Shown one piece after another: positions 1 through 64,000 of a stretch of 64,000 nucleotides of DNA. The translations under genes were made by a program, and so were the position numbers. Numbering within the stretch: position 1 is the first letter of the stretch; each line of letters begins with the position of its first letter. The DNA comes from a virus. The notes under the pieces are model-generated. The model saw only the letters and a program-made list of their open reading frames with translations. It did not search any database and was not told where the DNA came from. The stretch is from positions 12,326 to 76,325 of IMG/VR virus record IMGVR_UViG_3300045988_106833; one strand, given 5' to 3'.

Positions 1-1
1 C

Positions 2-247
2 CCGGAAGCCCCGTCCCAGGAGGGACAGTCCGAGGAAGAGAGATTCCGTACATGGACTGAAACGTATGGTAAGGACATCGTAAATCATTTACTGACGTTA
101 GACGGGAAAAAGGATGGTGATGACAGTGATTACAGCATGATGTATAAACAGCATGAAAAAGAAAGCGAAGAGGATAAGAAAATGGCTTTGATTAATGCCG
201 TGCTTCCCAATATACAACTTCGCATTAAAGGCGTCACTGATAATTAG
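2..247 (+). CDS. 3' end of a gene that begins outside the window (81 codons, no in-window start)
   Basis: Uninterrupted frame from nt 2 to TAG at 245-247. GC-richer than the flanking non-coding DNA. Absent from the ORF track only because it has no start codon in the window. Confidence 0.35.
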   Translation, partial: PEAPSQEGQSEEERFRTWTETYGKDIVNHLLTLDGKKDGDDSDYSMMYKQHEKESEEDKKMALINAVLPNIQLRIKGVTDN

Positions 248-282
248 AACAATATTATTTTATTTCTCATATTAATAAAGCG

Positions 283-352
283 AAGCCGGATTTGAGACTC
301 GTTATGCGGATACCGAAGGTTGAAGAACGATATCAAGATAATCCGGCTTTTT
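283..352 (+). promoter_or_regulatory. long-loop inverted repeat (10-bp stem aagccggatt / aatccggctt) followed by T5; terminator-like or structured RNA element
   Basis: Perfect 10-bp inverted repeat at 283-292 and 340-349, with a T-run at 348-352 immediately 3' of it. Confidence 0.35.
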
Positions 353-519
353 GTGCGATTTCGTGAAGGATGGAACTATCATCGCCTTGGTTTAACAGAA
401 CAGACCTACGTACCTCCACTGTCCTGACGGGCATGGGAGCCCGTCTCGCCTACCAGCCTGCCTAATTCTCCACTGGCTACCTAATATAACTATTAACGTC
501 ACTCCATCACCTATCTCCT

Positions 520-546
520 TTCAGTCGATAGGTTCAGTCGTTTTTT
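520..546. repeat. two direct copies of TTCAGTCG (520-527, 533-540) followed by T6
   Basis: Read directly from the sequence. Related copies (TCAGTCG, TTCAGAGTCG) recur at 846-868. Confidence 0.4.
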
Positions 547-567
547 AAATGTTATATGTTCTTTCGC

Positions 568-588
568 ATCGTTCCCTTCGGTCACGAT
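568..588 (+). promoter_or_regulatory. hairpin A: stem atcgt/acgat around the 11-nt loop TCCCTTCGGTC
   Basis: 5-bp stem read directly. The loop is identical to that of hairpin B at 660-684 although the stems differ. Confidence 0.45.
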
Positions 589-659
589 ACTCAATCCTTT
601 AACACAATTAGGCAAACAATACAATAGACGGAAAAAGTAATTTGTTAATCTGTTCACTC

Positions 660-684
660 ACTTAACTCCCTTCGGTCGTTAAGT
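660..684 (+). promoter_or_regulatory. hairpin B: stem acttaac/gttaagt around the same 11-nt loop TCCCTTCGGTC
   Basis: 7-bp stem read directly. The loop matches hairpin A exactly, 92 nt upstream. Confidence 0.45.
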
Positions 685-838
685 TCATTCACTGTAAACA
701 ATTATATGAATAAATGGTAAAGTATATAAAATAATATAAATAATATAATGAGTAAGATCATTGAAAATGGTCTTAATATTAAGGAAAACGGAGACTATTC
801 ATAGGCGTAGTTTTAATTCAAGATTTGTTGTCCCACCA

Positions 839-868
839 CTGACGGTCAGTCGGTTACGTTCAGAGTCG
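839..868. repeat. palindrome ctgacGgtcag (839-849) overlapping further TCAGTCG-type repeats, followed by a T-run
   Basis: Read directly from the sequence. Confidence 0.35.
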
Positions 869-907
869 TTTTCCTGTCTCTTATCCAAACCGTCATAAAA
901 TAAAAAA

Positions 908-960
908 CCTTGTATCCTATTTCTCTCAAACCGGATACAAGGCAGTGCATTTTCTTCTTT
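908..960 (+). terminator. 10-bp stem hairpin (ccttgtatcc / ggatacaagg, 15-nt loop) followed by a T-rich tract
   Basis: Perfect inverted repeat at 908-917 and 933-942, followed by cagtgcattttcttcttttt. Confidence 0.4.
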
Positions 961-973
961 TTATATAAAATCA

Positions 974-981
974 TATATTTG
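974..981 (+). promoter_or_regulatory. Bacteroidota-type -7 promoter motif TAtaTTTG, 20 nt upstream of the ATG at 1002
   Basis: Matches the TAnnTTTG consensus of Bacteroides primary-sigma promoters (established). The position relative to the start codon is consistent. Confidence 0.4.
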
Positions 982-1001
982 CACTAAAAAACAAAAACAA
1001 T

Positions 1002-2021
1002 ATGGAGACAAAAATAATTGAAATAATGAATCCTCACAAGTTACACGACAAGCTCTTCAAGAAAGAGCAGGTCTCTCCGATAGAAGTTATATACAATAGC
1101 TTCAGCAACTTAGGGTACAATGTAGTACGCCGTCCAGCCGGTCAGTGTTTAGGCAATTTGAAATATTTTAATCTATTTTATGACAAACATACTCATCATT
1201 TCTATCAGAAAAACAGGAAGTTGAGATATTGTAGTAATTTTCTCATATCTGATTACTGGAAAGATAGAGTGCGATGTTTCATAGTTTGGAACTTTGGATT
1301 TGGAAGATTCTTTCCGTACAATGACTTTATTGAGGCTATGGTTTATGATTATCTTCGATATGGGAGAAAGTCAGTTCCTTATCTTAAAAGCGTGCAAGAG
1401 GCTGAAGAAAAGTGTGTAAGGTTCTATATCCGGTCTCAGATAGATATGCTTCGTAAGGAAGGATATGCCGCTTATCGGGCTAAGTTCAAGGAAGAACGTC
1501 CTCAGTATTTCATCGGAGACGATAGGACGGTGTTTAGATGCCTTGACAGCTCTTTAAAAAGAGAAGAGAAGATTGCTGCATGCGTAGCCCACAAAAGGGC
1601 CTTAAAAGAAGGGATAATGACTTCCTTCATTAATCACCTTAAGAAACATCCTACCACTTTATATTCGTGGTTTTCATCAGAGGTAGATAGCGAAGGAAAG
1701 AATAGGCTCTGTCTATCTGAAAAGGCTGTTTCGTATTTGAATAAGAGACTGGTTCGCAATGGGTTAAAGTCTCTTTCTGCATCATATCTTTTTAGAACGT
1801 TTAGAAAAATGGTGAAGATCTTGTTCGGTTCCAATGTCAGGTCGTTTTTGAATAGCTGTCTGATGTCTGTTTCAACAGAAGAGGTTTTAACCAAATCTAT
1901 GAAGAAAATAGTTTCCAAGACAGTGCTGTTTTTGTACAAGAGAGCGCTTAAGAACTATCGCCGGGCATGCGGTCTTAAGTACGACCCTGATTCGGGCGGT
2001 TTGTCTGCCGTACATGATTGA
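1002..2021 (+). CDS. hypothetical protein, 339 aa, with its own promoter
   Basis: Long ORF with a promoter motif upstream and a terminator-like hairpin before that. No confident domain identified. Confidence 0.6.
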   Translation: METKIIEIMNPHKLHDKLFKKEQVSPIEVIYNSFSNLGYNVVRRPAGQCLGNLKYFNLFYDKHTHHFYQKNRKLRYCSNFLISDYWKDRVRCFIVWNFGFGRFFPYNDFIEAMVYDYLRYGRKSVPYLKSVQEAEEKCVRFYIRSQIDMLRKEGYAAYRAKFKEERPQYFIGDDRTVFRCLDSSLKREEKIAACVAHKRALKEGIMTSFINHLKKHPTTLYSWFSSEVDSEGKNRLCLSEKAVSYLNKRLVRNGLKSLSASYLFRTFRKMVKILFGSNVRSFLNSCLMSVSTEEVLTKSMKKIVSKTVLFLYKRALKNYRRACGLKYDPDSGGLSAVHD

Positions 2022-2067
2022 TTTTTAAACGTATCCCATAACGTTGGATTTTCTCGTTCGTTTCTCT

Positions 2068-2075
2068 TATCTTTG
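2068..2075 (+). promoter_or_regulatory. -7 promoter motif TAtcTTTG
   Basis: TAnnTTTG match. It overlaps the GTG start used by the ORF track at 2075, which makes that start implausible. Confidence 0.4.
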
Positions 2076-2089
2076 TGAAAAAAGATAGT

Positions 2090-4933
2090 ATGAGATTACG
2101 AATCATAAAAAATCGTCCGATATTCGCTCCTGGCGGTAGTGTTCAGGATAAGAGACAGGATATTAATGTATCCTCTACTCAGCCTATTCTTGATTATGGA
2201 ACGCCTGTTAATAAATGGGGTGAATCTGATATTCAGAATATATATATGCCTTCTGATGTGACTTTAGAAACAGAGGAGGGGGAGATAAATCCATTTAGTA
2301 GTATGCCTACATCCGATCCGTTTTTTGAGAATCATGATGCAGGATATGCAGGATATCTCGCTGATAATAGGGGCATGGTTAAAAACGTAGAGAAATCAGT
2401 CGTTAATAATGCAATGAATGTAGGTAGTGTTGATGCTGATTCCTATAAAGAAAAACGTTCCCAAGATGGTAATCCTCTTGATCCTATGACTATGCCATAT
2501 TATTCGCCTGATCTAACCGGCAGAGCTCAAATGTTCGGTACAAGTCTTGGTCGGATAAGAGCCGGTAATAAGGTCGGTGCTAATGTGGCTCAAGCTGCCT
2601 TGTCCGGTGTTAGTTTAGGATTAGGTCTTACTCGTAATATCATGGGAGCTTCATCTGCTGCGTATGCAGCCAGCAGAGACGAGCAGGCTGCAAGGGAAAA
2701 ACTTGCCAAGGAGCGTCGTCAGCAATTCATCAAGTGGGAACGTGAAGGTGGTGGCGTGAATTTAGGTAACGGTCAGAAGATGGATACGTCCGATATGACT
2801 GGAGAATACATTTATCCTCTTCCTAAATCTATGGAGGATAATGCTAACGTAGAGATAGAGAAAGGCGAGTATGTGCTGACTCCTGACTCCGTAGGACCTA
2901 TGGAAGCCAAAGGGAACAGACATGAAGATGGTGGCACTCCCGTTGATTTGCCTGAAGCTCATATTATTTCAGATTACCGTACTATCGATGATGATTTTGC
3001 TTCTTATATTAGAGAAAATTATGGTATTAAGGCAACGTCTAAAGACACATATGCTACACTCCTTGATCGATATAAGAAGAAGATCGGTTTGGCTGACAAG
3101 TACGAAGATCAGGAGCGTGTATATAAGAGATTAGAGAAAAATGAAGATGTAAAAGATAAAAACACATCCAATCTCAATGCATCTATTCTTTCTAAGTACG
3201 TTAATGAAAATCAGAAGGAGATAGACGATCTCGAAACACAATTCCGTTCTTTTGCCGAAATCGTTTATGGCAAACAGGAAGAATCTAAGCGTAACGAGAA
3301 GATGGATGCTTTCTTCAGGGATGGCGGGGTTGTTGATCTGAATCAGGTAAAGAAACAAGCCAAGGCTTTTAATATTGCAGAATCAGATGCCAAGAACTGG
3401 ATATATGACGAGTATGTTAAGCAAACCAGAAAAATGGCTGAAGGTGGACCTACTCAGAAGGAGCTGGAGGAACTTAGAAAGAATGCTATCGGCTACAGTA
3501 ATCTTATCAATCAGTTATTTGGACGAACTCTTAATATGACTGTATCTGATGTTAGCGGTCGTGAGCAGATTCTTAATCCTGATTCCAGTGTAAATGCCAA
3601 TCAGAATCTACAACATAGAAGTAATTTAGGATACGGCAGGGTAAATAATAAGGCGGTATCTAATTTGCTCGACGTAAACCGATGGGCTAACAAGTACAAT
3701 ACGGATGGTGATTTTGATACAGAAGGTTTCCAGAAAGGATACAACAGGCAATTAAATGCATTGTGGGCGTTAGCTGATGTAGGTGCTATCACGAATGCTG
3801 ATGCAGCCAAGAAATTCAGAGATGAGTACGGATTCTGGGGCCAGGATGCCGGAAGCTACGGAGGTAATCAGGCTTATAATTCATTTGCCGTAGATGATAA
3901 GTTTGGTCAGACAACAGCCACCCGTTCTTATTATGGATTGGACGTTGTTTCGGCAGAGCAAAAAAGATTGTTAAACGAAAAAGGAATTAAGAATTATGTT
4001 GACTTATTTGGTGATAAATCTGATGCCGCTAAGAAGATTCTGGGCTCCGATTATAATAAGTTTGTTGCTTTAAAAGATAGCGGGTTAATGCCGGAAATGG
4101 ACTTCGTTCTTGAGTCTGTTAAACCAGAAATGAAGCCTATTGAGGCCGGTCCCATAGCACCAGACCTTACACCGCCTAAGATTGGATCTCCTGGAAGGAT
4201 AGAGGTAAAACCGAAAGCAAGTACGCCTGCGACTGCAACCGACACCGATACAGAGGAGGTGGTTGAAGACAACGGACCTAAAGGACAGGGCAGACCGGCG
4301 GCGTTCGGTCCTATCTTCCCGGAAATGCTGAGAACCCTTGACACTGGCTTGGAAATAGAAGGTCTAGAGAGGCATCAAGCACCACGTATAGACCCGGTTC
4401 TCCAATCTGCTGATCAGTATATCAACGAGCTCAACCGCGCGACATCGGCTCAGTTAGACGCAGTAGGTGACGTGCCCGACTCCCAGCGAGCTGCTATTCT
4501 GGCTAATATGAACGCCATAGCTGGAAGCAATATAGCTAAGTACGTTAATGAAGTAAATTTCAGTAACGCAAGGCAAATAAACGAAGCTGACAGGTTCAAT
4601 GAAATGGCTTATGTTCAGACAGATGATAAGAACATAGCAGAAAGGCAACGTTATGAATCTGGGTTGTTGAAAGCTATGGCTATAAGGGATGAAAATCTTG
4701 CTCGTTATTATGACAGCATAAACAGCGAGATACAGAATAAGTTCAATGTTCGTACATCGTTGAATACCATAGCCTCTATAGCTCCAAATATGAGAATGCT
4801 TCCAAGTGGTCAAATTATTTACGTTCAAGGTAATCAGGATGTGATGAATATGGGTGATTATTCTACACCTTATTTGAAGAGCTTGGAGGATGATGAAGAA
4901 GATAAATATAAAAAGAGAAGGAGAAATAGCTGA
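2090..4933 (+). CDS. giant protein 1 (947 aa from the ATG at 2090), unknown function, possibly virion-associated
   Basis: ORF-track frame. The start was moved to the first ATG downstream of the promoter motif. Central coiled-coil-like segment. Its stop overlaps the next start (ATGA at 4931-4935). Confidence 0.65.
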   Translation: MRLRIIKNRPIFAPGGSVQDKRQDINVSSTQPILDYGTPVNKWGESDIQNIYMPSDVTLETEEGEINPFSSMPTSDPFFENHDAGYAGYLADNRGMVKNVEKSVVNNAMNVGSVDADSYKEKRSQDGNPLDPMTMPYYSPDLTGRAQMFGTSLGRIRAGNKVGANVAQAALSGVSLGLGLTRNIMGASSAAYAASRDEQAAREKLAKERRQQFIKWEREGGGVNLGNGQKMDTSDMTGEYIYPLPKSMEDNANVEIEKGEYVLTPDSVGPMEAKGNRHEDGGTPVDLPEAHIISDYRTIDDDFASYIRENYGIKATSKDTYATLLDRYKKKIGLADKYEDQERVYKRLEKNEDVKDKNTSNLNASILSKYVNENQKEIDDLETQFRSFAEIVYGKQEESKRNEKMDAFFRDGGVVDLNQVKKQAKAFNIAESDAKNWIYDEYVKQTRKMAEGGPTQKELEELRKNAIGYSNLINQLFGRTLNMTVSDVSGREQILNPDSSVNANQNLQHRSNLGYGRVNNKAVSNLLDVNRWANKYNTDGDFDTEGFQKGYNRQLNALWALADVGAITNADAAKKFRDEYGFWGQDAGSYGGNQAYNSFAVDDKFGQTTATRSYYGLDVVSAEQKRLLNEKGIKNYVDLFGDKSDAAKKILGSDYNKFVALKDSGLMPEMDFVLESVKPEMKPIEAGPIAPDLTPPKIGSPGRIEVKPKASTPATATDTDTEEVVEDNGPKGQGRPAAFGPIFPEMLRTLDTGLEIEGLERHQAPRIDPVLQSADQYINELNRATSAQLDAVGDVPDSQRAAILANMNAIAGSNIAKYVNEVNFSNARQINEADRFNEMAYVQTDDKNIAERQRYESGLLKAMAIRDENLARYYDSINSEIQNKFNVRTSLNTIASIAPNMRMLPSGQIIYVQGNQDVMNMGDYSTPYLKSLEDDEEDKYKKRRRNS

Positions 4934-7900
4934 TGGCTTCACAATATAGTATTTTAAGGCAATATGCCCCGTATGTTAGTCCTTACAACATAGATCTTGT
5001 TAAGGATGTCATGATGTACAAACAGCAGAAGGTTGATGCTGCTCGTGAAAAGATCTATACCCAGGTAGATTATCTTATGGGTCAAGAGATAGATAAGCCT
5101 GAAGCCCGTGCTTATATGGAAGATAAGATGTCAGGTGTGATTGCTAACATCAATCAAAAATTTAAAGGCGTGGATCTTTCTTCTGATGGTGTTACGAGAG
5201 CCATACAAGGAGAGATTAGTTCGGTGTTGGATGATACGGTCATTAACGCGATTGCCGGCACAAAAGAAGGCAAGAGGGTCATGAAGGAAATAGAATCTAT
5301 AAAACAGAATCATCCTGAACTTTATTCTCCTATTAATGAATGGCATGCTTTGGATCCTTATTACAAATGGAGGTCAGATGGTAAAGCAGGATCAAGGTTA
5401 GGGGGTCTTCATTATTCTCCTTATGTAGATTACACTAAGGAGATAAATAAGCTGGTTAGTGACTTTAGGAAAAATAACGAAGGCAAGAAGATTCAGACAA
5501 CAGAATATGATGTTAAAGGTAATCCTACTGGTGGTATTATAGAAGTTAATGTAGATGAACTTACAGATTCCCAGATAAGGAATTTTGTGTCTGCTAACTT
5601 ATCTGAAAACATGAGGAATCAGATGAGAATAGAAGCATCGTACATGGCAGCCACCAATCCGGTGTTCAGTAATCCGGATTTGGTTAGTCAATACATTGGG
5701 TCTTATGTCGAAAGATACGATAGACACATAGGAGCATTGGAAGCGAAAAAGAAATCAGTAGGTGATAATAAGAGTATTATTGATCGTATTGACAGTCAGA
5801 TACAGGAAGCTAAAAATCAGAAAGCAGAAGCCAAGAGGGAGGCAGATATGATAATAGCTTCGTCTGATCCGGTAGCGGCTGCTAATTTTGTTGTTACCAA
5901 TAATCTTTTCGATAAGATGACTGATGCATGGAGATACGACAATACAAGTTTTGAAAGGAAGAAAGATGATCTTTATTTTGCGAGGTTAGAAGAGGATAGG
6001 GCTCAGCAAAAGTTTTTGACTGACAATGCTAAGTCTATGGTTGAAATATCATTGGCAAAAGAGAAACTTGCTCAGGCTAAGATTGAAACCGAGTACATGC
6101 GCACTTACGGCTCCAAGATGGGAACTGAAAGCTCATCCGCAGGCGGCATGAGAGTGCCGATGGCTCCTATGGACGGGCCTACGGCCATTAACTCTGGCAC
6201 AGGTAAGACAGGATCTGTTAATTTGGCCAATATTCCTTACGAGTTACTTAAATCTCATTCTATAGATCGTAAAGCCAATTTATTGAAATTATATAACTCG
6301 TTATCTCCTACAGATAGAAGCAATATCGTTGCAGCATCATACGAAGAAGAAAAAACTGATCCAGGATTGTATGCTAATATGACTCCTGAAGAGCGGATAT
6401 ATTCTTATTTGAAAAACAATGGAGGTCAGAAAAACGGATATTTCGGACAAGGAAATAACAGATTGTCTGAAGCTTATGATGCTTTACTTCTTTCTGATTC
6501 TAAGGCAAATGGAGCCACAAAGGCTATAAATAACATAACTAATTATCAAATCGATAATATAGTTACTGAAAAAAATAAGGATATTATCAGGAAGGTTCGT
6601 AATGCTAAGTTTATGAAAGGAAATTCTTTTATAAATCTTACCGATACAGATGATAAGGCTGGAGCTTTCCTACTCGCCACGGCCATAACAACTGGCGTAT
6701 CTGATGCCGTAGGGTTTAGAGAGTACATGATGGATCCTTCAAGAGGAATAGATATTCTTAGTGCTATATCTCCGTCATTAGGAGCTAAGGCGAGTGCCGG
6801 TAAGTTGGGGAAAAACATATCTGATGCTATTACAGGCGAGGATAATGGTTCTTCTACTGGCACGTTGGCTCTTATTAATGGAATGAAGAAACTCAATGGT
6901 GATCCCGATTTTAATATATCCGATTATATGACTATAGATAAGGATGGTGATATAGATCTAAAAGATTATCAGGAAGGGGAGCCTTTGACTATTACTCAGT
7001 TAAGATATGCTGAGAAAAACAGTAGGGTGTCTGATATGATAGCAGGTCAGATGCAGGATGAGATAAAAATGTCTGTATCTCCCGATCAGATTTCTGATAA
7101 GTTATCTCAGTATCATTACCTTGATTCTTACAAAAGATACAATTGGAATGCCGATTCACCGGAAAAGTCTTTGCAGAAGGCTCAGTTTAGAAGATTGTCT
7201 GGTTACATGGCAGGAAAGGTAAATAATCTGGATCCTACTGCTATTAATGCCATTAATATGGATGCCGAGATAGATAATGGCACTGTTAGAAGATTCTTGA
7301 CTGCTCAAGTAGGTTCCGGTAAAAATTCTTATGTTACAGAAAGGGTAGAGATCACAAATGATGAGCTTCTTAAGGCAGGTATAGATCCTTCGGTTGAGGA
7401 GCGCAATTATCCGGTGGATGGTTACAAATCAAGTTTTGGAACCTGTGATTTTGTAGATACCGGAAAGAAGGAAGGCTATTCTTATGATAAGTATCTCATA
7501 CGTAATGGTCTTCCCCGTTTGGCTTCTAAGGCTGATGTTAAGAATGATCTTTATGATATAGTAAAGGTGCATGGTTCTTATCTTAAGCCTGAGGAAATGA
7601 ATGTTGTTAAAACCCTTGTTGATAATTTCATTGATATGTCTGACAACATATCAGTTCAGTTGGAAGGAATGGATGACAGGGGTTCGAGAGAGGTAGCGGT
7701 CAATTTCTATGATAAAAGGACTAAAAATTCTAAAAATCCTGCATTGTTGTTCTCGGATTTTGTTCCTTTGGATCCGGGTAATGATGAGTATGCGGATTAC
7801 TGGAATAACATTCACCAGAAGTGTCCTCAGTACTTCTTTGTAAAATACGTGAAGGAGGCTGTTCAAGAGCGTCTTGATCAGATGAGAGATCCGTATATGA

Positions 7901-7977
7901 GAGGAATAAATATCATGCCTAACATGAATGACAAGTTTAGTAAGTTGAACGATTTTTTGCAAAAAATTTATGGCTGA
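4933..7977 (+). CDS. giant protein 2 (1014 aa), unknown function
   Basis: Long ORF, translationally coupled to both neighbours. Confidence 0.7.
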   Translation: MASQYSILRQYAPYVSPYNIDLVKDVMMYKQQKVDAAREKIYTQVDYLMGQEIDKPEARAYMEDKMSGVIANINQKFKGVDLSSDGVTRAIQGEISSVLDDTVINAIAGTKEGKRVMKEIESIKQNHPELYSPINEWHALDPYYKWRSDGKAGSRLGGLHYSPYVDYTKEINKLVSDFRKNNEGKKIQTTEYDVKGNPTGGIIEVNVDELTDSQIRNFVSANLSENMRNQMRIEASYMAATNPVFSNPDLVSQYIGSYVERYDRHIGALEAKKKSVGDNKSIIDRIDSQIQEAKNQKAEAKREADMIIASSDPVAAANFVVTNNLFDKMTDAWRYDNTSFERKKDDLYFARLEEDRAQQKFLTDNAKSMVEISLAKEKLAQAKIETEYMRTYGSKMGTESSSAGGMRVPMAPMDGPTAINSGTGKTGSVNLANIPYELLKSHSIDRKANLLKLYNSLSPTDRSNIVAASYEEEKTDPGLYANMTPEERIYSYLKNNGGQKNGYFGQGNNRLSEAYDALLLSDSKANGATKAINNITNYQIDNIVTEKNKDIIRKVRNAKFMKGNSFINLTDTDDKAGAFLLATAITTGVSDAVGFREYMMDPSRGIDILSAISPSLGAKASAGKLGKNISDAITGEDNGSSTGTLALINGMKKLNGDPDFNISDYMTIDKDGDIDLKDYQEGEPLTITQLRYAEKNSRVSDMIAGQMQDEIKMSVSPDQISDKLSQYHYLDSYKRYNWNADSPEKSLQKAQFRRLSGYMAGKVNNLDPTAINAINMDAEIDNGTVRRFLTAQVGSGKNSYVTERVEITNDELLKAGIDPSVEERNYPVDGYKSSFGTCDFVDTGKKEGYSYDKYLIRNGLPRLASKADVKNDLYDIVKVHGSYLKPEEMNVVKTLVDNFIDMSDNISVQLEGMDDRGSREVAVNFYDKRTKNSKNPALLFSDFVPLDPGNDEYADYWNNIHQKCPQYFFVKYVKEAVQERLDQMRDPYMRGINIMPNMNDKFSKLNDFLQKIYG

Positions 7978-10900
7978 TAATAACATAGATAGATATAATC
8001 CTGCTGCTAAAACCACTTACGAAGATGTGGCAAGGCAAAGGAAATTAGCTGAAGAAGAAAATTACACTCCGGCTACATTACCAGAGACGACAACGCCTCT
8101 GGTTCCTAATTATATGCCTGGTGAAGGTGTGTATGCCCAACCTAAATTTCCAGATTATGCATCAAGGATAGCTGCTGCCGAATACGAAGAGCCGTATATA
8201 GCCAAGGAGATAAGCAACAGTTACTCGGAGGCACTGGCCCGTAACAGCTACAGGGGGGCTACACCTGCCCCGCCGCCTCTTAATCCCTATGGACCGAAGG
8301 TAAGTATCCGTGAAAGTCATCAGATGGGTAATGATGGGGTATGGCGTACAAAATATCCCAACTATATTCCGGGTATAAATAATGAGGATTATTATGCCAG
8401 GAGACAGAGCGGGTGGAGTAAGTTTTGGAATGGTGTAGGTAAATTCGCTTTAAAGTCTGCATTGTACGGTGCGCAAGGAGTTGTGTCATTGCCTGACAAA
8501 CTTATCAATATGGCATCGGAGGGAAGTTACAAAGCTGCGTTAAACACTAACATGGATAAGTTTGTAGGTGATCTTGACCAGCAAATAGACATGCTTCTTC
8601 CCCATTATTACAAGAAAGAGGTAGAAGATTATAATTTCGGTCAGAAGCTTTTTAAGGATACCGGTAATTTCTTATGGAATGATGTCCTTGGTAACGGTAT
8701 GTCTTTTACCGTAGGAGCCATGATATCAGCGTACATGACCGGAGGACTTGGAGTTGGATCATTGGGCAATATAGGTGCTAAATTAGGTGGAAGAATCGGA
8801 GCTAAGTTGGCAGCAAGGCAAGCTGCCAATAGGGGCATAGGAAGCCTTAAAAGCGTGTTTAACGACTATGTAAGAAAAGGAGTTGCCACCGGAAGAAATG
8901 TAGGGGAGGCGGCTAAGACCATGACGTTGTTGGCTACCAGTGCCGGATTCGAGTCATCGGTTGAAGCAAATTCTTTTATGAAGCAATCCGAGTCTGATTT
9001 CAAGGATTATTATCGTAAGATTTATGGTCGTGATCCCAATGCAGAGGAAATGGCTGTTTTTCGTAATTCTAATGCTGATGTAGGTAGTGCTATATTTGCC
9101 GCCAATATGGGTATAGTAGGATTATCCAACTGGCTTCTTTTTGGTAAGTATATAGGGTTAGGAGGCAAGGCTATACCTGGGTTGGAAAAGAAGCTCAACA
9201 AGCATTTATTTGGATTAGGGACGGAGGTTGCGAAGCCGGGAGAGATGGCTATTAAAATAACTAATCCCAATATAGGGCAGAAGATAGCTGGTAATGTTTT
9301 CAATATCATGAAAAGACCGGTATCTGAAGGTCTGTGGGAAGAAGGGTCTCAAGGTGCTGTACAGAATACGGCTGAAGAATATGTTAAGTCAAGATATGAC
9401 AATGTGGCTATGAACGGAGCCGTCGATGTTCTTGATGCTATTTCTGAAGGATTTAAAAAGCAATATACGTCTAAAGAAGGATGGACTGAAATAGGAATCG
9501 GTGCTATTATCGGTTCTTTGTTCGGTATGAGGGAAGGCTTCTTTGGGGTTAAAGAGTATAGTAATAGTCAGATCTTGCTGGAAAGGCAAGTAAATGAATA
9601 TAACAAAGCATCTTCTAATCTTAATACGGCGGCTTTGAATACGTTGAAAAAGTCAATGAGTTTAGGGCCTCAAGTTCGTTCCGATGCTCAGTCTATGACC
9701 GGTAAGGAGCTTGATGATGCTATGTTTGAAAAGATGTCGATTGACAACCAAATGGGAACCTTAGAGGATTCGGCTGAAAATTTCAGGCAGATGGTTGATA
9801 TGATGCCTATTTCGGAAATAGCCGAAGCCAACGGAATGTCTTTGGAAGAGGCAAAGAAATACAAGGATTCTATTATTGATAATTATAATAATCGTCTTTC
9901 TGATTTCAGATCTGCTCAGGGTTTTGCCGAAGATCTTATAGGTGATGACTCTAAGATCGAATTTAGAAAATACGTGGCTCGTAATGCTTTTCTTGGTCTT
10001 CAATCGGAATCAAGAATGAAAGACATAGCTTCTGTCATAGAAACGCTTTCGGGTCAGCCTCGCGTGGCGGATGCACTAAGTACGTTCTCCCGGCTGTCGG
10101 ACAGGGCAAGGGAGCGGGCGATGGCTATCCGTGGCATACGGTCAAGGATAGAAGAGCTTGAATCCGAAATAGAAGATCTTGCTACTCGTCCTCGTAACGT
10201 AGATGGAAAAGACCCACAAGCTGAATCCATACAACGAAAAACCAAAGAATTGGAAGATCTTAGAACCAATTATAACAATTCGTTGTCTGAGTTATCAACG
10301 TTAATAGGAAAAGAGTTTTCGATAGAAGAGTTGGTAAGTAAAACCGAATCTGTTTTATCATCGCCTCTTTCTCCCATAAGTTCACAAGATGTGATAGAAG
10401 CCTATGATACGCTTGTGGCTTTTGATGATTATTTTAATGTAAAATCAAGACAGGAGAAGAAGTTTACAGCCAAAGACAAAGCCATGAGATCCTTGGTAAA
10501 TGAATACCGAAGGAGTTTGATGGACTATAGAAATATGAATAACTTCTTGTCTAAGATGCTTGATAAAAGATTCTTAGCTGAAGAAAACAGGGGATTTTCA
10601 AAAGCGCTGTCTTCTCTATGGTCTACTCCTTATAAGGGGGATGACAAGGTTCCTGATTTTGCAGAGCCTAATAAAGTTGGTGAATATGATACTGATGAGG
10701 TAGTAGATCAAGCTGTGTCAGAAGGTAAGATTTCGGAAGACGAAGCTTGGACTATCAAGGCTTTTATGCATGCTCTTGATAAAGTAAGGGAAGATAGGAT
10801 GAAGGAAGCAGAAGATGATATAAAAGAGTCACCGCTTACGGAGTCTGTATCGGATGAAGATTATGAGGCTGCTATGGATAATCCTATTATGGTTCCGGCC

Positions 10901-13900
10901 GTAAGGCAGTCTATAATTGATAAACTATATACAGGTAATGCCGATCTTCTTACTGCGAGAGAAAAAGATGTGTATGATAAATACAAACAAGATTTTGATG
11001 ATTATGTATCGTCTTTGGGTGACAGTCCCGTTAATCTCATAAAATCATTATCTGAAAAGGCTGATAGGCTTACAAGTCCGAGATCTGTGTATGAGGATAA
11101 TAAAGCTATTATTGATATGGCTAAATCCAATTTAGAACCAGATCAAAGGAAGGAACTTGATGATGCTATTTCTTCGTATGTTGATATAATGAACAGACGG
11201 GATAAAGGGGAGAAGGTTGACGAAGATAAGCTTGCTGATTCGGTATTTACCATAGAAGATCTTGGTCAGGTTGGAAACATCACAGATCTCCTTCCTTATA
11301 TTGAACAAAACAGGATTATTGACAAAGGTCGTATTTCCGAATCTACGTTAAGTAATTTTGGAGAGGATGATGCTAATATAGATTCTCTTGTAAATGAATT
11401 AGACGAATCTGACAATACACCGGGAGCTAACATAGATAGCGTCCAGAATCCAGAGACGTTGATGGTAAGAAGAATCTCCAACGACGGCAATGAAAGGTAT
11501 GAAATTGCCGGTCTTAGAGCCGATAAATTTATATCTTCTATAAAATCATTGGTTCCTATTCAAATAAGCTCTGAAACGAACGCTAATGGAACTAAAAGGT
11601 ATTTCCTTAACATAGGTGGAGAAACGGCTACCGTGATAGAACTGCCTTATCATGCAAGATGGTCTATAGACAAAGAATCGGCTCGTGTTCTTAACCGTTA
11701 CACAGATGTGTCTATTCAGGACGTGGGTAATTCCTATTCTTTGGTTTATAAGCGTCTTGATTCAGATGAGTTGGTTCCGTACAGAACGGGTGTCGGATTC
11801 GGAGAGAATGAAGTAGATAAAATAGATCAGGAAGCATTATCTTCTTTGAAAAAAGGAGATAAGGTTAATCTCGAAATAGATGTAAATGATACCTATAATC
11901 AGTCTCTTTTTGCCGAATACAATGATGCTGTTCAGTCCGGCGATAAAAAAAGAATAGAATCTGCTGAGAATAAACTGGTGTCCAATATGGTTATCAAGGT
12001 CATGAGTGGGAACAGATTCGTTTCTGTTGTAAAAGCTGACACAGGGGGCATAGATGGTATAAGTAAAATAAGAAGAACGGCTTTTAACAAGTGGAAGAAA
12101 GATGCTGGTCGGTCGGCTACCATCAGCGTCGGCACGCATGTTGTTGCCCAGACTCTTCCCGGAAGACCGGTGTTTAACATGAAGGTAAACGGTCAAGGAT
12201 ATGGCCAGGTAGAAAATCTCCCTATTACCGAAAAAGGTGCTGAAAAAGTATCTGATGTAGGATATGTATTAAATGGCAAAGTCGTGCTTAAGAACGGATC
12301 TAAATACACAGGCTTCCCATTTGCTTATTCTATATTAAATGACAAGGGGAATAATTACAAAAATATAAGAGTTCCGGTAGTTGTTATCAAGGGTAAAAAC
12401 GGTCTTAATTATCTTTTCCCGGTTAGTCTACGTTCTGTAGAATCAGAGGAAGGAAAGAAATGGATTTCTTTTATAGATATGCTGCTTGAATCCAGTGGCT
12501 CTGAATTGTTACAGATGGGTCAAGATGATATACAAGATCTTAATGCGTATCTAACCAAGTTAGGTCTTGATCCGGCTTCGTATCAAGTATCGTACTTGAA
12601 TCCTATTTCAGGGCTTAGAAAAGCTCGTGAGGCTATAGAAAAATTATCTACGGTTCCTGATGTTGTTAAGTGGGTAGAAGATGGAAGTAGGAGCGTGAAA
12701 GACATTGTGACGTCTGAAGTAGAATCTGGAATAGATTTTGAAGGTGAGATGTTTGTTGCTCCTAAGATCAGGATCCAGTTTGGTAAATCATCTTCCAGAC
12801 CTAAATCACTTATAGAGGACGATCTTCCTTTCTCTGATGAGGGTAAAACCGTTACTTCTAAGGAAGACGTGGAAGTTTACGAAGAGGAAATGCCAGAGGA
12901 AGGGGTTGTCCGGGAGACTCAGCCGGCGCCACCGGCTCAACCGGCTCCTGCGGCACAAGCTACGCAGTCTTTACCTGGCAAGAAGCGTACCTCCAGGAAA
13001 AACTTCTCTCTTATGTTAAACGAAATAGAATCTCATATAGAAAAAGAAGGATTGCCGCCTTATGCTAATATTTTTGATTTTATAGCAAGGAAGATTGTAG
13101 GAGGTGACTTGAGGTTTCTTCGTGAGAGAGGTAATCCTAAAAGTCTTAAGGAGGAAATGGGATTAGAACCTAAAGGAACAGTAGGTGATAAGATATCCAC
13201 TCCTTCCAAGAAAGGTGGTAAGACTTTAGAAGAATACGTTTCTTGGCTTCGTTCTCAAACAGATCAGGTGGTGGTGGATTATGTTGGGCCAAGATCTGAT
13301 GAACAAATTATATCAGAGTTGAAAAACTTTTTGAAATATATTAATTTTGTTCCGAGTAAGGCTTTGAATTATTCTCTTAGAGTCAATGGCATGGACACCC
13401 TAAAGGAATATGGCACAAAAGAGGAAGTAGAAAAAATGGAATCTGATATCAATAGTTTGGTTTCTAAAGTTTTGCCTACGGTGGATAACCAAACTATAGA
13501 AGATGTTTCTACTGCAATAAAATCAAACAACTTGCCTGCTATATGGGAGCCCGTGGAAAGCCTTAATATGACAAATGAGGAAAAAATAGAGTTTTTGAAT
13601 AACATAGCGGATTTCCTTAGCGGCATACCAAGGTATGATGCTATTGTGGGGTCTATAGAGTCGGAATCAGATAATATTTTAAATGATGGAAAAGAAGGAA
13701 GTGCAGAAGGCGGTGCAGTACGCACTGAGGAGGATGGCGATAAAAAGGGAGATGGAGAAGGCAAAGGACAATCCAGAACAAATGTCGAAGTTAAAGGAAA
13801 TGTCGAATTACCTGGATCTGAAGAAGGAAGAGTAGATAACTATAGGAAGAACGGAGATAAGTTCTCTGACATTGCTGAAGTTACTTTATGGCTACTTAGA

Positions 13901-14611
13901 AGGGTTGCCGGCATAACCTCTATCCCGGAAGGAGAAGAGGTTTATGTAGAGGGAGATGAGGTTAATAGTATTATGACCGATATGGAATCAAGGTATGGTA
14001 TAGACACCATCAATCACTCGCATACGACTAAGGCTATAAGGGATCTTAACGGCGTATCAGGTTATAAAGTAGAATACGGCTTAACCTTTTTGACATACGA
14101 TCCTTTTATTAGAATATTCAATCCAAGGAAAGGATCTAAGGCTGCGAAAGACGAACCTCGTATATCCGAAGAGTCGCTTACTCACATATCAAGGGTGACA
14201 ACCCCTTATTTCTTGTACGGCGGCGATGAAGCATATACGTCTGTTCTGGCTAAGGTAGAACCTATATCAGAGAAGATAATGGCTCGTAATGGCATTAAAT
14301 TTGGTATGAGTGTAACTGAGCTAACCAAATTAGGGTACAAAAAAGCTGGTGGAAACTGGATATACAAATTCTACATGAACTCAGGCGTGTATGATTTATA
14401 TAATATCAGTACCGGAGAAGCGTTTAGGGCAAAACCGGATCTTGGAGTTAAGATAAGTTCCAGAGCATTCATCCGTTCTTTATCTCAATCTGGTAGGAAA
14501 ATACAAAATATGATGAGTAACATGAGCCAGGAAGAGATAGATAGGAATAAGAATCTTGTAGAAGGTTCTGATAATTCGGATTCGATAAATGAGTTAAATA
14601 AGGAGTGTTGA
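7970..14611 (+). CDS. giant protein 3 (2213 aa), unknown function; candidate virion or ejected protein
   Basis: 6.6-kb uninterrupted ORF. The start overlaps the upstream stop. Confidence 0.75.
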   Translation: MADNNIDRYNPAAKTTYEDVARQRKLAEEENYTPATLPETTTPLVPNYMPGEGVYAQPKFPDYASRIAAAEYEEPYIAKEISNSYSEALARNSYRGATPAPPPLNPYGPKVSIRESHQMGNDGVWRTKYPNYIPGINNEDYYARRQSGWSKFWNGVGKFALKSALYGAQGVVSLPDKLINMASEGSYKAALNTNMDKFVGDLDQQIDMLLPHYYKKEVEDYNFGQKLFKDTGNFLWNDVLGNGMSFTVGAMISAYMTGGLGVGSLGNIGAKLGGRIGAKLAARQAANRGIGSLKSVFNDYVRKGVATGRNVGEAAKTMTLLATSAGFESSVEANSFMKQSESDFKDYYRKIYGRDPNAEEMAVFRNSNADVGSAIFAANMGIVGLSNWLLFGKYIGLGGKAIPGLEKKLNKHLFGLGTEVAKPGEMAIKITNPNIGQKIAGNVFNIMKRPVSEGLWEEGSQGAVQNTAEEYVKSRYDNVAMNGAVDVLDAISEGFKKQYTSKEGWTEIGIGAIIGSLFGMREGFFGVKEYSNSQILLERQVNEYNKASSNLNTAALNTLKKSMSLGPQVRSDAQSMTGKELDDAMFEKMSIDNQMGTLEDSAENFRQMVDMMPISEIAEANGMSLEEAKKYKDSIIDNYNNRLSDFRSAQGFAEDLIGDDSKIEFRKYVARNAFLGLQSESRMKDIASVIETLSGQPRVADALSTFSRLSDRARERAMAIRGIRSRIEELESEIEDLATRPRNVDGKDPQAESIQRKTKELEDLRTNYNNSLSELSTLIGKEFSIEELVSKTESVLSSPLSPISSQDVIEAYDTLVAFDDYFNVKSRQEKKFTAKDKAMRSLVNEYRRSLMDYRNMNNFLSKMLDKRFLAEENRGFSKALSSLWSTPYKGDDKVPDFAEPNKVGEYDTDEVVDQAVSEGKISEDEAWTIKAFMHALDKVREDRMKEAEDDIKESPLTESVSDEDYEAAMDNPIMVPAVRQSIIDKLYTGNADLLTAREKDVYDKYKQDFDDYVSSLGDSPVNLIKSLSEKADRLTSPRSVYEDNKAIIDMAKSNLEPDQRKELDDAISSYVDIMNRRDKGEKVDEDKLADSVFTIEDLGQVGNITDLLPYIEQNRIIDKGRISESTLSNFGEDDANIDSLVNELDESDNTPGANIDSVQNPETLMVRRISNDGNERYEIAGLRADKFISSIKSLVPIQISSETNANGTKRYFLNIGGETATVIELPYHARWSIDKESARVLNRYTDVSIQDVGNSYSLVYKRLDSDELVPYRTGVGFGENEVDKIDQEALSSLKKGDKVNLEIDVNDTYNQSLFAEYNDAVQSGDKKRIESAENKLVSNMVIKVMSGNRFVSVVKADTGGIDGISKIRRTAFNKWKKDAGRSATISVGTHVVAQTLPGRPVFNMKVNGQGYGQVENLPITEKGAEKVSDVGYVLNGKVVLKNGSKYTGFPFAYSILNDKGNNYKNIRVPVVVIKGKNGLNYLFPVSLRSVESEEGKKWISFIDMLLESSGSELLQMGQDDIQDLNAYLTKLGLDPASYQVSYLNPISGLRKAREAIEKLSTVPDVVKWVEDGSRSVKDIVTSEVESGIDFEGEMFVAPKIRIQFGKSSSRPKSLIEDDLPFSDEGKTVTSKEDVEVYEEEMPEEGVVRETQPAPPAQPAPAAQATQSLPGKKRTSRKNFSLMLNEIESHIEKEGLPPYANIFDFIARKIVGGDLRFLRERGNPKSLKEEMGLEPKGTVGDKISTPSKKGGKTLEEYVSWLRSQTDQVVVDYVGPRSDEQIISELKNFLKYINFVPSKALNYSLRVNGMDTLKEYGTKEEVEKMESDINSLVSKVLPTVDNQTIEDVSTAIKSNNLPAIWEPVESLNMTNEEKIEFLNNIADFLSGIPRYDAIVGSIESESDNILNDGKEGSAEGGAVRTEEDGDKKGDGEGKGQSRTNVEVKGNVELPGSEEGRVDNYRKNGDKFSDIAEVTLWLLRRVAGITSIPEGEEVYVEGDEVNSIMTDMESRYGIDTINHSHTTKAIRDLNGVSGYKVEYGLTFLTYDPFIRIFNPRKGSKAAKDEPRISEESLTHISRVTTPYFLYGGDEAYTSVLAKVEPISEKIMARNGIKFGMSVTELTKLGYKKAGGNWIYKFYMNSGVYDLYNISTGEAFRAKPDLGVKISSRAFIRSLSQSGRKIQNMMSNMSQEEIDRNKNLVEGSDNSDSINELNKEC

Positions 14612-14613
14612 GT

Positions 14614-15144
14614 ATGAGAAGAAGATTTTTTAATGCTGCGGATAATTTTATGGGAGGATGTTATAATAAGTTATCTAATGAAGATATAAAAAGGCTTGGA
14701 GGAAAAAGACCTTATGTATGTTGGTTTAATAAAATTCATATACATATAGGGCCTGTATTAAAAGATCATGATTCCGATTATAGTTACATAATGTTTAATA
14801 GTGATTGGAATTATGGTGGTTATGACTCTGTGGTTTATCATCATAGCGATAATGGTATTTTTATATTAGGTGGAAACAAAATTGGTAATATAGAAGACCA
14901 TATACAAGATCTAACATATTGGTACGAATATGATCCAAGCATTAATAAAAATTATTGTTATTTTTATTATGAGGCTAATAACAGCGGAAATGCTATCAAG
15001 TTGAATGGTGAGTTTGCTAGTACCTGTACTGTTTTCAACATTCCCAGCTTGGAAGTCTCCACTCTTCGTGATGGCAGTTTGAGTTTTCCGGAGATTTATA
15101 TAGAAGGAGTTTGGGATCCGTCATTGTATAAATCAGTTTTATAA
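14614..15144 (+). CDS. hypothetical protein (176 aa) with an N-terminal MRRRF motif
   Basis: ATG at 14614 preceded by AAGGAG at 14598-14603. The ORF track extended it to a GTG at 14605. Confidence 0.55.
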   Translation: MRRRFFNAADNFMGGCYNKLSNEDIKRLGGKRPYVCWFNKIHIHIGPVLKDHDSDYSYIMFNSDWNYGGYDSVVYHHSDNGIFILGGNKIGNIEDHIQDLTYWYEYDPSINKNYCYFYYEANNSGNAIKLNGEFASTCTVFNIPSLEVSTLRDGSLSFPEIYIEGVWDPSLYKSVL

Positions 15145-15145
15145 T

Positions 15146-15153
15146 TAACTTTG
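15146..15153 (+). promoter_or_regulatory. -7 promoter motif TAacTTTG, 18 nt upstream of the ATG at 15171
   Basis: TAnnTTTG match. Confidence 0.4.
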
Positions 15154-15170
15154 CAAAAAAGTTAATTATT

Positions 15171-17426
15171 ATGGGTGTCAAATGTCAGATAGAAAAGAAG
15201 GAAAATAAAATAGAACGGGTTGAGGCTCCTAACGGTGAGCCTTCCGTTCTTTACGAAAGTGCCTTAAAATTATTAGGAAACAGCGAGCGAGCTCTTCAAG
15301 TATGGGCTAAGGCTTACACCTCTGATTTTTTGTCGTATTATGGTCATTGGAATAATCAGGCTCCAGGGGAGATGTTTAATACCGATCCCAATGGCGAACC
15401 TCTTTTAGAAGATGTGCTGTCGTATATGAAGCGTCAGGCTTATTTTTCCGATCCCTTAACGGCTCAGGATGTTAAGGATGTAAGAGATGTTATGATATCC
15501 AATTCCATATATAGCATACGATCTCTTATTAATAGAGTTAGAAGCTCTTTTTATGTGGATGGTAATCTTATCCTAAATGAAGAAAATCTAAGGAGATCCG
15601 GCTTGTACAATGAGACAGAGATAAGTAGGATATTAGATAATCCTTCTGTACTTAATGAGGTCAGCTCTTTTATGAGGTTATTATTAGACTATTCCAATAA
15701 CGAACACGATCTTGGGAAAGAGTTTTACTTCACAACCGTAGAAAAACCATACGGTCCTGTTGTGTATAAAAATGGCGTCTTCAATAAATTAGGAAAGAGA
15801 GCATCATATAATCCGGCTGAAGTTTACGAGGTTATAAAAAATACAGTAGGAGGTATTAGTGTTGCTTCAGAGTTTGATGCTGCTTTCGAATCTTTATCTG
15901 ATTCATATCCGGAGTTAGTTGAAAGATATCAGTCGGATAAGAGTTTTGCCTTGTCGCTGTTCAACGAATTTTCGAATATGAACATCGTTCCGGTTGTGGC
16001 TTTAGAAGATAATGATATCGCAGAAGGGAAGAGACGGTCATTATCAAAGTTGCAAGATTATGCTTATTACAGCCCTATTGGATCTGAGTCATTACGAGCT
16101 CGTATATCAGCCTTTCTAAACAGGGTTAATGCTGATACAGAAGAAGACCTTAGAAGTATGATATGGGACGTAGAAGAGGCTTGTGTAGGTCTTGGTATAG
16201 ATATCGTAGGCGTGTCTAAGGCATATGACGGAACAGAAGAATCGCTGAATAAAATTGATAGCTTGATGCTGGATCTTGATATTTATGTAGCAAGGCGCAA
16301 CGATGATACTTATGCTCCTACCTTAGCTTCTGCTATTGATGACGTTCTTGGAGATAGCAGGGATCGTCGTGTTATGTTTTTGCCAGAGTATATGGATAAT
16401 ATGAATATAGTTTATATGGAATCTGACATAGATCCGGTATCGGCATTTGAAAATCATTCTCTGCTTTATCTTGGTGGAAACCTATATCATAAGGTAGAAA
16501 GAGATAATTTAAGTGATTTGTACGATATGGCTGCTGAGCTTGCCAAGCAGAGTCTAACTTATTTTCCACCTGGCATCTATCCAGAATATTGTTTTAAAGA
16601 TGGTGTTTTAGATAAGCTCCGCGTGAAAAACGTAGATAGTAAGGCCCTTGCTGATTCTATTAAAAAATACGTCCTGTCTTATACCGATTCTCAGAATACG
16701 GAAGAGATGAATGCTACTAGATTGGCGTTCGGTCATCTTGTTATTCCTGGAAGCCCGTATGTTAATGAAGAACGGGAGTTTAGCCGATACATAAACAGAA
16801 AGCAGGACAAAGAGAATCCTTTACTCTTATTCGATTTATACCAATCTTATCTTGAAAATAAGCTTCATAATACGGAAGTGTACGAAGGAGCATACAAGTA
16901 TCTTGATTTCAAACCAGATCATTTGCTGGGTCTTACCGTTTCGGATCCGGATACGTTAAAACAAATTGAACTATCTTTGGCAGGTAATGATCGTGAGCAG
17001 TTATTTGAGTATAGCATGAGCAGTACCGATCCTTCTTTTACAGATCTGTTCTATTTGGATTATTATGATATGTTATATGCCGGTTCTGATTTCTATCACG
17101 ATCTTTTTACGAAACATCCGTATCTGTTAAATGAGGTTCGTAATCATAACATAACCGAACAGGATGGCAATGTTGTTGTTGAAGGTATGTATGATGGCTT
17201 TATCAGAATAAGAAATACGGTCTTCACTAAAATTGGCGAAAGTAGTTCCGGCTCTATCTACCAAAATCTGACAGGAACCGAATCGGAGGTGAAATACGAT
17301 TCTACTCAGAAGGCTAAGACGGTAGAAACCGATTACGCTCCATACCAAAACAGATCTGGCCTGACGCAAGATATGATCGTAAGCAAGTCTGAATTGGATG
17401 ATCTTAACAAATTAGAATGCAGGTAA
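15171..17426 (+). CDS. large protein (751 aa), unknown function
   Basis: Long ORF with its own promoter motif. Confidence 0.7.
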   Translation: MGVKCQIEKKENKIERVEAPNGEPSVLYESALKLLGNSERALQVWAKAYTSDFLSYYGHWNNQAPGEMFNTDPNGEPLLEDVLSYMKRQAYFSDPLTAQDVKDVRDVMISNSIYSIRSLINRVRSSFYVDGNLILNEENLRRSGLYNETEISRILDNPSVLNEVSSFMRLLLDYSNNEHDLGKEFYFTTVEKPYGPVVYKNGVFNKLGKRASYNPAEVYEVIKNTVGGISVASEFDAAFESLSDSYPELVERYQSDKSFALSLFNEFSNMNIVPVVALEDNDIAEGKRRSLSKLQDYAYYSPIGSESLRARISAFLNRVNADTEEDLRSMIWDVEEACVGLGIDIVGVSKAYDGTEESLNKIDSLMLDLDIYVARRNDDTYAPTLASAIDDVLGDSRDRRVMFLPEYMDNMNIVYMESDIDPVSAFENHSLLYLGGNLYHKVERDNLSDLYDMAAELAKQSLTYFPPGIYPEYCFKDGVLDKLRVKNVDSKALADSIKKYVLSYTDSQNTEEMNATRLAFGHLVIPGSPYVNEEREFSRYINRKQDKENPLLLFDLYQSYLENKLHNTEVYEGAYKYLDFKPDHLLGLTVSDPDTLKQIELSLAGNDREQLFEYSMSSTDPSFTDLFYLDYYDMLYAGSDFYHDLFTKHPYLLNEVRNHNITEQDGNVVVEGMYDGFIRIRNTVFTKIGESSSGSIYQNLTGTESEVKYDSTQKAKTVETDYAPYQNRSGLTQDMIVSKSELDDLNKLECR

Positions 17427-17468
17427 TTTTTGTACATATATATAGTTTTTTCATAGTTATAATTTGGG

Positions 17469-17498
17469 AAGTGAGGCTTGTGAAAGTCTCACTTTTCT
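17469..17498 (+). terminator. 7-bp stem hairpin (aagtgag/ctcactt) followed by ttctc...
   Basis: Inverted repeat 43 nt after the stop of the 751-aa gene. Confidence 0.3.
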
Positions 17499-17566
17499 CA
17501 TATATGTACGTATATCAATAACATACAAGAAAAGTTAGATTTTCATTGTTTATGAATTATTTTTAT

Positions 17567-17574
17567 TAAGTTTG
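17567..17574 (+). promoter_or_regulatory. -7 promoter motif TAagTTTG inside a 680-nt non-coding island
   Basis: TAnnTTTG match, upstream of the small ORF at 17649. Confidence 0.35.
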
Positions 17575-17648
17575 CAATATTAGTTTCAGGAAGGGATTAT
17601 GGAAATAAGGAAAAAGTAAGAACCGAACGTAACTAATAACAGTAGGAA

Positions 17649-17846
17649 ATGAGAATCAGTACCATCAAACGTAACAACAGCATTCATCTTATGTATAAAA
17701 ACATTATGAATGATTTAGGTCAATTAAGAACTGTAGTTTCAAAATCCTATATTTATAATCTGATACAAAATCAAACCGGATTAAGTATCAGAACTATATC
17801 CCATGTCTTGAATCACACAAAAGAACAGGATACAGATTCTTTGTGA
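17649..17846 (+). CDS. small putative helix-turn-helix DNA-binding protein (65 aa, or 51 aa from M15)
   Basis: The segment NLIQNQTGLSIRTISHVLNH resembles a classic HTH (compare the TISRVLN-type recognition helix). Sits between a promoter motif and a GC-rich hairpin. Confidence 0.4.
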   Translation: MRISTIKRNNSIHLMYKNIMNDLGQLRTVVSKSYIYNLIQNQTGLSIRTISHVLNHTKEQDTDSL

Positions 17847-17920
17847 AAAGCATACATTTTCATACATTTGTGTGTTCTTTAGTTTTTAGATTTAAGTTTT
17901 TCATGGTATTAGTTTAGAGA

Positions 17921-17956
17921 TCAGGGCTCGCAGTGATGCGGGCCCTGGTTTGATTT
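17921..17956 (+). terminator. GC-rich hairpin (cagggc...gccctg) followed by gtttgattt
   Basis: Read directly from the sequence. Confidence 0.35.
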
Positions 17957-18126
17957 AAAAAGTATTAAAATATTTGCTATTTAAAATCCTGTTCCTATCT
18001 TTGCTCCAGAAACAATGAACAACGAGATCCCACCTCTGGTTGTTTGATGTTGAAAGATATTTTTGGCTCATTAGGGTTTGTCATAGTGGGATCTGACATT
18101 CTCTTTTGGGCCTATTTTTTTTTATC

Positions 18127-19011
18127 ATGGATAAAGTTTCTGTTTTTGAAAGTTCGGATTTTGGAGAGCTTAGAATTATTGTAGATCCAAAAGGAGATGT
18201 TTGGTTTGTGGCGTCAGATGTGGCTAAATCTCTTGGATATATAAATGCTAAAGATGCGGTAAAAAGACATGTAGATGATGATGATTCTATGCTTTTGCAA
18301 GTATCTGATAATCAATGGGGCGTAAAACGATCTATATTGAAAACCAGATATATAGATAGTATAAGAATAATTAATGAATCTGGTTTATATTCTCTTATAT
18401 TATCTTCAAAATTAGAGTCTGCTAAGAGATTTAAGAAATGGGTAACATCTGAGGTTCTTCCTTCTATTCGTAAAACAGGAGAATATAAAACAAGTTCCGG
18501 TGGAAAGGGAATTTTGGTCCCTGACTTTTCTAATCCGGCAGATGCAGCAAGAGCCTGGGCTGATCAATATGAAGCTGCTCAAAAAGCTATAGCCGAAAAG
18601 TCGCAGGCAGAGGCAGAGAAGCAACAAGCTTTGAAAACAATAGAAGAACACAAGCCCGATGTAGAATTTGCCGAGTCTTTTAGGAAAGTAGACCATAACA
18701 ATATGTGGCTGATTCGTGATATTGCAAAGAAGTTAGAGCAAAATGGTGTTATTATTGCTGAAAAGAATCTTCGCTCATTCCTTGAAGAAGCTAAATTCAT
18801 GTTTAGGAACGGTCTTGGCAAATGGGAGCTATATAGCAATGTTGTAGTTAAAGGGTATGGAGTGTATAGGTCTTATTTCATAGATAAGTATTCTGGTGAT
18901 AGAATCAATCAACAAACCATATACATGACAGGCTCCGGATATGAAGTGACCTTAAATGGTATAAAAGGAAAACTCAAAAATGTGTTTCTAAAATATGGCA
19001 AGTTTGCTTAA
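18127..19011 (+). CDS. Bro-N domain protein (phage antirepressor-like), 295 aa from the ATG at 18127
   Basis: The N-terminal VFESSDFGELRIIVDPKGDVWFVASDVAKSLGY matches the Bro-N consensus. The ORF track started it at a TTG at 18106. Confidence 0.75.
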   Translation: MDKVSVFESSDFGELRIIVDPKGDVWFVASDVAKSLGYINAKDAVKRHVDDDDSMLLQVSDNQWGVKRSILKTRYIDSIRIINESGLYSLILSSKLESAKRFKKWVTSEVLPSIRKTGEYKTSSGGKGILVPDFSNPADAARAWADQYEAAQKAIAEKSQAEAEKQQALKTIEEHKPDVEFAESFRKVDHNNMWLIRDIAKKLEQNGVIIAEKNLRSFLEEAKFMFRNGLGKWELYSNVVVKGYGVYRSYFIDKYSGDRINQQTIYMTGSGYEVTLNGIKGKLKNVFLKYGKFA

Positions 19012-19186
19012 GTTTATTTACAGGTGGTGTTTTGAAAGAATAAAAAACACTACCTTTTTTGTTTCTGTTTTTGCTGAAAATATTTCTCTTCTATAAGAAA
19101 TAAACACACCTATATTCCACCTTACAATCATGAACTTTGTTACGTGCTTCATGCACGTATGTTTAACAATTAAATACTATAAAATT

Positions 19187-20194
19187 ATGGGTGGTGATAA
19201 AATCGTCCTTTTAGATGGAGCCGGGGCTAACGGTGGTGGTGCAGCCACTAACGGTCTTCTTTCAATGATTCCCGGCATGTTTGCTAATTTGATAGGTGGT
19301 AATAAAATGGATCCGAATCTGGTGGCGGCTTTGATGAACGGTCGTAACAACCAGGACGGTTTCGGTGGGGCTAACGGTTGGTGGCTCTGGATAATTGTTT
19401 TGTTCTGGCTGTGGGGTGGACGCGGCTTCGGTAACGGTTTTGGAAATGGCGGTGATTGTTGTGCCAATGGTTTGCCGGCTCAGTTGAATAACGATTACGG
19501 TCGTGAACTTTTGATGCAGGCAATTCAAGGTAATCGTAGCGCCATAGATCAGATTGCTTCTGCTTTGAACTGTTCTACTACTCAACTTCAAAACGCTATC
19601 TGCAACGTACAGGGTGCTATTGATAAAGTAGCTGGTCAGGTAGGTATGACTTCTCAGGCTGTTATCAACGCAGTTCAACAACAAGGTTGTGAAATAGGAA
19701 ATCAAATCAGCTCTTGCTGCTGCAATTTGAGTTCGTTGATCAATCAAAGCACTTGCCAGACTCAGGGAATGATTACTCAGCAAGGTTTTGATAACCAGCT
19801 TCGCACGTTGGAACAAACCAATATCTTGCAGAACGGTCTCAACCAAGGTCTGGCTAACAATCGTGAGCAAGCTACAAGCCAATTCAATATCTTGTCTGCG
19901 AAACTTGACGCCCAAACCGTTATGATCAACGACAAATTCTGTCAGTTGGAAATGAGGGAGATGCAGAACACTATTGCTCAACTTCGTGAAGAAAAAGCGG
20001 CTTTGACAGCTTCGGCATTATCTCAGCAACAAACCCAGAATATCGTTGGTCAATTACGCCCGACGGCCGTCCCGGCCTACCCCTCTTGTTCTCCTTACCA
20101 GGCTTATACTTGGGGACAGGTATTCGGAGGAGGTTGCTGTAATAACGGATGCGGATGTAACAACGGATGTTGCAATAACAACGCTGCTGTCTGA
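19187..20194 (+). CDS. Gly-rich / Trp-rich single-TM / Gln-rich coiled-coil / C-terminal Cys-cluster protein (335 aa from M20), unknown family
   Basis: N-terminal GAGANGGGAATNG and GFGNGFGNGG repeats. One hydrophobic helix GWWLWIIVLFWLWGG. C-terminus GGGCCNNGCGCNNGCCNNN. GC is about 48% against a window average of about 35%. Confidence 0.6.
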   Translation: MGGDKIVLLDGAGANGGGAATNGLLSMIPGMFANLIGGNKMDPNLVAALMNGRNNQDGFGGANGWWLWIIVLFWLWGGRGFGNGFGNGGDCCANGLPAQLNNDYGRELLMQAIQGNRSAIDQIASALNCSTTQLQNAICNVQGAIDKVAGQVGMTSQAVINAVQQQGCEIGNQISSCCCNLSSLINQSTCQTQGMITQQGFDNQLRTLEQTNILQNGLNQGLANNREQATSQFNILSAKLDAQTVMINDKFCQLEMREMQNTIAQLREEKAALTASALSQQQTQNIVGQLRPTAVPAYPSCSPYQAYTWGQVFGGGCCNNGCGCNNGCCNNNAAV

Positions 20195-20217
20195 TTTTAT
20201 TAAGAAAGGAGGCTAAT

Positions 20218-20631
20218 ATGGCTTGTGTTTCTAAAATAGGATCGTTGTATGAGATGGTTACGAAGAATGTTATTGTCAGTACGACAAATACAGTCTTCGG
20301 TATTAACCCACGGGCCTGGATCGCCCTTCCGTGTGAGGGTCTTATCCTTCTTAAGATAAGGCAAGTAGTCCCCACAGCCGGAAGTGCTCTACCGGTACAG
20401 ATTGCGGTCCCGGCAAACAGCACAGTTTCAACAGTAGGAGCCGACACCTGTTGCCCTGTTACGGGAGTGAATGTCGTGAACCCTATTAACGTAGCTGTCA
20501 CGGGTGCTGCTATGGTAAATGGCACAGAACGCCTTCTGTACTTCAATAAAGTTCGTGGCGTGTTAAGATTAATGGATTGTTGTGTTCCGACAACAACAGC
20601 CCAGGCGTCTGAAGTTAAAGCAGGTAAATGA
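20218..20631 (+). CDS. hypothetical protein (137 aa) with paired Cys (TCCPV, DCCVP), second gene of the GC-elevated cassette
   Basis: Strong SD AAGGAGG 8 nt upstream. Followed by a perfect intrinsic terminator. Confidence 0.6.
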   Translation: MACVSKIGSLYEMVTKNVIVSTTNTVFGINPRAWIALPCEGLILLKIRQVVPTAGSALPVQIAVPANSTVSTVGADTCCPVTGVNVVNPINVAVTGAAMVNGTERLLYFNKVRGVLRLMDCCVPTTTAQASEVKAGK

Positions 20632-20638
20632 TTTCAGT

Positions 20639-20666
20639 AGGGTGATGAAGATCATCACCCTATTTT
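20639..20666 (+). terminator. rho-independent terminator: 10-bp perfect stem (agggtgatga/tcatcaccct), 3-nt loop, then ATTTT
   Basis: Read directly. It lies 8 nt after the stop at 20631. Confidence 0.7.
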
Positions 20667-20681
20667 CACCTAACTAATATT

Positions 20682-20957
20682 TTGATCATGTTTTCAGATT
20701 TGAAGAAAGGGTTTCAGGTACATACCCTTGATACTAATACAGTACCTAAATACGAATTGGGAAAGGTAGTAGCCGTATCCGAACCCAGGTATCTTCCTCC
20801 TCAGCCAGGTCAGTATCAGGCGATGCAGACCCGCGTGGTGGATCTGACGGTAGAGCTCACTATCTATTTTTTTCAATACCAGGCCCGATGCGATTTTAAC
20901 GTATCGGGTTTTTATTTTAATTCATATTGTTTTATTTTAAATCTAATTAATTTATGA
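20682..20957 (+). CDS. hypothetical protein (91 aa)
   Basis: ORF track only. Confidence 0.3.
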   Translation: MIMFSDLKKGFQVHTLDTNTVPKYELGKVVAVSEPRYLPPQPGQYQAMQTRVVDLTVELTIYFFQYQARCDFNVSGFYFNSYCFILNLINL

Positions 20958-20963
20958 ATGTCG

Positions 20964-20971
20964 TACATTTG
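20964..20971 (+). promoter_or_regulatory. -7 promoter motif TAcaTTTG, 18 nt upstream of the ATG at 20989
   Basis: TAnnTTTG match. Confidence 0.4.
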
Positions 20972-20988
20972 TTGAAAAACTATTCTAT

Positions 20989-21216
20989 ATGGAAAATAAG
21001 GAAGATTACATTGGTTACGAAGATCAAGAACTGTGTAACCGGTATTACAAAGAGGCTGAAGCCATGAGGCAAAAGCAGGACTGGTCTCGGCTTAGGGCTG
21101 TCCCTGCTCCGGCCAAGGGAACGCCATCGCCCGGCTGGGGTCAGCTTGGACGTGGAAATGGTGTCCGTGTTAAGTATGTGAGTATCAATTCAGGATTGGG
21201 AGGAGATAGATTATGA
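20989..21216 (+). CDS. hypothetical protein (75 aa)
   Basis: ORF with a promoter motif. Its stop overlaps the next start. Confidence 0.5.
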   Translation: MENKEDYIGYEDQELCNRYYKEAEAMRQKQDWSRLRAVPAPAKGTPSPGWGQLGRGNGVRVKYVSINSGLGGDRL

Positions 21217-21431
21217 CCGTAGAAGAGTTAGTTAGTAAAAGATACGGTGGTGAATTTGTTTTCATGTTTGGTCATCTTGAAGGTAGAACAAGATTCGTTT
21301 TTGAATGCTTTGATCCCAGACCTGATCACGAAGGTAAAAACACTTATATGGTTTCCTATTTTGATAAGGGACTTCGTAGAAGAGATGTGGTAGAGGTACC
21401 GTGTTATATAAATATTTTGCCAAAATCATGA
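21213..21431 (+). CDS. hypothetical protein (72 aa)
   Basis: ATGA-coupled to the upstream ORF. Confidence 0.5.
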   Translation: MTVEELVSKRYGGEFVFMFGHLEGRTRFVFECFDPRPDHEGKNTYMVSYFDKGLRRRDVVEVPCYINILPKS

Positions 21432-21631
21432 AAATATTAATCTTAAATGTACCTGTATTTTCCGGTAAGATTGTTTCTCCTACATGGATTAAGGCCGTAA
21501 GAGATTTTCAATCCAGATCGAAGGCAGAAAGAGACTCGTATTGTTCGGTTTGTGGATGTACAGGAGGGTGTAACCTGTGCGATGATATAAGTAAGTATAG
21601 GATTTCAGAACAACTAAAATATTATATATAA
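21401..21631 (+). CDS. hypothetical Cys-containing protein (76 aa)
   Basis: ORF track. Contains CSVCGCTGGCNLC. Confidence 0.4.
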   Translation: MLYKYFAKIMKILILNVPVFSGKIVSPTWIKAVRDFQSRSKAERDSYCSVCGCTGGCNLCDDISKYRISEQLKYYI

Positions 21632-21632
21632 T

Positions 21633-22268
21633 ATGGTTAGAATCGCATATTTCGGAACCGATGGCTGCCCTGGTCATCACGTTATTCCAATACGAGGTAA
21701 ATTCACAGAAGAGGATATTAAGGTAATAGAATCTGTAGATTGTGATGATTTCTATAAGGTGTTTGATGTCATGCGTTTTAAGATAGCTGAGTTTAAAGGA
21801 TGGACGATATTAGGAATCCCGGCAAGCTTAGACGATCATAGACCTGGAAGCAAAACCGTTATCTTCATAGAGGGTAAAGCTAACGAAACTGACTTTATGG
21901 AAGTTATACAAGAGTATTCTTTTCTTAAAAATAAGGTAAAGAAACTTGCCGAATTGTATCATGATGGAGAATGGCTTGCGACTGGTAAATTGAATCAAGA
22001 TCCGCCTACTAACAAGGAGCGGTTTCAATTTACGTTAGACAAGGATGATATTATTAACATGATTAGGGGAGTCGATTTAGATCCTTATTCTGATGTGGCG
22101 AATGAAATGGAGAAAATCGGATTGGGATCATCATCTGATTCTTCATATGAGGGTCCCATATGGTCTTGGTTTGTTAACAAAGTAGAACTTTGGCAGAAGA
22201 ATAATGTATGGGATAGTTTCTCCGCTGAGTTTTTGTGGGGTTTGTATTGTAGGATAAAGAAAGTATAG
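21633..22268 (+). CDS. hypothetical protein (211 aa)
   Basis: ORF directly abutting the upstream stop. Confidence 0.55.
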   Translation: MVRIAYFGTDGCPGHHVIPIRGKFTEEDIKVIESVDCDDFYKVFDVMRFKIAEFKGWTILGIPASLDDHRPGSKTVIFIEGKANETDFMEVIQEYSFLKNKVKKLAELYHDGEWLATGKLNQDPPTNKERFQFTLDKDDIINMIRGVDLDPYSDVANEMEKIGLGSSSDSSYEGPIWSWFVNKVELWQKNNVWDSFSAEFLWGLYCRIKKV

Positions 22269-22291
22269 TAACAATTAATTTAAAACAAATC

Positions 22292-22423
22292 ATGGAATTA
22301 AAAGATTTTAAAGATGTGGTTAGAGTAATGACAAAAGAAGAGTTCGAATCAGCAATCAACGAAGATATTAAATTCGTTGAAAGATTTAAGCATTTTTTAA
22401 ACATGATGATGTTGCGAGGATAA
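22292..22423 (+). CDS. possible small protein (43 aa), not in the ORF track
   Basis: ATG-initiated frame MELKDFKDVVRVMTKEEFESAINEDIKFVERFKHFLNMMMLRG ending in TAA at 22421-22423. It fills an otherwise empty 170-nt gap. Confidence 0.25.
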   Translation: MELKDFKDVVRVMTKEEFESAINEDIKFVERFKHFLNMMMLRG

Positions 22424-22440
22424 TAGAACACGTAAAGTCA

Positions 22441-23166
22441 GTGTTAGAAGCATCAGTGGACTACTTCTATCCTAATCATCCTGAAGTAGAATTTGAAAAA
22501 GATTTTAATATACAATACGATGTCAATAATATCTTGAACAAATACGGCCACACCGAAATGGGTATGTATAAAATACAGCTCTATATAGAGAATATTTTGG
22601 GTAGTATTCAAAACAAGAAGCCTGTAGACGTGGGAGAAGTCTCTGACGGATACCACACTTTCAATGAATTGTATAGGTATCGCATGTTGTATAACGCTGC
22701 CTTCTTTAATCTATTAGCCAGAAGCGGACAGGTTGAAGTTTGCAAATCAAGGAGACACAGCGACGGAGAAAAATGCTTCGGTTCTGATGATTGGTTTATT
22801 GTGATGGCGATCCTACCTACCGGTCAGGTATCTAATCACTATGAAAGCAAATACTGGGATTTGTTTGATGTTCCTGAAAGAGAAACCGCTTTCGAATACG
22901 ATGGCCATACACCAAATGAAGCTGCCGACAGACTTGAAAAGTATCTCAAACTGCCTCGTCGTGGCATGACATTCGAACAGGCTTTAGAACAGCTTAAATT
23001 AGGTCGTAAGATAAAAAGAATCGATTGGGGTAAAAAGTATATCTGTATGTTTATTGTAGAATCTGACGTAAATATATTGATGGTAGATACAGGTCAAAAA
23101 GTAGCATCAAATTGGAATCCAACCGAACATGATATTATGTCGAATGATTGGGAGATTGCGGGATGA
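22441..23166 (+). CDS. hypothetical protein (241 aa); C-terminal segment resembles DUF2829-type phage proteins
   Basis: C-terminal MTFEQALEQLKLGRKIKRIDWGKKYI matches the F..A...LK.GKK..R..W pattern, recalled from memory. The track start is a GTG. Confidence 0.5.
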   Translation: MLEASVDYFYPNHPEVEFEKDFNIQYDVNNILNKYGHTEMGMYKIQLYIENILGSIQNKKPVDVGEVSDGYHTFNELYRYRMLYNAAFFNLLARSGQVEVCKSRRHSDGEKCFGSDDWFIVMAILPTGQVSNHYESKYWDLFDVPERETAFEYDGHTPNEAADRLEKYLKLPRRGMTFEQALEQLKLGRKIKRIDWGKKYICMFIVESDVNILMVDTGQKVASNWNPTEHDIMSNDWEIAG

Positions 23167-23345
23167 GTTTGTTTGTTTGTTCAAAATGTGGCTGTATAGA
23201 TAATACAGCCACATCATATTACTGGGCTCTTATAAGACCTTGTAAGAATCGTATTTACGATAAGTCGCTAAAGGGATATGAAGGCAAGCCTCTTTGTTCT
23301 GAATGTGCCGCTATTGAATATAGTAAGGGGGCCAAGTGGTGGTAG
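23148..23345 (+). CDS. small zinc-ribbon protein (65 aa; CSKCGC...CSEC)
   Basis: Two CxxC pairs. Confidence 0.45.
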   Translation: MGDCGMSLFVCSKCGCIDNTATSYYWALIRPCKNRIYDKSLKGYEGKPLCSECAAIEYSKGAKWW

Positions 23346-23440
23346 TTCCTGGAACGTGGCATGGTAAGTTCAAGAAAGAATGGCCTACTGAAGAAGAAAA
23401 GAAGCATATTGGTAAAAACGGTATTTTAAATATGTAAATT

Positions 23441-23746
23441 ATGTGTGATAAGGAAATTGTTGTATGTGCAGCTATATGGGTTCAAGATCACAAGAACAAG
23501 CCTCACGGTCCAGTAAATATACCATCTGGAACCGTATTTTGTGGATTGAGACACTGTTCCATAATATCGCAACTTGCGGCATACGGAATAGCCCATAAAA
23601 ACCGCAGTGTTCAAGGATTTTTGACAAGCAAGAATCGGTTTCTAACAAGAGAGGAGGCATCTGCTCTTGTTAAGAGCAATAATCAGGAAATGGTAGTAGA
23701 TAGGAGTGCCATTAGAGAACAATTGTATTCAGAAGATCTATATTAA
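23441..23746 (+). CDS. hypothetical protein (101 aa)
   Basis: ORF track. Confidence 0.45.
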   Translation: MCDKEIVVCAAIWVQDHKNKPHGPVNIPSGTVFCGLRHCSIISQLAAYGIAHKNRSVQGFLTSKNRFLTREEASALVKSNNQEMVVDRSAIREQLYSEDLY

Positions 23747-23763
23747 CTAAAAAACAAAACAAC

Positions 23764-24117
23764 ATGGGGTTTAAAATCAAAAAGTCAATCACTTATGATA
23801 TGATGGACGACAGTCGGGTAGAGTACGAATTTGATAATACCAATGATTTAAATCATATCATATTTAAAGGTAATTGTAGAGAACCTTTTTCATTCAGCAG
23901 AGTACTTGTTGAAGAATTAATTAAGACATTTGAAACCATACGGGATAGATACTCTGATAATTATGAACTTAAGGTCTATCTTTACAATTGTATAATTCAA
24001 CTGAGCGTAAATCCAAAGGATCCCAGTGAATCCTTTTTTGGCGTATATGATAGAGATGAGATGAAATTGATATACGGAATAAAGATCAGTATTCTGAAAG
24101 GAATGTTTGGCATATGA
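23764..24117 (+). CDS. hypothetical protein (117 aa)
   Basis: ORF, ATGA-coupled to the next gene. Confidence 0.5.
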   Translation: MGFKIKKSITYDMMDDSRVEYEFDNTNDLNHIIFKGNCREPFSFSRVLVEELIKTFETIRDRYSDNYELKVYLYNCIIQLSVNPKDPSESFFGVYDRDEMKLIYGIKISILKGMFGI

Positions 24118-24434
24118 TGACTAAACAAGATATACAAGCAGCAGCATCGTATGTTTTCCGAAGCAGTTTTGTCTCGGAGGACCAGACAAGGAAAACAATG
24201 GTAAAAGCCGGCAATAACGCTACCAAGATCCTCGTCAAGACCTTTAGAGGCAAGTTGTTCAAGAAAGCTTTTGGAAGAGCTCGTAGAGGAAAGGATATTA
24301 GTTCTTTTGAAAGACAGGAAAAAGAAAGTGGTTTCAATTTTCTACACAATCATAATAATGGTCGTATGCGAAGCGGTCATATTGTAATAAACGGAATTGG
24401 TATGTTTAAACAAATAATGAAGTCGGGTACGTGA
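24114..24434 (+). CDS. hypothetical basic protein (106 aa)
   Basis: ATGA-coupled on both sides. Confidence 0.5.
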   Translation: MMTKQDIQAAASYVFRSSFVSEDQTRKTMVKAGNNATKILVKTFRGKLFKKAFGRARRGKDISSFERQEKESGFNFLHNHNNGRMRSGHIVINGIGMFKQIMKSGT

Positions 24435-24787
24435 GTTATCCGACTTTTTCGTATATTTGTGGCATGGCAAAAGGTTATTATTGGATACCACAAACAGATG
24501 AAACGTTAAATGGCATAAGCTATTACGTGACTAAGGTAGTAGGAGATATAGTGTTTGATACTAAACGAAAAAGAATAGTGTTTCAAACTACCAGGTATTT
24601 CCCAGTAGGCTCCGTATTCCATTTTACTCACAACTGCTTTAAATACGTCATAACCTGCCGGCTCCGTAAGCCGGGGCTGTGGTATGAGGCAAGGAGGGAA
24701 GACTGCGGACCTATTGGACCGGATGATGTGGAAAGGTTCGAATCAGGAAGGTTTATTCATAGAAATGGGTACAAATATAATGCGTAA
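24431..24787 (+). CDS. hypothetical protein (118 aa)
   Basis: ATGA-coupled. Followed by a terminator. Confidence 0.5.
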   Translation: MSYPTFSYICGMAKGYYWIPQTDETLNGISYYVTKVVGDIVFDTKRKRIVFQTTRYFPVGSVFHFTHNCFKYVITCRLRKPGLWYEARREDCGPIGPDDVERFESGRFIHRNGYKYNA

Positions 24788-24839
24788 GCGTAACTTGACG
24801 ATTTACGTCAGATTATAATTATTTTTTCATATGTATATT

Positions 24840-24877
24840 AAGCCGTCAGACTGGGAAGTTAGACGGCTTTGTTTTTA
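24840..24877 (+). terminator. 8-bp stem hairpin (aagccgtc/gacggctt) followed by TGTTTTT
   Basis: Read directly. It closes the small-gene operon. Confidence 0.5.
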
Positions 24878-24897
24878 TCATGTGCCTGATTTTTAAT

Positions 24898-24905
24898 TAC
24901 CTTTG
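24898..24905 (+). promoter_or_regulatory. -7 promoter motif TAccTTTG, 22 nt upstream of the ATG at 24928
   Basis: TAnnTTTG match. Confidence 0.4.
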
Positions 24906-24927
24906 TGTCAAAACAAAATAAATTCTT

Positions 24928-27900
24928 ATGGCGTCAACGTGTATTATTAAAAGAGATAATAAAAAGAAAGTTGTTTCTGTCTCTACCAGATCAGGGGACA
25001 GGTCTATGTTGTTTGATAAAATAGCATCTATTCCTCTTATGGAAAATAGGGAGCGGGCTACTACTGTTTTTAAAACCGTATTTTCTAATAAGTTCTTAAA
25101 GGCTTTTGGCGACTGGAGAAAGAGAGTGCCTATCAACAAACCGGCTTATAATAAGGTAAAATCCAACATCGATCTTATTCCGGAAGCCTATAGAGAAAGG
25201 GTGCTGGATAAGGCTTCTAAGATGAGTAATCCTGTTCTTGTGTCAAAATCAGATGCACCTTATGAAATCCGAGAATCGGGCTTTGGATTCTACAGCCAAG
25301 ATCTGGGTGATAATATTATGTTGGTGGATGCTATGGTTCCGTCAAGTATTTCCGTACCGGAAGGACCTGGAATAGACGCCGGTCAGTATCTACAAGATAC
25401 TATATCTTCGGACTTCACCCCCGTATCTATGGTACAGGATAAGGGTGTTAATTATATGGTTATAAAAGACGGTCTTAAGATATTTAGCCCAGAAGAGTTA
25501 CCACAGACAGATTCTAATCCTGTGGGTGTAACGTATCAGACCGGAGAGCCTCGTTTGTTTTTCATGAACGATCGTAGTCAATTATTTGAAGATTACGGAG
25601 AAGCTCTTCGCTCTGGCGGGAATGATATTAGAATAGGATTCTTATCCGGCACCGTTCAAGAATCTACCGTGGATGGCGTGGCAGACATTACTTACAAGGC
25701 TGGAAAGTATGTTCTTAATAATCCCAAGTCTTTTATACCGGTCATGACCGCTTCTGCTTCTACTTCTTTATCAACGAAAGGCGGGATAATTAACTACCTT
25801 ATAAAGAAAGGTCTTTTGTCCGGATCCAAGATATTCGATCCTGAAACAAGGAGCTATTATCTTACAGGAGAAGGACATACAGGACAAATTAGACTTTTCA
25901 ATTCAGCATTATCCTACACCGAGCTCCGTAATCATTTTGGTTCCGATGTTTCCATGAACGACCAAGGTATGATAACCATAAGCTCGTTGGATAATAGTAA
26001 GGTAACTATGAGGCTCGCTACCGGAGGAACGGAGAGGGTTAGCAAGGAGCAGATAAAGAACGATCTCAAGTCAGGAAGATACAATGAATTGGATGCTAAG
26101 TACGATCATTTTGATGCGCTTGTAGTTTCATTCATATTAGAAGACAACGATCTTTATGCTGATGCTAAAGCTAAGATCGTATCGGATTATAGCAGGCAGG
26201 AACGTGACCAACGAAATTCTATTGTAGAGATATTAAAAACGCTGGGCGTTAGTGTCATAGGTATGACCGACTATATAGAGAAGTACCAAACCAAATACGG
26301 GCACGAACCTTCTGCTAAGGCATTGGCGGATATTGCCAATAACGTAATAGCAGTTGGTGAAGATGCTACTTTATCTGATTTAGTAGAAGAAACATCCCAC
26401 TTCCTTGTAGAGGCATACAGAGATCAGAATGCTGTTGAGGATGTTTTGCAAGACGTAGAAGGCACAGAGGAGTGGAACCAGTATGCAGGTCAGTATTATA
26501 ATACATACGGTAAGGTATATGAGGGAGCTGAGCTTGATAATGCGGTTAGGAGAGAAATTCTTGGAAAGATCCTCGCCAGGGAGATGCAGACCGGAACAGC
26601 ACAGGCGCCGGTAGAGCCCACCTCCTTCCTGGGGCGCGTCCGGCAGCTTCTCTCTGGAATAGTAAGTTGGCTTAAATCAGCTTTATCTACTCAAAGACAA
26701 GATTTGAATAACGTTATTAAAAACATTCGTGATCTTGCCATTACTGACATAGATAAAGGATTTGATACCTCTCTGTTAAAGGATAATGACTTTACATTAT
26801 ATTCCCTTTCTTCTATGAACAAGAACAAGTTTCTTGAGTCTAAAATCCGGGCATTAAGGAAAACATTAAGAGACTTACGTCAGATAAGCTCTGATAGGGC
26901 TGTAACTACGTCTATGACCCTTGCGCAGCTTAAGACCATAGAAGATAAGATAAATAAAGTAGAGACCGAAATAGACAAGAATGAGATGGCGGCTGCCATG
27001 AACAGCATGATCTCCACAGCCGAAGCTCAGGTCAGATACTTAAGTAATGTGGTGAACACCATCCTTCATGGTGATACCAAAGACGGTAAGCTTCACTTCA
27101 ATACCAATGATCGAAAGAACGTAGATATTATCAACAATCAGGTTCTTCCGATCATGAACGATCTTCGAGGATATATCCGTAACAGAAGTACCGAATTTGA
27201 TGAACGTGAAAAGCAGGATTATACAAATAGGATCAATACCGTCATTGCCGACATCAATGGTATTCAGTCTGATATTAAATCAGTACAAGACCTTGATGAA
27301 AGTACGTTGCTTGATAAGTTAATGAACGAACTTCATGTGCCGGCAGATAAGGTAAAGAGAGTAAAAGAATTTTTTGACAAGGTTCAACACGATGTTTCTT
27401 GGATAAGTAGGTGGTTCGGTATATTAGAGCATTCTTCCAGTCCGTTCAATAACGCTCTTGGAGCTATGATTGCCAAAGACAATTACAATGCGATGGTGAA
27501 TGCCCAGCCCGCCATATCCGACTTCCTGGCATATGCTAAAAAGCATGGTTTTAACAAATCTGAATTTGAAAAACTGCTTCAGAAAGTAGACGGCAAAACT
27601 TCTAATTACCTTCGTAGTGCTCTTGATATGGCTAAATATGATCGTAATAAGAAGTTGGCACAGATGCGTGCGTTTGCTACTGCTATGAACATAGAAATAT
27701 CAGAAGAAGAAATCAATGATGTGGTTGACAATAATCGTAATTACGTATTTAAAAGAGAAGTAGTTGACAAGGACGGAAATACGGTTACTGAAAACGCTAA
27801 ATTTAAACCATCGTCTGACAGGGTTAATACCGATATTTTTACCATCGAGCAGGAAAAGATCTATACGGAGCAGATGGAAAAGTGGGATGCTGAAAATTCG

Positions 27901-30900
27901 GAACTGGAATTTAGTGAAAGTTATGCCACAAGAATGGAATCCATATACAAAAAGGCCGAAGAAGAATTAGGGCATCCGGTTTCTCAAACAACTAAAGAGT
28001 ATCTTAATGCTCTTTCCCGGCAAAAACGGATATTGAGGCAGCCTTTTATTGATAGCGGTGGTAATTTTGATGAGGTTGCTTACTATAAGAGTAGTAACTA
28101 CGAAGAAGAAGGACTGCTTCGTAAACAACGTAAGGAAGCAGCTTCGGAATACATATATGTTGGTACCAGACGTGTTGAAAAAACCGGAGACCAGCTTAAG
28201 ATGGCTAAAGAAATACAAGCCATAAATGAAGTTTGGAGAAAAGAATCAAATAATGTCACTAATGCCGTATCAGAATCGTTTTTACAAAAATTGAGAACGA
28301 TTCAAATCGAGTCAGGAGGAGAAGCTGCGCTGAAGACACTTATGTTGGGAGGGCACCTGTCATTTAACGATCGGTTTTGGAATGACATAGAATCGGAACA
28401 GTCGGCACGTACCGAATCAAATAACAAGGCTTCGTATCTCAAAATGGCACAAGACATCATTAGTTCTACGACAAGTGATAGAGATGCGACTGACGTGGAT
28501 TCCATTGTAAAAGATATAGAAAAAAATAAGGCCATTATCAAGGAAATAATCGGCAACAACCGTGACGTGGCTGACATCGGAGAAATCAATGAAGCGACAT
28601 TTACCTCATCTGAAAGAGATGCTTTTAGGGCTGCATCCGAAGCTATTGAAGCCGATTACGCTATTTTGATAGATTATGCTAAGATGGTGGGTCTTGAAGA
28701 TATTGATAAATACCTTACTAAAAGCAGTAAGGCTGAAAACGAAGTCAATCAGTCTTATTTAAATGCTCTTGCTGACTCTAAGGAAGTGGAATGGAAGTTC
28801 GTACAACGTCATACTACGGCGAAGAAAGCAAAAAGGATTCAGGCTTTAAGGGATAAGCTGTTTAAGGCTGCTGATAACCGATATCTGTTTACCGTATCTG
28901 AAACCAACTACCTGTCAGAAAAGCTCGGTATAAGCAAAGAATTAGACGGTAGAGATTTTAGGAATGCTGTTAATGCTAAGATGGCCAGCTTATTTTTAAA
29001 TAATACAAGGGAAGAGGGTATAGAAGAAGCCAATGCTATTGTTAATGAATTTGCCAGGAGCCAGGTCTTTTCGTACTATAAACGCATGGCGCCTACCGGA
29101 TATGCGGCTATGATCGACAAAATAGGTCGAGGTGAGATAGATGTGGCGCAGATGGTTAAGGACGTACAGAATGGGACTTCCACACAAGATTATGGTATGG
29201 ACATATCATACCTGTCTTTCGACCCTGCAAGAGCGTGGGTGGCTGAATCTGAGGCCGAAAATAGCGATCGTAACCCTGATTATGTAAAAGATCATGGGTA
29301 TGGTCATCGTATGCCCAAGAAGAGCCTGTATCGTGATGAATCGTATTTCAACGACTTCGGCATTAAGTATGATGCTGATGGTAATGAGGTCGCTACTAAA
29401 AACGTAGAGCAATGGAATATGATTCAAAAACTCAAGGAAATAAAAAGACAATCCCTTGATCTATATAAAGAGCAGAGCCCTAATCTGTATGCTATTCCAC
29501 AGATATCCAAACAAGATATAGAACGTATAGAAGGGTTAGGTATCAGCCTTAAAAGTACGGTCAGGAACTTCGTATCCGACTTATGTCTTGACCGCGTAGA
29601 TGACTCCCTGTATGGTAAAACACGCCAGGGTGAGGTATATGATCCGGAAGATAGGGTTCGGTCCATACCTAAATACTACATATATGAATTAGAGAACCAA
29701 GATGACGTATCTCACGATTTTGGCTACTCTTATTCGATGCTTATGATGCAGTCATCGTTATACAACGAAAAGCAGAAGTCTATAGAGCTTGCCCAAGGAC
29801 TGGAGCAGATGTTACTGAATAAACAATTTGAAGGCGGTAAGAAGGCTGAAGCAACCCAAGCATATCAGATGTTCAGGGACTTCTTCAACGATCATTATTA
29901 TGGCATTAGGATGAACACCAAAAAACTTACGGTGAACATCGGAGGATATACGGTAGACCTTACAAGAATTATGATGGCCGTTGAAAGATTTATGTCGGTC
30001 ATGAACCTGGCGCTGTCCCCGTTTGTGGCAGCTACCGGCGCCCTTACCGGCCATATCAACCTCATCATGGAATCAGCTGTAGGACAGTATATAAGCAAAG
30101 ACTCCCTTAAATACGCATCGGCTGAGTTTTCACGCCTTGCGCCATCTTGTATAGCAGAAACCGGAGACATAGATAGGAAAAGCAAATTATATGTCATAGG
30201 TGAGAGAATGGGGATATTCAATATCCGAAATCGTATGTATGGTGCCGGATACAATAGAGTGGCCAGGACCTTAATGCGTTCACCGATGTATGCTTTTATG
30301 GAAATCCTGAACTACCCTCTTGACCCGCAGGTTATGATTGCCACTATGGATAACGTGCGATACTATAAAGGCCGGTTCTACACGTTCCAAGATTTCAAGA
30401 TGGAAAAAGAACGAAATAAAGAACAGAGTACCATAAAAAGAGAATGGAATGCATTAAAAGATCGTACTTTATGGAGTATGGTAGATGTTGTGGATGGGAA
30501 GGTGGTCGTAAAACCTGGATCGGGTGTTACTGCCGAGGAAGTCGAAACCCAGATGGCTATAACTCGAAATCAAGTTCGCAGCTTGTCGCAGATATGTAAC
30601 GGATCTTTGAATGAAGAAAATCGGACTGCCGCATCACGCAACTGGATAGCCAGGTTCATGACCGCCCACCGAGGATGGTTGGTGCTGGCGGCTCAACGTC
30701 TGTGGAAAAGACGTGGCTTCAATTTCCAGACAATGCAAGAAGAGGAAGGACTGTCAATTACGTTAAAGAATATGATAGCCAAAACATTTAGCTTAGCTTC
30801 CGAGTCTGGTATGAAAAACATCATAGATGCTTGGAACGAAAATAAAGACAATATGAATGAGGTAGAGAAAACCAATCTAAAACGTCTCAGTGTCTATGCC

Positions 30901-31350
30901 GGCACGTTCCTTATCATGCAAGCCGTATCTATGCTTCTTGCCGGGTGGCGTGATGATGATGAAAACGAGGAAAGTTGGCTTACTCAATTCGGATCCTACG
31001 TCGGATTCAGAACCATAAACGAAATAGCTTCACAGATGCCATTTATTATGGAGCTTAACGTGGTTGATATCATTAACGACCCATTTGTTATGGGACGGAA
31101 ACTTAAGGATCTTACCGATCTTAGGAACTACTCACTTGATAAGGTGACGTCAGGTACATACAAAGGAGAGTCTAAGTTATTTAGGCAACTCGCCAAACAG
31201 ACGTTTATCAAACAATGGTATAATATCAAGACGCCGGAAGACGTAGCGCGCGCCTATAATTGGTGGCAGCAGACGAACAATAAGTCAATGATGTTCTTCA
31301 TCGGCGCCACCCCTGATTCGGAAGGGGATGATGATGTAAGTTATAAATAG
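24928..31350 (+). CDS. giant protein 4 (2140 aa), unknown function; candidate virion or ejected protein
   Basis: 6.4-kb ORF with its own promoter motif. It contains two similar internal segments, VDKDGNTVTENAKF and YDADGNEVATKNVEQW. Confidence 0.75.
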   Translation: MASTCIIKRDNKKKVVSVSTRSGDRSMLFDKIASIPLMENRERATTVFKTVFSNKFLKAFGDWRKRVPINKPAYNKVKSNIDLIPEAYRERVLDKASKMSNPVLVSKSDAPYEIRESGFGFYSQDLGDNIMLVDAMVPSSISVPEGPGIDAGQYLQDTISSDFTPVSMVQDKGVNYMVIKDGLKIFSPEELPQTDSNPVGVTYQTGEPRLFFMNDRSQLFEDYGEALRSGGNDIRIGFLSGTVQESTVDGVADITYKAGKYVLNNPKSFIPVMTASASTSLSTKGGIINYLIKKGLLSGSKIFDPETRSYYLTGEGHTGQIRLFNSALSYTELRNHFGSDVSMNDQGMITISSLDNSKVTMRLATGGTERVSKEQIKNDLKSGRYNELDAKYDHFDALVVSFILEDNDLYADAKAKIVSDYSRQERDQRNSIVEILKTLGVSVIGMTDYIEKYQTKYGHEPSAKALADIANNVIAVGEDATLSDLVEETSHFLVEAYRDQNAVEDVLQDVEGTEEWNQYAGQYYNTYGKVYEGAELDNAVRREILGKILAREMQTGTAQAPVEPTSFLGRVRQLLSGIVSWLKSALSTQRQDLNNVIKNIRDLAITDIDKGFDTSLLKDNDFTLYSLSSMNKNKFLESKIRALRKTLRDLRQISSDRAVTTSMTLAQLKTIEDKINKVETEIDKNEMAAAMNSMISTAEAQVRYLSNVVNTILHGDTKDGKLHFNTNDRKNVDIINNQVLPIMNDLRGYIRNRSTEFDEREKQDYTNRINTVIADINGIQSDIKSVQDLDESTLLDKLMNELHVPADKVKRVKEFFDKVQHDVSWISRWFGILEHSSSPFNNALGAMIAKDNYNAMVNAQPAISDFLAYAKKHGFNKSEFEKLLQKVDGKTSNYLRSALDMAKYDRNKKLAQMRAFATAMNIEISEEEINDVVDNNRNYVFKREVVDKDGNTVTENAKFKPSSDRVNTDIFTIEQEKIYTEQMEKWDAENSELEFSESYATRMESIYKKAEEELGHPVSQTTKEYLNALSRQKRILRQPFIDSGGNFDEVAYYKSSNYEEEGLLRKQRKEAASEYIYVGTRRVEKTGDQLKMAKEIQAINEVWRKESNNVTNAVSESFLQKLRTIQIESGGEAALKTLMLGGHLSFNDRFWNDIESEQSARTESNNKASYLKMAQDIISSTTSDRDATDVDSIVKDIEKNKAIIKEIIGNNRDVADIGEINEATFTSSERDAFRAASEAIEADYAILIDYAKMVGLEDIDKYLTKSSKAENEVNQSYLNALADSKEVEWKFVQRHTTAKKAKRIQALRDKLFKAADNRYLFTVSETNYLSEKLGISKELDGRDFRNAVNAKMASLFLNNTREEGIEEANAIVNEFARSQVFSYYKRMAPTGYAAMIDKIGRGEIDVAQMVKDVQNGTSTQDYGMDISYLSFDPARAWVAESEAENSDRNPDYVKDHGYGHRMPKKSLYRDESYFNDFGIKYDADGNEVATKNVEQWNMIQKLKEIKRQSLDLYKEQSPNLYAIPQISKQDIERIEGLGISLKSTVRNFVSDLCLDRVDDSLYGKTRQGEVYDPEDRVRSIPKYYIYELENQDDVSHDFGYSYSMLMMQSSLYNEKQKSIELAQGLEQMLLNKQFEGGKKAEATQAYQMFRDFFNDHYYGIRMNTKKLTVNIGGYTVDLTRIMMAVERFMSVMNLALSPFVAATGALTGHINLIMESAVGQYISKDSLKYASAEFSRLAPSCIAETGDIDRKSKLYVIGERMGIFNIRNRMYGAGYNRVARTLMRSPMYAFMEILNYPLDPQVMIATMDNVRYYKGRFYTFQDFKMEKERNKEQSTIKREWNALKDRTLWSMVDVVDGKVVVKPGSGVTAEEVETQMAITRNQVRSLSQICNGSLNEENRTAASRNWIARFMTAHRGWLVLAAQRLWKRRGFNFQTMQEEEGLSITLKNMIAKTFSLASESGMKNIIDAWNENKDNMNEVEKTNLKRLSVYAGTFLIMQAVSMLLAGWRDDDENEESWLTQFGSYVGFRTINEIASQMPFIMELNVVDIINDPFVMGRKLKDLTDLRNYSLDKVTSGTYKGESKLFRQLAKQTFIKQWYNIKTPEDVARAYNWWQQTNNKSMMFFIGATPDSEGDDDVSYK

Positions 31351-31538
31351 ACGAAGAATATTGGGCTTGCATTGTTTTGATATGACCCCAATATACTATC
31401 TTAGCATTGTCAAAGAGTAGATTGTACGTTTTTTGTTCTTACTTGAAAGATTATGTGGGTTAAATTTTTTCTGAAAGAGATGATAGGGAACCGGTTTCTT
31501 TTATGTTGTCAATTATTGCTATCTTGCAAACAAAAATC

Positions 31539-31952
31539 ATGAAACGAAGATTTCAAATAGGGATGGGGGTAAATCCCTCGCTTATAATCAATAAAGGCAT
31601 ATACATCCAACATGTAGATGGAGGATTATATACAAAAGAAAATTGGTCTAATAAAGGATATTCCAATGATCTATGCAATGGAATAGCTCTTGTAGATAAA
31701 GTGTGTTTTGTTATAGCCACCGAATATATTGGCACATCTCGTTGGGGTAAGGATGGAGAAATAGACAATATATTTGCACAAGATAGTTCTCATATTGGAA
31801 CTATTAAAAAGGATTATTGGGGGCGTGAAAATCAGAATGCGTATCTTGAATATGATACCAGTAATACAGATTACGCTTTTAATAAAGCTAATAGCTATTT
31901 ATTTAAAAATGGTCAAAATGGATATGTAGGTGGCGCCGGAGAGTTTTTTTGA
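31539..31952 (+). CDS. hypothetical protein (137 aa) starting MKRRF
   Basis: ORF-track frame trimmed to an internal ATG. Shares the N-terminal M(K/R)RRF motif with the genes at 14614 and 32160. Confidence 0.45.
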   Translation: MKRRFQIGMGVNPSLIINKGIYIQHVDGGLYTKENWSNKGYSNDLCNGIALVDKVCFVIATEYIGTSRWGKDGEIDNIFAQDSSHIGTIKKDYWGRENQNAYLEYDTSNTDYAFNKANSYLFKNGQNGYVGGAGEFF

Positions 31953-32155
31953 TATCATTGTATGCTAATGAAATAAATGAATGCTTTTTAATGGTAGGAG
32001 GTACGATAATGAGTAATAGAATGTGGACATCCACTCGAAATACAAAATTTACCTATTCGTGGTATTATGATATAAACATCCAAGGAGATCATTTGGATAC
32101 AGGTTCAAGGGGTAGTTCACATTATGTCCGCCCTTTTACTGAATTAATTTTATGA
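31949..32155 (+). CDS. hypothetical protein (68 aa)
   Basis: ATGA-coupled ORF. Confidence 0.35.
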   Translation: MISLYANEINECFLMVGGTIMSNRMWTSTRNTKFTYSWYYDINIQGDHLDTGSRGSSHYVRPFTELIL

Positions 32156-32159
32156 AATT

Positions 32160-32609
32160 ATGAGAAGAAGATTTGAAAATATTAAGACAGTTGCCGGCGT
32201 CAAGATCCCTGTTTTTGCTTGTTCGATTTCGGCCCCTACAACCACATGGCGAAAGCCTGCACCTATTCTTGGTTGTAGATACCGATTTAATGGAGTAACT
32301 ATGGCGGCTTCCTATGTTTTAGATGAAATTAATAATAGCAAGGTATGTACGATGGGCGGTAATCCTATAAATTGTACGATATCAAATTCTGGACAATATA
32401 TCCAGGCTTACTTTAATGAAGGACAGGTAACAGGTGATATTATATTACAGTTTACGATTGGAGACGTTTTTTATTATTTCTTTATTACAGAAGGGGCCAA
32501 TCAAGTACCTCAACTGAAATTAAGTCCAAGTACTTACCTTATTCATTCAATATATAAGATAAGTACAGTTGGCAGCTTTGTTCCTATTGACACCTATGTA
32601 GAATTATAA
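32160..32609 (+). CDS. hypothetical protein (149 aa) starting MRRRFE
   Basis: ORF track. Last plus-strand gene before the convergence point. Confidence 0.5.
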   Translation: MRRRFENIKTVAGVKIPVFACSISAPTTTWRKPAPILGCRYRFNGVTMAASYVLDEINNSKVCTMGGNPINCTISNSGQYIQAYFNEGQVTGDIILQFTIGDVFYYFFITEGANQVPQLKLSPSTYLIHSIYKISTVGSFVPIDTYVEL

Positions 32610-32675
32610 TAAAAGATATAAAAATAGTACTAAAATGTATTAGTATAAGATAAGACGGTTATTAATCATATATTA

Positions 32676-32720
32676 CAATAATCCCCAACCGTACACCTAT
32701 TGTATGGCCGGGGATTATTG
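32676..32720. terminator. 11-bp perfect inverted repeat (caataatcccc / ggggattattg) with a 23-nt structured loop, at the point where the plus and minus gene blocks converge
   Basis: Read directly. Its position between convergent operons suggests a bidirectional terminator. There is no clean U-tract. Confidence 0.4.
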
Positions 32721-32964
32721 TAGTTACCATCTTTTCTTGTAACAAGAATCCACTACCTTTACCTTTTCTTCTTTGTTCTTACCATAATTAAATTCATACG
32801 CATCTTCGAATGAATAAAAAACAGCATAACACGACATGCCAAACATATCGTATTTTATCCTGTTTTTCCATTTCCCAAAAATGTTTTGATATTGGCATCA
32901 ATATTCTACTTCCCCATTAGTTAATTTCCTTTCAACTATTCTAAGAGGAATATGAAACAAGTTT

Positions 32965-33453
32965 CTAAGCATTAACTTCATGACCTTCCCTATCTGTGAA
33001 AACTAAACCAATACCTTCTACAATATATCCTACTACAGGAGCTTTGTCAAATTCCTCCTTCGTAGCCCAAGTAGCATTATCAGGCATAAGATCCTTGAAT
33101 GCGTCCGAAACATCACCTTGGCACCAGCAGTTATTTGATACAACAATGCCTTTCCCTTCGATATTGATATACATCTTTCTTCCACCACATCCAAGGCTGT
33201 TCCATCCGCTCGGTACGTTTTCCACCATAGGCTTAAGCACCCAGCTTTCACCGTCTATCCTAACCCATCCCGGATCGTCTTTGTGTTTGTCGTACATATT
33301 TTGCCAAAAAGAGCATTCGTAGCACCACCCCCTGTCTTCCATAACAGTTCTTATCTCACACCTTTCAAATCCATCTGCATCCATCGTGTGCGGAGAATGA
33401 GGCTGGTGAGGGGTGCCACATTTTGGACATACGAGTTTTAAATTCTTTTCCAT
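32965..33453 (-). CDS. Cys/His-rich hypothetical protein (162 aa)
   Basis: ORF track. Contains CPKCGTPHQPHSPH...CYEC. Confidence 0.55.
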   Translation of the reverse strand: MEKNLKLVCPKCGTPHQPHSPHTMDADGFERCEIRTVMEDRGWCYECSFWQNMYDKHKDDPGWVRIDGESWVLKPMVENVPSGWNSLGCGGRKMYINIEGKGIVVSNNCWCQGDVSDAFKDLMPDNATWATKEEFDKAPVVGYIVEGIGLVFTDREGHEVNA

Positions 33454-33454
33454 A

Positions 33455-33688
33455 TTATTTCACTTTTACGATCTTAATAGAATCTCCGATATTGTATTCC
33501 CCTTGGTATCCAACGAATTTTATAAGCCTATTATTATAAAATATTGAAATTCTTTCGTCTTTACCATAATACATTATACATCCATCTTCTAAAGGACATA
33601 GATCATATATAACCCATCCGTTATTAACCTGATCATCATGCGAACATGATGATAACACAAGTGCCATCAATAAAATAAAATACCTCAT
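33455..33688 (-). CDS. small lipoprotein (77 aa)
   Basis: N-terminal MRYFILLMALVLSSCSHDD is a signal peptide with a lipobox-like LSSC. Confidence 0.55.
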   Translation of the reverse strand: MRYFILLMALVLSSCSHDDQVNNGWVIYDLCPLEDGCIMYYGKDERISIFYNNRLIKFVGYQGEYNIGDSIKIVKVK

Positions 33689-33695
33689 ATTATTT

Positions 33696-33887
33696 TCAAC
33701 ATAAAAATTTATAACCTGTTTTTACAGCTTCCGCTTCTTCTCTCGTATCAAACATTAAGGTAGTGACAGCTCCTATTCCTTCACAAACGTAAGACACTTT
33801 CACCCACCACCTAAAAACCCCAGAGCCATAATCGTCATAGTACGGCTCAGAAAGAACTTCTTCTACATACCCATCCAAATAATTCAC
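33696..33887 (-). CDS. hypothetical protein (63 aa)
   Basis: ATGA-coupled. Confidence 0.4.
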   Translation of the reverse strand: MNYLDGYVEEVLSEPYYDDYGSGVFRWWVKVSYVCEGIGAVTTLMFDTREEAEAVKTGYKFLC

Positions 33888-34606
33888 GATCGCTCCTCTT
33901 TATTTTTAGATTCTGCCTCTTCGAGTATGCTGATCACCTTATCAACAATATCCGAATCAGACATTTTCTCAATAAAAACATCCATTGCCTTAGTTATGTC
34001 ATTGGCTTCTTTTTCTTCAAGAGCAATCTCTCCACCGGTAATAGCATCAGATAATGATGTAGATAAGTGTCTTATCTTATCAATGCTCATAAACGTAAAT
34101 GGATTACCACCCCAGCCTCCACCCATTTCTTTCATAATCTGATATCCACCTGAAATAAGTCTGCCTGATGTCGTGGCCAAGGAGGATACGATTAGGGACA
34201 GTACCGCCACCTCCGTCCGCTCCTCGGACACGCCCTTCGACCACACGGCTGCCCTTATAGCGCCGGCCAGGTCGTCTATGTATGGCATGAGGCAATCTTC
34301 CATCGCTTGTGTTATATCAGCTATAACCTCACTACGTTCTTTATTTATGTAGTAGATAGAAGCATTGTACCTCTTTATCTCTTTGTCCATGTCATTTAAA
34401 AGACGCTTGATATTGTGCTTATACATAGGACTGGTTTTAATTACCTCCTTTAGCTTAAGAATGTAATTATAAGCCTGGTCGTTTACGAACAATGTCATGG
34501 TCTCAACCGTTGAATGAAGCGTGTTAAGACTGTTAAGAATCTTATCGAAATTATTTATCAAATAAGCTTTTCTGGCTTTTGCTGCGTAATTAATCATCGC
34601 ATTCAA
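33884..34606 (-). CDS. hypothetical protein (240 aa)
   Basis: ORF track, operon context. Confidence 0.55.
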   Translation of the reverse strand: MNAMINYAAKARKAYLINNFDKILNSLNTLHSTVETMTLFVNDQAYNYILKLKEVIKTSPMYKHNIKRLLNDMDKEIKRYNASIYYINKERSEVIADITQAMEDCLMPYIDDLAGAIRAAVWSKGVSEERTEVAVLSLIVSSLATTSGRLISGGYQIMKEMGGGWGGNPFTFMSIDKIRHLSTSLSDAITGGEIALEEKEANDITKAMDVFIEKMSDSDIVDKVISILEEAESKNKEERS

Positions 34607-35120
34607 ATTTTAGATTTTCAAGTTTATTCAATTGTTTCTTAATAGATTCGATCAGGTGCGCTCTCCGTTCCTCTGCATGTTTTAAAGCTTCTTCTTTGCT
34701 CTCAAAAGCATCCATTCCTATTTCATAAGGAGTGAACCTATCAGGGATGTCGGCTAACAAAAGACCACCATACTCTTCTATTTTAGCTTTTACTTTTCTT
34801 ATTATACCGTCTCTCAGGCACGCATCCGTAACCCATATAAATCTATCACATTCTTCTAATTCCCTTTCGTACAATTCATACCATTCCGGCTTAGGGAATC
34901 TTAATGTGAATCTAATTTCGGTATCTTTCTCTAAGACATTAATATCATACGCCTCCGGCCACAGTTCTTTTATGCTGTCTTCATCTTCAGCATACGCCAC
35001 CAATACAAATGAATTACTGGATTCTGCACTACACCAATACGGATATTTTATGGGCCATTTGACTGGACGGTAATCATTGTCACAGTCATCCTTTCTAATG
35101 TAAAATCTTGCTCTAATCAT
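34590..35120 (-). CDS. hypothetical protein (176 aa)
   Basis: ORF track, operon context. Confidence 0.55.
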   Translation of the reverse strand: MIRARFYIRKDDCDNDYRPVKWPIKYPYWCSAESSNSFVLVAYAEDEDSIKELWPEAYDINVLEKDTEIRFTLRFPKPEWYELYERELEECDRFIWVTDACLRDGIIRKVKAKIEEYGGLLLADIPDRFTPYEIGMDAFESKEEALKHAEERRAHLIESIKKQLNKLENLKFECDD

Positions 35121-35121
35121 G

Positions 35122-35430
35122 TTATTCTACTTTTTTGATTTCGCTTAAATCGCCTTCATACACCAAATAAGATCCTCTTCCAGGTCTTCCTTCTTTATTA
35201 ACTTCCTGGATTGTAAATATAACTGTTCTAGTACTCATGATTTGAATGCTCTTGAAGAAACCAACAAGAGGTTCTTTCGAACGTTTGTAAAGAACGCTTA
35301 CCTTATCTCCCTTCTTGAATCCATAAACAGAATCGAAATATTCCTTTTTAATTCTTTCAATATTACTTCTATGTTTGTTCATTGCATCAAGCTCTGTGTC
35401 TAACAGTTGAATCATTTGTTCTTTTGTCAT
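35122..35430 (-). CDS. hypothetical protein (102 aa)
   Basis: ORF track, coupled. Confidence 0.5.
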   Translation of the reverse strand: MTKEQMIQLLDTELDAMNKHRSNIERIKKEYFDSVYGFKKGDKVSVLYKRSKEPLVGFFKSIQIMSTRTVIFTIQEVNKEGRPGRGSYLVYEGDLSEIKKVE

Positions 35431-35984
35431 TTCTTTTCCTCCTTATTTAATGGTATTAATCCTTTCCCGTGCTTATCATACCACAGCATAGCTATACAAT
35501 TCCATGCACATTGTGCAAGATGAAAACATCCTGTATCGGAATCCACTCTTTCCCCTTTCATGTATTCCATTAGGTGTCTGGCAGCCGCAGCACGATACCG
35601 TTCAAACCCGTTGTCAAGGTTCTGCCATTTATTGGGTCCGTACTTCTTTGCACCAGCATGATAGACTCTTACAATGTCCTCAATCTCTTCCATTGGAAGC
35701 AAATCCCATCGTAGTTTGTCGTCAATGATGTCATTTTTCACCGATTTGTTTTCTATGGGGTCTTTGGTAAGAATAATATCCATAATATCCGTTTCTATGA
35801 CGAACGTCTCCCCATTGCAACAAACCTCAGCATATTTATCATTTACTTCTATGTCTGATACTGCCTCCGCTATAGCTCCTTTGACGATTTTAAATTCGGC
35901 ACTGATTATATCATCTTTTAATATGCGAAAAATAGATCCTTTTGGATAAAGGATATTTTTAGTATTATCATCCATCTTTTCCAT
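35427..35984 (-). CDS. protein with a dATP/dGTP diphosphohydrolase N-terminal-like (DUF5664-type) domain (185 aa)
   Basis: The C-terminal half (LRWDLLPMEEIEDIVRVYHAGAKKYGPNKWQNL...RHLMEYMKGERVDSDTGCFHLAQCAWNCIAMLWY) follows the RWDLLP...GA.KYG.N.W...RHL...GE..D..SG..HLA..A.N pattern of that family, recalled from memory. Confidence 0.6.
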   Translation of the reverse strand: MEKMDDNTKNILYPKGSIFRILKDDIISAEFKIVKGAIAEAVSDIEVNDKYAEVCCNGETFVIETDIMDIILTKDPIENKSVKNDIIDDKLRWDLLPMEEIEDIVRVYHAGAKKYGPNKWQNLDNGFERYRAAAARHLMEYMKGERVDSDTGCFHLAQCAWNCIAMLWYDKHGKGLIPLNKEEKK

Positions 35985-36036
35985 TGCTTTATCGTTGTTT
36001 TACCTCATTTCGATAGTAATATAATCCATCTTCGTC

Positions 36037-36324
36037 TTATACCCTATCATTTCTGTTTTTCTCAAAATACTGTCTTACGGCTTCAATCGCCTTATCGTCA
36101 TCAAAAGCCTCTACAAACCCCTCATAGAATCTATTTCGCTCCATAGAGAACGTATTGCTTCCATCCGGAATGGTTCTGAACACAACTACCTTCTCTCCAT
36201 CTACGTTCGTTCCTATGATGTTGTTATGGAGAATAATAGAATACCGCCCAGAGTTTTTGTTCTGGACGACACTATGTTCGAGATTGTAGAGTCTAAGTAG
36301 TTCTCTTATTTCTTTTACTCCCAT
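36037..36324 (-). CDS. hypothetical protein (95 aa)
   Basis: ORF track. Confidence 0.45.
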   Translation of the reverse strand: MGVKEIRELLRLYNLEHSVVQNKNSGRYSIILHNNIIGTNVDGEKVVVFRTIPDGSNTFSMERNRFYEGFVEAFDDDKAIEAVRQYFEKNRNDRV

Positions 36325-36325
36325 A

Positions 36326-37093
36326 TTATTTTACGTTTTTAGAAGTTACAGCCTCTTCTCCCCATTTCTTTACATATATAGATCTCATCATGTTCATTAA
36401 ATTAGAGAAAGAAGAGATGGTTCCCATCTCTATGCAGAATGCAAGATTAGACTGTAGGGTTTCAAGTTCTTTCAACTGCTCCTGTGTAGCCCTATTTCTT
36501 ATCATGCTTTCATGCTCATTAAATACAATCCAATTTAAGCCTTTAGCCATCTTGGAGTAATCGGCATCCGGAAATCTTGATATAGCTCTTGACAAGACAT
36601 TGTATTTATCACCTGCCTCTATTCGGTTTAAGATAAGCTTATCTGTTAACCACGTAACAACCTCAGCATACAACATAGGGTTTAGTTCCATAGCTACAAG
36701 CACCCATATATATGGATTACACATAGTTCTCCTATTCTCTCCTCTACCCATTGTCTTATAAGCTCCCATTTTTTTCATCACTTTTATAAGTGACTCTTTT
36801 TCAACAGATTGTATAAAACCAGGAAATCCTGATTCTATCCTATATCCTTGTTTTTCAAGGATATAGTAAACACGTTCCGCACTCTCCTTATTAGATAGGA
36901 TATTCTCTATTCTCTTTTCATTCCACCCCATCTCAACCCTCTTCTTCGTATAGGCTTCCTGAAGGTCTGTTAAGGACATAAACGAAGTTTTAGTGTCCTG
37001 CTTAATTATTACGCCAAATAATTCTCGGTCTTTTGATACCATTGTAACATTTGTTTTCATAAAATATAACACATAAAAAATAATACGATACAA
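36326..37093 (-). CDS. hypothetical protein (255 aa), possibly a KilA-N/antirepressor-like DNA-binding protein
   Basis: ORF with a promoter motif upstream. The N-terminal region is only loosely KilA-N-like. Confidence 0.5.
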   Translation of the reverse strand: MYRIIFYVLYFMKTNVTMVSKDRELFGVIIKQDTKTSFMSLTDLQEAYTKKRVEMGWNEKRIENILSNKESAERVYYILEKQGYRIESGFPGFIQSVEKESLIKVMKKMGAYKTMGRGENRRTMCNPYIWVLVAMELNPMLYAEVVTWLTDKLILNRIEAGDKYNVLSRAISRFPDADYSKMAKGLNWIVFNEHESMIRNRATQEQLKELETLQSNLAFCIEMGTISSFSNLMNMMRSIYVKKWGEEAVTSKNVK

Positions 37094-37118
37094 AAATATG
37101 TATCGTATTATATCTATA

Positions 37119-37126
37119 CAAATATA
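37119..37126 (-). promoter_or_regulatory. -7 promoter motif (minus strand TAtaTTTG), 26 nt upstream of the ATG at 37093
   Basis: The reverse complement of caaatata matches TAnnTTTG. Confidence 0.35.
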
Positions 37127-37157
37127 TTGTGTTAAATTTTATGATTATATTTTTACG

Positions 37158-37520
37158 TTATGCGCCTATGGCTGCCTCTAAATTCCCTATAATACCAGTT
37201 TCTATGTCATTGATTTTATCATCAATGGTTGAAACCGCATTCTCTAAATCCCCTACAATACTTTCTATATCATCAACAACCGCCTCCATATTAGCTACAG
37301 CCTCATCTGATTGATAATATCTTTCTGTATCTTGTAACGGCTCCGGCGTATTATCTCTTGCTTCCGTCTCTTCGTCTAAAATCATATCAACATCATCCTT
37401 GGCTGAATCCAGATTATGCCTAACCTCTGACAGCTTTGATTTGATAAACTCAAGATCTGTTTTATGCTTTTCCAAATTGGAAATAATATCCTCTATTTTC
37501 TTACGTCTTTTGCTGTTCAT
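37158..37520 (-). CDS. acidic coiled-coil protein (120 aa)
   Basis: ATGA-coupled to the helicase stop. Confidence 0.5.
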   Translation of the reverse strand: MNSKRRKKIEDIISNLEKHKTDLEFIKSKLSEVRHNLDSAKDDVDMILDEETEARDNTPEPLQDTERYYQSDEAVANMEAVVDDIESIVGDLENAVSTIDDKINDIETGIIGNLEAAIGA

Positions 37521-39973
37521 GCTTTTATTCTATTATAATATTCGATAATCTTTTCTTTCCTGTCTCCTGGTTTTACTGCCATATTCTCAGCCAAGAACCT
37601 AAAATACGACACTGGTATGTCCTTGAATCTAATTCCTTCATATTTTCCAAACCACATTATTATGCTGTCAAGATCGTCTTCTCTCCTACCATCTCTATTC
37701 ACAGATTTAAGCGAGGCTGCCCGACGAAGGATCTCGTCTTTGGTAATAATATCACCCATCCTTATATTAGACAAAAGTTGATCGCCGGCAAACATACACC
37801 AGCCCTTAGAAGGGAATTGCTCGATTGTCAGGTCTTCTATCCGACCAAAGCGTCTCATGTTGTCGCAGCAATCAACTATCAGCGCCTCTTTCTTGTCAGG
37901 ATGGATGCGGACGGCGCGGCCTAATATTTGGTAATAAGTTGAATATGAGAAAGTTGGTCGACCAAACATCACACAATCAAGTTCAGGAAAATCAAATCCG
38001 GTAGCAAGCGTTGAATAATTAAAAACCACCTTCAACTTACCTTCTTTGAAATCGGATATGATTTGCTCTCTTTTCTTTTTGGTTGTTAGCGATGTTACGA
38101 CACCGGTTATGGCTCCCATCCTGGCATTCATGAACTCTGATATTCTATTACATGATTCGATAGAATCCATGCAAACCAAAATGGCTTTACGCTCGTTCAT
38201 AAGTTGAAGAAGGCGCTTGTAGATAGAGTTGTTTAAGCCGTTTCGTACAATACTTTCTTTAATAGATTCGTTGGTGTATTCGGCTCCGGTACTGTTTAAC
38301 ATCAGAGCCGATTCATCAAACGACCATCGTTCGTACTTAAGTGGACACCAAAACCCTTGAGAGGTTAGTTCTTGTATTTGAGTCACATGAACTATTTTCT
38401 TGAAGAAGTTATGCTCGTCTTTCGTCAGCATATTGAGCTTGCTATAATTTCCTTCCAGCATGGAACTGTAGGTTCGGAGGCGGCAGGGAGTGGCGGTGAA
38501 GCCCAGTACCTTCGCCTCGGGAAACTCGCTCATAAACTCCATAAATTCAGAACCTTCCTCCGGGGAATACCCCGAGTGGCATTCGTCCACCAATAAGGTG
38601 TCTATCCCTATATCTTTCAACCTTGCTACGTCTTTCTTTATGCTTTTAAGTGTAGCATAAGTCATAGCCGATAGTTCCTTTATACCACATGAAGCAGAAT
38701 ATATAGTAGGTTTAGAACCGAATGATACGGCCTTTGCATAATTCTGCTCCAGAATCTCTTTTGAGGGCTGTAATACTAATGTCGGTCTATTTATTTCATG
38801 TGCTATCTTGGATATTATTAAAGATTTTCCCGAATTATGATGAATAAAGCATTGCTCATCCAAATATAAATGATTCCCATCTGTTGTAAAACCATAATAT
38901 TCTCCTTTTCCTACATATTCTACCTTGAAGCCAACAACATATGGATTTTTATTTATTATCCTATTGGCTCCTTTTCTTATACCAACCCTTACGGGTATAT
39001 TCTCTAAATTTCCATATATTCCAGTTCTATAATATTTTACACCATCAACAAGTTTACATGAGTATCCTGAACATAACAATCCTAAACTTCTACACAATAA
39101 AACAAATTGTTTCATCATTGTTTCAGATTTACTGCAATACTCATACCCTTTTCCTGATTTATTATAATAAGCATCTGTGTCAAGAAATCCAGCTAATAGT
39201 TTATATCTGTTTTCTTTATTTGATGTAAGATATTGTATTGGTATAAATTTATCACCAGATTTTCTATTGTATAATCCTATATCTTTAATAGCATTTATTA
39301 TAGGGTTCCCACCTCTTCCACATCCTTTTGATAAAAAATAAGATTTTGACTTATTGTTAGTTCCTTTCTTCTCTGCTACTCTTATATACATATTGTACTG
39401 CTTAACAAACGAATATAAATATTCTACTATTTCTTGTCGTTGAGTAGTTATGCTAAGACTGGAGGTGATACTGCCATCTCCAAGGCACAATCCCAAAAAA
39501 TAAGGATCTAACGGCATATTCTTTTTAGATTCCTCAAAATCGAAACCGTTTGGTCTTCTAAGCTTAAGAATCGTCTTATGATAAGGAGCAAATTTTATAT
39601 ACTCCCCGATGCTTACTTCTTCTATAGATGGACCATCTTTTCGTTTATCTTTTAATCTATACATTGACATTATATGGCCTTTATTCACGATAAAAGGCTT
39701 CCCTTTTAAAGGTCTTATTTCATACATGTCATCTATTCCATTATGCAATTCCAGGACAGTTCTTGGGGTTCCATCATCACCCATTACCCTATCTCCAACT
39801 ACAATATCCTCCACTTTCTTTATTGTCCCGTCATACATGAGTATTCCGTATCCTTTTGCATGACATCCGCATGGAGCTACGATTATGCCAGGCTTCTTAG
39901 ATCTTCCTGTAAGAAACTTAAGCCCGGCATCTACTGCCTCTTTCTGGTAAGGTCTAAGTTCAAAGCCCATCAC
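37517..39973 (-). CDS. SF2 DEAH-box-type DNA helicase precursor containing an intein (818 aa; extein 474 aa)
   Basis: Extein motifs: split Walker A APCG|SGKS, motif II LLVDECH, motif III TATP, and a C-terminal helicase domain. See the intein feature. Confidence 0.8.
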   Translation of the reverse strand: MMGFELRPYQKEAVDAGLKFLTGRSKKPGIIVAPCGCHAKGYGILMYDGTIKKVEDIVVGDRVMGDDGTPRTVLELHNGIDDMYEIRPLKGKPFIVNKGHIMSMYRLKDKRKDGPSIEEVSIGEYIKFAPYHKTILKLRRPNGFDFEESKKNMPLDPYFLGLCLGDGSITSSLSITTQRQEIVEYLYSFVKQYNMYIRVAEKKGTNNKSKSYFLSKGCGRGGNPIINAIKDIGLYNRKSGDKFIPIQYLTSNKENRYKLLAGFLDTDAYYNKSGKGYEYCSKSETMMKQFVLLCRSLGLLCSGYSCKLVDGVKYYRTGIYGNLENIPVRVGIRKGANRIINKNPYVVGFKVEYVGKGEYYGFTTDGNHLYLDEQCFIHHNSGKSLIISKIAHEINRPTLVLQPSKEILEQNYAKAVSFGSKPTIYSASCGIKELSAMTYATLKSIKKDVARLKDIGIDTLLVDECHSGYSPEEGSEFMEFMSEFPEAKVLGFTATPCRLRTYSSMLEGNYSKLNMLTKDEHNFFKKIVHVTQIQELTSQGFWCPLKYERWSFDESALMLNSTGAEYTNESIKESIVRNGLNNSIYKRLLQLMNERKAILVCMDSIESCNRISEFMNARMGAITGVVTSLTTKKKREQIISDFKEGKLKVVFNYSTLATGFDFPELDCVMFGRPTFSYSTYYQILGRAVRIHPDKKEALIVDCCDNMRRFGRIEDLTIEQFPSKGWCMFAGDQLLSNIRMGDIITKDEILRRAASLKSVNRDGRREDDLDSIIMWFGKYEGIRFKDIPVSYFRFLAENMAVKPGDRKEKIIEYYNRIKA
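38834..39865 (-). mobile_element. intein (344 aa) with a LAGLIDADG homing endonuclease domain, inserted in the helicase P-loop
   Basis: Starts with Cys right after APCG. Ends FIHHN, followed by Ser (SGKS). Removing it restores APCGSGKS. Two LAGLIDADG-type motifs, LGLCLGDGSI and LLAGFLDTDA. Boundaries verified codon by codon. Confidence 0.75.
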
Positions 39974-40346
39974 AATCTATTATATTATTTTTTGAAAGTT
40001 CTATTATCGCCTCTTTCAACATCTCCCTTGCTTTATTCTCATTATCTTCAAACAGGCATACACTGCACGTAGCACCTTTGGAGGGGTAGTCTCTGTAGGC
40101 TTCTGCTCTTTCTACAACGTACTCACAACAATAGTCGTGACTCATGTCTTTTGCTATACTTATAAAATGATCTTCTCCATCCATCAACACGCAATATTCA
40201 GCATCGTTTTCGCATGCAATAACACCTTTGTTTTTTAAAATGGATAGTACTTTATTTCCAAAAAGTCCAATATAGACCCATATACCTTTCCCTGCATTTT
40301 TGTAAAAAATATCCATTCCTTCTTTGATTGTAACTTTCTTTTCCAT
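39960..40346 (-). CDS. hypothetical Cys-containing protein (128 aa)
   Basis: ORF track. Confidence 0.5.
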   Translation of the reverse strand: MEKKVTIKEGMDIFYKNAGKGIWVYIGLFGNKVLSILKNKGVIACENDAEYCVLMDGEDHFISIAKDMSHDYCCEYVVERAEAYRDYPSKGATCSVCLFEDNENKAREMLKEAIIELSKNNIIDCDGL

Positions 40347-40352
40347 AATCCC

Positions 40353-40676
40353 TTATTTTATATCAGTAATTAAAACATATATTTTAGCAATATCTTCAAG
40401 ACTCACAGAAGAACGTATATATAGTTTTTCTTCGTACTCATATAGAGCGTACCCTTCTTTTATGTCTAATATCTTAATCACATGCTTGCCTCTTTCAAAT
40501 GGATCATCAAAGTAGCTCTTATGTTCGTATCTTTGACCTACTTTGATTTTGTCAGTTTTCTTCTTCATCTTATAACGATCTACTGCTCTACCTGTTTTTA
40601 TGAAAGCTGTCGTGAGTAAGTATAATAAAACTAAATACAAAAGGATCGCTACTCCACATGTTAGATCTTCTTTCAT
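40353..40676 (-). CDS. small membrane protein (107 aa, one N-terminal TM helix)
   Basis: Hydrophobic VAILLYLVLLYLLTTAF. Confidence 0.5.
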   Translation of the reverse strand: MKEDLTCGVAILLYLVLLYLLTTAFIKTGRAVDRYKMKKKTDKIKVGQRYEHKSYFDDPFERGKHVIKILDIKEGYALYEYEEKLYIRSSVSLEDIAKIYVLITDIK

Positions 40677-40846
40677 TGGACTCCCTTTAAGTAGTTAAAC
40701 CATATATCCTCCAGTCTTTCCTGAAGCTCAAACGCTTTCTTGAAATTCCCGCATCTTACAGCAACATCTCTCATGTATTCTACGTTTATAACTTCCGGAT
40801 CTTGCCGGTATTTTGTTCTTAACTTTTGAACATCCTCGTATTTCAT
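40673..40846 (-). CDS. small protein (57 aa), missing from the ORF track (below its 60-aa cut-off)
   Basis: Its ATG overlaps the TGA of the upstream nuclease gene (ATGA). Its TGA overlaps the ATG of the downstream gene (ATGA). Translation MKYEDVQKLRTKYRQDPEVINVEYMRDVAVRCGNFKKAFELQERLEDIWFNYLKGVQ, verified by hand. Confidence 0.5.
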   Translation of the reverse strand: MKYEDVQKLRTKYRQDPEVINVEYMRDVAVRCGNFKKAFELQERLEDIWFNYLKGVQ

Positions 40847-41862
40847 CGCTTTATCTTTTTAGACGGATCCCAATCCGAAGAGAAAGGGCATTCGTTTTTG
40901 TTATGTAATCCAAAGTCACAATAATAACACAGTGCCGACGGGCAGGGTAGCTTGTTTTGCGAAACAGGTTGGCTTAGGGTGGCACGCCGCTTGCTATATC
41001 TGGCTCCTTCTGCTCCCTGGATGTATGCCTGAAATGTTTTTACACTATTATCTTCAAAATCATACATTTTAGATAAAGTGTCATTTAGCATTTCTATAGA
41101 TTTTGTTTTACGCTCTTCATTTACCTTAACCTTTTGGTACTGCCTGGTTCTGGTAAAGAAATAGATGTTCATATCTGGCAGAACTCCACCATATTTTCTA
41201 TAGATGTAAAATGAATATATAGGATGCTGTAAATTCGTTTCCAGCTTCTTAGAGTCAAAAACCTTATTCCCTGATTTCCAATCTATGACATAATGGTGAA
41301 CTACGTTCTTGCTTTTTATAGCCAGATGAAGATCCACTGATCCTACTATGTACACATGGGTATGAATTACCCCATTTATATCAACAGGCTTAGGAAGACG
41401 GTACGGCAGCACAAAATCTTCTTCGACTCCAACTATGGCGCCGTGCCTGATAAGTTTCTCGCAGGGATTAAGATCACTATCAGCTATCATAAACCTATTG
41501 CCGTCTTTTTTAAATAGATCCACAATCCAAGCAAGAAGCTCCCCGGATTGCTTCATGGCTATCATCATATTTTCCGGTGATTGCCAAGGTATGTCTTCTT
41601 GGTAAGCATAGTAACTTATCGCTTCTCCAAGGTCTTTACCAGAAGGCTGTCTTCCGTTCTTGAAGAAGTATTCCAGTGTCTTATGAATAACCGTACCATA
41701 AGACGTAGCTTCTTGTTTTTCCGTAGATCTTTTACCTTCCACATAAGTCTTATACCATTTCATTGGACAAGTAAGAAACGTATCTATCTGGGAATAGGAA
41801 ATGGCAAGACGTTTCACGCCATTAAACTCCTTATATAGCAAATGCGTTTCCGGGACCATCAT
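40843..41862 (-). CDS. PD-(D/E)XK exonuclease of the Cas4 / RecB-like family with a C-terminal Cys cluster (339 aa)
   Basis: N-terminal SQIDTFLTCPMKWY, then IVGSVDLHL and VIDWKSG (D...D/ExK-like), and C-terminal CPSALCYYCDF...ECP. This is typical of Cas4-like Fe-S nucleases (established pattern). Confidence 0.6.
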   Translation of the reverse strand: MMVPETHLLYKEFNGVKRLAISYSQIDTFLTCPMKWYKTYVEGKRSTEKQEATSYGTVIHKTLEYFFKNGRQPSGKDLGEAISYYAYQEDIPWQSPENMMIAMKQSGELLAWIVDLFKKDGNRFMIADSDLNPCEKLIRHGAIVGVEEDFVLPYRLPKPVDINGVIHTHVYIVGSVDLHLAIKSKNVVHHYVIDWKSGNKVFDSKKLETNLQHPIYSFYIYRKYGGVLPDMNIYFFTRTRQYQKVKVNEERKTKSIEMLNDTLSKMYDFEDNSVKTFQAYIQGAEGARYSKRRATLSQPVSQNKLPCPSALCYYCDFGLHNKNECPFSSDWDPSKKIKR

Positions 41863-42218
41863 AAGTCATTGTCTTTAAATCCTTCCGGGTAATATACGAC
41901 ATACTTCTTACCGTCTTCTGGTGTCATGGCAAACTGCATGTAGTTATTACGATTACGATGCTTGCCATCTAATCCTCGCTTCCAATACAGGATGCCGTCT
42001 ATATCCACATAAGACCGTCCGCGTTCGGCTCTAACTACGTCCGTGTGTAGCAGATACCCGTCGGAAGACACGATCCATACTTTATCCCCTTTGTTTAAAT
42101 AAGATATTCTTTTTCTTACAACAACCTTTTTCTTATTATCCAATGCAAATTCTTCGTCAGTCATATTCTTCATCCTCCTCTTCTTCTGTTTCAAAATCAA
42201 TTCCATAACACTGATCAT
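41859..42218 (-). CDS. hypothetical protein (119 aa; may start at M19 after GAGGAGG)
   Basis: ORF track. There is an internal ATG with an SD at 9-nt spacing. Confidence 0.5.
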   Translation of the reverse strand: MISVMELILKQKKRRMKNMTDEEFALDNKKKVVVRKRISYLNKGDKVWIVSSDGYLLHTDVVRAERGRSYVDIDGILYWKRGLDGKHRNRNNYMQFAMTPEDGKKYVVYYPEGFKDNDL

Positions 42219-42352
42219 AATGTCCTGTCAGTTCTTCTGGTTCTAAATCTTGCCCAAAATCCATATTAAAAACATATTAATCAATAAAGCACTAAAAATC
42301 ACTATTTCTGCTGGAATAAAATCTATAAATGCTGCTTTTATTTCTTCAATTA

Positions 42353-42390
42353 GGCCCAAGTGTAACCTTGGGCCATTGTATTTATTTTTT
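42353..42390. terminator. perfect 8-bp GC-rich hairpin (ggcccaag/cttgggcc) followed on the plus strand by ATTGTATTTATTTTTT
   Basis: Read directly. It lies between two minus-strand genes, but its U-tract is on the plus strand. Confidence 0.4.
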
Positions 42391-44082
42391 GTCATCTCCT
42401 TTTAACTTCTTTAAAGTATCTGCAATCGGAAGCTGATCAATGACTCCCAGCGCTGGAGCAACGGCCTTAACAACATTGTTAAGGAAATTACCGGTGCTGT
42501 TTTGACCACCGTCAAATACCGTGATATTTCCGAGATTGATGTGCTCGAACGCCTTAACCTGTTCTCCAGCAATTTCTTTCCACTGATTAACCATCTTGTA
42601 CTGGATGGCGATCTGGGGATTGGATTCTGCTGCTTCCACCATAGCCTTAAATCCGTCGGCTTCTGCCATTAACGACTTTTTCTTACCTTCGGCTTCTGCC
42701 TCCAGCTTCATCTGAATAGCTTTTGCCTCTGCCTCAGCTTTTGCCAAATGTGCTGCTGCCTCAGCCTCAGCCCGGCGTTTGATCTTCTCGGCCTCGGCAT
42801 CAGCTTGTAAGATAGCCTCTTCCTTCTGGGTTTCAGCCGGCACAATCTTTTCAGCCTTAAGCGCAGCCTGAACTTTCTTAGCCTTAGCTTCTTCCACTTC
42901 TTTATCAGCAAGCTCTTTTGCCGTTTTTACAGCCGCTTCCGATTTAACTTTTTCTTCTCCGGCCTTCTTTTCTGATTGAGCTTTGATAATCTGTAGTTCT
43001 GATACTGACACAGCAACCTCCTTCTGGGCATTGTTGTATCCTATAGACGCATTTTTCTCAGCCTCAGCCTTCTTAATCTGAGCTTCAGAGTCTTGTATTG
43101 CTATAGCTGCTTCCTTGTCAGCTTCAGCCTTATTCTTTCCGACTTCTTCCATCCTTTCAGCCTCGGCTTTATTTACTTCAAGTTCTGCCTTAGATCTTAC
43201 AATCGCCGATTCCTTGTCGGTTAAAGTTTTTGCGATAACCGCAGCCCTGTCTCTATCTGCTTGAGCTACGCCGATCTGTTTCTCTTTATCGGTTAAAGCC
43301 AAGGCTATTTCTTTTTCTTTCTTCGTTTCAGCTACTATCGTTTCCTTTTCTTTTTCAGTACAAGCAATTTGAATCTCTTGTTCTTTTTTGGTATTAGCCA
43401 CAGCCGTTTCTTTCTCCTTCTGCTGTACAGCAATCTTAATAGCACCCAGCTTCTCCTGCTCTTCGATATTAGCTTGTGCTTCGTTCAGAGCCCTACTTTC
43501 AGCCTCCTTACCAAGGTTCATAATATAACCTGCTTCGTCTCTGATGTCACTGATGTTGATGTTCAGGAGGTAAAGACCTAACTTGTTAAGCTCGTTATCA
43601 ATGTTCTTTCTTGCCTTATCCAAAAACTCATCCCTGTCAGAATTAAGTTTTTCGATTGTCATTTCAGCAATAATCAAACGCATCTGACCGTAAACGATGT
43701 CCGTAATAAGATTTTCAGTAGATTCGGTATCCATCCCCAAAAGTCTTTCTGCCGCATTTTGCATGATTTCGGGATTTGTACTGATAGCTACTGTAATGGT
43801 CGTAGGTACATCTACTCTAATATTCTGAGATGACAAAGCACCGGTAAGCTTGCAATCTATTTGCATAGGCTCCATTGACAAAACATCATAGCTTTGAATA
43901 ATAGGCAAGACGAATGCCGCTCCACCATGATATAATTTCGCCGACTTCTTTTCCCCACCTGTCTTACCGTAAACGACCAAGACCTGATTAGGCTTACATC
44001 TACGATACCTTGATAAGACTCCGATGATTGTCAAAATAATCACTACAGCTAAGATAGCTGACACGTACATGATTGTTGTCAT
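42382..44082 (-). CDS. SPFH-domain flotillin-like membrane protein (YqiK-like), 566 aa with a long Ala/Glu/Lys coiled-coil repeat region
   Basis: N-terminal TM, then RYRRCKPNQVLVVYGKTGG...LYHGGAAFVLPIIQ...QNIRVDVP...PEIMQNAAERLLG follows the E. coli YqiK/flotillin pattern. Repetitive coiled coil at the nucleotide level. Confidence 0.8.
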   Translation of the reverse strand: MTTIMYVSAILAVVIILTIIGVLSRYRRCKPNQVLVVYGKTGGEKKSAKLYHGGAAFVLPIIQSYDVLSMEPMQIDCKLTGALSSQNIRVDVPTTITVAISTNPEIMQNAAERLLGMDTESTENLITDIVYGQMRLIIAEMTIEKLNSDRDEFLDKARKNIDNELNKLGLYLLNINISDIRDEAGYIMNLGKEAESRALNEAQANIEEQEKLGAIKIAVQQKEKETAVANTKKEQEIQIACTEKEKETIVAETKKEKEIALALTDKEKQIGVAQADRDRAAVIAKTLTDKESAIVRSKAELEVNKAEAERMEEVGKNKAEADKEAAIAIQDSEAQIKKAEAEKNASIGYNNAQKEVAVSVSELQIIKAQSEKKAGEEKVKSEAAVKTAKELADKEVEEAKAKKVQAALKAEKIVPAETQKEEAILQADAEAEKIKRRAEAEAAAHLAKAEAEAKAIQMKLEAEAEGKKKSLMAEADGFKAMVEAAESNPQIAIQYKMVNQWKEIAGEQVKAFEHINLGNITVFDGGQNSTGNFLNNVVKAVAPALGVIDQLPIADTLKKLKGDDKK

Positions 44083-44113
44083 AACTTTTAAAATTTAATT
44101 GTTGATAAAAAAA

Positions 44114-44608
44114 TTAGATACTTAATTCTCCTTCTTCATATTTTATATTCGCCTTGTCGCCGTTTTTGTAGGTTTTTCCAGACAAGCATCTTACTCTCAT
44201 TTGCTCTTGTCTTCCATTTTTCGAAATATTTACCATATAATGATTCTTCCCTGATCTAAATACTATCTCCACTTCTTTTCCGTTTAAATCTTCCGGACAT
44301 TCGTACACCATTTCTTGTTTTAACTTAAGAAGTAACTTATATACGTAAAACAAAACGATAAAGAAAAACGACCCTATCACAACCCCTACTAAATGGGAAC
44401 CCGAAAAGTAGGTAGTCCAGCTATATCCAAGAATAAAATGTGTTATGCCCTTGAATGATATGATGTCCGACAAAGACATGCTTAAATCAGAAGCACTGTC
44501 AATGTCAATATCCGTATCCAGATCAGATCCTAATATCGACAACAAAAACTGTATAACAAAAGCAAATGATGCTATTAAAGCCATGCATAAAATTATGTCA
44601 CTTCCCAT
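44114..44608 (-). CDS. NfeD-like membrane protein (YqiJ-like), 164 aa
   Basis: N-terminal hydrophobic helices plus a C-terminal short beta-rich domain (GKEVEIVF...VRCLSGKTYKNGDKANI). Its position immediately upstream of the SPFH gene is the canonical NfeD-SPFH arrangement. Confidence 0.5.
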   Translation of the reverse strand: MGSDIILCMALIASFAFVIQFLLSILGSDLDTDIDIDSASDLSMSLSDIISFKGITHFILGYSWTTYFSGSHLVGVVIGSFFFIVLFYVYKLLLKLKQEMVYECPEDLNGKEVEIVFRSGKNHYMVNISKNGRQEQMRVRCLSGKTYKNGDKANIKYEEGELSI

Positions 44609-44849
44609 ATCCTTCTGTTATTATTTTGTAAACAAGATCAGTCATATCTTTGATGGTCTCCATATCATAATCAATAATAACAATATTGAATTTTTGTTCC
44701 ACCATCACTTCCAGTTCAATTTGATCAACAGAATCTAATCCAAGTTCTTTAAACGACACATCTTCTTCATGAACTATATCTATTTCTGAATTAAGAAACT
44801 GAGTAATAATTATATCCTCTATTATCTTTCTGATTCTTACTTTTTCCAT
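44598..44849 (-). CDS. acyl-carrier-protein-like small protein (83 aa)
   Basis: FKELGLDSVDQIELEVMVEQKF matches the ACP phosphopantetheine-site consensus (DLGxDSLD..EL). Confidence 0.5.
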   Translation of the reverse strand: MEKVRIRKIIEDIIITQFLNSEIDIVHEEDVSFKELGLDSVDQIELEVMVEQKFNIVIIDYDMETIKDMTDLVYKIITEGYGK

Positions 44850-45550
44850 TGCTTTCTAATTTTGTTAAACAAATACGTTTTTATGTTTTTCAATCGCTCT
44901 TTGTCTGTTTCAGAACTTCCGGTAAACAAATAATCCGGATTGCCTTTAGCCGGCGGCGTAGGCAATTTAGATACGGCAAACAACCAATCCATTTCCTTAT
45001 TCTTCTTAGACTCCAAATAAGGCTCGGTAGCGATCTTAAATTTTTCAGCTATTAAGTCAAAGAGCTTTGAATTTTTAAGGTTCATATGAACTGAAAAAGC
45101 CTGAGAAGGCGGTTTCCATATGAAGTTACATAAGCTCATTGTATAATCTCCTGACTCTGCTATATAAGATTCCGTTACCTGAAGTATGACCTCTTTCTTG
45201 AATGAGGTGTTACCCATAAACCAACACAATCTGGATTCCGCTTCTTTTCTACTGACACCTATGTCTTTTGAATATGATTCGTACATTCCTATCATAATCT
45301 TCAACGTTTCCAGGACCTCGTCCGTCATTTCCGGTGTCTCTATATAATTCACAAAAGACGTTCCTTTGTTGGTCAATCTCATCACGCCTGATTTTAATTT
45401 CTCAACCAGGCCAAGCTCTATATACCTCCCAGCATCTTCCTCCGGCATGGCTTCGATCATAACCGAATCCTTCTGTCTTATGGCAAGAAGATTAGCCAGA
45501 TCATTAGGAGTCATGTCTGATGCTGCAAGTTGTCTGAAATTGATGTACAT
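44837..45550 (-). CDS. hypothetical protein (237 aa)
   Basis: ORF track. Overlaps the ACP-like start. Confidence 0.55.
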   Translation of the reverse strand: MYINFRQLAASDMTPNDLANLLAIRQKDSVMIEAMPEEDAGRYIELGLVEKLKSGVMRLTNKGTSFVNYIETPEMTDEVLETLKIMIGMYESYSKDIGVSRKEAESRLCWFMGNTSFKKEVILQVTESYIAESGDYTMSLCNFIWKPPSQAFSVHMNLKNSKLFDLIAEKFKIATEPYLESKKNKEMDWLFAVSKLPTPPAKGNPDYLFTGSSETDKERLKNIKTYLFNKIRKQWKK

Positions 45551-45552
45551 AC

Positions 45553-45750
45553 CTAATCAGCTTTAATGAAAATAACATTCTTGTTATCTTGTCTATCAAT
45601 ATGTTTACATGGACCAATAATCATGTCTGTACATGAACAATAATAGTATTTTTCAAATATACACCTATCGCATGTATCACCTTCCACACATTTTAATCTT
45701 ACAAGTCCGGCAGCAAATACTTCTCCTACTTTAAATTCCTTCTTTTCCAT
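45553..45750 (-). CDS. small Cys-rich protein (65 aa), paralog of 63538..63798
   Basis: Shares the CVE...CDRCIF...Y.C...C pattern with the 86-aa protein at 63538..63798. Confidence 0.5.
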   Translation of the reverse strand: MEKKEFKVGEVFAAGLVRLKCVEGDTCDRCIFEKYYYCSCTDMIIGPCKHIDRQDNKNVIFIKAD

Positions 45751-45765
45751 ATTCCCTCCTTGTTT

Positions 45766-46368
45766 TTAACTGTTGTACCCTTCTTTAATAATCGAATTTC
45801 TACCGGTAGATACCGACTGTCGAAGATCGTCATGTACAGAATCTACCGTAGAATACTTGTTTCTGGTTGTAAAAATCACTTCCAGCATCTCCTTGTAATC
45901 ACCTAAAGCTACTTCGTATCTCGGATCTACTTTGGCTTTTCTTTCAGCCTCGGCATTACTTTTAGCCAGTTCTCGATCAAGAAGATCTTCTTTGATTCGG
46001 TCAGCAATCATATCAAGTTCTTTTTTAATAACTTCTCCTGCTGCCCGAAGTTGACCTTCTACGTCACCAAGCTGGTCTTGGACGGTTCCTATTTCTTTCT
46101 TTAGGCGATCGTATTCGTTAATCATACCCATATCACCTGCATAGCCGGAAAAGTCCTTGATTATTCTGGTTCCTTCTTTAAGGAGCTCAATAACTCGTCT
46201 TTTACGTTCTCTGCTTATTAAAGACGGAAGACGATAATTCATATCCGCCACCGCCTTATCATGTATGGAGTTGATTAAAAACATCTCTCTTTCATCTCCT
46301 GCAAACTCAGTAAGAACCAAAAGGAACTTACTTATCAGGTATTCGTTTTCTTCTACTGTTAGTCTCAT
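45766..46368 (-). CDS. hypothetical protein (201 aa; start moved to M52 of the track ORF)
   Basis: The first 51 codons of the track ORF overlap the DnaB-like gene in another frame. The ATG at 46368 lies just downstream of the DnaB stop. Confidence 0.5.
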   Translation of the reverse strand: MRLTVEENEYLISKFLLVLTEFAGDEREMFLINSIHDKAVADMNYRLPSLISRERKRRVIELLKEGTRIIKDFSGYAGDMGMINEYDRLKKEIGTVQDQLGDVEGQLRAAGEVIKKELDMIADRIKEDLLDRELAKSNAEAERKAKVDPRYEVALGDYKEMLEVIFTTRNKYSTVDSVHDDLRQSVSTGRNSIIKEGYNS

Positions 46369-46382
46369 GGTTCTTATTTTTT

Positions 46383-47516
46383 TTAATACAATGACTGTTC
46401 TTCTTTTGTCTCTTGTTCTTGTTCCTGATTGTCCGTAACGTCTTCCACAGTATAGAGCTTGGGAGGCGTCGGCGGCTGGTTGGGGTTCACGAACTTCGTC
46501 CCGCCCTCCCCGTACATCCATCCATGTCCCGGCAGGATCTCTGGGTGGATTGTATTAGTAAGCTCTTCCATACTAACTTGCCTTACCTTCAGTATATGAT
46601 GAAACACAAGTCCGGCTGTCCTGAATGATGTTTTGTTTTCAGTTTTAAACCTATCAAGAGTCTGATACCAATCTTTCCCAAATATCATATACTTATCCAG
46701 CCCGTACCTACGAGGATTGTGCAAACCTATCATTAACGTACATAACTGACCCAGCGTATCAGATTGGTAAAAATCAGAAAGACGCGGAGGCTGCTCTTGT
46801 GGGCTTTTTATCCTTCCTTCTATCTCTCTGTTGAATTGGGATATGATGAGGAAAAATATGTTTTTATATACTAATTTAGCTTCGTTCATAACCGCCACCA
46901 AATCATCTATAGCCGACTTAGGATCTAACCCCATTCTTTTTATCAAAGCAATATGATCGACTTTAAATATTATAAGACGTTTGTCTTTGTGTTTGGTAGC
47001 TATATGATACACAGCCGCCTCAAACTCTTTTACCGTACACGGAGCATCGATGTATATTATATTATTCCTGATTTCACCTTGAAGGATTTCAAACATCCTC
47101 ATCTCTTCTACTGTATTAGAATCTTGCCTTCTTAATATTTCAGGAGCTCGCTTTTTCATATCTTGGCTCATTCTACGAAGAAGAAGATCTTGAGGATTCA
47201 TTTCGAACTCGCAATTAACAAGAAAATAATCTTCTGCTTGCGGGTTGATCATCGGATTCATCACATTTTCCAATATCTTTTGGGCCACATACGATTTACC
47301 TACAGATGGCCGGGCTCCTATGGCAATAGCGTGCTGAGGAAAAATACCTCCAAGTAAAGCTTCGTCAATATAATCGTATCCGGTTTTAGCGGGGATAAGC
47401 TCTCCCCGCCTGTATTTCAATATATTCTCATACGCCTCTTCCATAACCTGTTTAGAGGTCTTGAATATCCTTCTTATATCTATCCTATTTGCTATCTCCT
47501 CTTGCATTTTTGTCAC
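46383..47516 (-). CDS. DnaB-like replicative helicase (RecA-fold C-terminal domain only, 377 aa)
   Basis: TGYDYIDEAL.GGI.PQHAIAIGARPSVGKS (Walker A), IIFKVDHIALIKR, and LIISQFNREIEGR correspond to the DnaB H1, H2 and SQLNR motifs. Confidence 0.75.
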   Translation of the reverse strand: MTKMQEEIANRIDIRRIFKTSKQVMEEAYENILKYRRGELIPAKTGYDYIDEALLGGIFPQHAIAIGARPSVGKSYVAQKILENVMNPMINPQAEDYFLVNCEFEMNPQDLLLRRMSQDMKKRAPEILRRQDSNTVEEMRMFEILQGEIRNNIIYIDAPCTVKEFEAAVYHIATKHKDKRLIIFKVDHIALIKRMGLDPKSAIDDLVAVMNEAKLVYKNIFFLIISQFNREIEGRIKSPQEQPPRLSDFYQSDTLGQLCTLMIGLHNPRRYGLDKYMIFGKDWYQTLDRFKTENKTSFRTAGLVFHHILKVRQVSMEELTNTIHPEILPGHGWMYGEGGTKFVNPNQPPTPPKLYTVEDVTDNQEQEQETKEEQSLY

Positions 47517-47763
47517 CTTTCGTATCCGATTTGGATCCCCTATTAGCTTTTACTGATTTATACCTAAGACCGTTCTTGGTATGAGAACAATCCTTGCCTT
47601 TCCTCCAGCCCTTTCCCTTCTTCTTGTCCGTTTCGTAGTTTTTACGACCAAGCTCTCGGCGTTTGGCTTTCTGTTCCGGTCTGGCATTTATCTCCTTGTC
47701 TTTTTTAGCCTTTTTCTTCCTGGCTTCGGGATGAGTCCTGTAGTACTCTGTCGATCTACCCAT
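47485..47763 (-). CDS. highly basic Lys/Arg-rich small protein (92 aa)
   Basis: ORF track. The composition suggests nucleic-acid binding. Confidence 0.4.
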   Translation of the reverse strand: MGRSTEYYRTHPEARKKKAKKDKEINARPEQKAKRRELGRKNYETDKKKGKGWRKGKDCSHTKNGLRYKSVKANRGSKSDTKGDKNARGDSK

Positions 47764-47815
47764 GTGCTTATATTTTTTTTGATTAATAATAGCACAAAGA
47801 TAGGCAATTCGCGCC

Positions 47816-48382
47816 CTATTTCAACCTGCCGTAGCTCATATCAGGATCACACCAGACATACCCGTCTTTCTCATCATGAAGATACTCAGGACATCCTCTA
47901 CATGCACTACTTCCTGACACTATTTGATTGTTCTTATTAGGGCACTTATCTCCAGGCTTATGCCATTCTATTCTCGAACCTGATCGTTCTTTGTTTGCAT
48001 GACAGAACTGAAAGACTTTTCCCATCGTCTTCTCGCCAAACATACCTATATGTGTGTACTCTTCCGGTATAGATAGAAATTCAGATAAATCTTTATACAT
48101 CCTTTTCCGTTCCTCCGGCGTAGACCATAGTCTATCAAGTTCGGCATGGACTCTTATCTTAAGAGACCTCAGTGATGGCCCCGCAAGCCGGCCTTTAGCT
48201 TTTCCCTTATTCGGCCCTGATTCATGAACACCGACATAAGCATTGCATGGTTTGCACATCATAACCATCCCTAAGTCTTTTCTGCTATATATTTTATCGG
48301 CATTGACCAACTCGGTTTCTCTTCCACAATAAGGACAAATTTCGCCTCTTAAAACCCGTTGTTGGCGCTCATTAAGTTCCAT
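47816..48382 (-). CDS. zinc-finger protein (188 aa; CPYCG...CKPCN and CRGCP clusters)
   Basis: ORF track. Confidence 0.5.
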   Translation of the reverse strand: MELNERQQRVLRGEICPYCGRETELVNADKIYSRKDLGMVMMCKPCNAYVGVHESGPNKGKAKGRLAGPSLRSLKIRVHAELDRLWSTPEERKRMYKDLSEFLSIPEEYTHIGMFGEKTMGKVFQFCHANKERSGSRIEWHKPGDKCPNKNNQIVSGSSACRGCPEYLHDEKDGYVWCDPDMSYGRLK

Positions 48383-48624
48383 ACCCTATTCTTTTGTTTT
48401 TCTTTAAACTTTTCATACAAACTGCTCTCAGTTTCCATTTCCGAAATCTCTACCTCTACGTCCTCTCTTTTGAAAATTACTTTCTTGGCTGTCGGATACG
48501 CACATTTAGAGATACGAATAGCATTACGAATAGCGTAAACAAAATACGTTTCTGGTGATGATTCGATCACCACTACCTCATTTAAAGTGTTTTTGTAATT
48601 TTTCATATTATCTACTTGCTTCAA
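48349..48624 (-). CDS. hypothetical protein (91 aa)
   Basis: ORF track. Confidence 0.4.
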   Translation of the reverse strand: MKQVDNMKNYKNTLNEVVVIESSPETYFVYAIRNAIRISKCAYPTAKKVIFKREDVEVEISEMETESSLYEKFKEKQKNRVWNLMSANNGF

Positions 48625-48958
48625 TTATATAACCCGGATGATCTTCACACGCCTCTTTATATTCGATAAGAAACTTAAGAAATGAATCATAAGACCCCCA
48701 TCCATTTTCTGGCTCGTATTTCAAAAGACTTTTTCTCTTGGAGATCATAATACATATACCTTTTGTAAGTACATTCTTCATCTCATTGGTATATATTTCT
48801 CTATACAATTCTTCTGGTCTCCAAACATAATCGTACAGCGTTTCTTTATTTTCTGATACGAATATCCTTTGTGCCATCTTGTTCATGTTGTGGGTAATGT
48901 TTGCAACCCATTCACGATCTTCTTTCTTCTTGTTCTTAATATAAACATCCAGGCTCAT
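48608..48958 (-). CDS. hypothetical protein (116 aa)
   Basis: ORF track. Confidence 0.45.
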   Translation of the reverse strand: MSLDVYIKNKKKEDREWVANITHNMNKMAQRIFVSENKETLYDYVWRPEELYREIYTNEMKNVLTKGICIMISKRKSLLKYEPENGWGSYDSFLKFLIEYKEACEDHPGYIIEASR

Positions 48959-49949
48959 GATATTTTTCTTTTATCTTGTTACTAATTATCAAATCTGCCA
49001 CATCATCTCCGTCTCCTACATTTTCAACATTTTGAAGATAGTCCGATACTTTTATCCTTGACTTCATCATCATCCCATCTATCTTTTTACTCCATGTCTC
49101 AAATGCTTGTCCTTTGTCCGGAAAAGCTACAGTCTTTCTATCTTTTAAAACATCTATCACTTCCGGCCTTAGATTCTGCAACCCACCGGTAGCTACAAAT
49201 AACTCATCTGGTTTATTCACAGCGCATATAATAGCCGTCTTTTCTGATTCCACCAGATTAACCACCTTATCCGGATACTGGCTTAGAAGATGCTCTCCGA
49301 ACAGGCATTGCCTAAACAAGAAGTCTCTTGCATGCAACGAGTGATAAAACATAACATGAGGCCGCTCATTGTCACCGTCTTTTTCCTTCACTCTTTTTAC
49401 ATCAATCTCATTCCCCTGGCTGTCGGTCTTTATATAAAAGTCCATGATCTTGCCGGTTCTACATACAAAATCTTTGTCTATCTGCCAGAATATACAACAC
49501 CCTTTCCATCCCCATAAATCCATTGTTCCGACATGATACCTTCTGAACGCATCAGATACCCTTTCTTTTCCCCATAGAGACGATAAAAATCTAAATACGG
49601 TGTTTCTGTCGTCTGGAACCACAGTCCTCTCAAACTCGCTAAAAGGTATGTAATTTACAACGTCAGGATTTACAGGAGGGCGATAAGCTCTTATACACTT
49701 GTTTCCTGAAATCCAAAGATCTTTGTCACCTACATCCTTACCAGTGGGTCGTTTATCGTAACCGCAAGTCCGTTCATGATCGCATCTTCCGAACTCGTTA
49801 CCAACAACCTGACCTGTTGCCACATCAATATAAGGAGTGAGGCACCGGCTTTTTCCGCAAGCCGGGCAGGTCAGCTTTAGTCGGCTCCTGCCAGGCCTGC
49901 GGTCAAGTTGAAACCGGGGTACGTTTTCGTATCTTCTAAAATCAAGCAT
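48936..49949 (-). CDS. putative DNA primase: N-terminal zinc ribbon plus TOPRIM-like domain (337 aa)
   Basis: CPACGKSRC...CDHERTC zinc-binding motif. VESEKTAIICA and VAFPDKGQ resemble the TOPRIM Glu and DxD motifs. Confidence 0.5.
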   Translation of the reverse strand: MLDFRRYENVPRFQLDRRPGRSRLKLTCPACGKSRCLTPYIDVATGQVVGNEFGRCDHERTCGYDKRPTGKDVGDKDLWISGNKCIRAYRPPVNPDVVNYIPFSEFERTVVPDDRNTVFRFLSSLWGKERVSDAFRRYHVGTMDLWGWKGCCIFWQIDKDFVCRTGKIMDFYIKTDSQGNEIDVKRVKEKDGDNERPHVMFYHSLHARDFLFRQCLFGEHLLSQYPDKVVNLVESEKTAIICAVNKPDELFVATGGLQNLRPEVIDVLKDRKTVAFPDKGQAFETWSKKIDGMMMKSRIKVSDYLQNVENVGDGDDVADLIISNKIKEKYHEPGCLY

Positions 49950-50292
49950 TTTTGACTCCTCTCATTGCTTCTATGATTCTATCTGCTATAGTTATAGACC
50001 ATGACACCACATCTGGTACATATACTCCGCAATCTATTTCACCTTTTCTATTTTGTGCTTTAACAAACTCAATAGAATAAGCCTTAATAAGATCGAATCT
50101 ACGTTGCTCCCAGTCTACATCTTTGTTTTCGTCATTTACAGGAAGGGTATCGAGATAAAAATTTAAACTCTCACTTATCACATTCCCATTATCACCATAG
50201 AACTGTATTCTGTCATGGTCGCTTCTTGTAGTTGAGCTACTGAAAGTGATTACGTCTATTATCTCTCCTGTTCTTCTAATTTTTCTTTTCAT
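49942..50292 (-). CDS. hypothetical protein (116 aa)
   Basis: ORF track, coupled. Confidence 0.45.
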   Translation of the reverse strand: MKRKIRRTGEIIDVITFSSSTTRSDHDRIQFYGDNGNVISESLNFYLDTLPVNDENKDVDWEQRRFDLIKAYSIEFVKAQNRKGEIDCGVYVPDVVSWSITIADRIIEAMRGVKNA

Positions 50293-50522
50293 ACTCTTCT
50301 TGTATTTCTGACCAATATAGGCATTATTGTTTCGATGGTCTTGCCATATTTCTTATGAGATGCAAGTACACATATTGCATATTTATCTCCTATTTTCAAA
50401 TCTTTCGATAATCTTAATCTTGAACCCCTTTTGATGTTAATAAAATAATCACCAAAAGGATTGATACATATCGGTTTTACGATTTCTATATAATCTCCTT
50501 CAGGAATAACAATATCGTTCAT
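50289..50522 (-). CDS. hypothetical protein (77 aa)
   Basis: ATGA-coupled on both sides. Confidence 0.45.
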   Translation of the reverse strand: MNDIVIPEGDYIEIVKPICINPFGDYFINIKRGSRLRLSKDLKIGDKYAICVLASHKKYGKTIETIMPILVRNTRRV

Positions 50523-51835
50523 ATTATGAATCTTTTAGACATTTCCTCTGCAATATCATACACGACCGTATGATCCTCTTCATTGTACGGCTTATTGATA
50601 TTCAGCACTCCTTTTCTCACTTTGAACTTCTTATCTTTTCTAAGGTGATTCAACATACCTTGTTGGAACACGCAGTCCGCCTTTTCAAGTGCTATACTGT
50701 CTTCTGTCCATTCTTTCAGCGTATATCCTTTGCTGCTCGTGCTTTTTGGAGAAAAGTTCATAATACGTGCATCAATCCCATACCATGCTTTAACCATTCT
50801 TCTTTCAGCTTCTAATTGAAATGCGTATGATTCCCATATTCCCCCTGATTTAAAGTCGAGAATAACCACTTCTTCCTTCTCCACTTCTCTTACCTCCTTC
50901 TTCGGATCACCTTTTTTAAACTGCCCTGTAGCCCTTTGATACACGGCTCCAAAATAACCTTCTTCTTTGTACTTGAATGTCATTTTAACCATCGCATCTA
51001 TCGGCGTAGCTACCAAATAGTCTTCTAATGACAATATTCTTTCAATCATCATCGGCTTAACCTTATACTCCGAACAAAACTTAGCAAACTTCATAACTCT
51101 GACAATCATATCGTCAAGATCATCTATGCTACCAAAGAATTTGTCAAGATTCTTTTTCGATATCTTCAGCTTGCCTTCTTGCACTGTCTTAACTATAAAA
51201 CTTCGATTTAAGACCATATCTCTACCTGTTAGGTACAATCCGTATAAGTAGTGCATGATCGTTCCCTTATCAGCTTCATACTGCGCCACCTCTTCCGGAT
51301 TGCGACCAAGCATCTTTATCTCTTGCTTCCATTCCTGAAGTGCGGTCTTATCATCTACATACCCATCTTTGATTAAGGTTGTTACTGAAGCATATATCTT
51401 GGCCGTTCCATCATCCATCTTCCTTACATAAAAACGATTATCGTCTAATGTCAATCTTACGAATTTGGGAGTCTCAATCTTCTTCAACTCATCGCAGATA
51501 TAAAACGGCTCTAACGTTTCTTGATTTTCTGTAAACGGATTCGAATCTTCCTCTCCAGGGTTAGGATCTGCTTCCTCTACCGGAGCTTCCGGTTCTTCTC
51601 CCTGGGCCTGCTCTGGCTCAGGCGCCGGCTCTTCAACTACTGGAACCTGTCCGCCTCTTTCTGCTATGTCTCTGTTCTTTATTAAAGACATAACCTCCTT
51701 CTTCAACTGCTCTGGTGTTTGATTAGGATTTGACACCGACATCACAACATCGTTCATTCTAAACAACGTATTTCCTTCTCCTTCCACCATAGGCGCAAAC
51801 CCTAAATCTGTCAATATTTTTATTTTCTCTTTCAT
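50519..51835 (-). CDS. hypothetical protein (438 aa): N-terminal domain, acidic Pro/Glu linker, C-terminal domain with possible PD-(D/E)XK-like motifs
   Basis: ORF track. ILDFKSGG and QLEAE are only weakly suggestive of a nuclease fold. Confidence 0.55.
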   Translation of the reverse strand: MKEKIKILTDLGFAPMVEGEGNTLFRMNDVVMSVSNPNQTPEQLKKEVMSLIKNRDIAERGGQVPVVEEPAPEPEQAQGEEPEAPVEEADPNPGEEDSNPFTENQETLEPFYICDELKKIETPKFVRLTLDDNRFYVRKMDDGTAKIYASVTTLIKDGYVDDKTALQEWKQEIKMLGRNPEEVAQYEADKGTIMHYLYGLYLTGRDMVLNRSFIVKTVQEGKLKISKKNLDKFFGSIDDLDDMIVRVMKFAKFCSEYKVKPMMIERILSLEDYLVATPIDAMVKMTFKYKEEGYFGAVYQRATGQFKKGDPKKEVREVEKEEVVILDFKSGGIWESYAFQLEAERRMVKAWYGIDARIMNFSPKSTSSKGYTLKEWTEDSIALEKADCVFQQGMLNHLRKDKKFKVRKGVLNINKPYNEEDHTVVYDIAEEMSKRFII

Positions 51836-52017
51836 GATCTTCCTCTAATCAATTCTTCTTTAATACAATGTAACACTGTTTCCACTTCATCTTTATCTCT
51901 ATCTTTCACTGCGATAGCTATATCCTTACCATAACTCTCTCTCTGTATGTGAGCATAAAAGATAGTTTCATTGTCAGCTTCTATTCTTATTTTATAAAGT
52001 TTTCTCATATCTGTCAA
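51832..52017 (-). CDS. hypothetical protein (61 aa)
   Basis: ATGA-coupled. Confidence 0.35.
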   Translation of the reverse strand: MTDMRKLYKIRIEADNETIFYAHIQRESYGKDIAIAVKDRDKDEVETVLHCIKEELIRGRS

Positions 52018-52516
52018 TTATTTCAATAATTAATCTACCTCTTTCTTTAATCATTCCCCTGCTTTCCATATCCAGTACCTTCTTTACCGCATACTTCCAC
52101 ACAAAAGGAAATTCTGTTTCAAGTTTATCAAATTCCATCCGGTCAAGATACATGTCGAATACCGTATGCTCCGATTCATGTAGGAAAACTATATTATCTC
52201 TGCAAGTAGCAACCGACTTATATATCCTTTTCGGAAGTATGTGACAGATGTTACATACTGTAGGAAAATGAATAGCCTTACCGGTCATAGACATTCGAAT
52301 AGTACTCAACTCCTCCAACATAAGACGAAAAAACCCGGATAAATCCGGGTTCTCTAACTTTTTCTTCTTGCTGCTGTTTTTAATGGATGTAATTCTGTTT
52401 TTTTTCTTCGGAGTCAACTCTTTGCTCCTGCAAGCCTGGCATAAGCCATGACTTCTTATCATCACTTTTCGTCCACATCGTTCGCAGACGTATAGCTTCT
52501 TTTCCTTGCTTTCCAT
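51992..52516 (-). CDS. zinc-ribbon protein (174 aa; CERCG...CQAC)
   Basis: ORF track. Confidence 0.5.
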   Translation of the reverse strand: MESKEKKLYVCERCGRKVMIRSHGLCQACRSKELTPKKKNRITSIKNSSKKKKLENPDLSGFFRLMLEELSTIRMSMTGKAIHFPTVCNICHILPKRIYKSVATCRDNIVFLHESEHTVFDMYLDRMEFDKLETEFPFVWKYAVKKVLDMESRGMIKERGRLIIEIIDRYEKTL

Positions 52517-52701
52517 TCGAATAATAATGATATTATTGAAAAGAACAATCCCGCTGAAGCCAGTAGATAAGGTACGTTCATTAATAATTTAGATACCTCG
52601 TCTGTCTTAATCACTATCAGAAGGAAAGCGCCTGCTGAAAGCAATGATATTATCGCCACAACAAGCGCTATGTTGGAAACTACATCAGCCTTACTCTTCA
52701 C
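52462..52701 (-). CDS. small membrane protein with two TM helices (79 aa; holin-like topology)
   Basis: Two hydrophobic segments and a charged C-terminus. Confidence 0.4.
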   Translation of the reverse strand: MKSKADVVSNIALVVAIISLLSAGAFLLIVIKTDEVSKLLMNVPYLLASAGLFFSIISLLFEWKARKRSYTSANDVDEK

Positions 52702-53161
52702 TCTTCTTCTCGCCTAATTTTTCAGCTCCCTTCTGAAGATCGTATTTGAATACGTCAATGATCTTCGTTTCAGCAATAGCTTCGCAATTCCAGTCTCCTA
52801 ACGTGCCCTGCATACCTTTAGTTAACACAGCCTCAGCGTCTTTCGGATTGCCGGCCTGGACATACATATAGCATGGCGTTTTCTTTTCTTTACCTTTCTT
52901 TTCATCCAGTGTAATGTAATTTACCTTACACTTATACCAGTACTCAGCTTCTCCGTTGAAGAAGATTTCCGACACTTTAATAGGATTTATTTTAACAATG
53001 TCGAACACTTGAAATAAATCCTTGAAAATCTCTAAAGATCTTGATTCTGCCTCTGTATAAGATAAGGCATCTACCAAATACTTTTCAGTTACTTTCTTTT
53101 TTTTGCCGTTCTCGATATTATCAATCTCGGCTTTTACCGTAATTTCAAACCAGCGATTCAT
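52691..53161 (-). CDS. hypothetical protein (156 aa)
   Basis: ORF track. Confidence 0.5.
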   Translation of the reverse strand: MNRWFEITVKAEIDNIENGKKKKVTEKYLVDALSYTEAESRSLEIFKDLFQVFDIVKINPIKVSEIFFNGEAEYWYKCKVNYITLDEKKGKEKKTPCYMYVQAGNPKDAEAVLTKGMQGTLGDWNCEAIAETKIIDVFKYDLQKGAEKLGEKKSEE

Positions 53162-53260
53162 TGTATTAATATTTAATTAGTTGATTTCTTTCCTTTCTCT
53201 ATACTATTTTTAAATCTTTCAGAACACCACTGCAAAACGTCCATCATCATCATTTCATTA

Positions 53261-54139
53261 TTAGATAAGATGCCTTTTATAACTAACGCCAGAAGAGTGA
53301 CTAAGATCGGAAACTTTCTTTCCCCACAAACGTTTCATCCCTTCAATGTTTAGATCTTCAATAAAAATATAATCATATTGTTTACACAAATCATGAGCTA
53401 ATTTCCATTGAAAGTCTGATCGAAGATCGTTTATTTTACGATACTTTTGTTGGAGTTCAAACAGTCTCCTTCTTCTATTGTTAGATCCTTTCTTTGCATT
53501 AGAAAGCCGTTTGTTTAGTTTTCTAATCTTGTTTTGATATTGTTTGAAGAATAGAGGAGATCCAATTTTGCTACCATCGCTTTTAGTTAGATAAGTTTTC
53601 AGACCAAAATCCAATCCTATAGATGCACCATCATGTGTCTTTCTATAAGAGTTTGAATGATTATGATCTGTAATTATAATCAAACTAAAACGTGAACAGG
53701 TTTCTCTAACTATTCTTATTTGCTTAACATTACCTTCATAAGGTCTACTGTATGAGAATCTAAATCGTTTGTTTCCTTTGTTAATTGTTAAACAATTACC
53801 ATTCAGGGTAAAACCACCTTGTTTGAATACAAAAGAATTGAATTTCTCCGGTGATTTAAACTTAGGAGGTCGTTTAGCCAACTTCTTAAAGAAACGATTA
53901 TAAGATTCATCAAGACGCTCAAGTATTTCTTGTGTTGTTTGAGAATGAAGAAGATTTCTTTTAATTCTTTTGGTAAAATGTTTCTTCATCTTACCAATTG
54001 ATATATATTTCCCAAACAGTTTGTAATACCTACGTTGTAGAGCTAAAGCATGATTCCATACAAAACAACATTCACGAAGCATCTTGTCTAGATACTTCGT
54101 TTTCTTTGAATGATAGATGTTGTATTTGTATGAAATCAT
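53261..54139 (-). pseudogene. tnpB: C-terminally truncated IS200/IS605-family TnpB (OrfB) homolog (292 aa)
   Basis: RuvC-I (IGLDFGLKTY) and RuvC-II (IFIEDLNIEGM) are present, plus the Arg-rich linker. The ORF stops after WGKKVSDLSHS. The 100 nt before the next gene contain no RuvC-III or zinc-finger segment in any frame (checked by hand). No TnpA is adjacent. Confidence 0.7.
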
Positions 54140-54234
54140 TTTTTTATCTGTAATTTTGATTCAAAATTAATCAACCCAATTCATCCACCTTCTAAAGTAT
54201 GGTGATTTTGTTGGTTAAATAATCATAAAATAGC

Positions 54235-54549
54235 TCATTGTGATAAGTGATTTTGTTTTATGTTAGGTAAGTAATTTGTAATAACATCAAGTGATATCCA
54301 TAACTCTGGCTCTATGCTGTTTTTTATTCTATCACTGAAAAGAGAATTATCATCACAATCACAATGAGAGATTGTGATATAACAATCTTGATAATCCCAC
54401 CAATGGGCTGATTTAAAATCGTCCCCTCCATTCCAAAACCCTATTCTTATACCTCTTGGGTTGAAATCTTCATCTATCCAACTTGGATGGTAAGCCAACA
54501 CTTCTTCTCCCTCTGGAGGTTTTTCCTCTTTAAATTTCTTCCAGTTCAT
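54235..54549 (-). CDS. hypothetical protein (104 aa), possibly DUF551-like
   Basis: The N-terminal W..F..E.PPEGEEVL pattern is seen in phage DUF551 proteins. Recalled only weakly. Confidence 0.4.
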   Translation of the reverse strand: MNWKKFKEEKPPEGEEVLAYHPSWIDEDFNPRGIRIGFWNGGDDFKSAHWWDYQDCYITISHCDCDDNSLFSDRIKNSIEPELWISLDVITNYLPNIKQNHLSQ

Positions 54550-54622
54550 TTTTTCTTTAATTAATTAAGTACAAATATAAAAGTTTAACATGCTACCACG
54601 CCTAAATTTTGTTAAATTATAT

Positions 54623-54967
54623 TTATTTATCCCCAATCTTTTTAATCTTTGTTGGTCTTGACAATCGATAATCCTTTTCTATCGGTCTACCGAATACGTT
54701 ATTCCTATATCCTTTATATCCTTTCTCGTAAACGCTAACCCTTGCGCAGAACTCAACCACATCTCCCGGTAATAAATCAGCGTTTTTGAATCCTTTTGTC
54801 AAATCAAACCACAAATGGTCTGTTACTACTTTACCATCGAGTAACACGTCTTGTAAAAGTATTGTCTTTACAGGCCCTTTATACCCATCCCTGAATCCAA
54901 AACGAATGAATGTCGCTGTAAATACGTGCCGATCTCTTGATCCTATTATTTTCAGTTCTTTTCTCAT
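54623..54967 (-). CDS. hypothetical protein (114 aa)
   Basis: ORF track. Confidence 0.45.
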   Translation of the reverse strand: MRKELKIIGSRDRHVFTATFIRFGFRDGYKGPVKTILLQDVLLDGKVVTDHLWFDLTKGFKNADLLPGDVVEFCARVSVYEKGYKGYRNNVFGRPIEKDYRLSRPTKIKKIGDK

Positions 54968-54973
54968 TCTCTT

Positions 54974-55780
54974 TCATTTATTTGTTTCACTTATGAAATT
55001 GACAACATCCTTTAGATATCCTTCTGTCATCTCTATGAAATTCACACAATCCAATTTGCTTAATTTGTAAATCAATGCCGGATTGTGTACTATGGCTATA
55101 ATTTGTGTTTGTGGTTTATGGAATGATAATACATTATAAATTTGCATTATGTTGTCAATGTCAAGATTCCTGTCCGGCTCATCCATGAGAACCGTGTATT
55201 CAAAACTGCTTTTTGTTAATGTTATACGGTTTCTTTTGTAATACTTCAACAGATTATCAATTCTTTTAATCCAAAACGTATTTGTTTTTTTCTTGTATTC
55301 TACAAGATCTTGTATTGGAAATGTATAATCCTTTTGGCCGAACATTAAATTAAAAAGTGATTCCAATGATAACACCACTTTCTCTCCATAAGATCTTCGA
55401 ATATTATTCACATACAAATCGAAATTGCTGATGTTTTTCAATACGTCATTTCGATTCGTTTCCGTTGATGGCAATAAACGGAATACTTTCCCTTCATAAT
55501 CAGATGATATGTCAATCCCATCAAGAACCTTGTCATTATCATCAAATATGGGTGGAAAGTCCAGCGCTTCGATCGGCATTTCAGAGCACATGGATTTCTC
55601 GCATAACGCATACATTGATATGATGTTAAGCAAGGTTGATTTTCCACTACCGTTTTTACCTATAATTACATTCACTCCTGGCTTGAAAATAAATTCTCTG
55701 CCATTTTCAAATGCTTCTATATTAGAAACGTATTCAAATGGAGTTTTTGTATTGTCTTTTATTTTTACCGATGTTATCAT
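54974..55780 (-). CDS. minimal ABC-type ATPase of the SMC/RecF/Rad50-like kind (268 aa)
   Basis: Walker A NVIIGKNGSGKSTLL, signature-like RSYGEKVVLSL, Walker B TVLMDEPDRNLD, and H-loop AIVHNP. No coiled-coil insertion. Confidence 0.7.
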   Translation of the reverse strand: MITSVKIKDNTKTPFEYVSNIEAFENGREFIFKPGVNVIIGKNGSGKSTLLNIISMYALCEKSMCSEMPIEALDFPPIFDDNDKVLDGIDISSDYEGKVFRLLPSTETNRNDVLKNISNFDLYVNNIRRSYGEKVVLSLESLFNLMFGQKDYTFPIQDLVEYKKKTNTFWIKRIDNLLKYYKRNRITLTKSSFEYTVLMDEPDRNLDIDNIMQIYNVLSFHKPQTQIIAIVHNPALIYKLSKLDCVNFIEMTEGYLKDVVNFISETNK

Positions 55781-55792
55781 ATGTAATCCTTT

Positions 55793-56629
55793 TTAAAAAT
55801 CAATTACCGCCCGAACCCTGTAACTATTGTACTCGATGTTGCTGTGCGTGCCGCCAATGGAGAAGCTCACGAACCATGCGCTGACCTTGCTGTACTCGGT
55901 ACTGGACCAATACCGCGCCGAGGAGAGGGGAGATGCCGAAACATAAGCGAATGCTTTGTTTAGTTCGTCCATATAATGGTTCATTAAATTTAATTGACCA
56001 AGAGATGGTATATACTCGTCATCTTCCAGCAGATTTCTCAATTTTGGATTTCTGGCTACAAGTCGTTCCGTGTTGCCGCGTCCATCAATATCAAACAGCG
56101 CATCACATTCACGTTCGTAATATGTCTCACTTCCGGATTCTTTACGGCTATCATTGTCAAGCAACCGTACACTATCATGCTCCGTCAGCGAGATAGCAAA
56201 CGATACGTCTTTGTGTTTTAATCCGATATAACGCACATTCTTTTTGAAATTCTCTCCAGTAAACGGCTCAGCGTGTCCGTTTCCGTAGATTAGATACAAA
56301 CCATCTTTTCTTGATGGTACTCTATTTTCACATACGCATCTTTCATTTTTTGGTCTTACAATTATGTTCAACTCATTCAACACATGATCTTTTATGACTT
56401 CCTTGCTTATTCTTTCTACAAAACCATAATTCCTTTGTTTAAGCTCATCATTTACCATACATCTGATCCAATTTTCTATCTGATTGTTTCCTCCGTATGT
56501 ATTATGCATGCACCTTTTTACAAGCTTTTCCAATAATGATTCTATGTTTTTGATTATATCTTCTTTGGTAAGGTGAAGTTCATTTAGTATGCAGTTTCTT
56601 ACCGCCTTGTATTCTTTACTTGTGCTCAT
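55793..56629 (-). CDS. hypothetical protein (278 aa), partner of the ABC ATPase
   Basis: 12-nt gap to the ATPase gene. No recognisable domain by eye. Confidence 0.55.
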   Translation of the reverse strand: MSTSKEYKAVRNCILNELHLTKEDIIKNIESLLEKLVKRCMHNTYGGNNQIENWIRCMVNDELKQRNYGFVERISKEVIKDHVLNELNIIVRPKNERCVCENRVPSRKDGLYLIYGNGHAEPFTGENFKKNVRYIGLKHKDVSFAISLTEHDSVRLLDNDSRKESGSETYYERECDALFDIDGRGNTERLVARNPKLRNLLEDDEYIPSLGQLNLMNHYMDELNKAFAYVSASPLSSARYWSSTEYSKVSAWFVSFSIGGTHSNIEYNSYRVRAVIDF

Positions 56630-56783
56630 AATATATCCACTTAATACTGTAAATTATATTTTTTCTCTCTCCCACTGTCTTCCCCTATAGGATTATTCCA
56701 TCCATATTTTACAGCCGTAGCTTTAAATAGAGGAAGTCCATAAAATCTATAATCATTCTCAAGATGATCATATACTGTTGATT

Positions 56784-57446
56784 TCATTTCAGCTCTTTAA
56801 TTAAAGCATCCGCATATATTACAGCTAATTCAGCCGCCTTATCACACGTCTCCAATATTAATTCACCGTGAGGTCCACGCCCTGATACGGATGTGATCGG
56901 AAGCATGGTTTTTGCCATCTCGTATCTACGTTGTTCCCAATCTACATGGGTGTTACACGGTTCTTGATTGACCTGTATATATCTTCCTTCAATATTAGAA
57001 GATCTTAATGTTTCCGCATTCTCTTCGCCGAATGCAACCAGAATAGACCCACATCCTGGACTTTCACCTATTGTTCCATCTTCTCTGTGGAATTTTATCC
57101 TTCCTTTCATGAACAATATACCTTTTGCTTTCGGGAATACAACATCCTGAAACATCTTATTGTCAAGACGATTAAAAAGAAGAGCTATTCCATTATTGTG
57201 CTCTACCATACGAGTAATAAAATGCTCTATAGTCGGTCTTGAATAAGGTGGGTTTAACCATACCCTTCCTTCCCATTTTTGTTTTAATCCATCTTGCTCT
57301 TTGTTATACATAACCCTGGCTGTCCTCCATAACGGACGCATAGGCGCACATGGATCTAAATCAAATTTCCCTAAAGCGTCTATAATTTCTTTAGGTGTGT
57401 ACCATTCATCTGTACTGTTTTTAGATTTCTCAAATGATGTATTCAT
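56784..57446 (-). CDS. phage-type DNA N6-adenine methyltransferase (220 aa)
   Basis: WYTPKEIIDALGKFDLDPCA and WLNPPYS (NPPY catalytic motif) follow the phage 'Dam' (T1/P1-like) family pattern. Confidence 0.75.
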   Translation of the reverse strand: MNTSFEKSKNSTDEWYTPKEIIDALGKFDLDPCAPMRPLWRTARVMYNKEQDGLKQKWEGRVWLNPPYSRPTIEHFITRMVEHNNGIALLFNRLDNKMFQDVVFPKAKGILFMKGRIKFHREDGTIGESPGCGSILVAFGEENAETLRSSNIEGRYIQVNQEPCNTHVDWEQRRYEMAKTMLPITSVSGRGPHGELILETCDKAAELAVIYADALIKELK

Positions 57447-57464
57447 ATATCTATGTTTTATAAG

Positions 57465-57992
57465 TTAATCCCATCCTCCAGTAGTGTACAAAGATACATC
57501 TTCCTCCTCTACGTTTACACCTTTAATAGCCTGTAGAAGTTTTTTCTTTGTCTCCCGGCACATATTGTAACCATATCCTTTATACCGATATGAGCGCTCC
57601 CATGTGCTTACTGGAAAAGGAATATTTTCGTCAATGACCAGCCTCTTCATATGAAGATGTTCGAAGAATTTCTCATGGTAGAGAAGTTTATACTCGTATC
57701 CTACTACATCAGTAGATGAGAATGGAAAATAATCATCTTCCTTTACACTGAAAACCATTGCCCAAGTTGGTATCGCATTACGAACATAGCATTGATGTTT
57801 GCTCGTGGTAGCAGAATAATAATCTTCATTTATCAGGTATGCTTTCTTCCCTTGTTTGTTTTTTACTATTCTTCCGACTTCAAAGTGATGCCCATAAGAA
57901 TAAATACTTGTACCTTCAAAGAAGAAATTGCTCCCTGATGCTGATTCTTCTTGTTCATGAGCCCACAAGTGAGCGACTATTGAATTGTTCAT
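57465..57992 (-). CDS. hypothetical protein (175 aa)
   Basis: ORF track. Confidence 0.5.
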   Translation of the reverse strand: MNNSIVAHLWAHEQEESASGSNFFFEGTSIYSYGHHFEVGRIVKNKQGKKAYLINEDYYSATTSKHQCYVRNAIPTWAMVFSVKEDDYFPFSSTDVVGYEYKLLYHEKFFEHLHMKRLVIDENIPFPVSTWERSYRYKGYGYNMCRETKKKLLQAIKGVNVEEEDVSLYTTGGWD

Positions 57993-58004
57993 ATAAATAT
58001 CTTT

Positions 58005-58319
58005 TTAATTGTTTAACTTACCTTTATCATATGACATTCTCTTTTCGCATTTTTCAATACGTTCGGTTATCATATCGCAGAAGACTTGCCCCTCTTTTTC
58101 GGAACCTCTGAAGTAACCAATCATCTTCAGGATGTTCCCGTCAAACTCATGAACGAACTTGTTATAATAATGTTCACCCGTAACTTTCCCATATTTTTCC
58201 ACGAACAAATCCTTATCTAACGACTCATCCTTAAAACAACGGTTGTAATCCCATCTTACGATACGAAACAATGTTTCAAAATTCAATCTTTCCATATCCT
58301 GTATTTTATTTAAGCTCAA
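58005..58319 (-). CDS. hypothetical protein (104 aa)
   Basis: ORF track. Confidence 0.45.
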   Translation of the reverse strand: MSLNKIQDMERLNFETLFRIVRWDYNRCFKDESLDKDLFVEKYGKVTGEHYYNKFVHEFDGNILKMIGYFRGSEKEGQVFCDMITERIEKCEKRMSYDKGKLNN

Positions 58320-59202
58320 ACCTAATATCTTCTGGCAATTGAGAGCGGTCTACCTTATTCACAAAATCATCAAACTCTTCTTGTGTGATTTTTTCTTCAT
58401 AGCTGTCCCAGTTGAAAGACAAAGTGTTCGTGTGAGGATAATATATAACATTATCGGTAGACAACCCATAATCAAACACACAAAGCATTATCTTCTTTTC
58501 TGCTTCTGCTTGTCTGATTTTCTTATCATATTGCTCACAAATTTCAGCACGCTTTTTCAACATCTCTGCCTTATGAGTCTCTTCCCTACGTTTTTCGATA
58601 CTTTCTGCGGAATAATACCCAGCTTTAATGCGCTCTTCAATAAGCAAACGTTCCTCGTCCGTTAGTGTTAAAACAAATCTTTCTTCTTCCGGCTTATATG
58701 GATTAACCCACTTCTTACCACACAATTTTTCAAGTTCCGCAATAAGTTCTTCTGATTCTCTTTTCTGTCTATCCACAATCCCCAGATTGAAAAGCAGATA
58801 CTTGAAATACAACTTATCCTCAGAGGCTTTATATAATTCTACGCATTCTTGTTTTGATATACGCAAATACTCCATTGCCACAGACATACCACTATTTTTT
58901 ATGTGATACATACCATTATCTACCGGATACATAGGAGCACCATAATGGTTACAAAGATGCAACGATATGAATTTCGCCAATTCCGGAAAATGTTTTACGA
59001 CTTCATCGTGGCAGCAGCCTCCTAAGTAATCCTCATATTTTCCATGCTTGTTTTTCCAGTCAACGTCGGCTGTTATGCTCCAGTCGCATATGTTATTTTT
59101 GCAGTCATCATCCAAAGAGATTCTAACTGTTATTCTATAATCTTCTTCATTTTCTGTAAAGAATTTTGTACCTGAATAAAACAGTTTGTTTGTAGTTTCC
59201 AT
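58306..59202 (-). CDS. hypothetical protein (298 aa)
   Basis: ORF track. Confidence 0.55.
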   Translation of the reverse strand: METTNKLFYSGTKFFTENEEDYRITVRISLDDDCKNNICDWSITADVDWKNKHGKYEDYLGGCCHDEVVKHFPELAKFISLHLCNHYGAPMYPVDNGMYHIKNSGMSVAMEYLRISKQECVELYKASEDKLYFKYLLFNLGIVDRQKRESEELIAELEKLCGKKWVNPYKPEEERFVLTLTDEERLLIEERIKAGYYSAESIEKRREETHKAEMLKKRAEICEQYDKKIRQAEAEKKIMLCVFDYGLSTDNVIYYPHTNTLSFNWDSYEEKITQEEFDDFVNKVDRSQLPEDIRFELK

Positions 59203-59213
59203 ATTATTTTAGT

Positions 59214-59450
59214 TTAATCATTACACTTATGAAAAATAAAATCTGCACACTCTCCGGGAAGTGTTCCTGCGTCATTACAACGGTAAAACCCTTGTGTTTC
59301 CAAATCTACATCTACCGGATAACCTTCTGCTGCTTCCAAGAAGCGTTGGATTTCCTCACATTCTTCATCCGTTAATCCAGTGTAATCATCATTGATTAAC
59401 GGGCAAGCCCAATAAGAGGGCAACCTGTATCTTATTACTTTTATGCTCAT
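59214..59450 (-). CDS. hypothetical Cys-containing protein (78 aa)
   Basis: ORF track. Confidence 0.4.
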   Translation of the reverse strand: MSIKVIRYRLPSYWACPLINDDYTGLTDEECEEIQRFLEAAEGYPVDVDLETQGFYRCNDAGTLPGECADFIFHKCND

Positions 59451-59605
59451 AGTTTTATTAATCTACAGTTACTATCTTCAAATACCGGAACCTTCCCTTG
59501 TTCTCTAAAATAAGCAGTGGCCACCTTGAAAGCATAAAGCGGATTTACTTTCTGGATTTCTTGTTGTGATTTATAGAAAGATAGCGGCTTACATACATAG
59601 AAACG

Positions 59606-59881
59606 TCAATCTTGCCTTCCCTTCCCGTTACATGTTTCACGATTCCATATTCCAGCAAGCCTCCTGTATCCCCTTACTGGTATTTTCTCTATTTCTTTTG
59701 GCATGATTTCAATATACTTTCCTTCTCCGATTGGTATAGTCATATTACCTGCCTCTTCCGTGCAAAAGTATTCTATTTCAGATGCCATTCCTTTATACAC
59801 ATAGAACCGGTATAAGTTCCCGTCAGGGTCTACCCGATCCATGTAATATAATATCACTTTGTCTACTTTTATCGTTTTCAT
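59606..59881 (-). CDS. hypothetical protein (91 aa)
   Basis: ATGA-coupled. Confidence 0.4.
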   Translation of the reverse strand: MKTIKVDKVILYYMDRVDPDGNLYRFYVYKGMASEIEYFCTEEAGNMTIPIGEGKYIEIMPKEIEKIPVRGYRRLAGIWNRETCNGKGRQD

Positions 59882-60129
59882 TCCTTAATTCTACTTATCT
59901 TTAAATTGTTATTCCCACAGTATTCCTTCAGCCAACTATCCGTTAGATAACGATTAACTCTATCATATTTCTTTTTCGGGCCCTTGCTCCAGAATTTCCA
60001 TTCTTTTGTGATATTGTACCCATATTTATCAAACCAATGGATATAATACACTACGTTACCGTACAAATCCACTCTTTTTCTTTCCTGTATGACTACCTCG
60101 TAAGGCATCTTCTTGTCTCTTTTCTCCAT
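59878..60129 (-). CDS. hypothetical protein (83 aa)
   Basis: ATGA-coupled. Confidence 0.4.
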   Translation of the reverse strand: MEKRDKKMPYEVVIQERKRVDLYGNVVYYIHWFDKYGYNITKEWKFWSKGPKKKYDRVNRYLTDSWLKEYCGNNNLKISRIKE

Positions 60130-60206
60130 CTTTGTCCTCCTTTCTTGAATAAAAAAACGGCACCTATCTTCGCAGACCAGTGCCGGTAACTAACTTACAT
60201 GGAAAA

Positions 60207-60611
60207 CTACTTAACCTCAACTAATTCTACAGAGTTGTAGAATTTAGTGAAGCTACCAACAAATTCTCTTATATTTTTATATTCTTCTGGTCGTTTTCTG
60301 TTACCGTCTTTTATGTAATTTACCCACAATCTATCCTCTATGCTCTTAATCGCATTCTCTATAGTAAATTCGTCGCTGACACACATTAAGCACGAAGACC
60401 CGGTTTTCTTATGTGGTTTATATACCCTTGAAAAAGACCACATTTTTATCCTGTCGTATATATATCCGTTGTTGGGATAAACGAATCCTATCCGGCTGTC
60501 ACCTTCTTTGGCGTAAAACACACCTGGTTCCTTTCCGCCTTTCTTATACACAATAAATCCTTTTTCTTTTAAGATCTTAGCTATCTTATTTATCTTGTTC
60601 TCTACGTTCAT
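60207..60611 (-). CDS. hypothetical protein (134 aa)
   Basis: ORF track. Confidence 0.5.
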   Translation of the reverse strand: MNVENKINKIAKILKEKGFIVYKKGGKEPGVFYAKEGDSRIGFVYPNNGYIYDRIKMWSFSRVYKPHKKTGSSCLMCVSDEFTIENAIKSIEDRLWVNYIKDGNRKRPEEYKNIREFVGSFTKFYNSVELVEVK

Positions 60612-61068
60612 TGTAATGCAAGTATTTAAAAACGACCCTCATTATAGTTGCGAAGTTCTCTACCTTAACCCACTCGTGGGCTACCGCTCTAAGTACGGAT
60701 GTCTCGTATGTTGGAATATCGTCTTCTTCAACCACCTTGCAAGAAGCCAGAACTCCTTCAGTCGGCTTTAGTCCGCGGTCATGCAGCTCGCAGAGACCGT
60801 CCGGCTGGCGGAATGCGCACCACCCGTCTTTCTCTGTTGGCTGGATCATCGCTATTGGTTTTTCTTTCACTGCAAGATACCCTACCATCCACATTGTTTC
60901 TTTTAACCTGTCAGCGTATCCGGCATCTATAATAGCCTCTATGTCTTTTGGCGTACCAATACAAGGGACCTTACACATGTTCTTGCATTTATCACATGTA
61001 CAAGGTTGCTCCCATCTGTTATGATCTATGCCTACCAACTTCTTTATCCGTTCTACTTCCTCTTTCAT
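60586..61068 (-). CDS. Cys-rich hypothetical protein (160 aa; CTCDKCKNMCKVPC)
   Basis: ORF track. Confidence 0.5.
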   Translation of the reverse strand: MKEEVERIKKLVGIDHNRWEQPCTCDKCKNMCKVPCIGTPKDIEAIIDAGYADRLKETMWMVGYLAVKEKPIAMIQPTEKDGWCAFRQPDGLCELHDRGLKPTEGVLASCKVVEEDDIPTYETSVLRAVAHEWVKVENFATIMRVVFKYLHYNERREQDK

Positions 61069-61349
61069 ACTTCTTTTGTTAGTTCATCATAATAAGCTTT
61101 CAGTTCCGGTGAAGCGTATTCCATAAATGCTTCAAACAAGTAGGGTACCTCTATTATCATATTCACATTACAACCTTCTGCCTGTGAAAGCAATTCAGGA
61201 TCATTACTGTACAGACACGCAACATGAGCACCTATATTAAATACATGCAAATCTATCCTTACGTATTCTATACATGAAGACAATGCATTAAACAAATTCT
61301 TTACTTCATTCTTGTCAAAAAGTTCTACAAATTCTCTCAACCCCATCAT
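61065..61349 (-). CDS. hypothetical protein (94 aa)
   Basis: ATGA-coupled. Confidence 0.45.
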   Translation of the reverse strand: MMGLREFVELFDKNEVKNLFNALSSCIEYVRIDLHVFNIGAHVACLYSNDPELLSQAEGCNVNMIIEVPYLFEAFMEYASPELKAYYDELTKEV

Positions 61350-61729
61350 TTTACTACCCTTTCTATGTGTTTAATTAATACTACCGCCATTCCATTGCCG
61401 GTTTTTATCGCACATTCCGATCCTTTTATCCATTCTACACACCCTACATACTTTTCTGTAGAATGAAATCCGGGATTGTATTTTCCAGATGTACTGAACT
61501 CTACCGTATCCCCTACCTTCAGATCATCAAAAGCAATAGACCATGTGGTCCAAATTCTATCATGTCTCCCAGGCTGAATGGCTCCGATTACGCCTTTTTT
61601 ACGACCGTTTTTTATCGCTCTTAGTATTATCTTTCTATCACCTTCGATAAGGCTGCAAAAGTGCCCGTAAAAGGTTAAATCAACCTGTTTTTCTCCTATT
61701 TCTTCTCTTATTTTTGTTATTCTGTTCAT
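61346..61729 (-). CDS. hypothetical protein (127 aa)
   Basis: ATGA-coupled. Confidence 0.5.
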   Translation of the reverse strand: MNRITKIREEIGEKQVDLTFYGHFCSLIEGDRKIILRAIKNGRKKGVIGAIQPGRHDRIWTTWSIAFDDLKVGDTVEFSTSGKYNPGFHSTEKYVGCVEWIKGSECAIKTGNGMAVVLIKHIERVVK

Positions 61730-61973
61730 TTTCTGATTTTGCTTTATTTTTTTCTTTGTTTTTTCTATCTTCTATAGAAGATGATAATAACATTATCTTT
61801 TCTATGTTACTTTTTGACTGTAAAAAAGAATCGCATTTCATTACTACTACCACCTTCTTAAGTTCCCCATTATCGTATAGCGATACACGCATCATGTTTT
61901 GCGCCTCGTCCACTATCAGACCTGGAGTAGTCTTAGCCATTTTGCGTAGCTTATTATACTCCGGTCTTTCCAT
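61680..61973 (-). CDS. hypothetical protein with a basic C-terminus (97 aa)
   Basis: ORF track. Overlaps the next gene by 50 nt. Confidence 0.35.
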   Translation of the reverse strand: MERPEYNKLRKMAKTTPGLIVDEAQNMMRVSLYDNGELKKVVVVMKCDSFLQSKSNIEKIMLLSSSIEDRKNKEKNKAKSENEQNNKNKRRNRRKTG

Positions 61974-62238
61974 TTCCTCTGTTTATTACTCTATAGTATT
62001 TATCCTTATCCCCTTCTTCCAACTTCTCCAGATAGAAAATTCCATCATGCAAATGAGACAAACAAAACCTGTATCCGTATTTCTGCGTTCTTCTTACATG
62101 ATCCCGCAGTCTTATCTCTTCACTTTTGTCTTGTACTTTGATCTTAATACTGTCTCCTTCTTTGATTGTGTATAAAATAGTTTGAATCTCTTCTTTTTTC
62201 ATCTTATAAAATATTTTAACGGCAGCACCTATACTCAC
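61954..62238 (-). CDS. hypothetical protein (94 aa)
   Basis: ORF track. Confidence 0.4.
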   Translation of the reverse strand: MSIGAAVKIFYKMKKEEIQTILYTIKEGDSIKIKVQDKSEEIRLRDHVRRTQKYGYRFCLSHLHDGIFYLEKLEEGDKDKYYRVINRGNGKTGV

Positions 62239-62265
62239 GCACCACTACTGCCTTATGTTTAACAA

Positions 62266-63048
62266 TTAAATACTTAACTCTTCAATGGTCAAGCCTTTTT
62301 CTTTTGCCCACTTTAGCATCGCGCATAATTCTGTTTCTGACTTATATTTCGGATCACGCCACGCCCATCCGAATTTATCCAGGACATGATGATATAATTC
62401 GTCGGCCTTTGCCGTGTAAATGTCTTTGAATAAATGCTCCGAACCTTCTGGTATAAGCATCTCTGTTGTTGCAAAATCGGAATACGACAAACATCCGTAA
62501 GCATATTCTGTTATTTCACTCCACGCTTCTCCGGCTTTAAATCCAAATTCTTTTACAAAAGCCAAAGTTAGATACATATTTAATAATATTGTTACATCAT
62601 ATCCAGAATCCGACTTTCTTTCTATTATTTTCTTTTCAAATTCCTTTAAATCTTCAGGCCCTAAAAAGATGTATCCTGATACCGACCGATAATTAGCCTC
62701 CGCATACTTCTTGCATTTATCATCATTAATAATCTTACCAATGTTAGATAACATCTTTTGCCTCCATTCATCACAAAACTCTATCCTTACATCCATCCAA
62801 TCAGTACCATAATTGCGATCTTTTGGATGTCCGACCGATATTACCTTTATGTTATTCACACCATATTCATAAAGGCGTTCGCCCACCTTATCCGCCCATT
62901 CCTGTACAAAAGGAATAAACTTATTGCAATAAGAATCAAAATCAAAATCTAATTCCTCCTCATATTCCGGCATCTCTTCATAATCTTGTTCAAAGAAATA
63001 TCGAGGATCTGCTATTGTTTCATAGAAACTTACGTTAATAATTGTCAC
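62266..63048 (-). CDS. hypothetical acidic protein (260 aa; GTG start in the ORF track)
   Basis: Long ORF. Its start overlaps the end of the upstream micro-ORF. Confidence 0.55.
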   Translation of the reverse strand: MTIINVSFYETIADPRYFFEQDYEEMPEYEEELDFDFDSYCNKFIPFVQEWADKVGERLYEYGVNNIKVISVGHPKDRNYGTDWMDVRIEFCDEWRQKMLSNIGKIINDDKCKKYAEANYRSVSGYIFLGPEDLKEFEKKIIERKSDSGYDVTILLNMYLTLAFVKEFGFKAGEAWSEITEYAYGCLSYSDFATTEMLIPEGSEHLFKDIYTAKADELYHHVLDKFGWAWRDPKYKSETELCAMLKWAKEKGLTIEELSI

Positions 63049-63196
63049 ATATTTCTCCCGTGCATATATGATGCGGCGCCTGCCCCTTGATGTTATTCCC
63101 TAATAAAGCAATCCCCATCTCTTCGCCACATATCATGCAAACTTCTATAGACGGATTCAATCCGTGTTCTGGATGTAATGTAATACCATCTTTCAT
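63035..63196 (-). CDS. small zinc-ribbon-like protein (53 aa), not in the ORF track
   Basis: ATG preceded by AAGGAGG at 7-nt spacing. Translation MKDGITLHPEHGLNPSIEVCMICGEEMGIALLGNNIKGQAPHHICTGEICDNY (CxxC ... CxxxxC), verified by hand. Confidence 0.45.
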   Translation of the reverse strand: MKDGITLHPEHGLNPSIEVCMICGEEMGIALLGNNIKGQAPHHICTGEICDNY

Positions 63197-63349
63197 TTTC
63201 TTTCCTCCTTTGTTTTTAATGTTGTGTGAGATCGCCGGAATCGAACCGACCTACCGCACCATGAATCCCATAAAGCAAGTGCTCCGATCTTCGCAGACGG
63301 GAGCACTCTGTCTAAAGCATAAGAAAATTAATGAAGAAATTTTTCTCAC

Positions 63350-63430
63350 TTACGCCATAGCATCTAAAATAGCTATCAACACTATTTCTATGACAAACAT
63401 AATAGAAAATATCTTAAATGCCTTTTTCAT
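63350..63430 (-). CDS. 26-aa hydrophobic micro-protein (MKKAFKIFSIMFVIEIVLIAILDAMA), not in the ORF track
   Basis: ATG preceded by AAGGAGG (10-nt spacer). Single predicted TM segment. Verified by hand. Confidence 0.3.
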   Translation of the reverse strand: MKKAFKIFSIMFVIEIVLIAILDAMA

Positions 63431-63537
63431 ATCGCTATCTCCTCCTTTTTATTTTTTTTAGTTCCACAACAAACTGTTCCGGCTCTGCTCCGACCTACGT
63501 TCCACCTACAACCGCAGGCCTTAGCCCAAGGCGCCGC

Positions 63538-63798
63538 CTACTCCCCCTCTATGGCAGCCTGTTCGTACCTACAACACCAGTCTCTATCTATACAACTATC
63601 ACTACGCGATAACAAACATTTATCCTTATAACAATCATAAAAAATACACCTATCACAACTGTAATCCTTAACTTCTACACAGCTAACTACCTTAGCATAT
63701 ACTATACCATCACCGTCTTCTATTCCTTTCACCCCAAAAATAGAACCTTCTTCCTCCTTACTCAAATCTAAGTCAGGCGCAAAGTCATATACGTTCAT
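63538..63798 (-). CDS. small Cys-rich protein (86 aa), paralog of 45553..45750
   Basis: Shares SCVEV..CDRCIFYDCYKDKC with the 65-aa protein at 45553..45750. Confidence 0.5.
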   Translation of the reverse strand: MNVYDFAPDLDLSKEEEGSIFGVKGIEDGDGIVYAKVVSCVEVKDYSCDRCIFYDCYKDKCLLSRSDSCIDRDWCCRYEQAAIEGE

Positions 63799-63872
63799 GT
63801 TGTTTATGTTTTAATTGTTATACATTCCGATTACTACTAATCTATAGAATATAGTTTTCAACTCTCAACCTA

Positions 63873-64000
63873 TTGAATTTTGTAGAATAAACTCACATTA
63901 TGCCGTTTTAAAGCACTGATCTGTTGAATTTAAAGCACTGATCTGTTGAATTTTGTTGGAAGGAAGTTGAATTTTGTTGGAAGGAAGTTGAATTTTGTTG
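63873..64000. repeat. iteron-like array: TTGAATTT(T) at 63873, 63924, 63946, 63967 and 63988, embedded in two 22-nt tandem units (aaagcactgatctgttgaattt x2; tgttggaaggaagttgaatttt x2 and more); the array runs off the window end
   Basis: Direct repeats read from the sequence. Spacing is 21-22 bp, about two helical turns. No unique spacers. Confidence 0.6.

What the first reader, a model, noticed from the sequence alone, without database searches (positions are those of the whole stretch)
500..960. Two hairpins with an identical 11-nt loop (TCCCTTCGGTC) but different stems, plus TTCAGTCG repeats, in a 750-nt non-coding leader
At 568-588 and 660-684 the stems atcgt/acgat and acttaac/gttaagt enclose exactly the same loop. 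Conservation of the loop with complete stem covariation argues that the folded structure, RNA or single-stranded DNA, is what is selected.

Candidate functions: hairpin promoters for a phage RNA polymerase (as in N4-like systems), a binding site for a phage protein, or a small structured RNA. The loop itself contains a CC-UUC-GG mini-hairpin.

The same region carries TTCAGTCG direct repeats (520-546, 846-868), a palindrome (839-849) and two terminator-like hairpins. It sits between the end of an upstream gene and the promoter of the first plus-strand gene.
Basis: seen in the sequence. Interest (0 to 1): 0.65.

Follow-up and report, generated by a model that had tools for sequence, protein, structure and literature searches.

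The report
Strand-specific G·A-zipper hairpins in phage
A non-coding stretch of a gut crAss-like phage carries three long hairpins of unusual design (ordinary base pairs alternating with G·A pairs, all capped by the same 11-base tip) that fold only on the strand opposite the neighbouring genes and are kept by compensating mutations in related phages, so it is probably a new structured RNA (or a single-stranded-DNA signal) whose job is still unknown.

Summary
There are three, not two, hairpins with the 11-nt tip TCCYTTCRGTC: tips at 516-526, 573-583 and 667-677. They are the only three in 64 kb (0.1 expected).

Comparison with about 120 related leaders from epsilon crAss-like phages shows compensatory changes in the stems and inside the tip. 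The folding strand is the minus strand: 98.5% of cells pair there against 81% on plus, with 122 G·U cells against 4 A·C cells. RNAalifold gives -32.3 kcal/mol for minus and -9.4 for plus.

Read on minus, each hairpin is a rod of about 40 nt. Watson-Crick steps alternate with tandem G·A pairs, and the cap is GA-NN-GNA-N'N'-GA.

The rods sit in an element of about 300 nt that also has a covarying hairpin and an invariant purine-rich block. This element stays next to a 339-aa protein gene of unknown fold in two different genomic contexts. No Rfam family matches.

Best reading: a new minus-strand structured non-coding RNA functionally tied to that gene (confidence 0.45). Rivals are single-stranded-DNA priming or promoter signals. 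Transcription was not shown.

The parts
652..692 (-). Rod H3. Minus strand: 5'-GUGAAUGA-ACUUAAC-[GACCGAAGGGA]-GUUAAGU-GAGUGAAC. Seven Watson-Crick pairs under the cap (cap 667-677), then G·A/A·G, U·G, A-U, G·A/A·G, U-A, G-C.
   Evidence: (RNA MFE -14.5 kcal/mol, z -3.7, against -7.6 on plus). Covariation (helices 1 and 2).
560..596 (-). Rod H2. Minus strand: 5'-GAUUGAG-UAUCGU-[GACCGAAGGGA]-ACGAUG-CGAAAGA. Cap at 573-583.
   Evidence: (-13.5, z -3.8, against -5.3 on plus). Helix 4: 5 of 10 pairs show compensatory changes. Stem is ATCGT/ACGAT here, ATATC/GATAT in L204 and TATCG/CGATA in L200.
501..541 (-). Minus strand: 5'-ACGACUGA-ACCUAUC-[GACUGAAAGGA]-GAUAGGU-GAUGGAGU. Cap at 516-526. It contains both exact TTCAGTCG copies (520-527 and 533-540 on plus).
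   Evidence: (-14.0, z -3.65). Cap pair 3-9 is C-G here and G-C in group B. Cap pair 4-8 is U-A, U·G or C-G among relatives.
426..445 (-). Hairpin P4 (GACGGGC-UCCCAU-GCCCGUC).
   Evidence: Helix 8: 3 of 6 pairs show compensatory changes. Group B has GCUGU/AUGGC with G·U pairs that exist only on the minus strand.
446..480 (-). Nearly invariant purine-rich block. Minus strand: GUAGCCAGUGGAGAAUUAGGCAGGCUGGUAGGCGA, with GG runs and two GUAG. CAGGACAG follows at 419-426.
   Evidence: This is the most conserved part of the leader across groups A, B and C, and it is recognisable in L245. Its pairing is not supported by covariation (helix 7).
623..629 (-). 5' half of a possible long-range helix (GUCUAUU) pairing with GGUAGGC at 448-454. 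Weak.
   Evidence: Helix 3: 98% paired, but only one-sided C/U changes opposite G and no compensatory change.
693..815 (.). A+T-rich segment next to rod H3, strongly conserved within the phage group.
   Evidence: Nucleotide diversity 0.014 against 0.055-0.063 at third codon positions. A+T-rich in all lineages.
831..849 (.). Conserved motif CCACC-CTGA-N3-TCAG.
   Evidence: CTGACGGTCAG here, CTGACGTTCAG in L204, CTGATGCTCAG in group B.
892..942 (-). Intrinsic terminator oriented on the minus strand: stem 908-917/933-942, then a U-run on minus (A-run 892-907 on plus).
   Evidence: The stem covaries (CCTTGTATCC here, CCTGTCCC in L200, GAATGCCTCC in L245). A T-run follows on the minus strand in all seven lineages, including L247 and L248.
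974..981 (+). -7 box TATATTTG (Bacteroidetes TAnnTTTG type) of the promoter of the 339-aa gene.
   Evidence: A perfect TAnnTTTG sits at the same place in 7 of 7 lineages.
1002..2021 (+). Gene for a 339-aa basic protein of unknown fold. It always accompanies the element.
   Evidence: No Pfam or PHROG family. AlphaFold2 mean pLDDT 70, no fold match. Homologues at 60%, 44% and 23-25% identity all have a long non-coding region upstream.
283..354 (+). Terminator hairpin of the upstream lysozyme gene (stem 283-292/340-349 plus T-run). It bounds the element on the left and is not part of the conserved element.
   Evidence: Present only where the lysozyme gene is upstream.

Best explanation
Window 405-712, read on the minus strand, is a conserved folded element that is most likely a non-coding RNA of about 300-450 nt. 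It would be transcribed leftwards, divergently from the 339-aa gene.

Its core is three (two to four in relatives) 'G·A-zipper' rods. In each, Watson-Crick dinucleotide steps alternate with tandem sheared G·A/A·G pairs. Each rod ends in the cap GA-NN-GNA-N'N'-GA: a tandem G·A, a 2-bp mini-helix and a GNA triloop. A covarying hairpin (P4) and an invariant purine-rich block follow.

The repeated rods, alike in shape but different in sequence, are most simply read as repeated docking sites for a protein. The candidate partner or regulator is the neighbouring 339-aa basic protein, which co-inherits with the element.

What is shown: the structure, the folding strand, purifying selection, and linkage to the gene. 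What is inferred: that the folded strand is RNA, where the transcript begins and ends, and that the protein binds it.
For: Structure:
- On an alignment of 18 leaders from three lineages, 43 pairs in 8 helices are 98.5% paired. Shuffles give 90.7% (0 of 500 reach the observed value) and slid controls give 34-45%. Fourteen pairs show compensatory changes.

Strand:
- The same helices are only 81.4% paired on the plus strand.
- There are 122 G·U cells in 18 pairs against 4 A·C cells in 3 pairs.
- RNAalifold gives -32.3 kcal/mol for minus (43 pairs) and -9.4 for plus (23 pairs).
- Single rods fold at -13.5 to -14.5 kcal/mol on minus (z about -3.7) against -5.3 to -8.6 on plus.
- The whole leader has z -4.3 on minus and -2.2 on plus.
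- GC skew inverts locally so that G exceeds C on minus, as on the coding strand of the flanking genes.

RNA-like features:
- Fixed G·U pairs, including tandem ones.
- A GNRA tetraloop (GUGA) replaces the GNA triloop in lineage L245.
- Tandem G·A steps interchange with Watson-Crick steps at the same positions between modules.

Selection:
- Diversity in the rods is 0.013-0.029 against 0.055-0.063 at third codon positions.

Linkage:
- The leader plus gene occurs after a lysozyme gene and also, as a 60%-identical paralogue 34-40 kb away in the same contigs, after a DUF6808 gene.
- It persists in homologues down to 44% identity.

Minus-strand transcription at the locus:
- A canonical minus-strand terminator is conserved in 7 of 7 lineages.

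Precedent:
- The crAss-like phage phi14:2 expresses long intergenic RNAs of unknown function at high level (bioRxiv 10.1101/2020.03.07.982082).
Against: - No transcript data were available.
- No convincing Bacteroidetes-type promoter (TTTG / TAnnTTTG) lies on the minus strand just upstream of rod H3. Only a conserved TAAT-like element is there.
- The conserved minus-strand terminator lies upstream of the element, so it would block rather than feed it.
- There is no clear minus-strand terminator at the 3' side in group B.
- The C-GNA-G tip is reported to be much more stable as DNA than as RNA (PMC13037366).
- G·T wobbles and tandem G·A pairs are also tolerated in single-stranded DNA, so the strand evidence does not separate RNA from DNA.
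- Some copies carry changes at 'conserved' cap positions: GACCAAAGGGA in 14 of 81 H2 copies.
- Binding by the 339-aa protein is pure inference. Its fold matches nothing.
Confidence: 0.45

Rival explanations
1. The rods act as single-stranded DNA. When the adjacent A+T-rich segment is unwound, the minus strand folds into nuclease- and SSB-resistant hairpins. These serve as single-strand initiation signals for a primase, like ssiA/ssiB of RSF1010 or the G4 complementary-strand origin. The locus would then be a replication origin, with the 339-aa protein as its initiator.
For: - The tip CCGAAGG is the same mini-hairpin heptamer reported in ssiA. C-GNA-G and C-GNNA-G tips are the classic extra-stable DNA mini-hairpins found at replication and transcription start sites (PMC13037366). 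The L245 variant C-GTGA-G fits the GNNA form.
- Origin-like layout: repeated units of variable number (2-4), an A+T-rich block, a G-rich block with short repeats (GGCAGGC / GGTAGGC), and a neighbouring gene that travels with it.
- Epsilon crAss-like phages lack a DNA polymerase and have a minimal replication gene set with an atypical primase (PMC7886860; PMC11054128).
Against: - Cumulative GC skew does not switch at the locus.
- The locus lies in the structural/transcription gene block, far from the minus-strand gene half of the window.
- Two copies in the same orientation 34-40 kb apart would be odd for an origin, and csAssE-Sib has only one.
- All hairpins are on one strand only, whereas RSF1010 has one on each strand.
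- Fixed and tandem G·U(T) pairs, and a possible long-range helix, fit RNA better.
- The protein shows no similarity to known initiators.
Confidence: 0.2
2. One reading: the rods are template-strand DNA hairpin promoters for the phage's virion RNA polymerase, as in N4. They would drive rightward (plus-sense) early transcription toward the 339-aa gene and the polymerase gene block.
For: - N4 promoters are template-strand hairpins tipped by the same C-G(R)A-G mini-hairpin with a sheared G:A pair, and there are three of them (PMC4496689; PMC13037366).
- The crAss-like virion polymerase gp66 transcribes single-stranded or denatured DNA but not duplex DNA, and no promoter motif is known for it.
- crAssE-Sib encodes a gp66-like polymerase.
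- In the lysozyme-context copies the element sits upstream of the block of large virion proteins.
Against: - The motif occurs nowhere else in 64 kb, whereas early promoters should precede several operons.
- A terminator and a host-type promoter separate the rods from the gene.
- Group B/C rods have too few Watson-Crick pairs for the complementary strand to fold, so cruciform extrusion from duplex DNA is implausible.
- The hairpins are 40-nt rods with an 11-nt cap, not 5-7 bp stems with a 3-nt loop.
- The polymerase is not of the N4/T7 type.
- P4 and the conserved block are left unexplained.
- In L248, rod-like hairpins lie on the gene's own strand.
Confidence: 0.1
3. The hairpins belong to a plus-strand RNA. 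That would be a 5' leader of the 339-aa gene, or an antitoxin-like repeat array in front of a toxin gene (type III toxin-antitoxin architecture: repeats, terminator, gene).
For: - The order repeats, terminator-like hairpin, gene resembles ToxIN-type loci (own knowledge).
- The hairpin stems are also complementary on the plus strand.
Against: - The plus strand pairs far worse: 81% against 98.5%, and -9.4 against -32.3 kcal/mol.
- On plus, the conserved G·A steps become pyrimidine mismatches.
- The gene's conserved promoter lies downstream of the hairpins.
- The terminator's U-run is on the minus strand.
- The units are not near-identical tandem repeats: spacings are 57 and 94 nt and the stems differ.
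- The protein matches no toxin family.
Confidence: 0.03
4. The hairpins are selfish or neutral repeats (MITE/REP-like palindromic elements) that happen to sit here, with no function for the phage.
For: - Copy number varies between strains: 4 in L228, 2 in L234 and L237.
- An unrelated giant-virus MAG carries dozens of intergenic hairpin repeats with the very same 11-nt cap, in both orientations.
Against: - The hairpins are found only at this locus in the window.
- They are syntenic with the same gene down to 44% protein identity, with compensatory evolution.
- Diversity is reduced relative to synonymous sites.
- The stems of the three copies are unrelated in sequence, unlike recently spread repeats.
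Confidence: 0.07

Closest known systems
Bacteriophage N4 virion-RNA-polymerase promoter hairpins
   Same: - Strand-specific hairpins with conserved tip and variable stems.
- Three copies.
- Tip 5'-C-G(N)A-G-3' with a sheared G:A pair.
- A phage that packages an RNA polymerase active on single-stranded DNA.
   Different: - N4 hairpins are 5-7 bp stems closed directly by the 3-nt loop. Here the triloop sits on a 2-bp mini-helix inside an 11-nt cap on a 40-nt G·A-rich rod.
- The polymerase here is gp66-like (two-barrel type), not T7-like.
- The site is not in front of an early operon, and it is flanked by other conserved structure.
DNA mini-hairpins d(GCGNAGC)/d(GCGNNAGC) at single-strand initiation sites (RSF1010 ssiA 'CCGAAGG', phage G4 origin)
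   Same: - Identical heptamer CCGAAGG on the folding strand.
- GNA (and, in L245, GNNA) loop closed by C-G.
- An adjacent A+T-rich region.
   Different: - No evidence that this DNA is ever single-stranded or used for priming.
- All copies are on one strand.
- The tip is flanked by tandem G·A pairs and long arms, which ssiA does not have.
- The helices are rich in G·U.
Long intergenic non-coding RNAs of crAss-like phage phi14:2 (g004-g006 region)
   Same: A long non-coding region of a crAss-like phage. The phi14:2 RNAs are abundant and of unknown function.
   Different: No sequence or motif similarity. No G·A rods were found in phi14:2 positions 2905-4601. Expression of the present element is untested.
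Large structured phage-associated RNAs (ROOL, GOLLD) and other Rfam families
   Same: A structured non-coding element of several hundred nucleotides in a phage genome, with covariation support.
   Different: No match to any of 4227 Rfam models, even at E<=10, in the window or at gathering score in five related loci. The G·A-zipper architecture is not, to my knowledge, a feature of those families.
Repeated protein-binding RNA hairpins (lambda boxB/N, MS2 operator) and type III antitoxin repeats (ToxI)
   Same: Several hairpins with the same loop and free stems next to a gene for a small basic protein. A terminator lies between the repeats and the gene.
   Different: - The element is on the opposite strand to the gene.
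- The units are irregularly spaced and diverged.
- The protein belongs to no known RNA-binding or toxin family.

Membership tests
N4-type hairpin promoter | Hairpin tip 5'-C-G-R/N-A-G-3' (3-nt loop, sheared G:A) on one specific strand | tested here: met
   The minus-strand caps contain C-GAA-G, C-GGA-G or C-GUA-G in lineages A, B and C. The N4 definition is taken from PMC4496689 and PMC13037366.
N4-type hairpin promoter | Simple 5-7 bp stem closed directly by the 3-nt loop, able to extrude from supercoiled duplex | tested here: not met
   The triloop sits on only 2 bp inside an 11-nt cap. The arms contain tandem G·A steps that are pyrimidine mismatches on the other strand. Group B/C rods have few Watson-Crick pairs.
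N4-type hairpin promoter | T7-like virion RNA polymerase, with promoters in front of early operons and a start site a fixed distance downstream | not testable with these tools
   The literature reports a gp66-like (phi14:2-type) polymerase in crAssE-Sib. No transcript ends are available. The motif is absent from the rest of the window.
Single-strand initiation signal / DNA mini-hairpin (ssiA, G4 ori) | GCGNAGC/CCGAAGG-type mini-hairpin sequence | tested here: met
   CCGAAGG lies on the minus strand in all three caps of the window.
Single-strand initiation signal / DNA mini-hairpin (ssiA, G4 ori) | Functions as single-stranded DNA recognised by a primase at a replication origin | not testable with these tools
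   Only indirect evidence: there is no switch of cumulative GC skew at the locus.
Any described RNA family (Rfam 15) | Covariance-model match at or near the family's gathering score | tested here: not met
   Window 1-2000 at E<=10 gives only four chance-level hits, none over the hairpins. Six related loci at gathering score give two tRNAs only.
Bacterial/phage Y RNA (partner of Ro60) | Ro-binding stem plus tRNA-like module, encoded near the Ro60 gene | tested here: not met
   A Ro60-like gene lies about 3.4 kb upstream in csAssE-Sib. There is no Y-RNA model hit and no tRNA-like element. The paralogous copy of the element sits in an unrelated context.
Type III toxin-antitoxin (ToxI-like repeats + toxin) | Near-identical tandem direct repeats on the same strand as, and upstream of, a ToxN/AbiEii-type gene | tested here: not met
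   The units are diverged and irregularly spaced. The folding strand is opposite to the gene. The protein has no family match.
Kink-turn / box C/D motif | Tandem sheared G·A pairs preceded by a 3-nt bulge between a canonical and a non-canonical stem | tested here: not met
   The tandem G·A steps are flanked on both sides by Watson-Crick steps without a 3-nt bulge. The GA dinucleotides are 2 nt apart, not 1 as in RUGAUGA.
Intrinsic terminator | G+C-rich hairpin followed directly by a U-run | tested here: not met
   No T-run follows any of the three rods on either strand. The separate hairpin at 908-942 does meet the definition, on the minus strand.

The most novel reading that the evidence does not exclude
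The G·A-zipper rods are a new class of nucleic-acid recognition module used by epsilon crAss-like phages. There are two versions of this reading:
- The rods are the RNA scaffold of a previously unseen ribonucleoprotein formed with the 339-aa protein of novel fold.
- The rods are the long-sought single-stranded-DNA entry signals for the crAss-type virion RNA polymerase or primase. That polymerase is known to need single-stranded templates, and no promoter has been found for it.
Probability: 0.2. Interest if true: 0.8.

Novelty: new variant of a known kind. Interest (0 to 1): 0.6.

Why it matters
- CrAss-like phages are the most abundant viruses of the human gut, yet their regulation and replication are largely unknown. 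Their virion polymerase has no known promoter, and epsilon-group phages have no DNA polymerase.
- This is a conserved, strand-specific folded element with an unusual and easily recognisable architecture, tied to an uncharacterised protein family. That makes it a concrete handle for experiments: strand-specific RNA-seq, binding assays, and in-vitro transcription or priming on oligonucleotides.
- Rods in which tandem G·A pairs alternate regularly with Watson-Crick steps would also interest RNA and DNA structural biologists.
- The element would be a new entry for RNA family databases.

Tried and rejected
- **Rfam.** Scans of the window (E<=10) and of six related loci found nothing.
- **tRNA/tmRNA.** The scan found none.
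- **Simple promoter/terminator scan.** It gave no more promoter-like sites than chance and no terminator. The two real terminator hairpins have loops too long for that scanner.
- **Y RNA idea**, prompted by the Ro60 gene upstream. No support.
- **phi14:2 long non-coding region.** Checked for G·A rods; none.
- **Literature.** A search for the 11-mer returned only primers and the like.
- **CsrA-type GGA sites.** Rejected because the GGA is lost in group B caps (GAGCGAAGCGA).
- **GC skew.** It gave no origin-like switch.
- **DNA-parameter folding.** It did not discriminate RNA from DNA.
- **Covariance model.** A model of the module was not built, because MAFFT places the bulges of A-type and B-type rods in different registers.
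Full report
**Context.** The window is 96.9% identical to phage csAssE-Sib (OR575929.1), a 151-kb epsilon-group crAss-like phage from the human gut. Positions 248-1001 are non-coding. They lie between the end of a tail-lysozyme gene and a 339-aa ORF (1002-2021). That ORF opens a run of large plus-strand virion genes.

**Observation.** A third hairpin was missed: acctatc-TCCTTTCAGTC-gataggt at 509-533. A structure-aware scan looked for the cap GA-NN-GNA-N'N'-GA with a stem of at least 4 bp, on both strands. It finds exactly these three sites in 64 kb, all on the minus strand, against 0.115 expected from shuffles. The TTCAGTCG repeat is exact only at 520 and 533 and is not significant alone. The palindrome at 839-849 and the two terminator-like hairpins are real.

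**Relatives.** The 339-aa protein has no Pfam or PHROG family and few homologues: 16 and 20 proteins in two very large databases. Four groups of homologous leaders were recovered.
- *Group A.* Eighty close relatives (96-99% protein identity) carry the same leader.
- *Group C.* An 83%-identical homologue (L204) sits in the same lysozyme context.
- *Group B.* A 60%-identical homologue sits in a different context, after a DUF6808 gene, yet is again preceded by about 750 nt of homologous non-coding DNA.
- *Group D.* A 44%-identical homologue (L245) keeps a recognisable leader.

Groups A and B are paralogous copies. Both occur in the same contigs, 34-40 kb apart and in the same orientation; examples are contigs ..._103017, _099418 and _114509. 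The window holds only copy A, and csAssE-Sib has only copy A. Homologues at 23-25% identity (L247, L248) also have 0.5-1.1 kb non-coding regions upstream. The element and the gene therefore travel together.

**Structure and strand.** The 11-nt loop is itself structured.
- Its positions 3-9 change from C-G to G-C (group B, H1) and to A-T (L204, H3).
- Positions 4-8 are C-G, T-A or, very often, C·A on the plus strand.
- On the minus strand C·A is a U·G wobble, and the central triplet TTC/TCC/TAC becomes GAA/GGA/GUA, a GNA triloop.

An alignment of 18 leaders from groups A, B and C was folded on the minus strand.
- It gives 43 pairs in 8 helices at -32.3 kcal/mol.
- 98.5% of cells pair, against 90.7% in shuffles (0 of 500 reach the observed value) and 34-45% in slid controls. 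Fourteen pairs show compensatory change.
- The same helices read on the plus strand are 81.4% paired. There are 122 G·U cells in 18 pairs against 4 A·C cells in 3 pairs.
- An independent plus-strand fold reaches only -9.4 kcal/mol with 23 pairs.

Other measures agree.
- Single modules fold at -13.5 to -14.5 kcal/mol on minus (z about -3.7) against -5.3 to -8.6 on plus.
- The whole leader has z -4.3 on minus and -2.2 on plus.
- GC skew dips locally, so that G exceeds C on minus, as it does on the coding strand of the flanking genes.

The folding strand is the minus strand.

**Anatomy of a module.**
- Two Watson-Crick (or G·U) pairs alternate with tandem G·A/A·G steps. H3, for example, reads 7 bp, GA/GA, U·G, A-U, GA/GA, U-A, G-C.
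- Consensus on minus: 5'-RY-GA-NN-GA-(7-9 nt)-[GA-NN-GNA-N'N'-GA]-(7 nt)-GA-NN-GA-AC.
- The rods span 652-692, 560-596 and 501-541.
- In groups B and C the inner 'stem' is itself interrupted by a tandem G·A (ACC-GA-A(U)C / G-U-GA-GGU). In L204 H3 the outer G·A steps are replaced by Watson-Crick pairs. G·A steps and Watson-Crick steps thus interchange at the same helical positions.
- L245 uses GA-C-GUGA-G-GA: one pair plus a GNRA/GNNA tetraloop.
- The TTCAGTCG 'repeat' is CGACUGAA on minus, that is, the GA-NN-GA periodicity seen once in the 5' arm and once in the cap of H1.

**Rest of the element.**
- Downstream on minus lie an almost invariant purine-rich block (446-480; GUAGCCAGUGGAGAAUUAGGCAGGCUGGUAGGCGA) and a covarying hairpin P4 (426-445).
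- A long-range helix (623-629 with 448-454) is possible but has only one-sided changes.
- Upstream on minus lie a conserved A+T-rich segment, the motif CCACC-CTGA-N3-TCAG, and a hairpin whose stem covaries and which is followed by a U-run on the minus strand in all seven lineages. That is a minus-strand intrinsic terminator.
- Next comes the plus-strand TAnnTTTG promoter of the gene, perfect in 7 of 7 lineages.
- The hairpins are therefore not part of the gene's transcribed leader.

**Selection.** Within group A, nucleotide diversity is 0.013-0.029 in the rods and 0.014 in the A+T-rich segment. It is 0.055-0.063 at third codon positions and 0.009 at first and second positions of the gene. The constraint is not absolute. 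H2 has GACCAAAGGGA in 14 of 81 sequences. The number of rods varies: 4 in L228, 2 in L234 and L237.

**What it is.** No Rfam family matches and no tRNA-like element is present. The B-type hairpin sequence occurs in IMG/VR only in this phage clade, at 61 loci.

The best-supported reading is a new structured non-coding RNA made from the minus strand, divergent from the 339-aa gene, with the rods as repeated docking sites. Three things favour RNA:
- the many fixed G·U pairs, some of them tandem;
- the GNRA variant of the cap in L245;
- evidence for minus-strand transcription at the locus, namely the conserved terminator.

Long intergenic RNAs are already known in the crAss-like phage phi14:2, although that region has no such rods.

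Three things weaken the RNA reading:
- there are no expression data;
- no clear promoter or 3' terminator was found for the element;
- the C-GNA-G tip is a classic DNA mini-hairpin, far more stable as DNA than as RNA. It is known from N4 virion-polymerase promoters, RSF1010 ssiA (the same heptamer, CCGAAGG) and the G4 origin.

Two single-stranded-DNA rivals therefore remain.
- *Priming signal or origin.* Attractive because epsilon phages lack a DNA polymerase. Unsupported by GC skew, by position in the genome, and by the protein.
- *N4-like hairpin promoter for the gp66-type polymerase.* That enzyme needs single-stranded templates. Disfavoured because the motif is confined to this locus, an intervening terminator and host-type promoter separate it from the gene, and B-type rods could not extrude from duplex DNA.

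A plus-strand leader, or a type III antitoxin-like array, is essentially refuted by the strand asymmetry.

**Verdict.** Its function is unknown. My preferred mechanism is a minus-strand ncRNA scaffold (0.45).

Noticed in passing
outside the window; L200-L203, L206, L207-L244 (e.g. L200:5267-7071): Many relatives carry a second, paralogous copy of the whole module: a leader of about 750 nt plus a gene 60% identical at the protein level. It lies 34-40 kb upstream of the window's copy, in the same orientation, in a different gene context (after a DUF6808 gene and near the DGR reverse transcriptase). csAssE-Sib lacks it.
   Followed up: yes
window 892-1016, minus strand: A TAnnTTT[G/A] box lies on the minus strand over the first codons of the 339-aa gene (TATTTTTG at 1016-1009). 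It is present in 6 of 7 lineages. A canonical minus-strand terminator follows 60-110 nt downstream. Together they suggest a small antisense RNA covering the gene's promoter, 5' UTR and start codon.
   Followed up: partly
L083, L099, L106, L129, L152, L158 (IMG/VR UViG GVMAG-S-1101165-105): An unrelated giant-virus MAG carries dozens of intergenic copies, in both orientations, of the hairpin repeat aatcCTACgagc-TCCCTTCGGTC/TCCTTTCAGTC-gctctccggatt. It has the very same 11-nt cap and the same C-G/T-A covariation at cap positions 4 and 8, and it also has G·A-type internal loops on the purine strand.
   Followed up: partly
L001:3335-5304 (csAssE-Sib, about 3.4-5 kb upstream of the window start): The phage encodes a Ro60 (TROVE)-like protein preceded by tRNA-Tyr and tRNA-Lys genes. 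No Y-RNA model matched anywhere in the 19-kb locus, so its RNA partner, if any, is unidentified.
   Followed up: partly
window 313-319, plus strand: The loop of the lysozyme gene's terminator hairpin contains CCGAAGG on the plus strand, conserved in L204. This is the same mini-hairpin heptamer as in the caps, but on the other strand and without the flanking GA/GA.
   Followed up: no
L228, L234, L237 (group B leaders): The number of rods varies between strains. H3 is duplicated in L228 (4 caps), H2 is missing in L234 and H1 is missing in L237. This is consistent with recombination between the similar modules.
   Followed up: partly
L248:4075-4700: The 1.1-kb leader of a 25%-identical homologue is G-rich on the gene's own strand. 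It has a G-quadruplex-like run (GGGGAGGGGAAAGGGGAGAGGG) and two rod-like hairpins on the plus strand, with caps GAGCGACAGCGA and GAACTGTGTGA. The orientation of such elements relative to the gene may therefore not be fixed. Homology is unproven.
   Followed up: partly
window 831-849: CCACC followed by the palindrome CTGA-N3-TCAG is conserved in groups A, B and C, between the A+T-rich segment and the terminator. It looks like an operator for a dimeric DNA-binding protein.
   Followed up: no
L200:30-1169: A TnpB-like gene (OrfB_IS605 / Cas12f1-like_TNB) lies on the opposite strand about 4 kb upstream of the paralogous module in one relative.
   Followed up: no
L324, L328, L364, L370, L388, L406, L407, L417 (Natrinema and related haloarchaea): The degenerate rod pattern hit a sequence conserved across several haloarchaeal genomes: cgacgactgatgtgagt-GACTGAAAGGA-acgaacggaaggaggag. 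It shows the same alternating pairing pattern, but it may simply be coding on the opposite strand.
   Followed up: no

Follow-up and report, generated by a model that had tools for sequence, protein, structure and literature searches.

The window analysed here is a 64,000-nucleotide stretch of an IMG/VR virus record (IMGVR_UViG_3300045988_106833, positions 12,326 to 76,325) and belongs to an epsilon crAss-like phage with about 95% identity to crAssE-Sib (OR575929). On its late/structural strand, with giant structural genes on either side, two adjoining genes lie in a plastic accessory island that also holds genes for a Bro-N/KilAC antirepressor and a Tad2-like (PF11195) protein. Gene A occupies positions 19187 to 20194 on the + strand and encodes 335 amino acids; gene B follows at 20218 to 20631 on the same strand and encodes 137. 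No lysis gene adjoins them in the window or in crAssE-Sib, and a search did not identify those of the epsilon phage. Both genes had been proposed from the letters alone, and both are real and under strong purifying selection: dN is 0.10-0.20 in A and 0.12-0.34 in B, whereas dS is saturated. Estimates of dS were possible for A only, and where they were, dN/dS is ~0.03-0.05. The long antisense ORFs at the locus are taken to be by-products, as had been supposed, which fits the strong selection on the sense frame. The A reading frame on the + strand extends from 19130 to 20194 and gives 354 amino acids when counted from its first ATG, which is where the GenBank annotation starts it, overlapping the promoter-like motif GAACTTTGTTAC. 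The conserved start is instead the ATG at 19187.

From N- to C-terminus, A comprises a Gly-rich N-domain, a Trp-rich hydrophobic segment, a helical Gln/Asn-rich domain, and a tail rich in Pro, aromatic residues, and Cys. It contains 17 Cys and is 13% Gly, 12% Asn, and 11% Gln. The Gly/Asn repeats, Trp-rich segment, and C-terminal Cys cluster described in the sequence-only reading could all be located: GAGANGGGAATNG corresponds to residues 11-23, GFGNGFGNGG to residues 80-89, GWWLWIIVLFWLWGG to residues 64-78 (19376 to 19420, + strand), and GGGCCNNGCGCNNGCCNNN to residues 314-332 (20126 to 20182, + strand). The Gly-rich N-domain, with its conserved DPNLVAALM motif, places 63 conserved residues ahead of the Trp-rich segment, which keeps its position across all homologues. 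This segment, first described as a transmembrane helix and putatively membrane-active, is the best hydrophobic window of A on all scales, but its hydrophobic core is just 12-13 residues, which is borderline by Hessa (-1.2 for a 13-mer and +2.8 for a 19-mer) and very favourable on the Wimley-White scales (octanol, -17.5 kcal/mol). A single conserved Arg right after the segment weakly favours a cytoplasmic location for the C-domain. The helical domain, delimited at residues 101-290 (19487 to 20056, + strand) by AF2 secondary structure, invariant columns, and composition, is predicted to contain helices at 104-126, 131-150, 156-188, and 197-289. These come from a model built on a 27-sequence alignment with a very low confidence (pLDDT 41) and used for secondary structure only. 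An earlier description of this region as about 200 residues of heptad-like Gln-rich sequence holds for its length (190 residues) and, at that low confidence, for its helicity, but no significant continuous 3.5-residue periodicity was detected in it (p = 0.2-0.6). Conserved Cys of the domain lie at 129 (LNC), at 168 and 177-179 (C-x8-CCC), and at 252 (FCQLEMREMQ). The Cys-cluster tail is lineage-specific, being replaced by Gly/Tyr/Cys-rich tails in other lineages and missing from vir335. Two special roles considered for this end of the protein were rejected. A TOMM/microcin-like Cys/Gly core peptide is at odds with a tail that is unconserved, ends a 335-residue membrane protein, and has no modification enzymes nearby, and a C-terminal sorting signal would call for a transmembrane helix or basic cluster after the motif, neither of which is present.

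The A protein is widespread. Its exact 335-residue sequence occurs in at least 1000 contigs, a count that is a lower bound, and its family comprises between 3285 and more than 6364 cluster representatives. Searches of Pfam, NCBIfam, PADLOC, and the PDB matched A to no characterised family; the PADLOC matches are at most weak and of coiled-coil type (ZorA tail, E = 7e-4; LmuB, E = 1e-3; JetA, E = 0.045). A was said to have no recognisable family and perhaps to represent an undescribed class. The former does not hold, as A matches PHROG 16490 with E = 2.5e-43 (residues 37-328 against profile positions 6-284 of 286), and the latter was overstated, with the PHROG already catalogued and a 99.7%-identical protein (WOZ57306) deposited and named under OR575929. 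Relatives of A carry GenBank names such as "spike protein/glycoprotein" and "outer capsid protein/viral fiber" (e.g., WOZ57306 of crAssE-Sib, QOR59421 of cr116_1, and WLZ21182 of C3_41T2LP). Judged by family profile, these labels are unsupported: the PDB matches, to coronavirus S2 HR1 and other helical proteins, are insignificant (E = 0.02-0.65). A class I viral fusion glycoprotein was rejected on the same HR1 values and on the position of the membrane segment, which is N-proximal rather than C-terminal. Homology to a collagen-like tail fibre, named beforehand as the finding that would overturn the proposal, was also looked for in A; there is no Pfam Collagen or fibre domain, and the Gly-rich stretches lack G-X-Y triplets. 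The crAssE-Sib genome paper (PMC11054128) gave no match for "spike" or "glycoprotein," and its protein-analysis section is silent on these genes. Yutin 2021 does not mention the A or B genes, and literature searches on crAss-like phages and spanins, on DUF7841, and on the host strain of C3_41T2LP brought up nothing on the A family.

Gene B begins 5 nt after a Shine-Dalgarno-like AAGGAGG (20206 to 20212, + strand, read from the sequence), and its paired cysteines were correctly noted from the start: it has C3, C39, CC 78-79, and CC 121-122, with C3 and both CC pairs listed as conserved. B is a narrow family. Pfam, NCBIfam, and PADLOC place it in no characterised family, and a profile search of the PDB gave no match. 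Its N-terminus, MACVSKIGSLYEMVTKNV, is conserved across 28 homologues and has neither a hydrophobic signal peptide nor a lipobox; the best 19-residue hydropathy window is internal. The predicted structure (pLDDT 78) is a soluble beta-sandwich whose top matches are small uncharacterised gut-phage proteins, followed by the C-terminal domains of tail fibres of the collagen-like, T7-like, and tail-collar kinds (BFVD, E = 1e-3 to 1e-2, TMq 0.41-0.46). On this model, B weakly resembles phage tail-fibre tip domains.

Signals for an independent transcription unit surround the two genes. Upstream, an intrinsic terminator at 19022 to 19061 (+ strand; a 12-bp stem at 19022-19055, then TTTTTTG; -15.1 kcal/mol) lies 3' of the antirepressor gene and marks the boundary of the unit, and an equivalent hairpin with a T-run is found in L050, L088, L093, and L012. 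The motif GAACTTTGTTAC at 19132 to 19143 (+ strand) contains the TTTG of the Bacteroides -7 TAnnTTTG type, is the sole exact copy in the window, and is kept in an alignment of diverged upstream regions. In seven lineages, a TTTG lies 48-59 nt before the first gene of the unit, and we infer that this motif acts as a promoter. Downstream of B, a 13-bp hairpin at 20636 to 20664 (+ strand; -18.5 kcal/mol, z = -3.98) had been taken for the strongest intrinsic terminator in the window, closing the unit. It is followed by only four U, was not called by a terminator scan, and is exceeded in strength by terminator-like hairpins ending near 17949 and 32717. Since the same hairpin also sits between B and the next gene, C, in crAssE-Sib, it is an internal attenuator or stability element and not an end. 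A canonical intrinsic terminator is found at 20881 to 20921 (+ strand; a 12-bp stem with 6 GC pairs, then TTATTTTAAT; -17.2 kcal/mol). The GC content of the unit had been estimated at about 48% against about 35% elsewhere. The elevation is genuine, but measured values are 46.5% for the unit, 38.3% for the window mean, and 30-36% for the flanks, and the first two positions of the codons account for most of the excess, which thus reflects amino-acid composition. In each phage lineage examined, A exceeds its own background in GC. As the excess is mostly compositional, it does not in itself point to foreign origin.

Described at first as a two-gene unit, A and B are, from comparison with related genomes, the surviving front of a conserved accessory cassette of five to six genes, A-B-C-D-F, often trailed by a small HExxH protein, E. 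D is rich in Arg, Gly, Tyr, and Glu, and F is DUF7841. Of 80 related IMG/VR loci of the epsilon lineage, 77 preserve the whole of A-B-C-(D)-F. In the window, gene C (phrog_28898 family; 20682 to 20957, + strand) is truncated: its first ~60 codons, to ~20861, are homologous to the 164-residue C of crAssE-Sib, and the remainder is read-through into downstream sequence. The junction at 20861 to 20867 marks the loss of 1.43 kb relative to crAssE-Sib (blastn breakpoints 20861/20867, equal to 7675/9109 of L001), which takes two-thirds of C from its 3' end, D and F in their entirety, and two small ORFs. It also brought the 20881-20921 terminator, which closes the full cassette region in crAssE-Sib, beside the truncated C. 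The deletion is recent; it is found in 0 of the 80 related loci but is shared by 10 other contigs, with the identical 89-residue truncated C product (from the ATG at 20688) present in 10 contigs from several samples. Natural variants of the unit are frequent and include in-frame deletion fusions and IS605/TnpB and HNH insertions as well as this deletion lineage. All cassette members except E are non-enzymatic and Cys-rich, and none of B, C, D, and F bears an export signal. PDB phmmer searches with F and C returned nothing meaningful; the coiled coil of the C3_41T2LP C protein matches phrog_473 "virion structural protein" (E = 1.4e-8). The annotation of E in C3_41T2LP as a PolyVal-type metallopeptidase is unconfirmed, with no Pfam match and a weak SprT-like match instead.

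The cassette has carriers in at least three crAss-like groups, in a phage of Bacteroides uniformis, and among integrated prophages of Parabacteroides; the gene set is found in cr116_1, C3_41T2LP, cr1_1/cr52_1/L010, L012, Parabacteroides segnis, P. distasonis-type prophages, and L105. A Gram-positive host range was considered and rejected, as the Clostridium- and Roseburia-labelled MAGs carry crAss-sized or recoded phage contigs and are probably mis-binned; matches in Vibrio and Thauera come from 1-2 kb low-coverage contigs and are probably contamination. In unrelated phages, the cassette occupies differing genomic positions. In cr116_1, it lies between the L,D-carboxypeptidase (endolysin) gene and the scaffold/MCP genes, a site at which crAss001 has no cassette, and the second-position gene there encodes a protein unrelated to B (homology to B was undetectable for the second gene of vir335 as well). 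Suoliviridae have the order holin, Rz-like gene, F and D, A, B, and C, with an endolysin further on. In the P. segnis and P. distasonis prophages, a holin, an M15 endolysin, a spanin-like gene, and an HTH gene precede A to E, and the cassette ends the late operon, convergent with the early genes; in L105, A follows an M15 endolysin. The cassette stands away from lysis genes in the epsilon phages (the window and L012) and in C3_41T2LP. Its neighbours include a tail protein of phrog_5302 (L010 and vir335) and tail-fibre-like genes (L105 and P. segnis); a PHROG scan of the Parabacteroides prophage tail genes yielded no morphotype. In-frame TAG codons in A and C of cr52_1 and an in-frame TGA at a conserved Trp position in A of L105 place these genes in recoded late blocks. 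Several relatives also have a spanin candidate of their own: L010 encodes a separate 199-residue protein matching phrog_739 "Rz-like spanin" (E = 1.8e-4, with a weak TIGR03495 match as well), gp27 of crAss001 has the same architecture, and the P. segnis candidate is a unimolecular-spanin-like lipoprotein with a transmembrane segment at its C-terminus.

The explanation that we favour, and hold tentatively, casts the cassette as a late module working on the host envelope and tied to lysis or egress. Its transcription would start late, at a host-type promoter of its own. The short Trp-rich segment would anchor A in the cytoplasmic membrane, and A would oligomerise through its long helical Gln/Asn-rich domain, with the conserved Cys cross-linking that domain or loading it with metal. 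B, as a soluble beta-sandwich similar to a fibre tip, would bind either A or an envelope ligand, and the two proteins together with C, D, and F would act on the envelope at the end of infection in an auxiliary lysis/egress function. Because the partners lack export signals, they would have to reach the envelope via holin lesions, as canonical endolysins do. This explanation draws on the selection acting on the genes, on the conserved cassette with its transcription signals, on the late blocks that contain A in recoded relatives, on the membrane-active segment and helical domain of A, on the linkage of the cassette to lysis genes in four independent backbones (cr116_1, Suoliviridae, the Parabacteroides prophages, and L105) and on its movement among backbones of unrelated gene content in Bacteroidales-type hosts, which would fit lysis genes and usually not docked virion parts. 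Against it, there is no homology to any lysis protein, the relatives already have a holin, an endolysin, and a spanin candidate, so that no missing lysis step is evident, and the only structural resemblance of B is to tail-fibre domains. The distance from lysis genes in the epsilon phages and C3_41T2LP, the missing export signals of B, C, D, and F, and the very low confidence of the A model also count against it. The adjacency to lysis genes may also be positional rather than functional, since late-operon ends gather accessory genes anyway. A bolder form of the envelope explanation, which strikes us as unlikely, would make the cassette a novel Bacteroidales-specific machine for egress (or entry) unlike holin-endolysin-spanin lysis, with A as a fusogen-like or membrane-remodelling protein (a Gly-rich hydrophobic N-peptide, a Trp-rich interfacial or transmembrane segment, a Cys-knotted helical hairpin, and a tail of Cys and aromatic residues) and B as its receptor-binding-like cap. 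The original suggestion of an i-/o-spanin pair, in which A would span the periplasm from the inner membrane to B as a small Cys-containing outer-membrane partner, is largely refuted and has very little probability left. A does look bitopic, with a long helical domain, conserved Cys, and a Pro/aromatic-rich C-tail loosely like o-spanins in composition, and lysis genes adjoin it in four lineages. However, B begins with MACVSKIGSLYEMVTKNV and has no signal peptide or lipobox, the membrane segment of A starts at residue 64 behind a conserved domain, and A is unmatched to Rz/LysB models in the PHROGs lysis category, Pfam, and NCBIfam. Relatives have their own spanin candidates beside the holin, and in cr116_1 the would-be partner is swapped for an unrelated protein.

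The main rival of the envelope/lysis explanation is a dispensable fibre or decoration on the capsid or tail, which we regard as a real but somewhat doubtful possibility. A would form a helical stalk, B a knob joined to it via the Cys motifs, and C a second fibre (beta-domain plus coiled coil), the whole aiding adhesion to capsule, mucus, or host surface. The tail-fibre matches of the B model, the tail and tail-fibre-like neighbours in L010, vir335, L105, and P. segnis, the phrog_473 match of C, and the position of the window cassette on the structural strand amid giant structural genes all agree with such an appendage, as do the Cys-rich, non-enzymatic members, given that crAss001 virion proteins use disulfides (PMC10172136). 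It sits poorly with a segment in A, WWLWIIVLFWLW, that is among the most hydrophobic possible and ill-suited to a soluble external fibre, and with crAss001, whose virion has been fully mapped (PMC10172136) and which has no cassette. Transfer among unrelated backbones would also be unusual for parts that dock onto a capsid or tail, and the "fiber" and "spike" labels of A reflect insignificant similarity. Rather improbable is a role in superinfection exclusion or counter-defence, in which a membrane-bound A with cytoplasmic partners would block DNA entry by rival phages or neutralise an envelope-associated host defence. In its favour are the autonomy of the unit, which has terminators and a promoter-like element of host type; its place in the prophages, a classical moron position; the antirepressor and Tad2-like genes of the window island; and the frequent natural variants, which suggest fluctuating selection. 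The in-frame TAG and TGA codons of the recoded phages, however, mean that A and C cannot be made there before the late code switch, and factors for exclusion or anti-defence typically work early or from the prophage. A set of five to six proteins, most of them non-enzymatic, is unlike the known single-gene exclusion systems, PADLOC gives A nothing beyond weak coiled-coil matches and B none, and the cassette is kept in 77 of 80 close relatives. Still less probable is a set of packaged and ejected proteins, in which A from the virion would, on infection, insert its hydrophobic segment into the host membrane and form a Gln/Asn-lined helical conduit, much like phiX174 protein H or the T7 and crAss001 ejection proteins, with D (Arg/Gly-rich) and E (HExxH) as co-injected cargo. 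The architecture of A (Gly-rich hydrophobic N-region, membrane segment, and long Gln/Asn-rich helix in 335 residues) recalls the phiX174 H pilot protein, as well as the crAss001 cargo gp45 with its N-proximal transmembrane helix, and epsilon crassviruses have no detectable gp45 homologue in a group in which cargo sets vary (PMC10172136). The PolyVal annotation of E would suit a cargo protein but is itself unconfirmed. The hhalign probability of A against gp45 is 0.1, and no ejection protein of solved structure is related to A in sequence; Steigviridae with a gp45 of their own (cr116_1) carry the cassette too, the cassette crosses unrelated virion types, and an essential conduit would be neither accessory nor missing from crAss001.

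crAss-like phages are the most abundant human gut viruses, and the A family spans these phages and Parabacteroides prophages with members that are all unnamed or named on helical similarity that was insignificant in the PDB search. With A placed in a fixed, mobile cassette of five to six genes that has transcription signals of its own, the "spike" and "fiber" annotations are set right and the tempting spanin reading falls away. If the envelope/egress role is true, the cassette would add a component to the poorly understood phage lysis of Bacteroidales; if a virion role is true, it would be a horizontally mobile appendage. Cultured carriers exist in Bacteroides phage C3_41T2LP and in P. distasonis or P. 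segnis lysogens, and the deletion lineage of the window amounts to a natural experiment in which A and B are kept without C, D, and F.

Among catalogued families, A is a full-length member of PHROG 16490, a family uncharacterised in function. Two-component spanins (lambda Rz/Rz1, P2 LysB/LysC) share with the unit a membrane-anchored helical protein with conserved Cys, a small gene just downstream, and frequent proximity to holin and endolysin genes, but B is no lipoprotein, A has a 63-residue N-domain and twice the size of Rz, and neither has spanin homology. An i-spanin would have its transmembrane domain within about the first 25 residues and a periplasmic coiled coil after it (type II topology); the A segment lies at 64-78 with a core of 12-13 residues, and the A helices are low-confidence predictions. 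A spanin pair would be expected to supply the sole outer-membrane disruption of the phage from within the lysis cassette, and the relatives have separate candidates for that part. B is weakly similar to tail-fibre tips (Pseudomonas phage Pa193 gp47, PDB 9b45, and BFVD fibres; TMq 0.39-0.46, 9-16% identity), although it is a free-standing 137-residue protein rather than the end of a fibre and shares no sequence homology with them. Gln/Asn-rich helices are a feature of phiX174 protein H, and A has in common with this protein, the crAss001 cargo C1 (gp45), and podovirus ejection proteins a membrane helix near the N-terminus with long helical regions after it; unlike gp45 and the ejection proteins, to which it has no detectable homology, A is accessory and not core. 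The last comparison is with the Hendrix-type morons of temperate phages, the class to which the sequence-only reading had assigned the unit. The cassette differs from these in being multi-gene, in lying in the recoded late blocks of virulent crAss-like phages, and in a GC excess that is largely compositional. It is nevertheless moron-like in being autonomous and mobile, with a promoter-like element and terminators flanking the unit, a differing GC content, and a position that varies among otherwise syntenic genomes, as in its presence in cr116_1 and absence from crAss001.

What had been described from the sequence alone as a two-gene unit is a truncated copy of a larger cassette. In crAssE-Sib, an epsilon crAss-like phage (PMC11054128), three further genes lie downstream of A and B: C, a 164-aa protein (phrog_28898) with an N-terminal beta-rich domain and a coiled coil; D, a 125-aa Arg/Gly/Tyr/Glu low-complexity protein; and F, a 97-aa DUF7841 protein (PF25223, phrog_38431). 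In relatives, a small HExxH protein, E, often comes last. The crAssE-Sib genome (OR575929.1, 151 kb, human gut) matches positions 17000-23000 of the window at 95.4% identity over 84% of the length, and the window is 1.43 kb shorter, with 20861/20867 joining positions 7675 and 9109 of the crAssE-Sib locus L001. Of C, approximately 60 codons at the start survive this deletion, and D, F, and two small ORFs are lost. The deletion is present in none of 80 related IMG/VR loci: 77 carry A, B, C, and F intact, two others are truncated by contig ends, and one has a smaller C-F deletion. Nevertheless, the identical 89-aa truncated C product occurs on 10 other contigs from several samples, which indicates a real circulating lineage rather than an assembly error, and the A and B of this lineage are identical to those of intact lineages. 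Public assemblies also hold numerous fusions produced by in-frame deletion (A-F, B-F, A-B, F/D-B, antirepressor-A, and antirepressor-B) and IS605/TnpB or HNH insertions inside or beside the cassette, with one copy of A interrupted by an IS605 TnpB gene (fusion and insertion proteins from metagenome assemblies: P0003, P0161, P0230, P0004, P0079, P0361, P0437, P0444, P0446, P0447, P0453, P0455, and P0398). The fusions and insertions mark the locus as structurally plastic and a hotspot of structural variants, and despite this plasticity most genomes keep the cassette.

Carriers extend well beyond the close relatives of the window. They include the Steigviridae phage cr116_1, whose second-position gene had no detectable relatedness to B; C3_41T2LP, which is grown in culture on Bacteroides uniformis MB20-41; another epsilon-like lineage (L012); the chromosomes of Parabacteroides segnis, P. 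leei, and P. distasonis; a TGA-recoded phage contig binned as Roseburia (L105); and the Suoliviridae members cr1_1, cr52_1, and L010, in which a single 250-aa F-D fusion protein is encoded upstream of A. The E protein of the cr116_1 cassette has a weak match to phrog_1365. The same model is matched (E = 4e-11) by a 137-aa crAssE-Sib protein encoded outside the window at 74851-75264 (locus L004), directly upstream of a "tail lysozyme" gene, so an E-like gene in epsilon phages may sit apart from the cassette.

In the window, A and B lie on the + strand among small genes flanked by giant structural or cargo genes. Upstream is a 65-aa ORF that bears the label "lactose operon repressor" in the crAssE-Sib annotation, and directly upstream of A is a Bro-N plus KilAC (ANT) antirepressor gene (18106-19011) that holds the same position in only some close relatives, so that variability extends to the upstream side of A as well. 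Small ORFs follow downstream, and a further presence/absence polymorphism of the island is apparent at 21451-22260, where a segment of approximately 0.8 kb with a 211-aa ORF (21633-22268) is missing in crAssE-Sib and found in a subset of related loci. A 241-aa ORF 1.8 kb downstream of A/B (22441-23166; DUF2829 in the crAssE-Sib annotation) has precomputed Pfam matches to WDGH (PF25311) and Tad2-like (PF11195) and may be a counter-defence gene of the anti-Thoeris sponge type. An exact 15-nt direct repeat, TGTGTTTCTAAAATA, seen in crAssE-Sib and read in the window sequence, has one copy at the 3′ end of the antirepressor gene (18981-18995) and the other at codons 3-7 of B (20224-20238); it could reflect chance or serve as a substrate for recombination.

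Both ORFs of the unit are present as described, at 19130-20194 and 20218-20631. Homologues and the dominant protein cluster, which holds the exact sequence, place the start of A at the ATG at 19187, for 335 aa; the deposited 354-aa coding sequence (WOZ57306, OR575929) starts at the ATG at 19130, which overlaps a conserved promoter-like motif. All of the peptide motifs quoted for A were found (residues 11-23, 64-78, 80-89, and 314-332), and the protein has 17 cysteines. It gives a full-length match to PHROG 16490 (E = 2.5e-43), and its homologues fill 3285 cluster representatives with the window protein as query and more than 6364 with a Suoliviridae member as query. In deposited genomes, members of this family carry the names "spike protein/glycoprotein" or "outer capsid protein/viral fiber". 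When all solved structures were searched with a profile for A, the only returns were fragments of coronavirus S2 HR1, the dynein stalk, and apolipophorin, at E = 0.02-0.65, which indicates that these names reflect insignificant similarity between Gln/Asn-rich helices. Across homologues at 29-88% identity, the conserved elements are a DPxL-A-L/M motif, a Trp-rich hydrophobic segment with Gly-rich stretches on either side, AIxGN...LNC, C-x8-CCC, FCQLEMREMQ..I..LR, and PVPAY, followed by a variable Cys/Gly/Tyr/Asn tail whose CCNNGCGCNNGCC form is confined to the epsilon lineage. A and B are under strong purifying selection (dN of 0.10-0.20 for A and 0.12-0.34 for B, with dS saturated), and this fits the dismissal of the antisense ORFs as artefacts.

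Several compositional claims needed revision. The unit is richer in GC, but the figures are 46.5% against 38.3% for the window rather than 48% against 35%. Because the excess lies chiefly at codon positions 1 and 2 and A exceeds its background in GC content in each of the lineages examined, it stems largely from the Gly/Ala/Cys/Thr-rich proteins themselves. The Gln-rich region of A is indeed predicted to be helical, but its continuous heptad periodicity did not reach significance. The model of A (pLDDT 41) is usable for secondary structure alone, with predicted helices at 43-54, 65-77, 104-126, 131-150, 156-188, and 197-289 and disordered ends. Its hydrophobic core spans 12-13 residues; over 19 residues the segment scores +2.8 kcal/mol on the Hessa scale here and approximately 0 in P. 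segnis, making translocon insertion borderline, and it is extremely favourable on Wimley-White scales. All homologues have one Arg after the segment, and in most the N-flank contains at most one basic residue, a pattern that weakly favours a cytoplasmic C-domain.

B belongs to a narrow family: a word-indexed search yielded 139 matches, and exhaustive searching with a profile yielded 121 clusters at the 50% identity level. Its paired cysteines (CC at 78-79 and 121-122) were confirmed, with Cys positions invariant in the family, as was the AAGGAGG 5 nt upstream of its ATG. No match to B was found in Pfam, PHROG, or PDB. The model is an eight-strand beta-sandwich (pLDDT 78, pTM 0.71) for which the top Foldseek match in the PDB has E = 0.45; in BFVD, uncharacterised small proteins of gut phages score best (E = 1e-7 to 1e-4), and C-terminal fibre domains of the collagen-like, T7-type, and tail-collar kinds rank next (E = 1e-3 to 1e-2). 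The predicted fold's likeness to fibre tips is weak, though it recurs.

A canonical terminator (19022-19061) follows the antirepressor gene. Beyond it, the motif GAACTTTGTTAC (19132-19143), unique in the window, is conserved amid otherwise diverged upstream regions. In seven lineages the first cassette gene is preceded, at a distance of 48-59 nt, by a TTTG, which in two cases belongs to a perfect TAnnTTTG, the form of the Bacteroides -7 promoter element; the element is a putative promoter. The hairpin after B, previously ranked as the strongest terminator in the window, is strong (-18.5 kcal/mol, z = -4), but it has only four U and is exceeded by two + strand hairpins; a canonical terminator lies downstream of it at 20881-20921. 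The two stronger terminator-like hairpins are at 17905-17949 and 32673-32717 (-24.1 and -20.1 kcal/mol), the latter at the switch from a + strand block to a - strand block. Recoding bears on timing. In cr52_1 (L006 4776-6757), in-frame TAG codons occur in A (two) and C (seven), and likewise in the surrounding tail and lysis genes, and in L105 (8001-8900) an in-frame TGA in A coincides exactly with a conserved Trp of its homologues. Such recoding marks late genes in code-switching crAss-like phages (PMC10136315), and late expression of the cassette is predicted in these recoded relatives.

The sequence-only reading had likened A and B to an i-/o-spanin pair. B has neither signal peptide nor lipobox, A matches no Rz/LysB model, the cassette is wholly absent from crAss001, and relatives own spanin candidates. 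In L010, the gene that follows the holin encodes a 199-aa protein with weak matches to phrog_739 ("Rz-like spanin") and TIGR03495, and crAss001 gp27 has the same TM-plus-coiled-coil design. The P. segnis prophage (L098 6099-7383) has a complete-looking lysis cassette of a PF05105 holin, an M15 endolysin (Peptidase_M15_3), and a 134-aa protein that has no match among Pfam or PHROG models; with its N-terminus of lipoprotein type (…VVAMSSC) and its TM helix at the C-terminus, this protein has the predicted architecture of a unimolecular spanin. We therefore reject A and B as the spanin pair of these phages, a role that is now extremely improbable.

In P. segnis these lysis genes are followed directly by an HTH gene and then A to E, and the cassette adjoins lysis genes in four of approximately eight independent contexts (cr116_1, Suoliviridae, Parabacteroides prophages, and L105); it lies away from them in the two epsilon lineages, C3_41T2LP, and the further carrier vir335. 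The phage backbones between which it moves have Bacteroidales-type hosts in common but are unrelated in gene content, and it consists of one membrane protein and partners without export signals. From lysis adjacency, this mobility, late recoding, and this make-up we infer, tentatively, a late module aimed at the host envelope and possibly linked to lysis or egress. A would be its membrane anchor, and the soluble partners might reach the envelope via holin lesions, like canonical endolysins. A dispensable virion fibre or decoration is only slightly less probable than this reading: the fold of B, the tail-gene neighbours, and the match of C to phrog_473 favour it, and the extreme hydrophobicity of A and the cassette's mobility across backbones speak against it. 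The island context and many natural variants would suit an exclusion or counter-defence accessory; late recoding speaks against that role, which seems quite unlikely, and proteins packaged in or ejected from the virion are less probable still.

The prevalence of the cassette in dominant human gut phages and the existence of cultured carriers give it importance, as does the fact that current annotations of A are built on a helical similarity that is not significant in a PDB search. As a sequence family A is not new, for it is already catalogued and a near-identical copy has been deposited. Membership tests against named systems gave no match of A, B, or the cassette to any characterised system. 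That the cassette is a new kind of envelope machine is doubtful, and we rate it as a late accessory or lysis-associated phage module.

Follow-up and report, generated by a model that had tools for sequence, protein, structure and literature searches.

The window, the whole 64,000-nucleotide stretch of DNA analysed here, carries an SF2 helicase gene interrupted by an insert that is very probably a class-1 intein of the PI-SceI (yeast VMA1) type, and we infer that this element splices and cleaves DNA. The insertion site lies in Walker A, between the fourth glycine and the next residue (G/xGKS; the slash marks the insertion or splice point throughout). Its presence in some related phages and absence from others, the mismatch between intein and extein divergence, and a short tract next to the insertion site together appear to point to recent spread by homing.

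An intein in the Walker A motif of a helicase

The gene and its parts are listed below in the direction of translation; all lie on the minus strand.

37517..39973 (-): helicase precursor ORF, 818 codons from GTG, stop codon at 37517-37519; ResIII and Helicase_C flank the insert
39866..39973 (-): N-extein (36 residues counted from GTG); its C-terminal end, ...GIIVAPCG, supplies the first half of Walker A (motif I)
38834..39865 (-): intein, 344 aa, 39.2 kDa, from Cys1 to His343-Asn344 (CHAKGYG... to ...CFIHHN)
39521..39865 (-): N-terminal splicing (Hint) region, with an approximate boundary taken from the secondary structure of the predicted model
39863-39865 (-): block A Cys1, directly after APCG of Walker A
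39674-39685 (-): block B, N61-K-G-H64, compared with 28 members of the intein's family
39470..39496 (-): first LAGLIDADG motif, LGLCLGDGS; Asp130 aligns with the catalytic Asp of PI-SceI LLGLWIGDG
39167..39196 (-): second LAGLIDADG motif, LAGFLDTDAY; Asp231 aligns with PI-SceI LAGLIDSDGY
38834..38929 (-): C-terminal splicing region, blocks F and G, FKVEYVGKGEYYGFTTDGNHLYLDEQCFIHHN, holding Asp329, His343 and Asn344
37517..38833 (-): C-extein, SGKSLIISKIAHE..., carrying the remainder of Walker A, then DECH, TATP and Helicase_C, and ending with the stop codon
38816..38833 (-): 18-nt tract adjoining the 3' end of the intein, interpreted as a co-conversion tract

The helicase precursor has a predicted mass of 93.1 kDa. 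An alternative start, the ATG at 39970, gives 817 codons and corresponds to the annotated start of the homolog in csAssE-Sib. The insert comprises 1032 nt, or 344 codons in frame with both exteins, between the four codons for APCG (39866-39877) and the codon of the nucleophile Ser+1 (38831-38833), with which the C-extein begins. A preliminary description had proposed, at 38834-39865, a 344-aa insert with Cys as its first residue, His-Asn as its last two and Ser directly after it, and translation of the minus strand confirmed this. It had also predicted that excision fuses APCG to SGKS; removing the insert in silico indeed restored SF2 motif I, APCGSGKS, at residues 33-40 of a helicase of 474 (GTG) or 473 (ATG) residues, with the predicted junction peptide KPGIIVAPCGSGK. 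The GC content is 32.0% in the intein versus 41.5% in the exteins.

The host had been described as an SF2 helicase, which agrees with the ResIII and Helicase_C domains found by Pfam search and with the further motifs DECH (motif II), TATP (motif III) and QILGRAVR (motif VI). Its best NCBIfam match is RadD, with 181 bits for NF053632 against an equivalog cutoff of 720, and orthology to RadD (YejH) was rejected on this score. Judged by sequence, the host protein is a RadD-like SF2 helicase, RadD being the best named match and not an ortholog. An exact look-up found the 817-aa product encoded on at least 12 human-gut contigs, and the gut samples with intein-bearing contigs include ERR321207 and ERR321208 of PRJEB4336. 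These independent sightings, together with the IMG/VR and metagenome contigs that contain the first 30 nt of the intein (below), exclude an assembly artefact.

Similarity of the insert to known inteins is, at the sequence level, far beyond chance. Pfam Hom_end_hint (PF05203) matched residues 1-53 with 69.4 bits against a cutoff of 32.1 (E 5.8e-19), covering only positions 1-53 of the 228 in the profile. With phmmer the insert matched PI-SceI at E 1e-17, its first 50 residues aligning to the first 50 of PI-SceI. A profile of 29 family members matched the VMA1 precursor and PI-SceI at E 5.2e-50 to 1e-48 in an alignment that extends through ...VVHN/CG and pairs the C-terminal blocks F and G with PI-SceI ...YYGITLSDDSDHQFLLANQVVVHN/CG. 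None of the residues C1, N61-x-x-H64, D130, D231, D329, H343, N344 and S+1 is missing, and all agree with the family consensus; in block B, His occurs in 26 and Asn in 22 of the 29 relatives. Among the best representatives of the family, all 140 full-length copies start with Cys and 137 of the 140 end in HN. The AF2 model of the intein (pLDDT 92.1, pTM 0.90), used as a Foldseek query against the PDB, gave PI-SceI as the best match (E 4e-25; TM 0.74-0.80 normalised to the query, 0.61-0.66 normalised to PI-SceI), followed by the Tli and Pho VMA inteins and PI-PfuI; the Prp8 intein was also found. The insert is thus predicted to have a Hint fold with a nested two-motif LAGLIDADG endonuclease. The intein identity, the two LAGLIDADG-like motifs and the conserved splice-junction residues, all claimed in the preliminary description, find support in the Hom_end_hint match, the PI-SceI-like predicted fold and the alignments to PI-SceI and to the 29-member profile.

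Within the endonuclease, the Pfam models LAGLIDADG_3 (21.9 bits, cutoff 22.5) and Hom_end (20.9 bits, cutoff 21.1) both scored slightly below threshold, and I-DmoI and I-Tsp061I matched the domain in Foldseek over about 185 columns with a target-normalised TM of 0.54-0.65. The residue after D231 is Ala (DTDA), which occurs in 1 of 29 relatives; 25 of the 29 have Gly. This atypical change could weaken the endonuclease. Residues 50-86 of the intein (about 36) correspond to residues 50-167 of PI-SceI (about 117), and by phmmer alignment and TM the extended DNA-recognition region that PI-SceI has within its Hint domain is mostly absent, so target recognition is not transferable from PI-SceI. A search of all six-frame ORF fragments of the window with the alignment-A1 HMM found no second intein of the same family.

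Empty sites and the mobility of the intein

Megablast of the helicase gene against GenBank phages returned one record, csAssE-Sib. Its helicase, WOZ57338.1, has 1425 nt, which is 2457 minus 1032, and is 95.6% identical to that of the window in nucleotide sequence, with 7 amino acids different. From about 219 IMG/VR relatives we compared 80 loci; in 76 of them the insert is absent at the same phosphodiester bond and the helicase is shorter by exactly 1032 nt. Together with csAssE-Sib, these loci place the splice junction where the preliminary description had put it. Empty alleles read APCG/CGKS or APCG/AGKS, with the site DNA ...GTAGCCCCATGCGGA/TGTGGAAAGAGCCTTCTGATATCC... in the Cys type and GCAGGTAAGAGC in the Ala type; the empty-site DNA of the intein-less helicase allele is ...GTAGCCCCATGCGGATGTGGAAAGAGCCTTCTGATATCC.... 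Residue +1 is Ser only in intein-bearing alleles and Cys or Ala in empty ones, an observation that, like the minus-strand orientation, adds to the preliminary description. At least 120 IMG/VR contigs carry the empty site. The first 30 nt of the intein, used as an exact probe that can miss variant copies, were found only on 2 IMG/VR contigs and 2 metagenome contigs. From an element with strong drive one might expect a higher frequency, but such rarity would also be in keeping with a recent invasion or with co-infection being infrequent.

Intein and host gene differ in how far they have diverged. Between the window and the loci L002 and L003, 2-3 of 1032 nt differ in the intein (99.7-99.8% identity) and 48-69 of 1425 nt in the exteins (Fisher p 2e-14 to 8e-9), so that near-identical inteins sit in host genes differing by 3.4-5.1% and intein divergence is at least 10 times below extein divergence. 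The exteins of the window are closer to those of the intein-less locus L013 (98.4%) than to those of other intein-bearing alleles (95.2-96.6%). Five intein copies have uninterrupted ORFs and are at least 99.3% identical; their 12 polymorphic sites, 6 synonymous and 6 non-synonymous, are too few to show selection on the intein either way.

We scanned about 4.4 kb of alignment, counting positions in nt from the insertion point, for sites at which a base common to all intein-bearing alleles occurs in fewer than 5% of 77 empty alleles; such sites occur only from +8 to +17. The adjoining 18 nt read TCGGGAAAATCTTTAATA (SGKSLI) in every intein-bearing copy in which the junction was read, and TGTGGAAAGAGCCTTCTG or GCRGGTAAGAGCCTTCTG (CGKSLL or AGKSLL) in empty alleles. 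Because the Ser codon change AGC to TCT needs three substitutions, the tract was presumably imported and not mutated stepwise, and its sequence fits a co-conversion tract. The loci L004 and L005, with helicases 66% and inteins 56% identical to those of the window and the same insertion site, were ruled out as donors of the tract, since their 3' flank differs (AGTGGTAAATCTGTTATA). The helicases P0038, P0040 and others have the C-extein start SGKSLII in common with the window, at the protein level only. The locus L065 has a short recombination patch at the insertion site without an intein. The view of the gene as actively invaded, put forward in the preliminary description, gains support from the near-identical inteins in diverged exteins and from the flanking tract.

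Proposed splicing and homing, and alternative readings

Going by the intein family, the 93-kDa precursor would be translated with a split P-loop and should be inactive as a helicase. Cys1 would then undergo an N-to-S acyl shift, Ser+1 would attack the thioester, and cyclisation of Asn344, assisted by His343, would release the 39-kDa intein; an O-to-N shift would leave a 53.9-kDa helicase with APCGSGKS. The population data suggest how the element may spread. During mixed infection, the free intein would cut the intact site of an intein-less allele, ...CCATGCGGA/TGTGGAAAGAGCC..., and recombinational repair would copy the intein and about 18 nt of adjacent C-extein from the intein-bearing genome. 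An occupied site, being split by the intein, would no longer be cuttable.

The intein could instead splice with a weakened or dead endonuclease and be spread by ordinary recombination between co-infecting phages, which would place it in the decay phase of the homing cycle. We consider this rather unlikely, although several observations are in its favour: the rare Ala in place of the Gly that ends the second LAGLIDADG motif, the very low frequency of the intein in the population, and the patch in L065, which arose at a site without an intein. Moreover, mini-inteins without an endonuclease occupy the same site in the related helicases P0038, P0040 and P0051, so decay does occur in the lineage. 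However, both catalytic Asp residues and the whole predicted endonuclease fold are intact, all five copies retain open frames at near identity, and the intein-specific markers reach no further than about 18 nt from the insert, in a gene that is otherwise reshuffled. Such short, tight linkage argues for an active endonuclease, because repeated break-initiated gene conversion would give this pattern.

Two roles beyond plain homing can be imagined, and the chance that either applies is small. One possibility is that the endonuclease serves as a weapon against intein-less rivals, whose essential helicase gene would be cut, biasing inheritance of the neighbouring replication module. Another is that the APC-G-C cysteine pair in the split P-loop makes splicing redox- or metal-dependent and gates the helicase in the anaerobic gut. 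If either were true, an abundant human-gut phage lineage would offer a natural system for intein drive or conditional splicing.

That the intein has been turned into a regulator, with redox- or metal-dependent splicing timing helicase activity during infection, seems very improbable. Environmental stressors affect P-loop inteins in mycobacterial DnaB (PMC6195587), the clustering of inteins in P-loops suggests selective retention (Novikova et al., PMC4760082), and there is a Cys two residues before Cys1. Intein-less alleles (APCGCGKS) have that Cys as well, so it did not evolve for the intein; in addition, nearly all sister phages lack the intein, and its distribution resembles that of a recent selfish invasion.

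There is next to no chance that the insert is a permanent structural insertion, the refuting case named in the preliminary description, or a group I intron with an in-frame LAGLIDADG ORF: some crAss-like phages do have many introns with endonuclease ORFs (PMC7886860), but here Hint blocks A and B precede and F and G follow the endonuclease, with boundaries at Cys1, His-Asn and Ser+1, the predicted fold matches PI-SceI, the reading frame runs on into both exteins, and precisely the same segment is absent from close homologs, which rules out a conserved non-splicing insert. A search of 37000-40500 found no Rfam intron family at E up to 1, and only a sub-threshold chance match to a snoRNA.

Relatives of the intein and its phage host

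The homing intein thus proposed is best matched by PI-SceI in both sequence and structure (PDB 1VDE, 1LWS and 1DFA; precursor 9COP). The two share the class-1 Hint organisation with Cys1 and a terminal His-Asn, an Asn in place of Thr at the start of block B, and a nested LAGLIDADG endonuclease that has two motifs and retains the catalytic Asp of each. The yeast VMA1 site, GAFG/CGKT, is in what we take to be the same Walker A register as the empty phage allele APCG/CGKS. The two inteins differ in length (454 aa in PI-SceI, 344 aa in the phage intein; overall identity about 20%) and in residue +1, which is Cys in PI-SceI and Ser in the phage intein. Their hosts are a V-ATPase subunit and a phage SF2 helicase, so the DNA targets are unrelated.

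The family of the phage intein comprises 15,391 cluster representatives and lies nearly always in P-loops. Among the best representatives, 140 full-length copies include 111 at G/xGK[ST] and 14 at GK/[ST], and relatives are inserted in RecA, AAA+, DnaB and T2SS-E ATPases as well as in SF2 helicases. A word-indexed protein search with the intein had found no sequence above 50% identity and had missed even the protein itself; this apparent uniqueness was a tool artefact, as an exhaustive search of representatives recovered the protein (P0063) and the exact look-up placed it on at least 12 contigs. The mini-inteins of P0038, P0040 and P0051 share the insertion point (PTG/CHAKG...HN/[ST]GKS) and have homologous splicing blocks, with at most 68% identity to the intein of the window over its N-terminal part. 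At 140-175 aa and without an endonuclease domain, they represent a later stage of the homing cycle.

As the preliminary description rightly stated, P-loop inteins are well known: DnaB-b, MCM-a, RFC-a and TerL1-a/b lie within Walker A of replication or packaging ATPases (PMC4760082, PMC5050341). The helicase intein is inserted in Walker A like these, including the mycobacteriophage TerL1-a/b inteins, and lies two residues upstream of the 'classic' TerL1-a site between Lys and Thr (Kelley 2016, PMC5050341). In this intein literature (PMC4760082, PMC5050341) we found no description of an intein in a RadD-like SF2 helicase of a crAss-like phage. For crAss-like phages, the accessible part of Yutin et al. 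2021 (PMC7886860) reports Hint-Hop-type inteins in TerL for the Delta group and a high intein density for the Zeta group. These resemble the helicase intein in their occurrence in the human gut, in core genes and with presence and absence between close relatives; that part of the account contains no mention that we could find of a helicase P-loop intein.

The phage, a close relative of csAssE-Sib, is crAss-like and comes from the human gut; the helicase lies in its replication module. Since we found no literature on 'csAssE-Sib', the crAss-like label is taken from the name of that record and from PHROG matches to large virion structural proteins. For annotation, the true helicase has 473 aa, where automatic pipelines would give 817 aa with a broken Walker A. 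As a selfish element the intein is clear-cut but ordinary, of a very common kind, and it leaves the understanding of inteins unchanged, since P-loop inteins in replication ATPases, including those of phages, are well documented (PMC4760082, PMC5050341). What it provides is a natural snapshot of an intein invading a phage population that is abundant in the human gut: near-identical inteins in diverged genes, the 18-nt tract, empty sites with Cys or Ala, and distant mini-inteins. This snapshot opens the way to concrete experiments on homing and target specificity.

A LAGLIDADG intein in the Walker A motif of the helicase

Our sole addition to the preliminary description of the insert is that the helicase is encoded by the minus strand:

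37517..39973, minus strand: helicase gene, 818 codons counted from GTG
38834-39865, minus strand: insert, residues 37-380, 344 codons, in-frame and uninterrupted
39470-39496, minus strand: first LAGLIDADG-like motif, LGLCLGDGS
39167-39196, minus strand: second LAGLIDADG-like motif, LAGFLDTDAY

An alternative ATG start at 39970, one codon downstream of the GTG, is the annotated start in the closest GenBank relative. Translation confirmed a 344-aa in-frame insert that begins with Cys (first residues CHAKGYGILMYDG), ends in His-Asn (CFIHHN), is followed by Ser and carries both LAGLIDADG-like motifs, as had been described. APCG precedes the insert and SGKSLIISK follows it. Its deletion in silico gave APCGSGKS, the SF2 motif I, in agreement with the proposed restoration of a P-loop, and the helicase motifs DECH, TATP and QILGRAVR lie downstream.

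The insert scored 69.4 bits against Pfam Hom_end_hint, above the cutoff of 32.1 (E 5.8e-19); LAGLIDADG_3 and Hom_end came in just below theirs (by at most 1 bit), and ResIII and Helicase_C were found on either side. No RNA intron family matched in the helicase region. The top match by phmmer among PDB sequences was PI-SceI, the yeast VMA1 intein (1e-17), in an alignment covering the first 50 residues of the insert and both LAGLIDADG motifs. A profile of the window intein and 28 relatives matched the VMA1 precursor and PI-SceI with E values of 5e-50 to 1e-48, the alignment reaching the C-terminal ...YYGxxL..D.HxFLL....VxHN|xG, followed by Prp8 inteins (1e-27 to 1e-30). AlphaFold2 gave a confident model from the family alignment (pLDDT 92.1, pTM 0.90), for which Foldseek against the PDB ranked PI-SceI chains best (E 4e-25, query-normalised TM 0.74-0.80), ahead of Thermococcus and Pyrococcus VMA inteins and PI-PfuI; I-DmoI matched the endonuclease domain of the predicted model. 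The window intein is ~110 residues shorter than PI-SceI and, in contrast to it, mostly lacks the DNA-recognition insert.

The class-1 splicing residues are complete and agree with the consensus of the relatives: Cys1, N61-x-x-H64 (block B), Asp329 (block F), His343-Asn344 (block G) and Ser+1. The endonuclease catalytic aspartates D130 and D231 are both present, as in the family consensus, and the sole atypical position is Ala232 (Gly in 25 of 29 relatives). Judged by sequence and predicted fold, the insert is a PI-SceI-type intein; it is typical of a very large P-loop intein family and seems to be intact. Splicing would convert a 93.1-kDa precursor into a 53.9-kDa helicase and a 39.2-kDa intein.

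Empty sites in related phages

Among GenBank phages, csAssE-Sib (OR575929.1, human gut, 151 kb) was the only match, with 94.8% identity over 88% in a comparison with a 25-kb stretch of the window. Its helicase gene of 1425 nt, equal to 2457 minus 1032, is collinear with the two exteins (95.6% nucleotide identity, 7 amino acid differences) and reads APCG|CGKSLL across the junction. A scan of IMG/VR yielded 219 relatives. Among the best 80, the insert is missing from 76, as it is from csAssE-Sib, and the same intein is present in two (L002 and L003). At L004 and L005 the site is filled by an intein of 56% identity, and the helicase around it is 66% identical. The intein also occurs on two further metagenome contigs and the exact 817-aa protein on at least 12 human-gut contigs. 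An exact-pattern scan found the first 30 nt of the intein in 2 IMG/VR contigs, with a probe that may miss variant copies, and the empty site in at least 120. Since close relatives lack exactly this segment and independent contigs carry it, both a conserved structural insertion, the alternative raised in the preliminary description, and an assembly artefact are excluded.

The empty site has two forms, APCG|CGKS and APCG|AGKS. At +1, the intein-less alleles (L001 and L006-L081) have Cys TGT in ~56 loci and Ala GCA or GCG, with GGT, in ~20. Because Ala is unable to act as splicing nucleophile, an intein entering an Ala-type allele must carry its own +1 codon.

The window also differs from csAssE-Sib in other places. 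At 35137-35301 it lacks a DNA (cytosine-5)-methyltransferase gene (WOZ57332.1, ~1.1 kb). Just downstream of the helicase, a ~1.2-kb cassette (36031-37219) stands where csAssE-Sib has ~680 nt with two hypothetical genes; it is common to some sister genomes (the flank in L037 is 99.7% identical). A 547-nt insertion (49971-50517) lies between the primase/helicase and 'DNA replication factor' genes. Their ORFs are:

36037-36324: cassette ORF, 95 aa
36326-37093: cassette ORF, 255 aa; no Pfam match, weak match to phrog_6095 'amidase'
49942-50292: small ORF of the 547-nt insertion, 116 aa
50289-50522: small ORF of the 547-nt insertion, 77 aa

Downstream of the helicase, a small coiled-coil ORF contains a match to the Rfam plant snoRNA R11/Z151 at 37196-37282 (minus strand). 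The match scored under the gathering threshold (28.9 bits versus 50, E 0.036) and is almost certainly due to chance.

Signs of recent movement of the intein

Compared among the window, L002 and L003, the intein has 2-3 nucleotide differences in 1032 (99.7-99.8% identity) and the exteins on either side have 48-69 in 1425 (3.4-5.1%; Fisher p from 2e-14 to 8e-9). The window exteins are nearer to those of the intein-less L013 (98.4%) than to those of the other intein-bearing alleles (95.2-96.6%). GC content is 32.0% in the intein versus 41.5% in the host gene. An alignment of ~4.4 kb, made up of the gene and 1.5 kb of flank at either end, covered 77 genomes without the intein and 3 with it. Intein-specific bases, present in all intein-bearing genomes and in <5% of the others, were confined to the stretch +8 to +17 nt past the insertion site. 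With the +1 codon, these markers make up one feature:

38816-38833, minus strand: 18-nt flanking tract

The tract reads TCGGGAAAATCTTTAATA where others have TGTGGAAAGAGCCTTCTG, and holds a serine codon switch from AGC to TCT that is unreachable by stepwise mutation through Ser codons. We read it as a co-conversion tract, probably derived from the C-extein of the original donor; in more distant relatives the C-extein starts with SGKSLII. L004 and L005 were rejected as donors, as their flank differs. The divergence mismatch, the tract and the GC pattern are what endonuclease-initiated gene conversion predicts, the endonuclease activity of the window copy being putative. The near-identical intein copies in diverged exteins and the flanking tract support the earlier view of an actively invaded gene.

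The intein-less L065 (IMGVR_UViG_3300045988_138926) has a ~90-nt divergent patch that spans the insertion site (about -18 to +72 nt). Over the homing site it reads GIEVLPCA|AGKSLIISKIAHELKRPIL, partly like the flank of intein-bearing alleles (AAGTCTTTAATAAT). This patch could be a scar left by recombination with a divergent helicase, a variant that resists cleavage, or what remains after an intein was gained and then lost.

The intein family

When 1.84 billion cluster representatives were searched exhaustively, 15,391 relatives came out at E ≤1e-3 and 3,034 at E ≤1e-30. Among the host proteins of the family are SF2 helicases, RecA, AAA+, DnaB and secretion ATPases. The best 150 included 140 full-length copies, all starting with Cys and 137 ending in His-Asn. 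Insertion falls between the fourth Gly and the next Walker A residue (G|xGK[S/T]), as in the window, in 111 of the 140, and between Lys and Ser/Thr in 14. The yeast VMA1 intein (GAFG|CGKT) shares its Walker A register with the window intein, which fits the profile alignment ending ...VVHN|CG. Three related SF2 helicases (P0038, P0040 and P0051) carry mini-inteins of 140-175 aa with the endonuclease domain deleted at the same P-loop site (PTG|CHAKG...HN|[ST]GKS), which illustrates the homing cycle at later stages in the same gene family. P0123, a protein of 6085 aa unrelated to the window, matches the N-terminal Hint segment of the intein (residues 8-59) in 31 separate stretches and is apparently a giant with many Hint-like repeats.

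P-loop inteins are, as had been noted, well known: published work covers the bias of inteins towards P-loops in replication ATPases (PMC4760082), phage terminases with P-loop inteins (PMC5050341) and intein transfer from one P-loop to that of an unrelated protein (PMC10710043). The parts of PMC7886860 on crAss-like phage inteins report them for TerL and for the Zeta group, and the helicase is not mentioned there. The kind of intein is known; in this host protein and phage lineage it appears to have no earlier specific description.

Overall, profiles, predicted fold, conserved residues and empty sites uphold the interpretation of a real LAGLIDADG intein splitting the Walker A motif of an SF2 helicase. 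The locus is chiefly of value as an uncluttered natural case of intein invasion under way in an abundant gut phage and as a correction to the annotation of the helicase.
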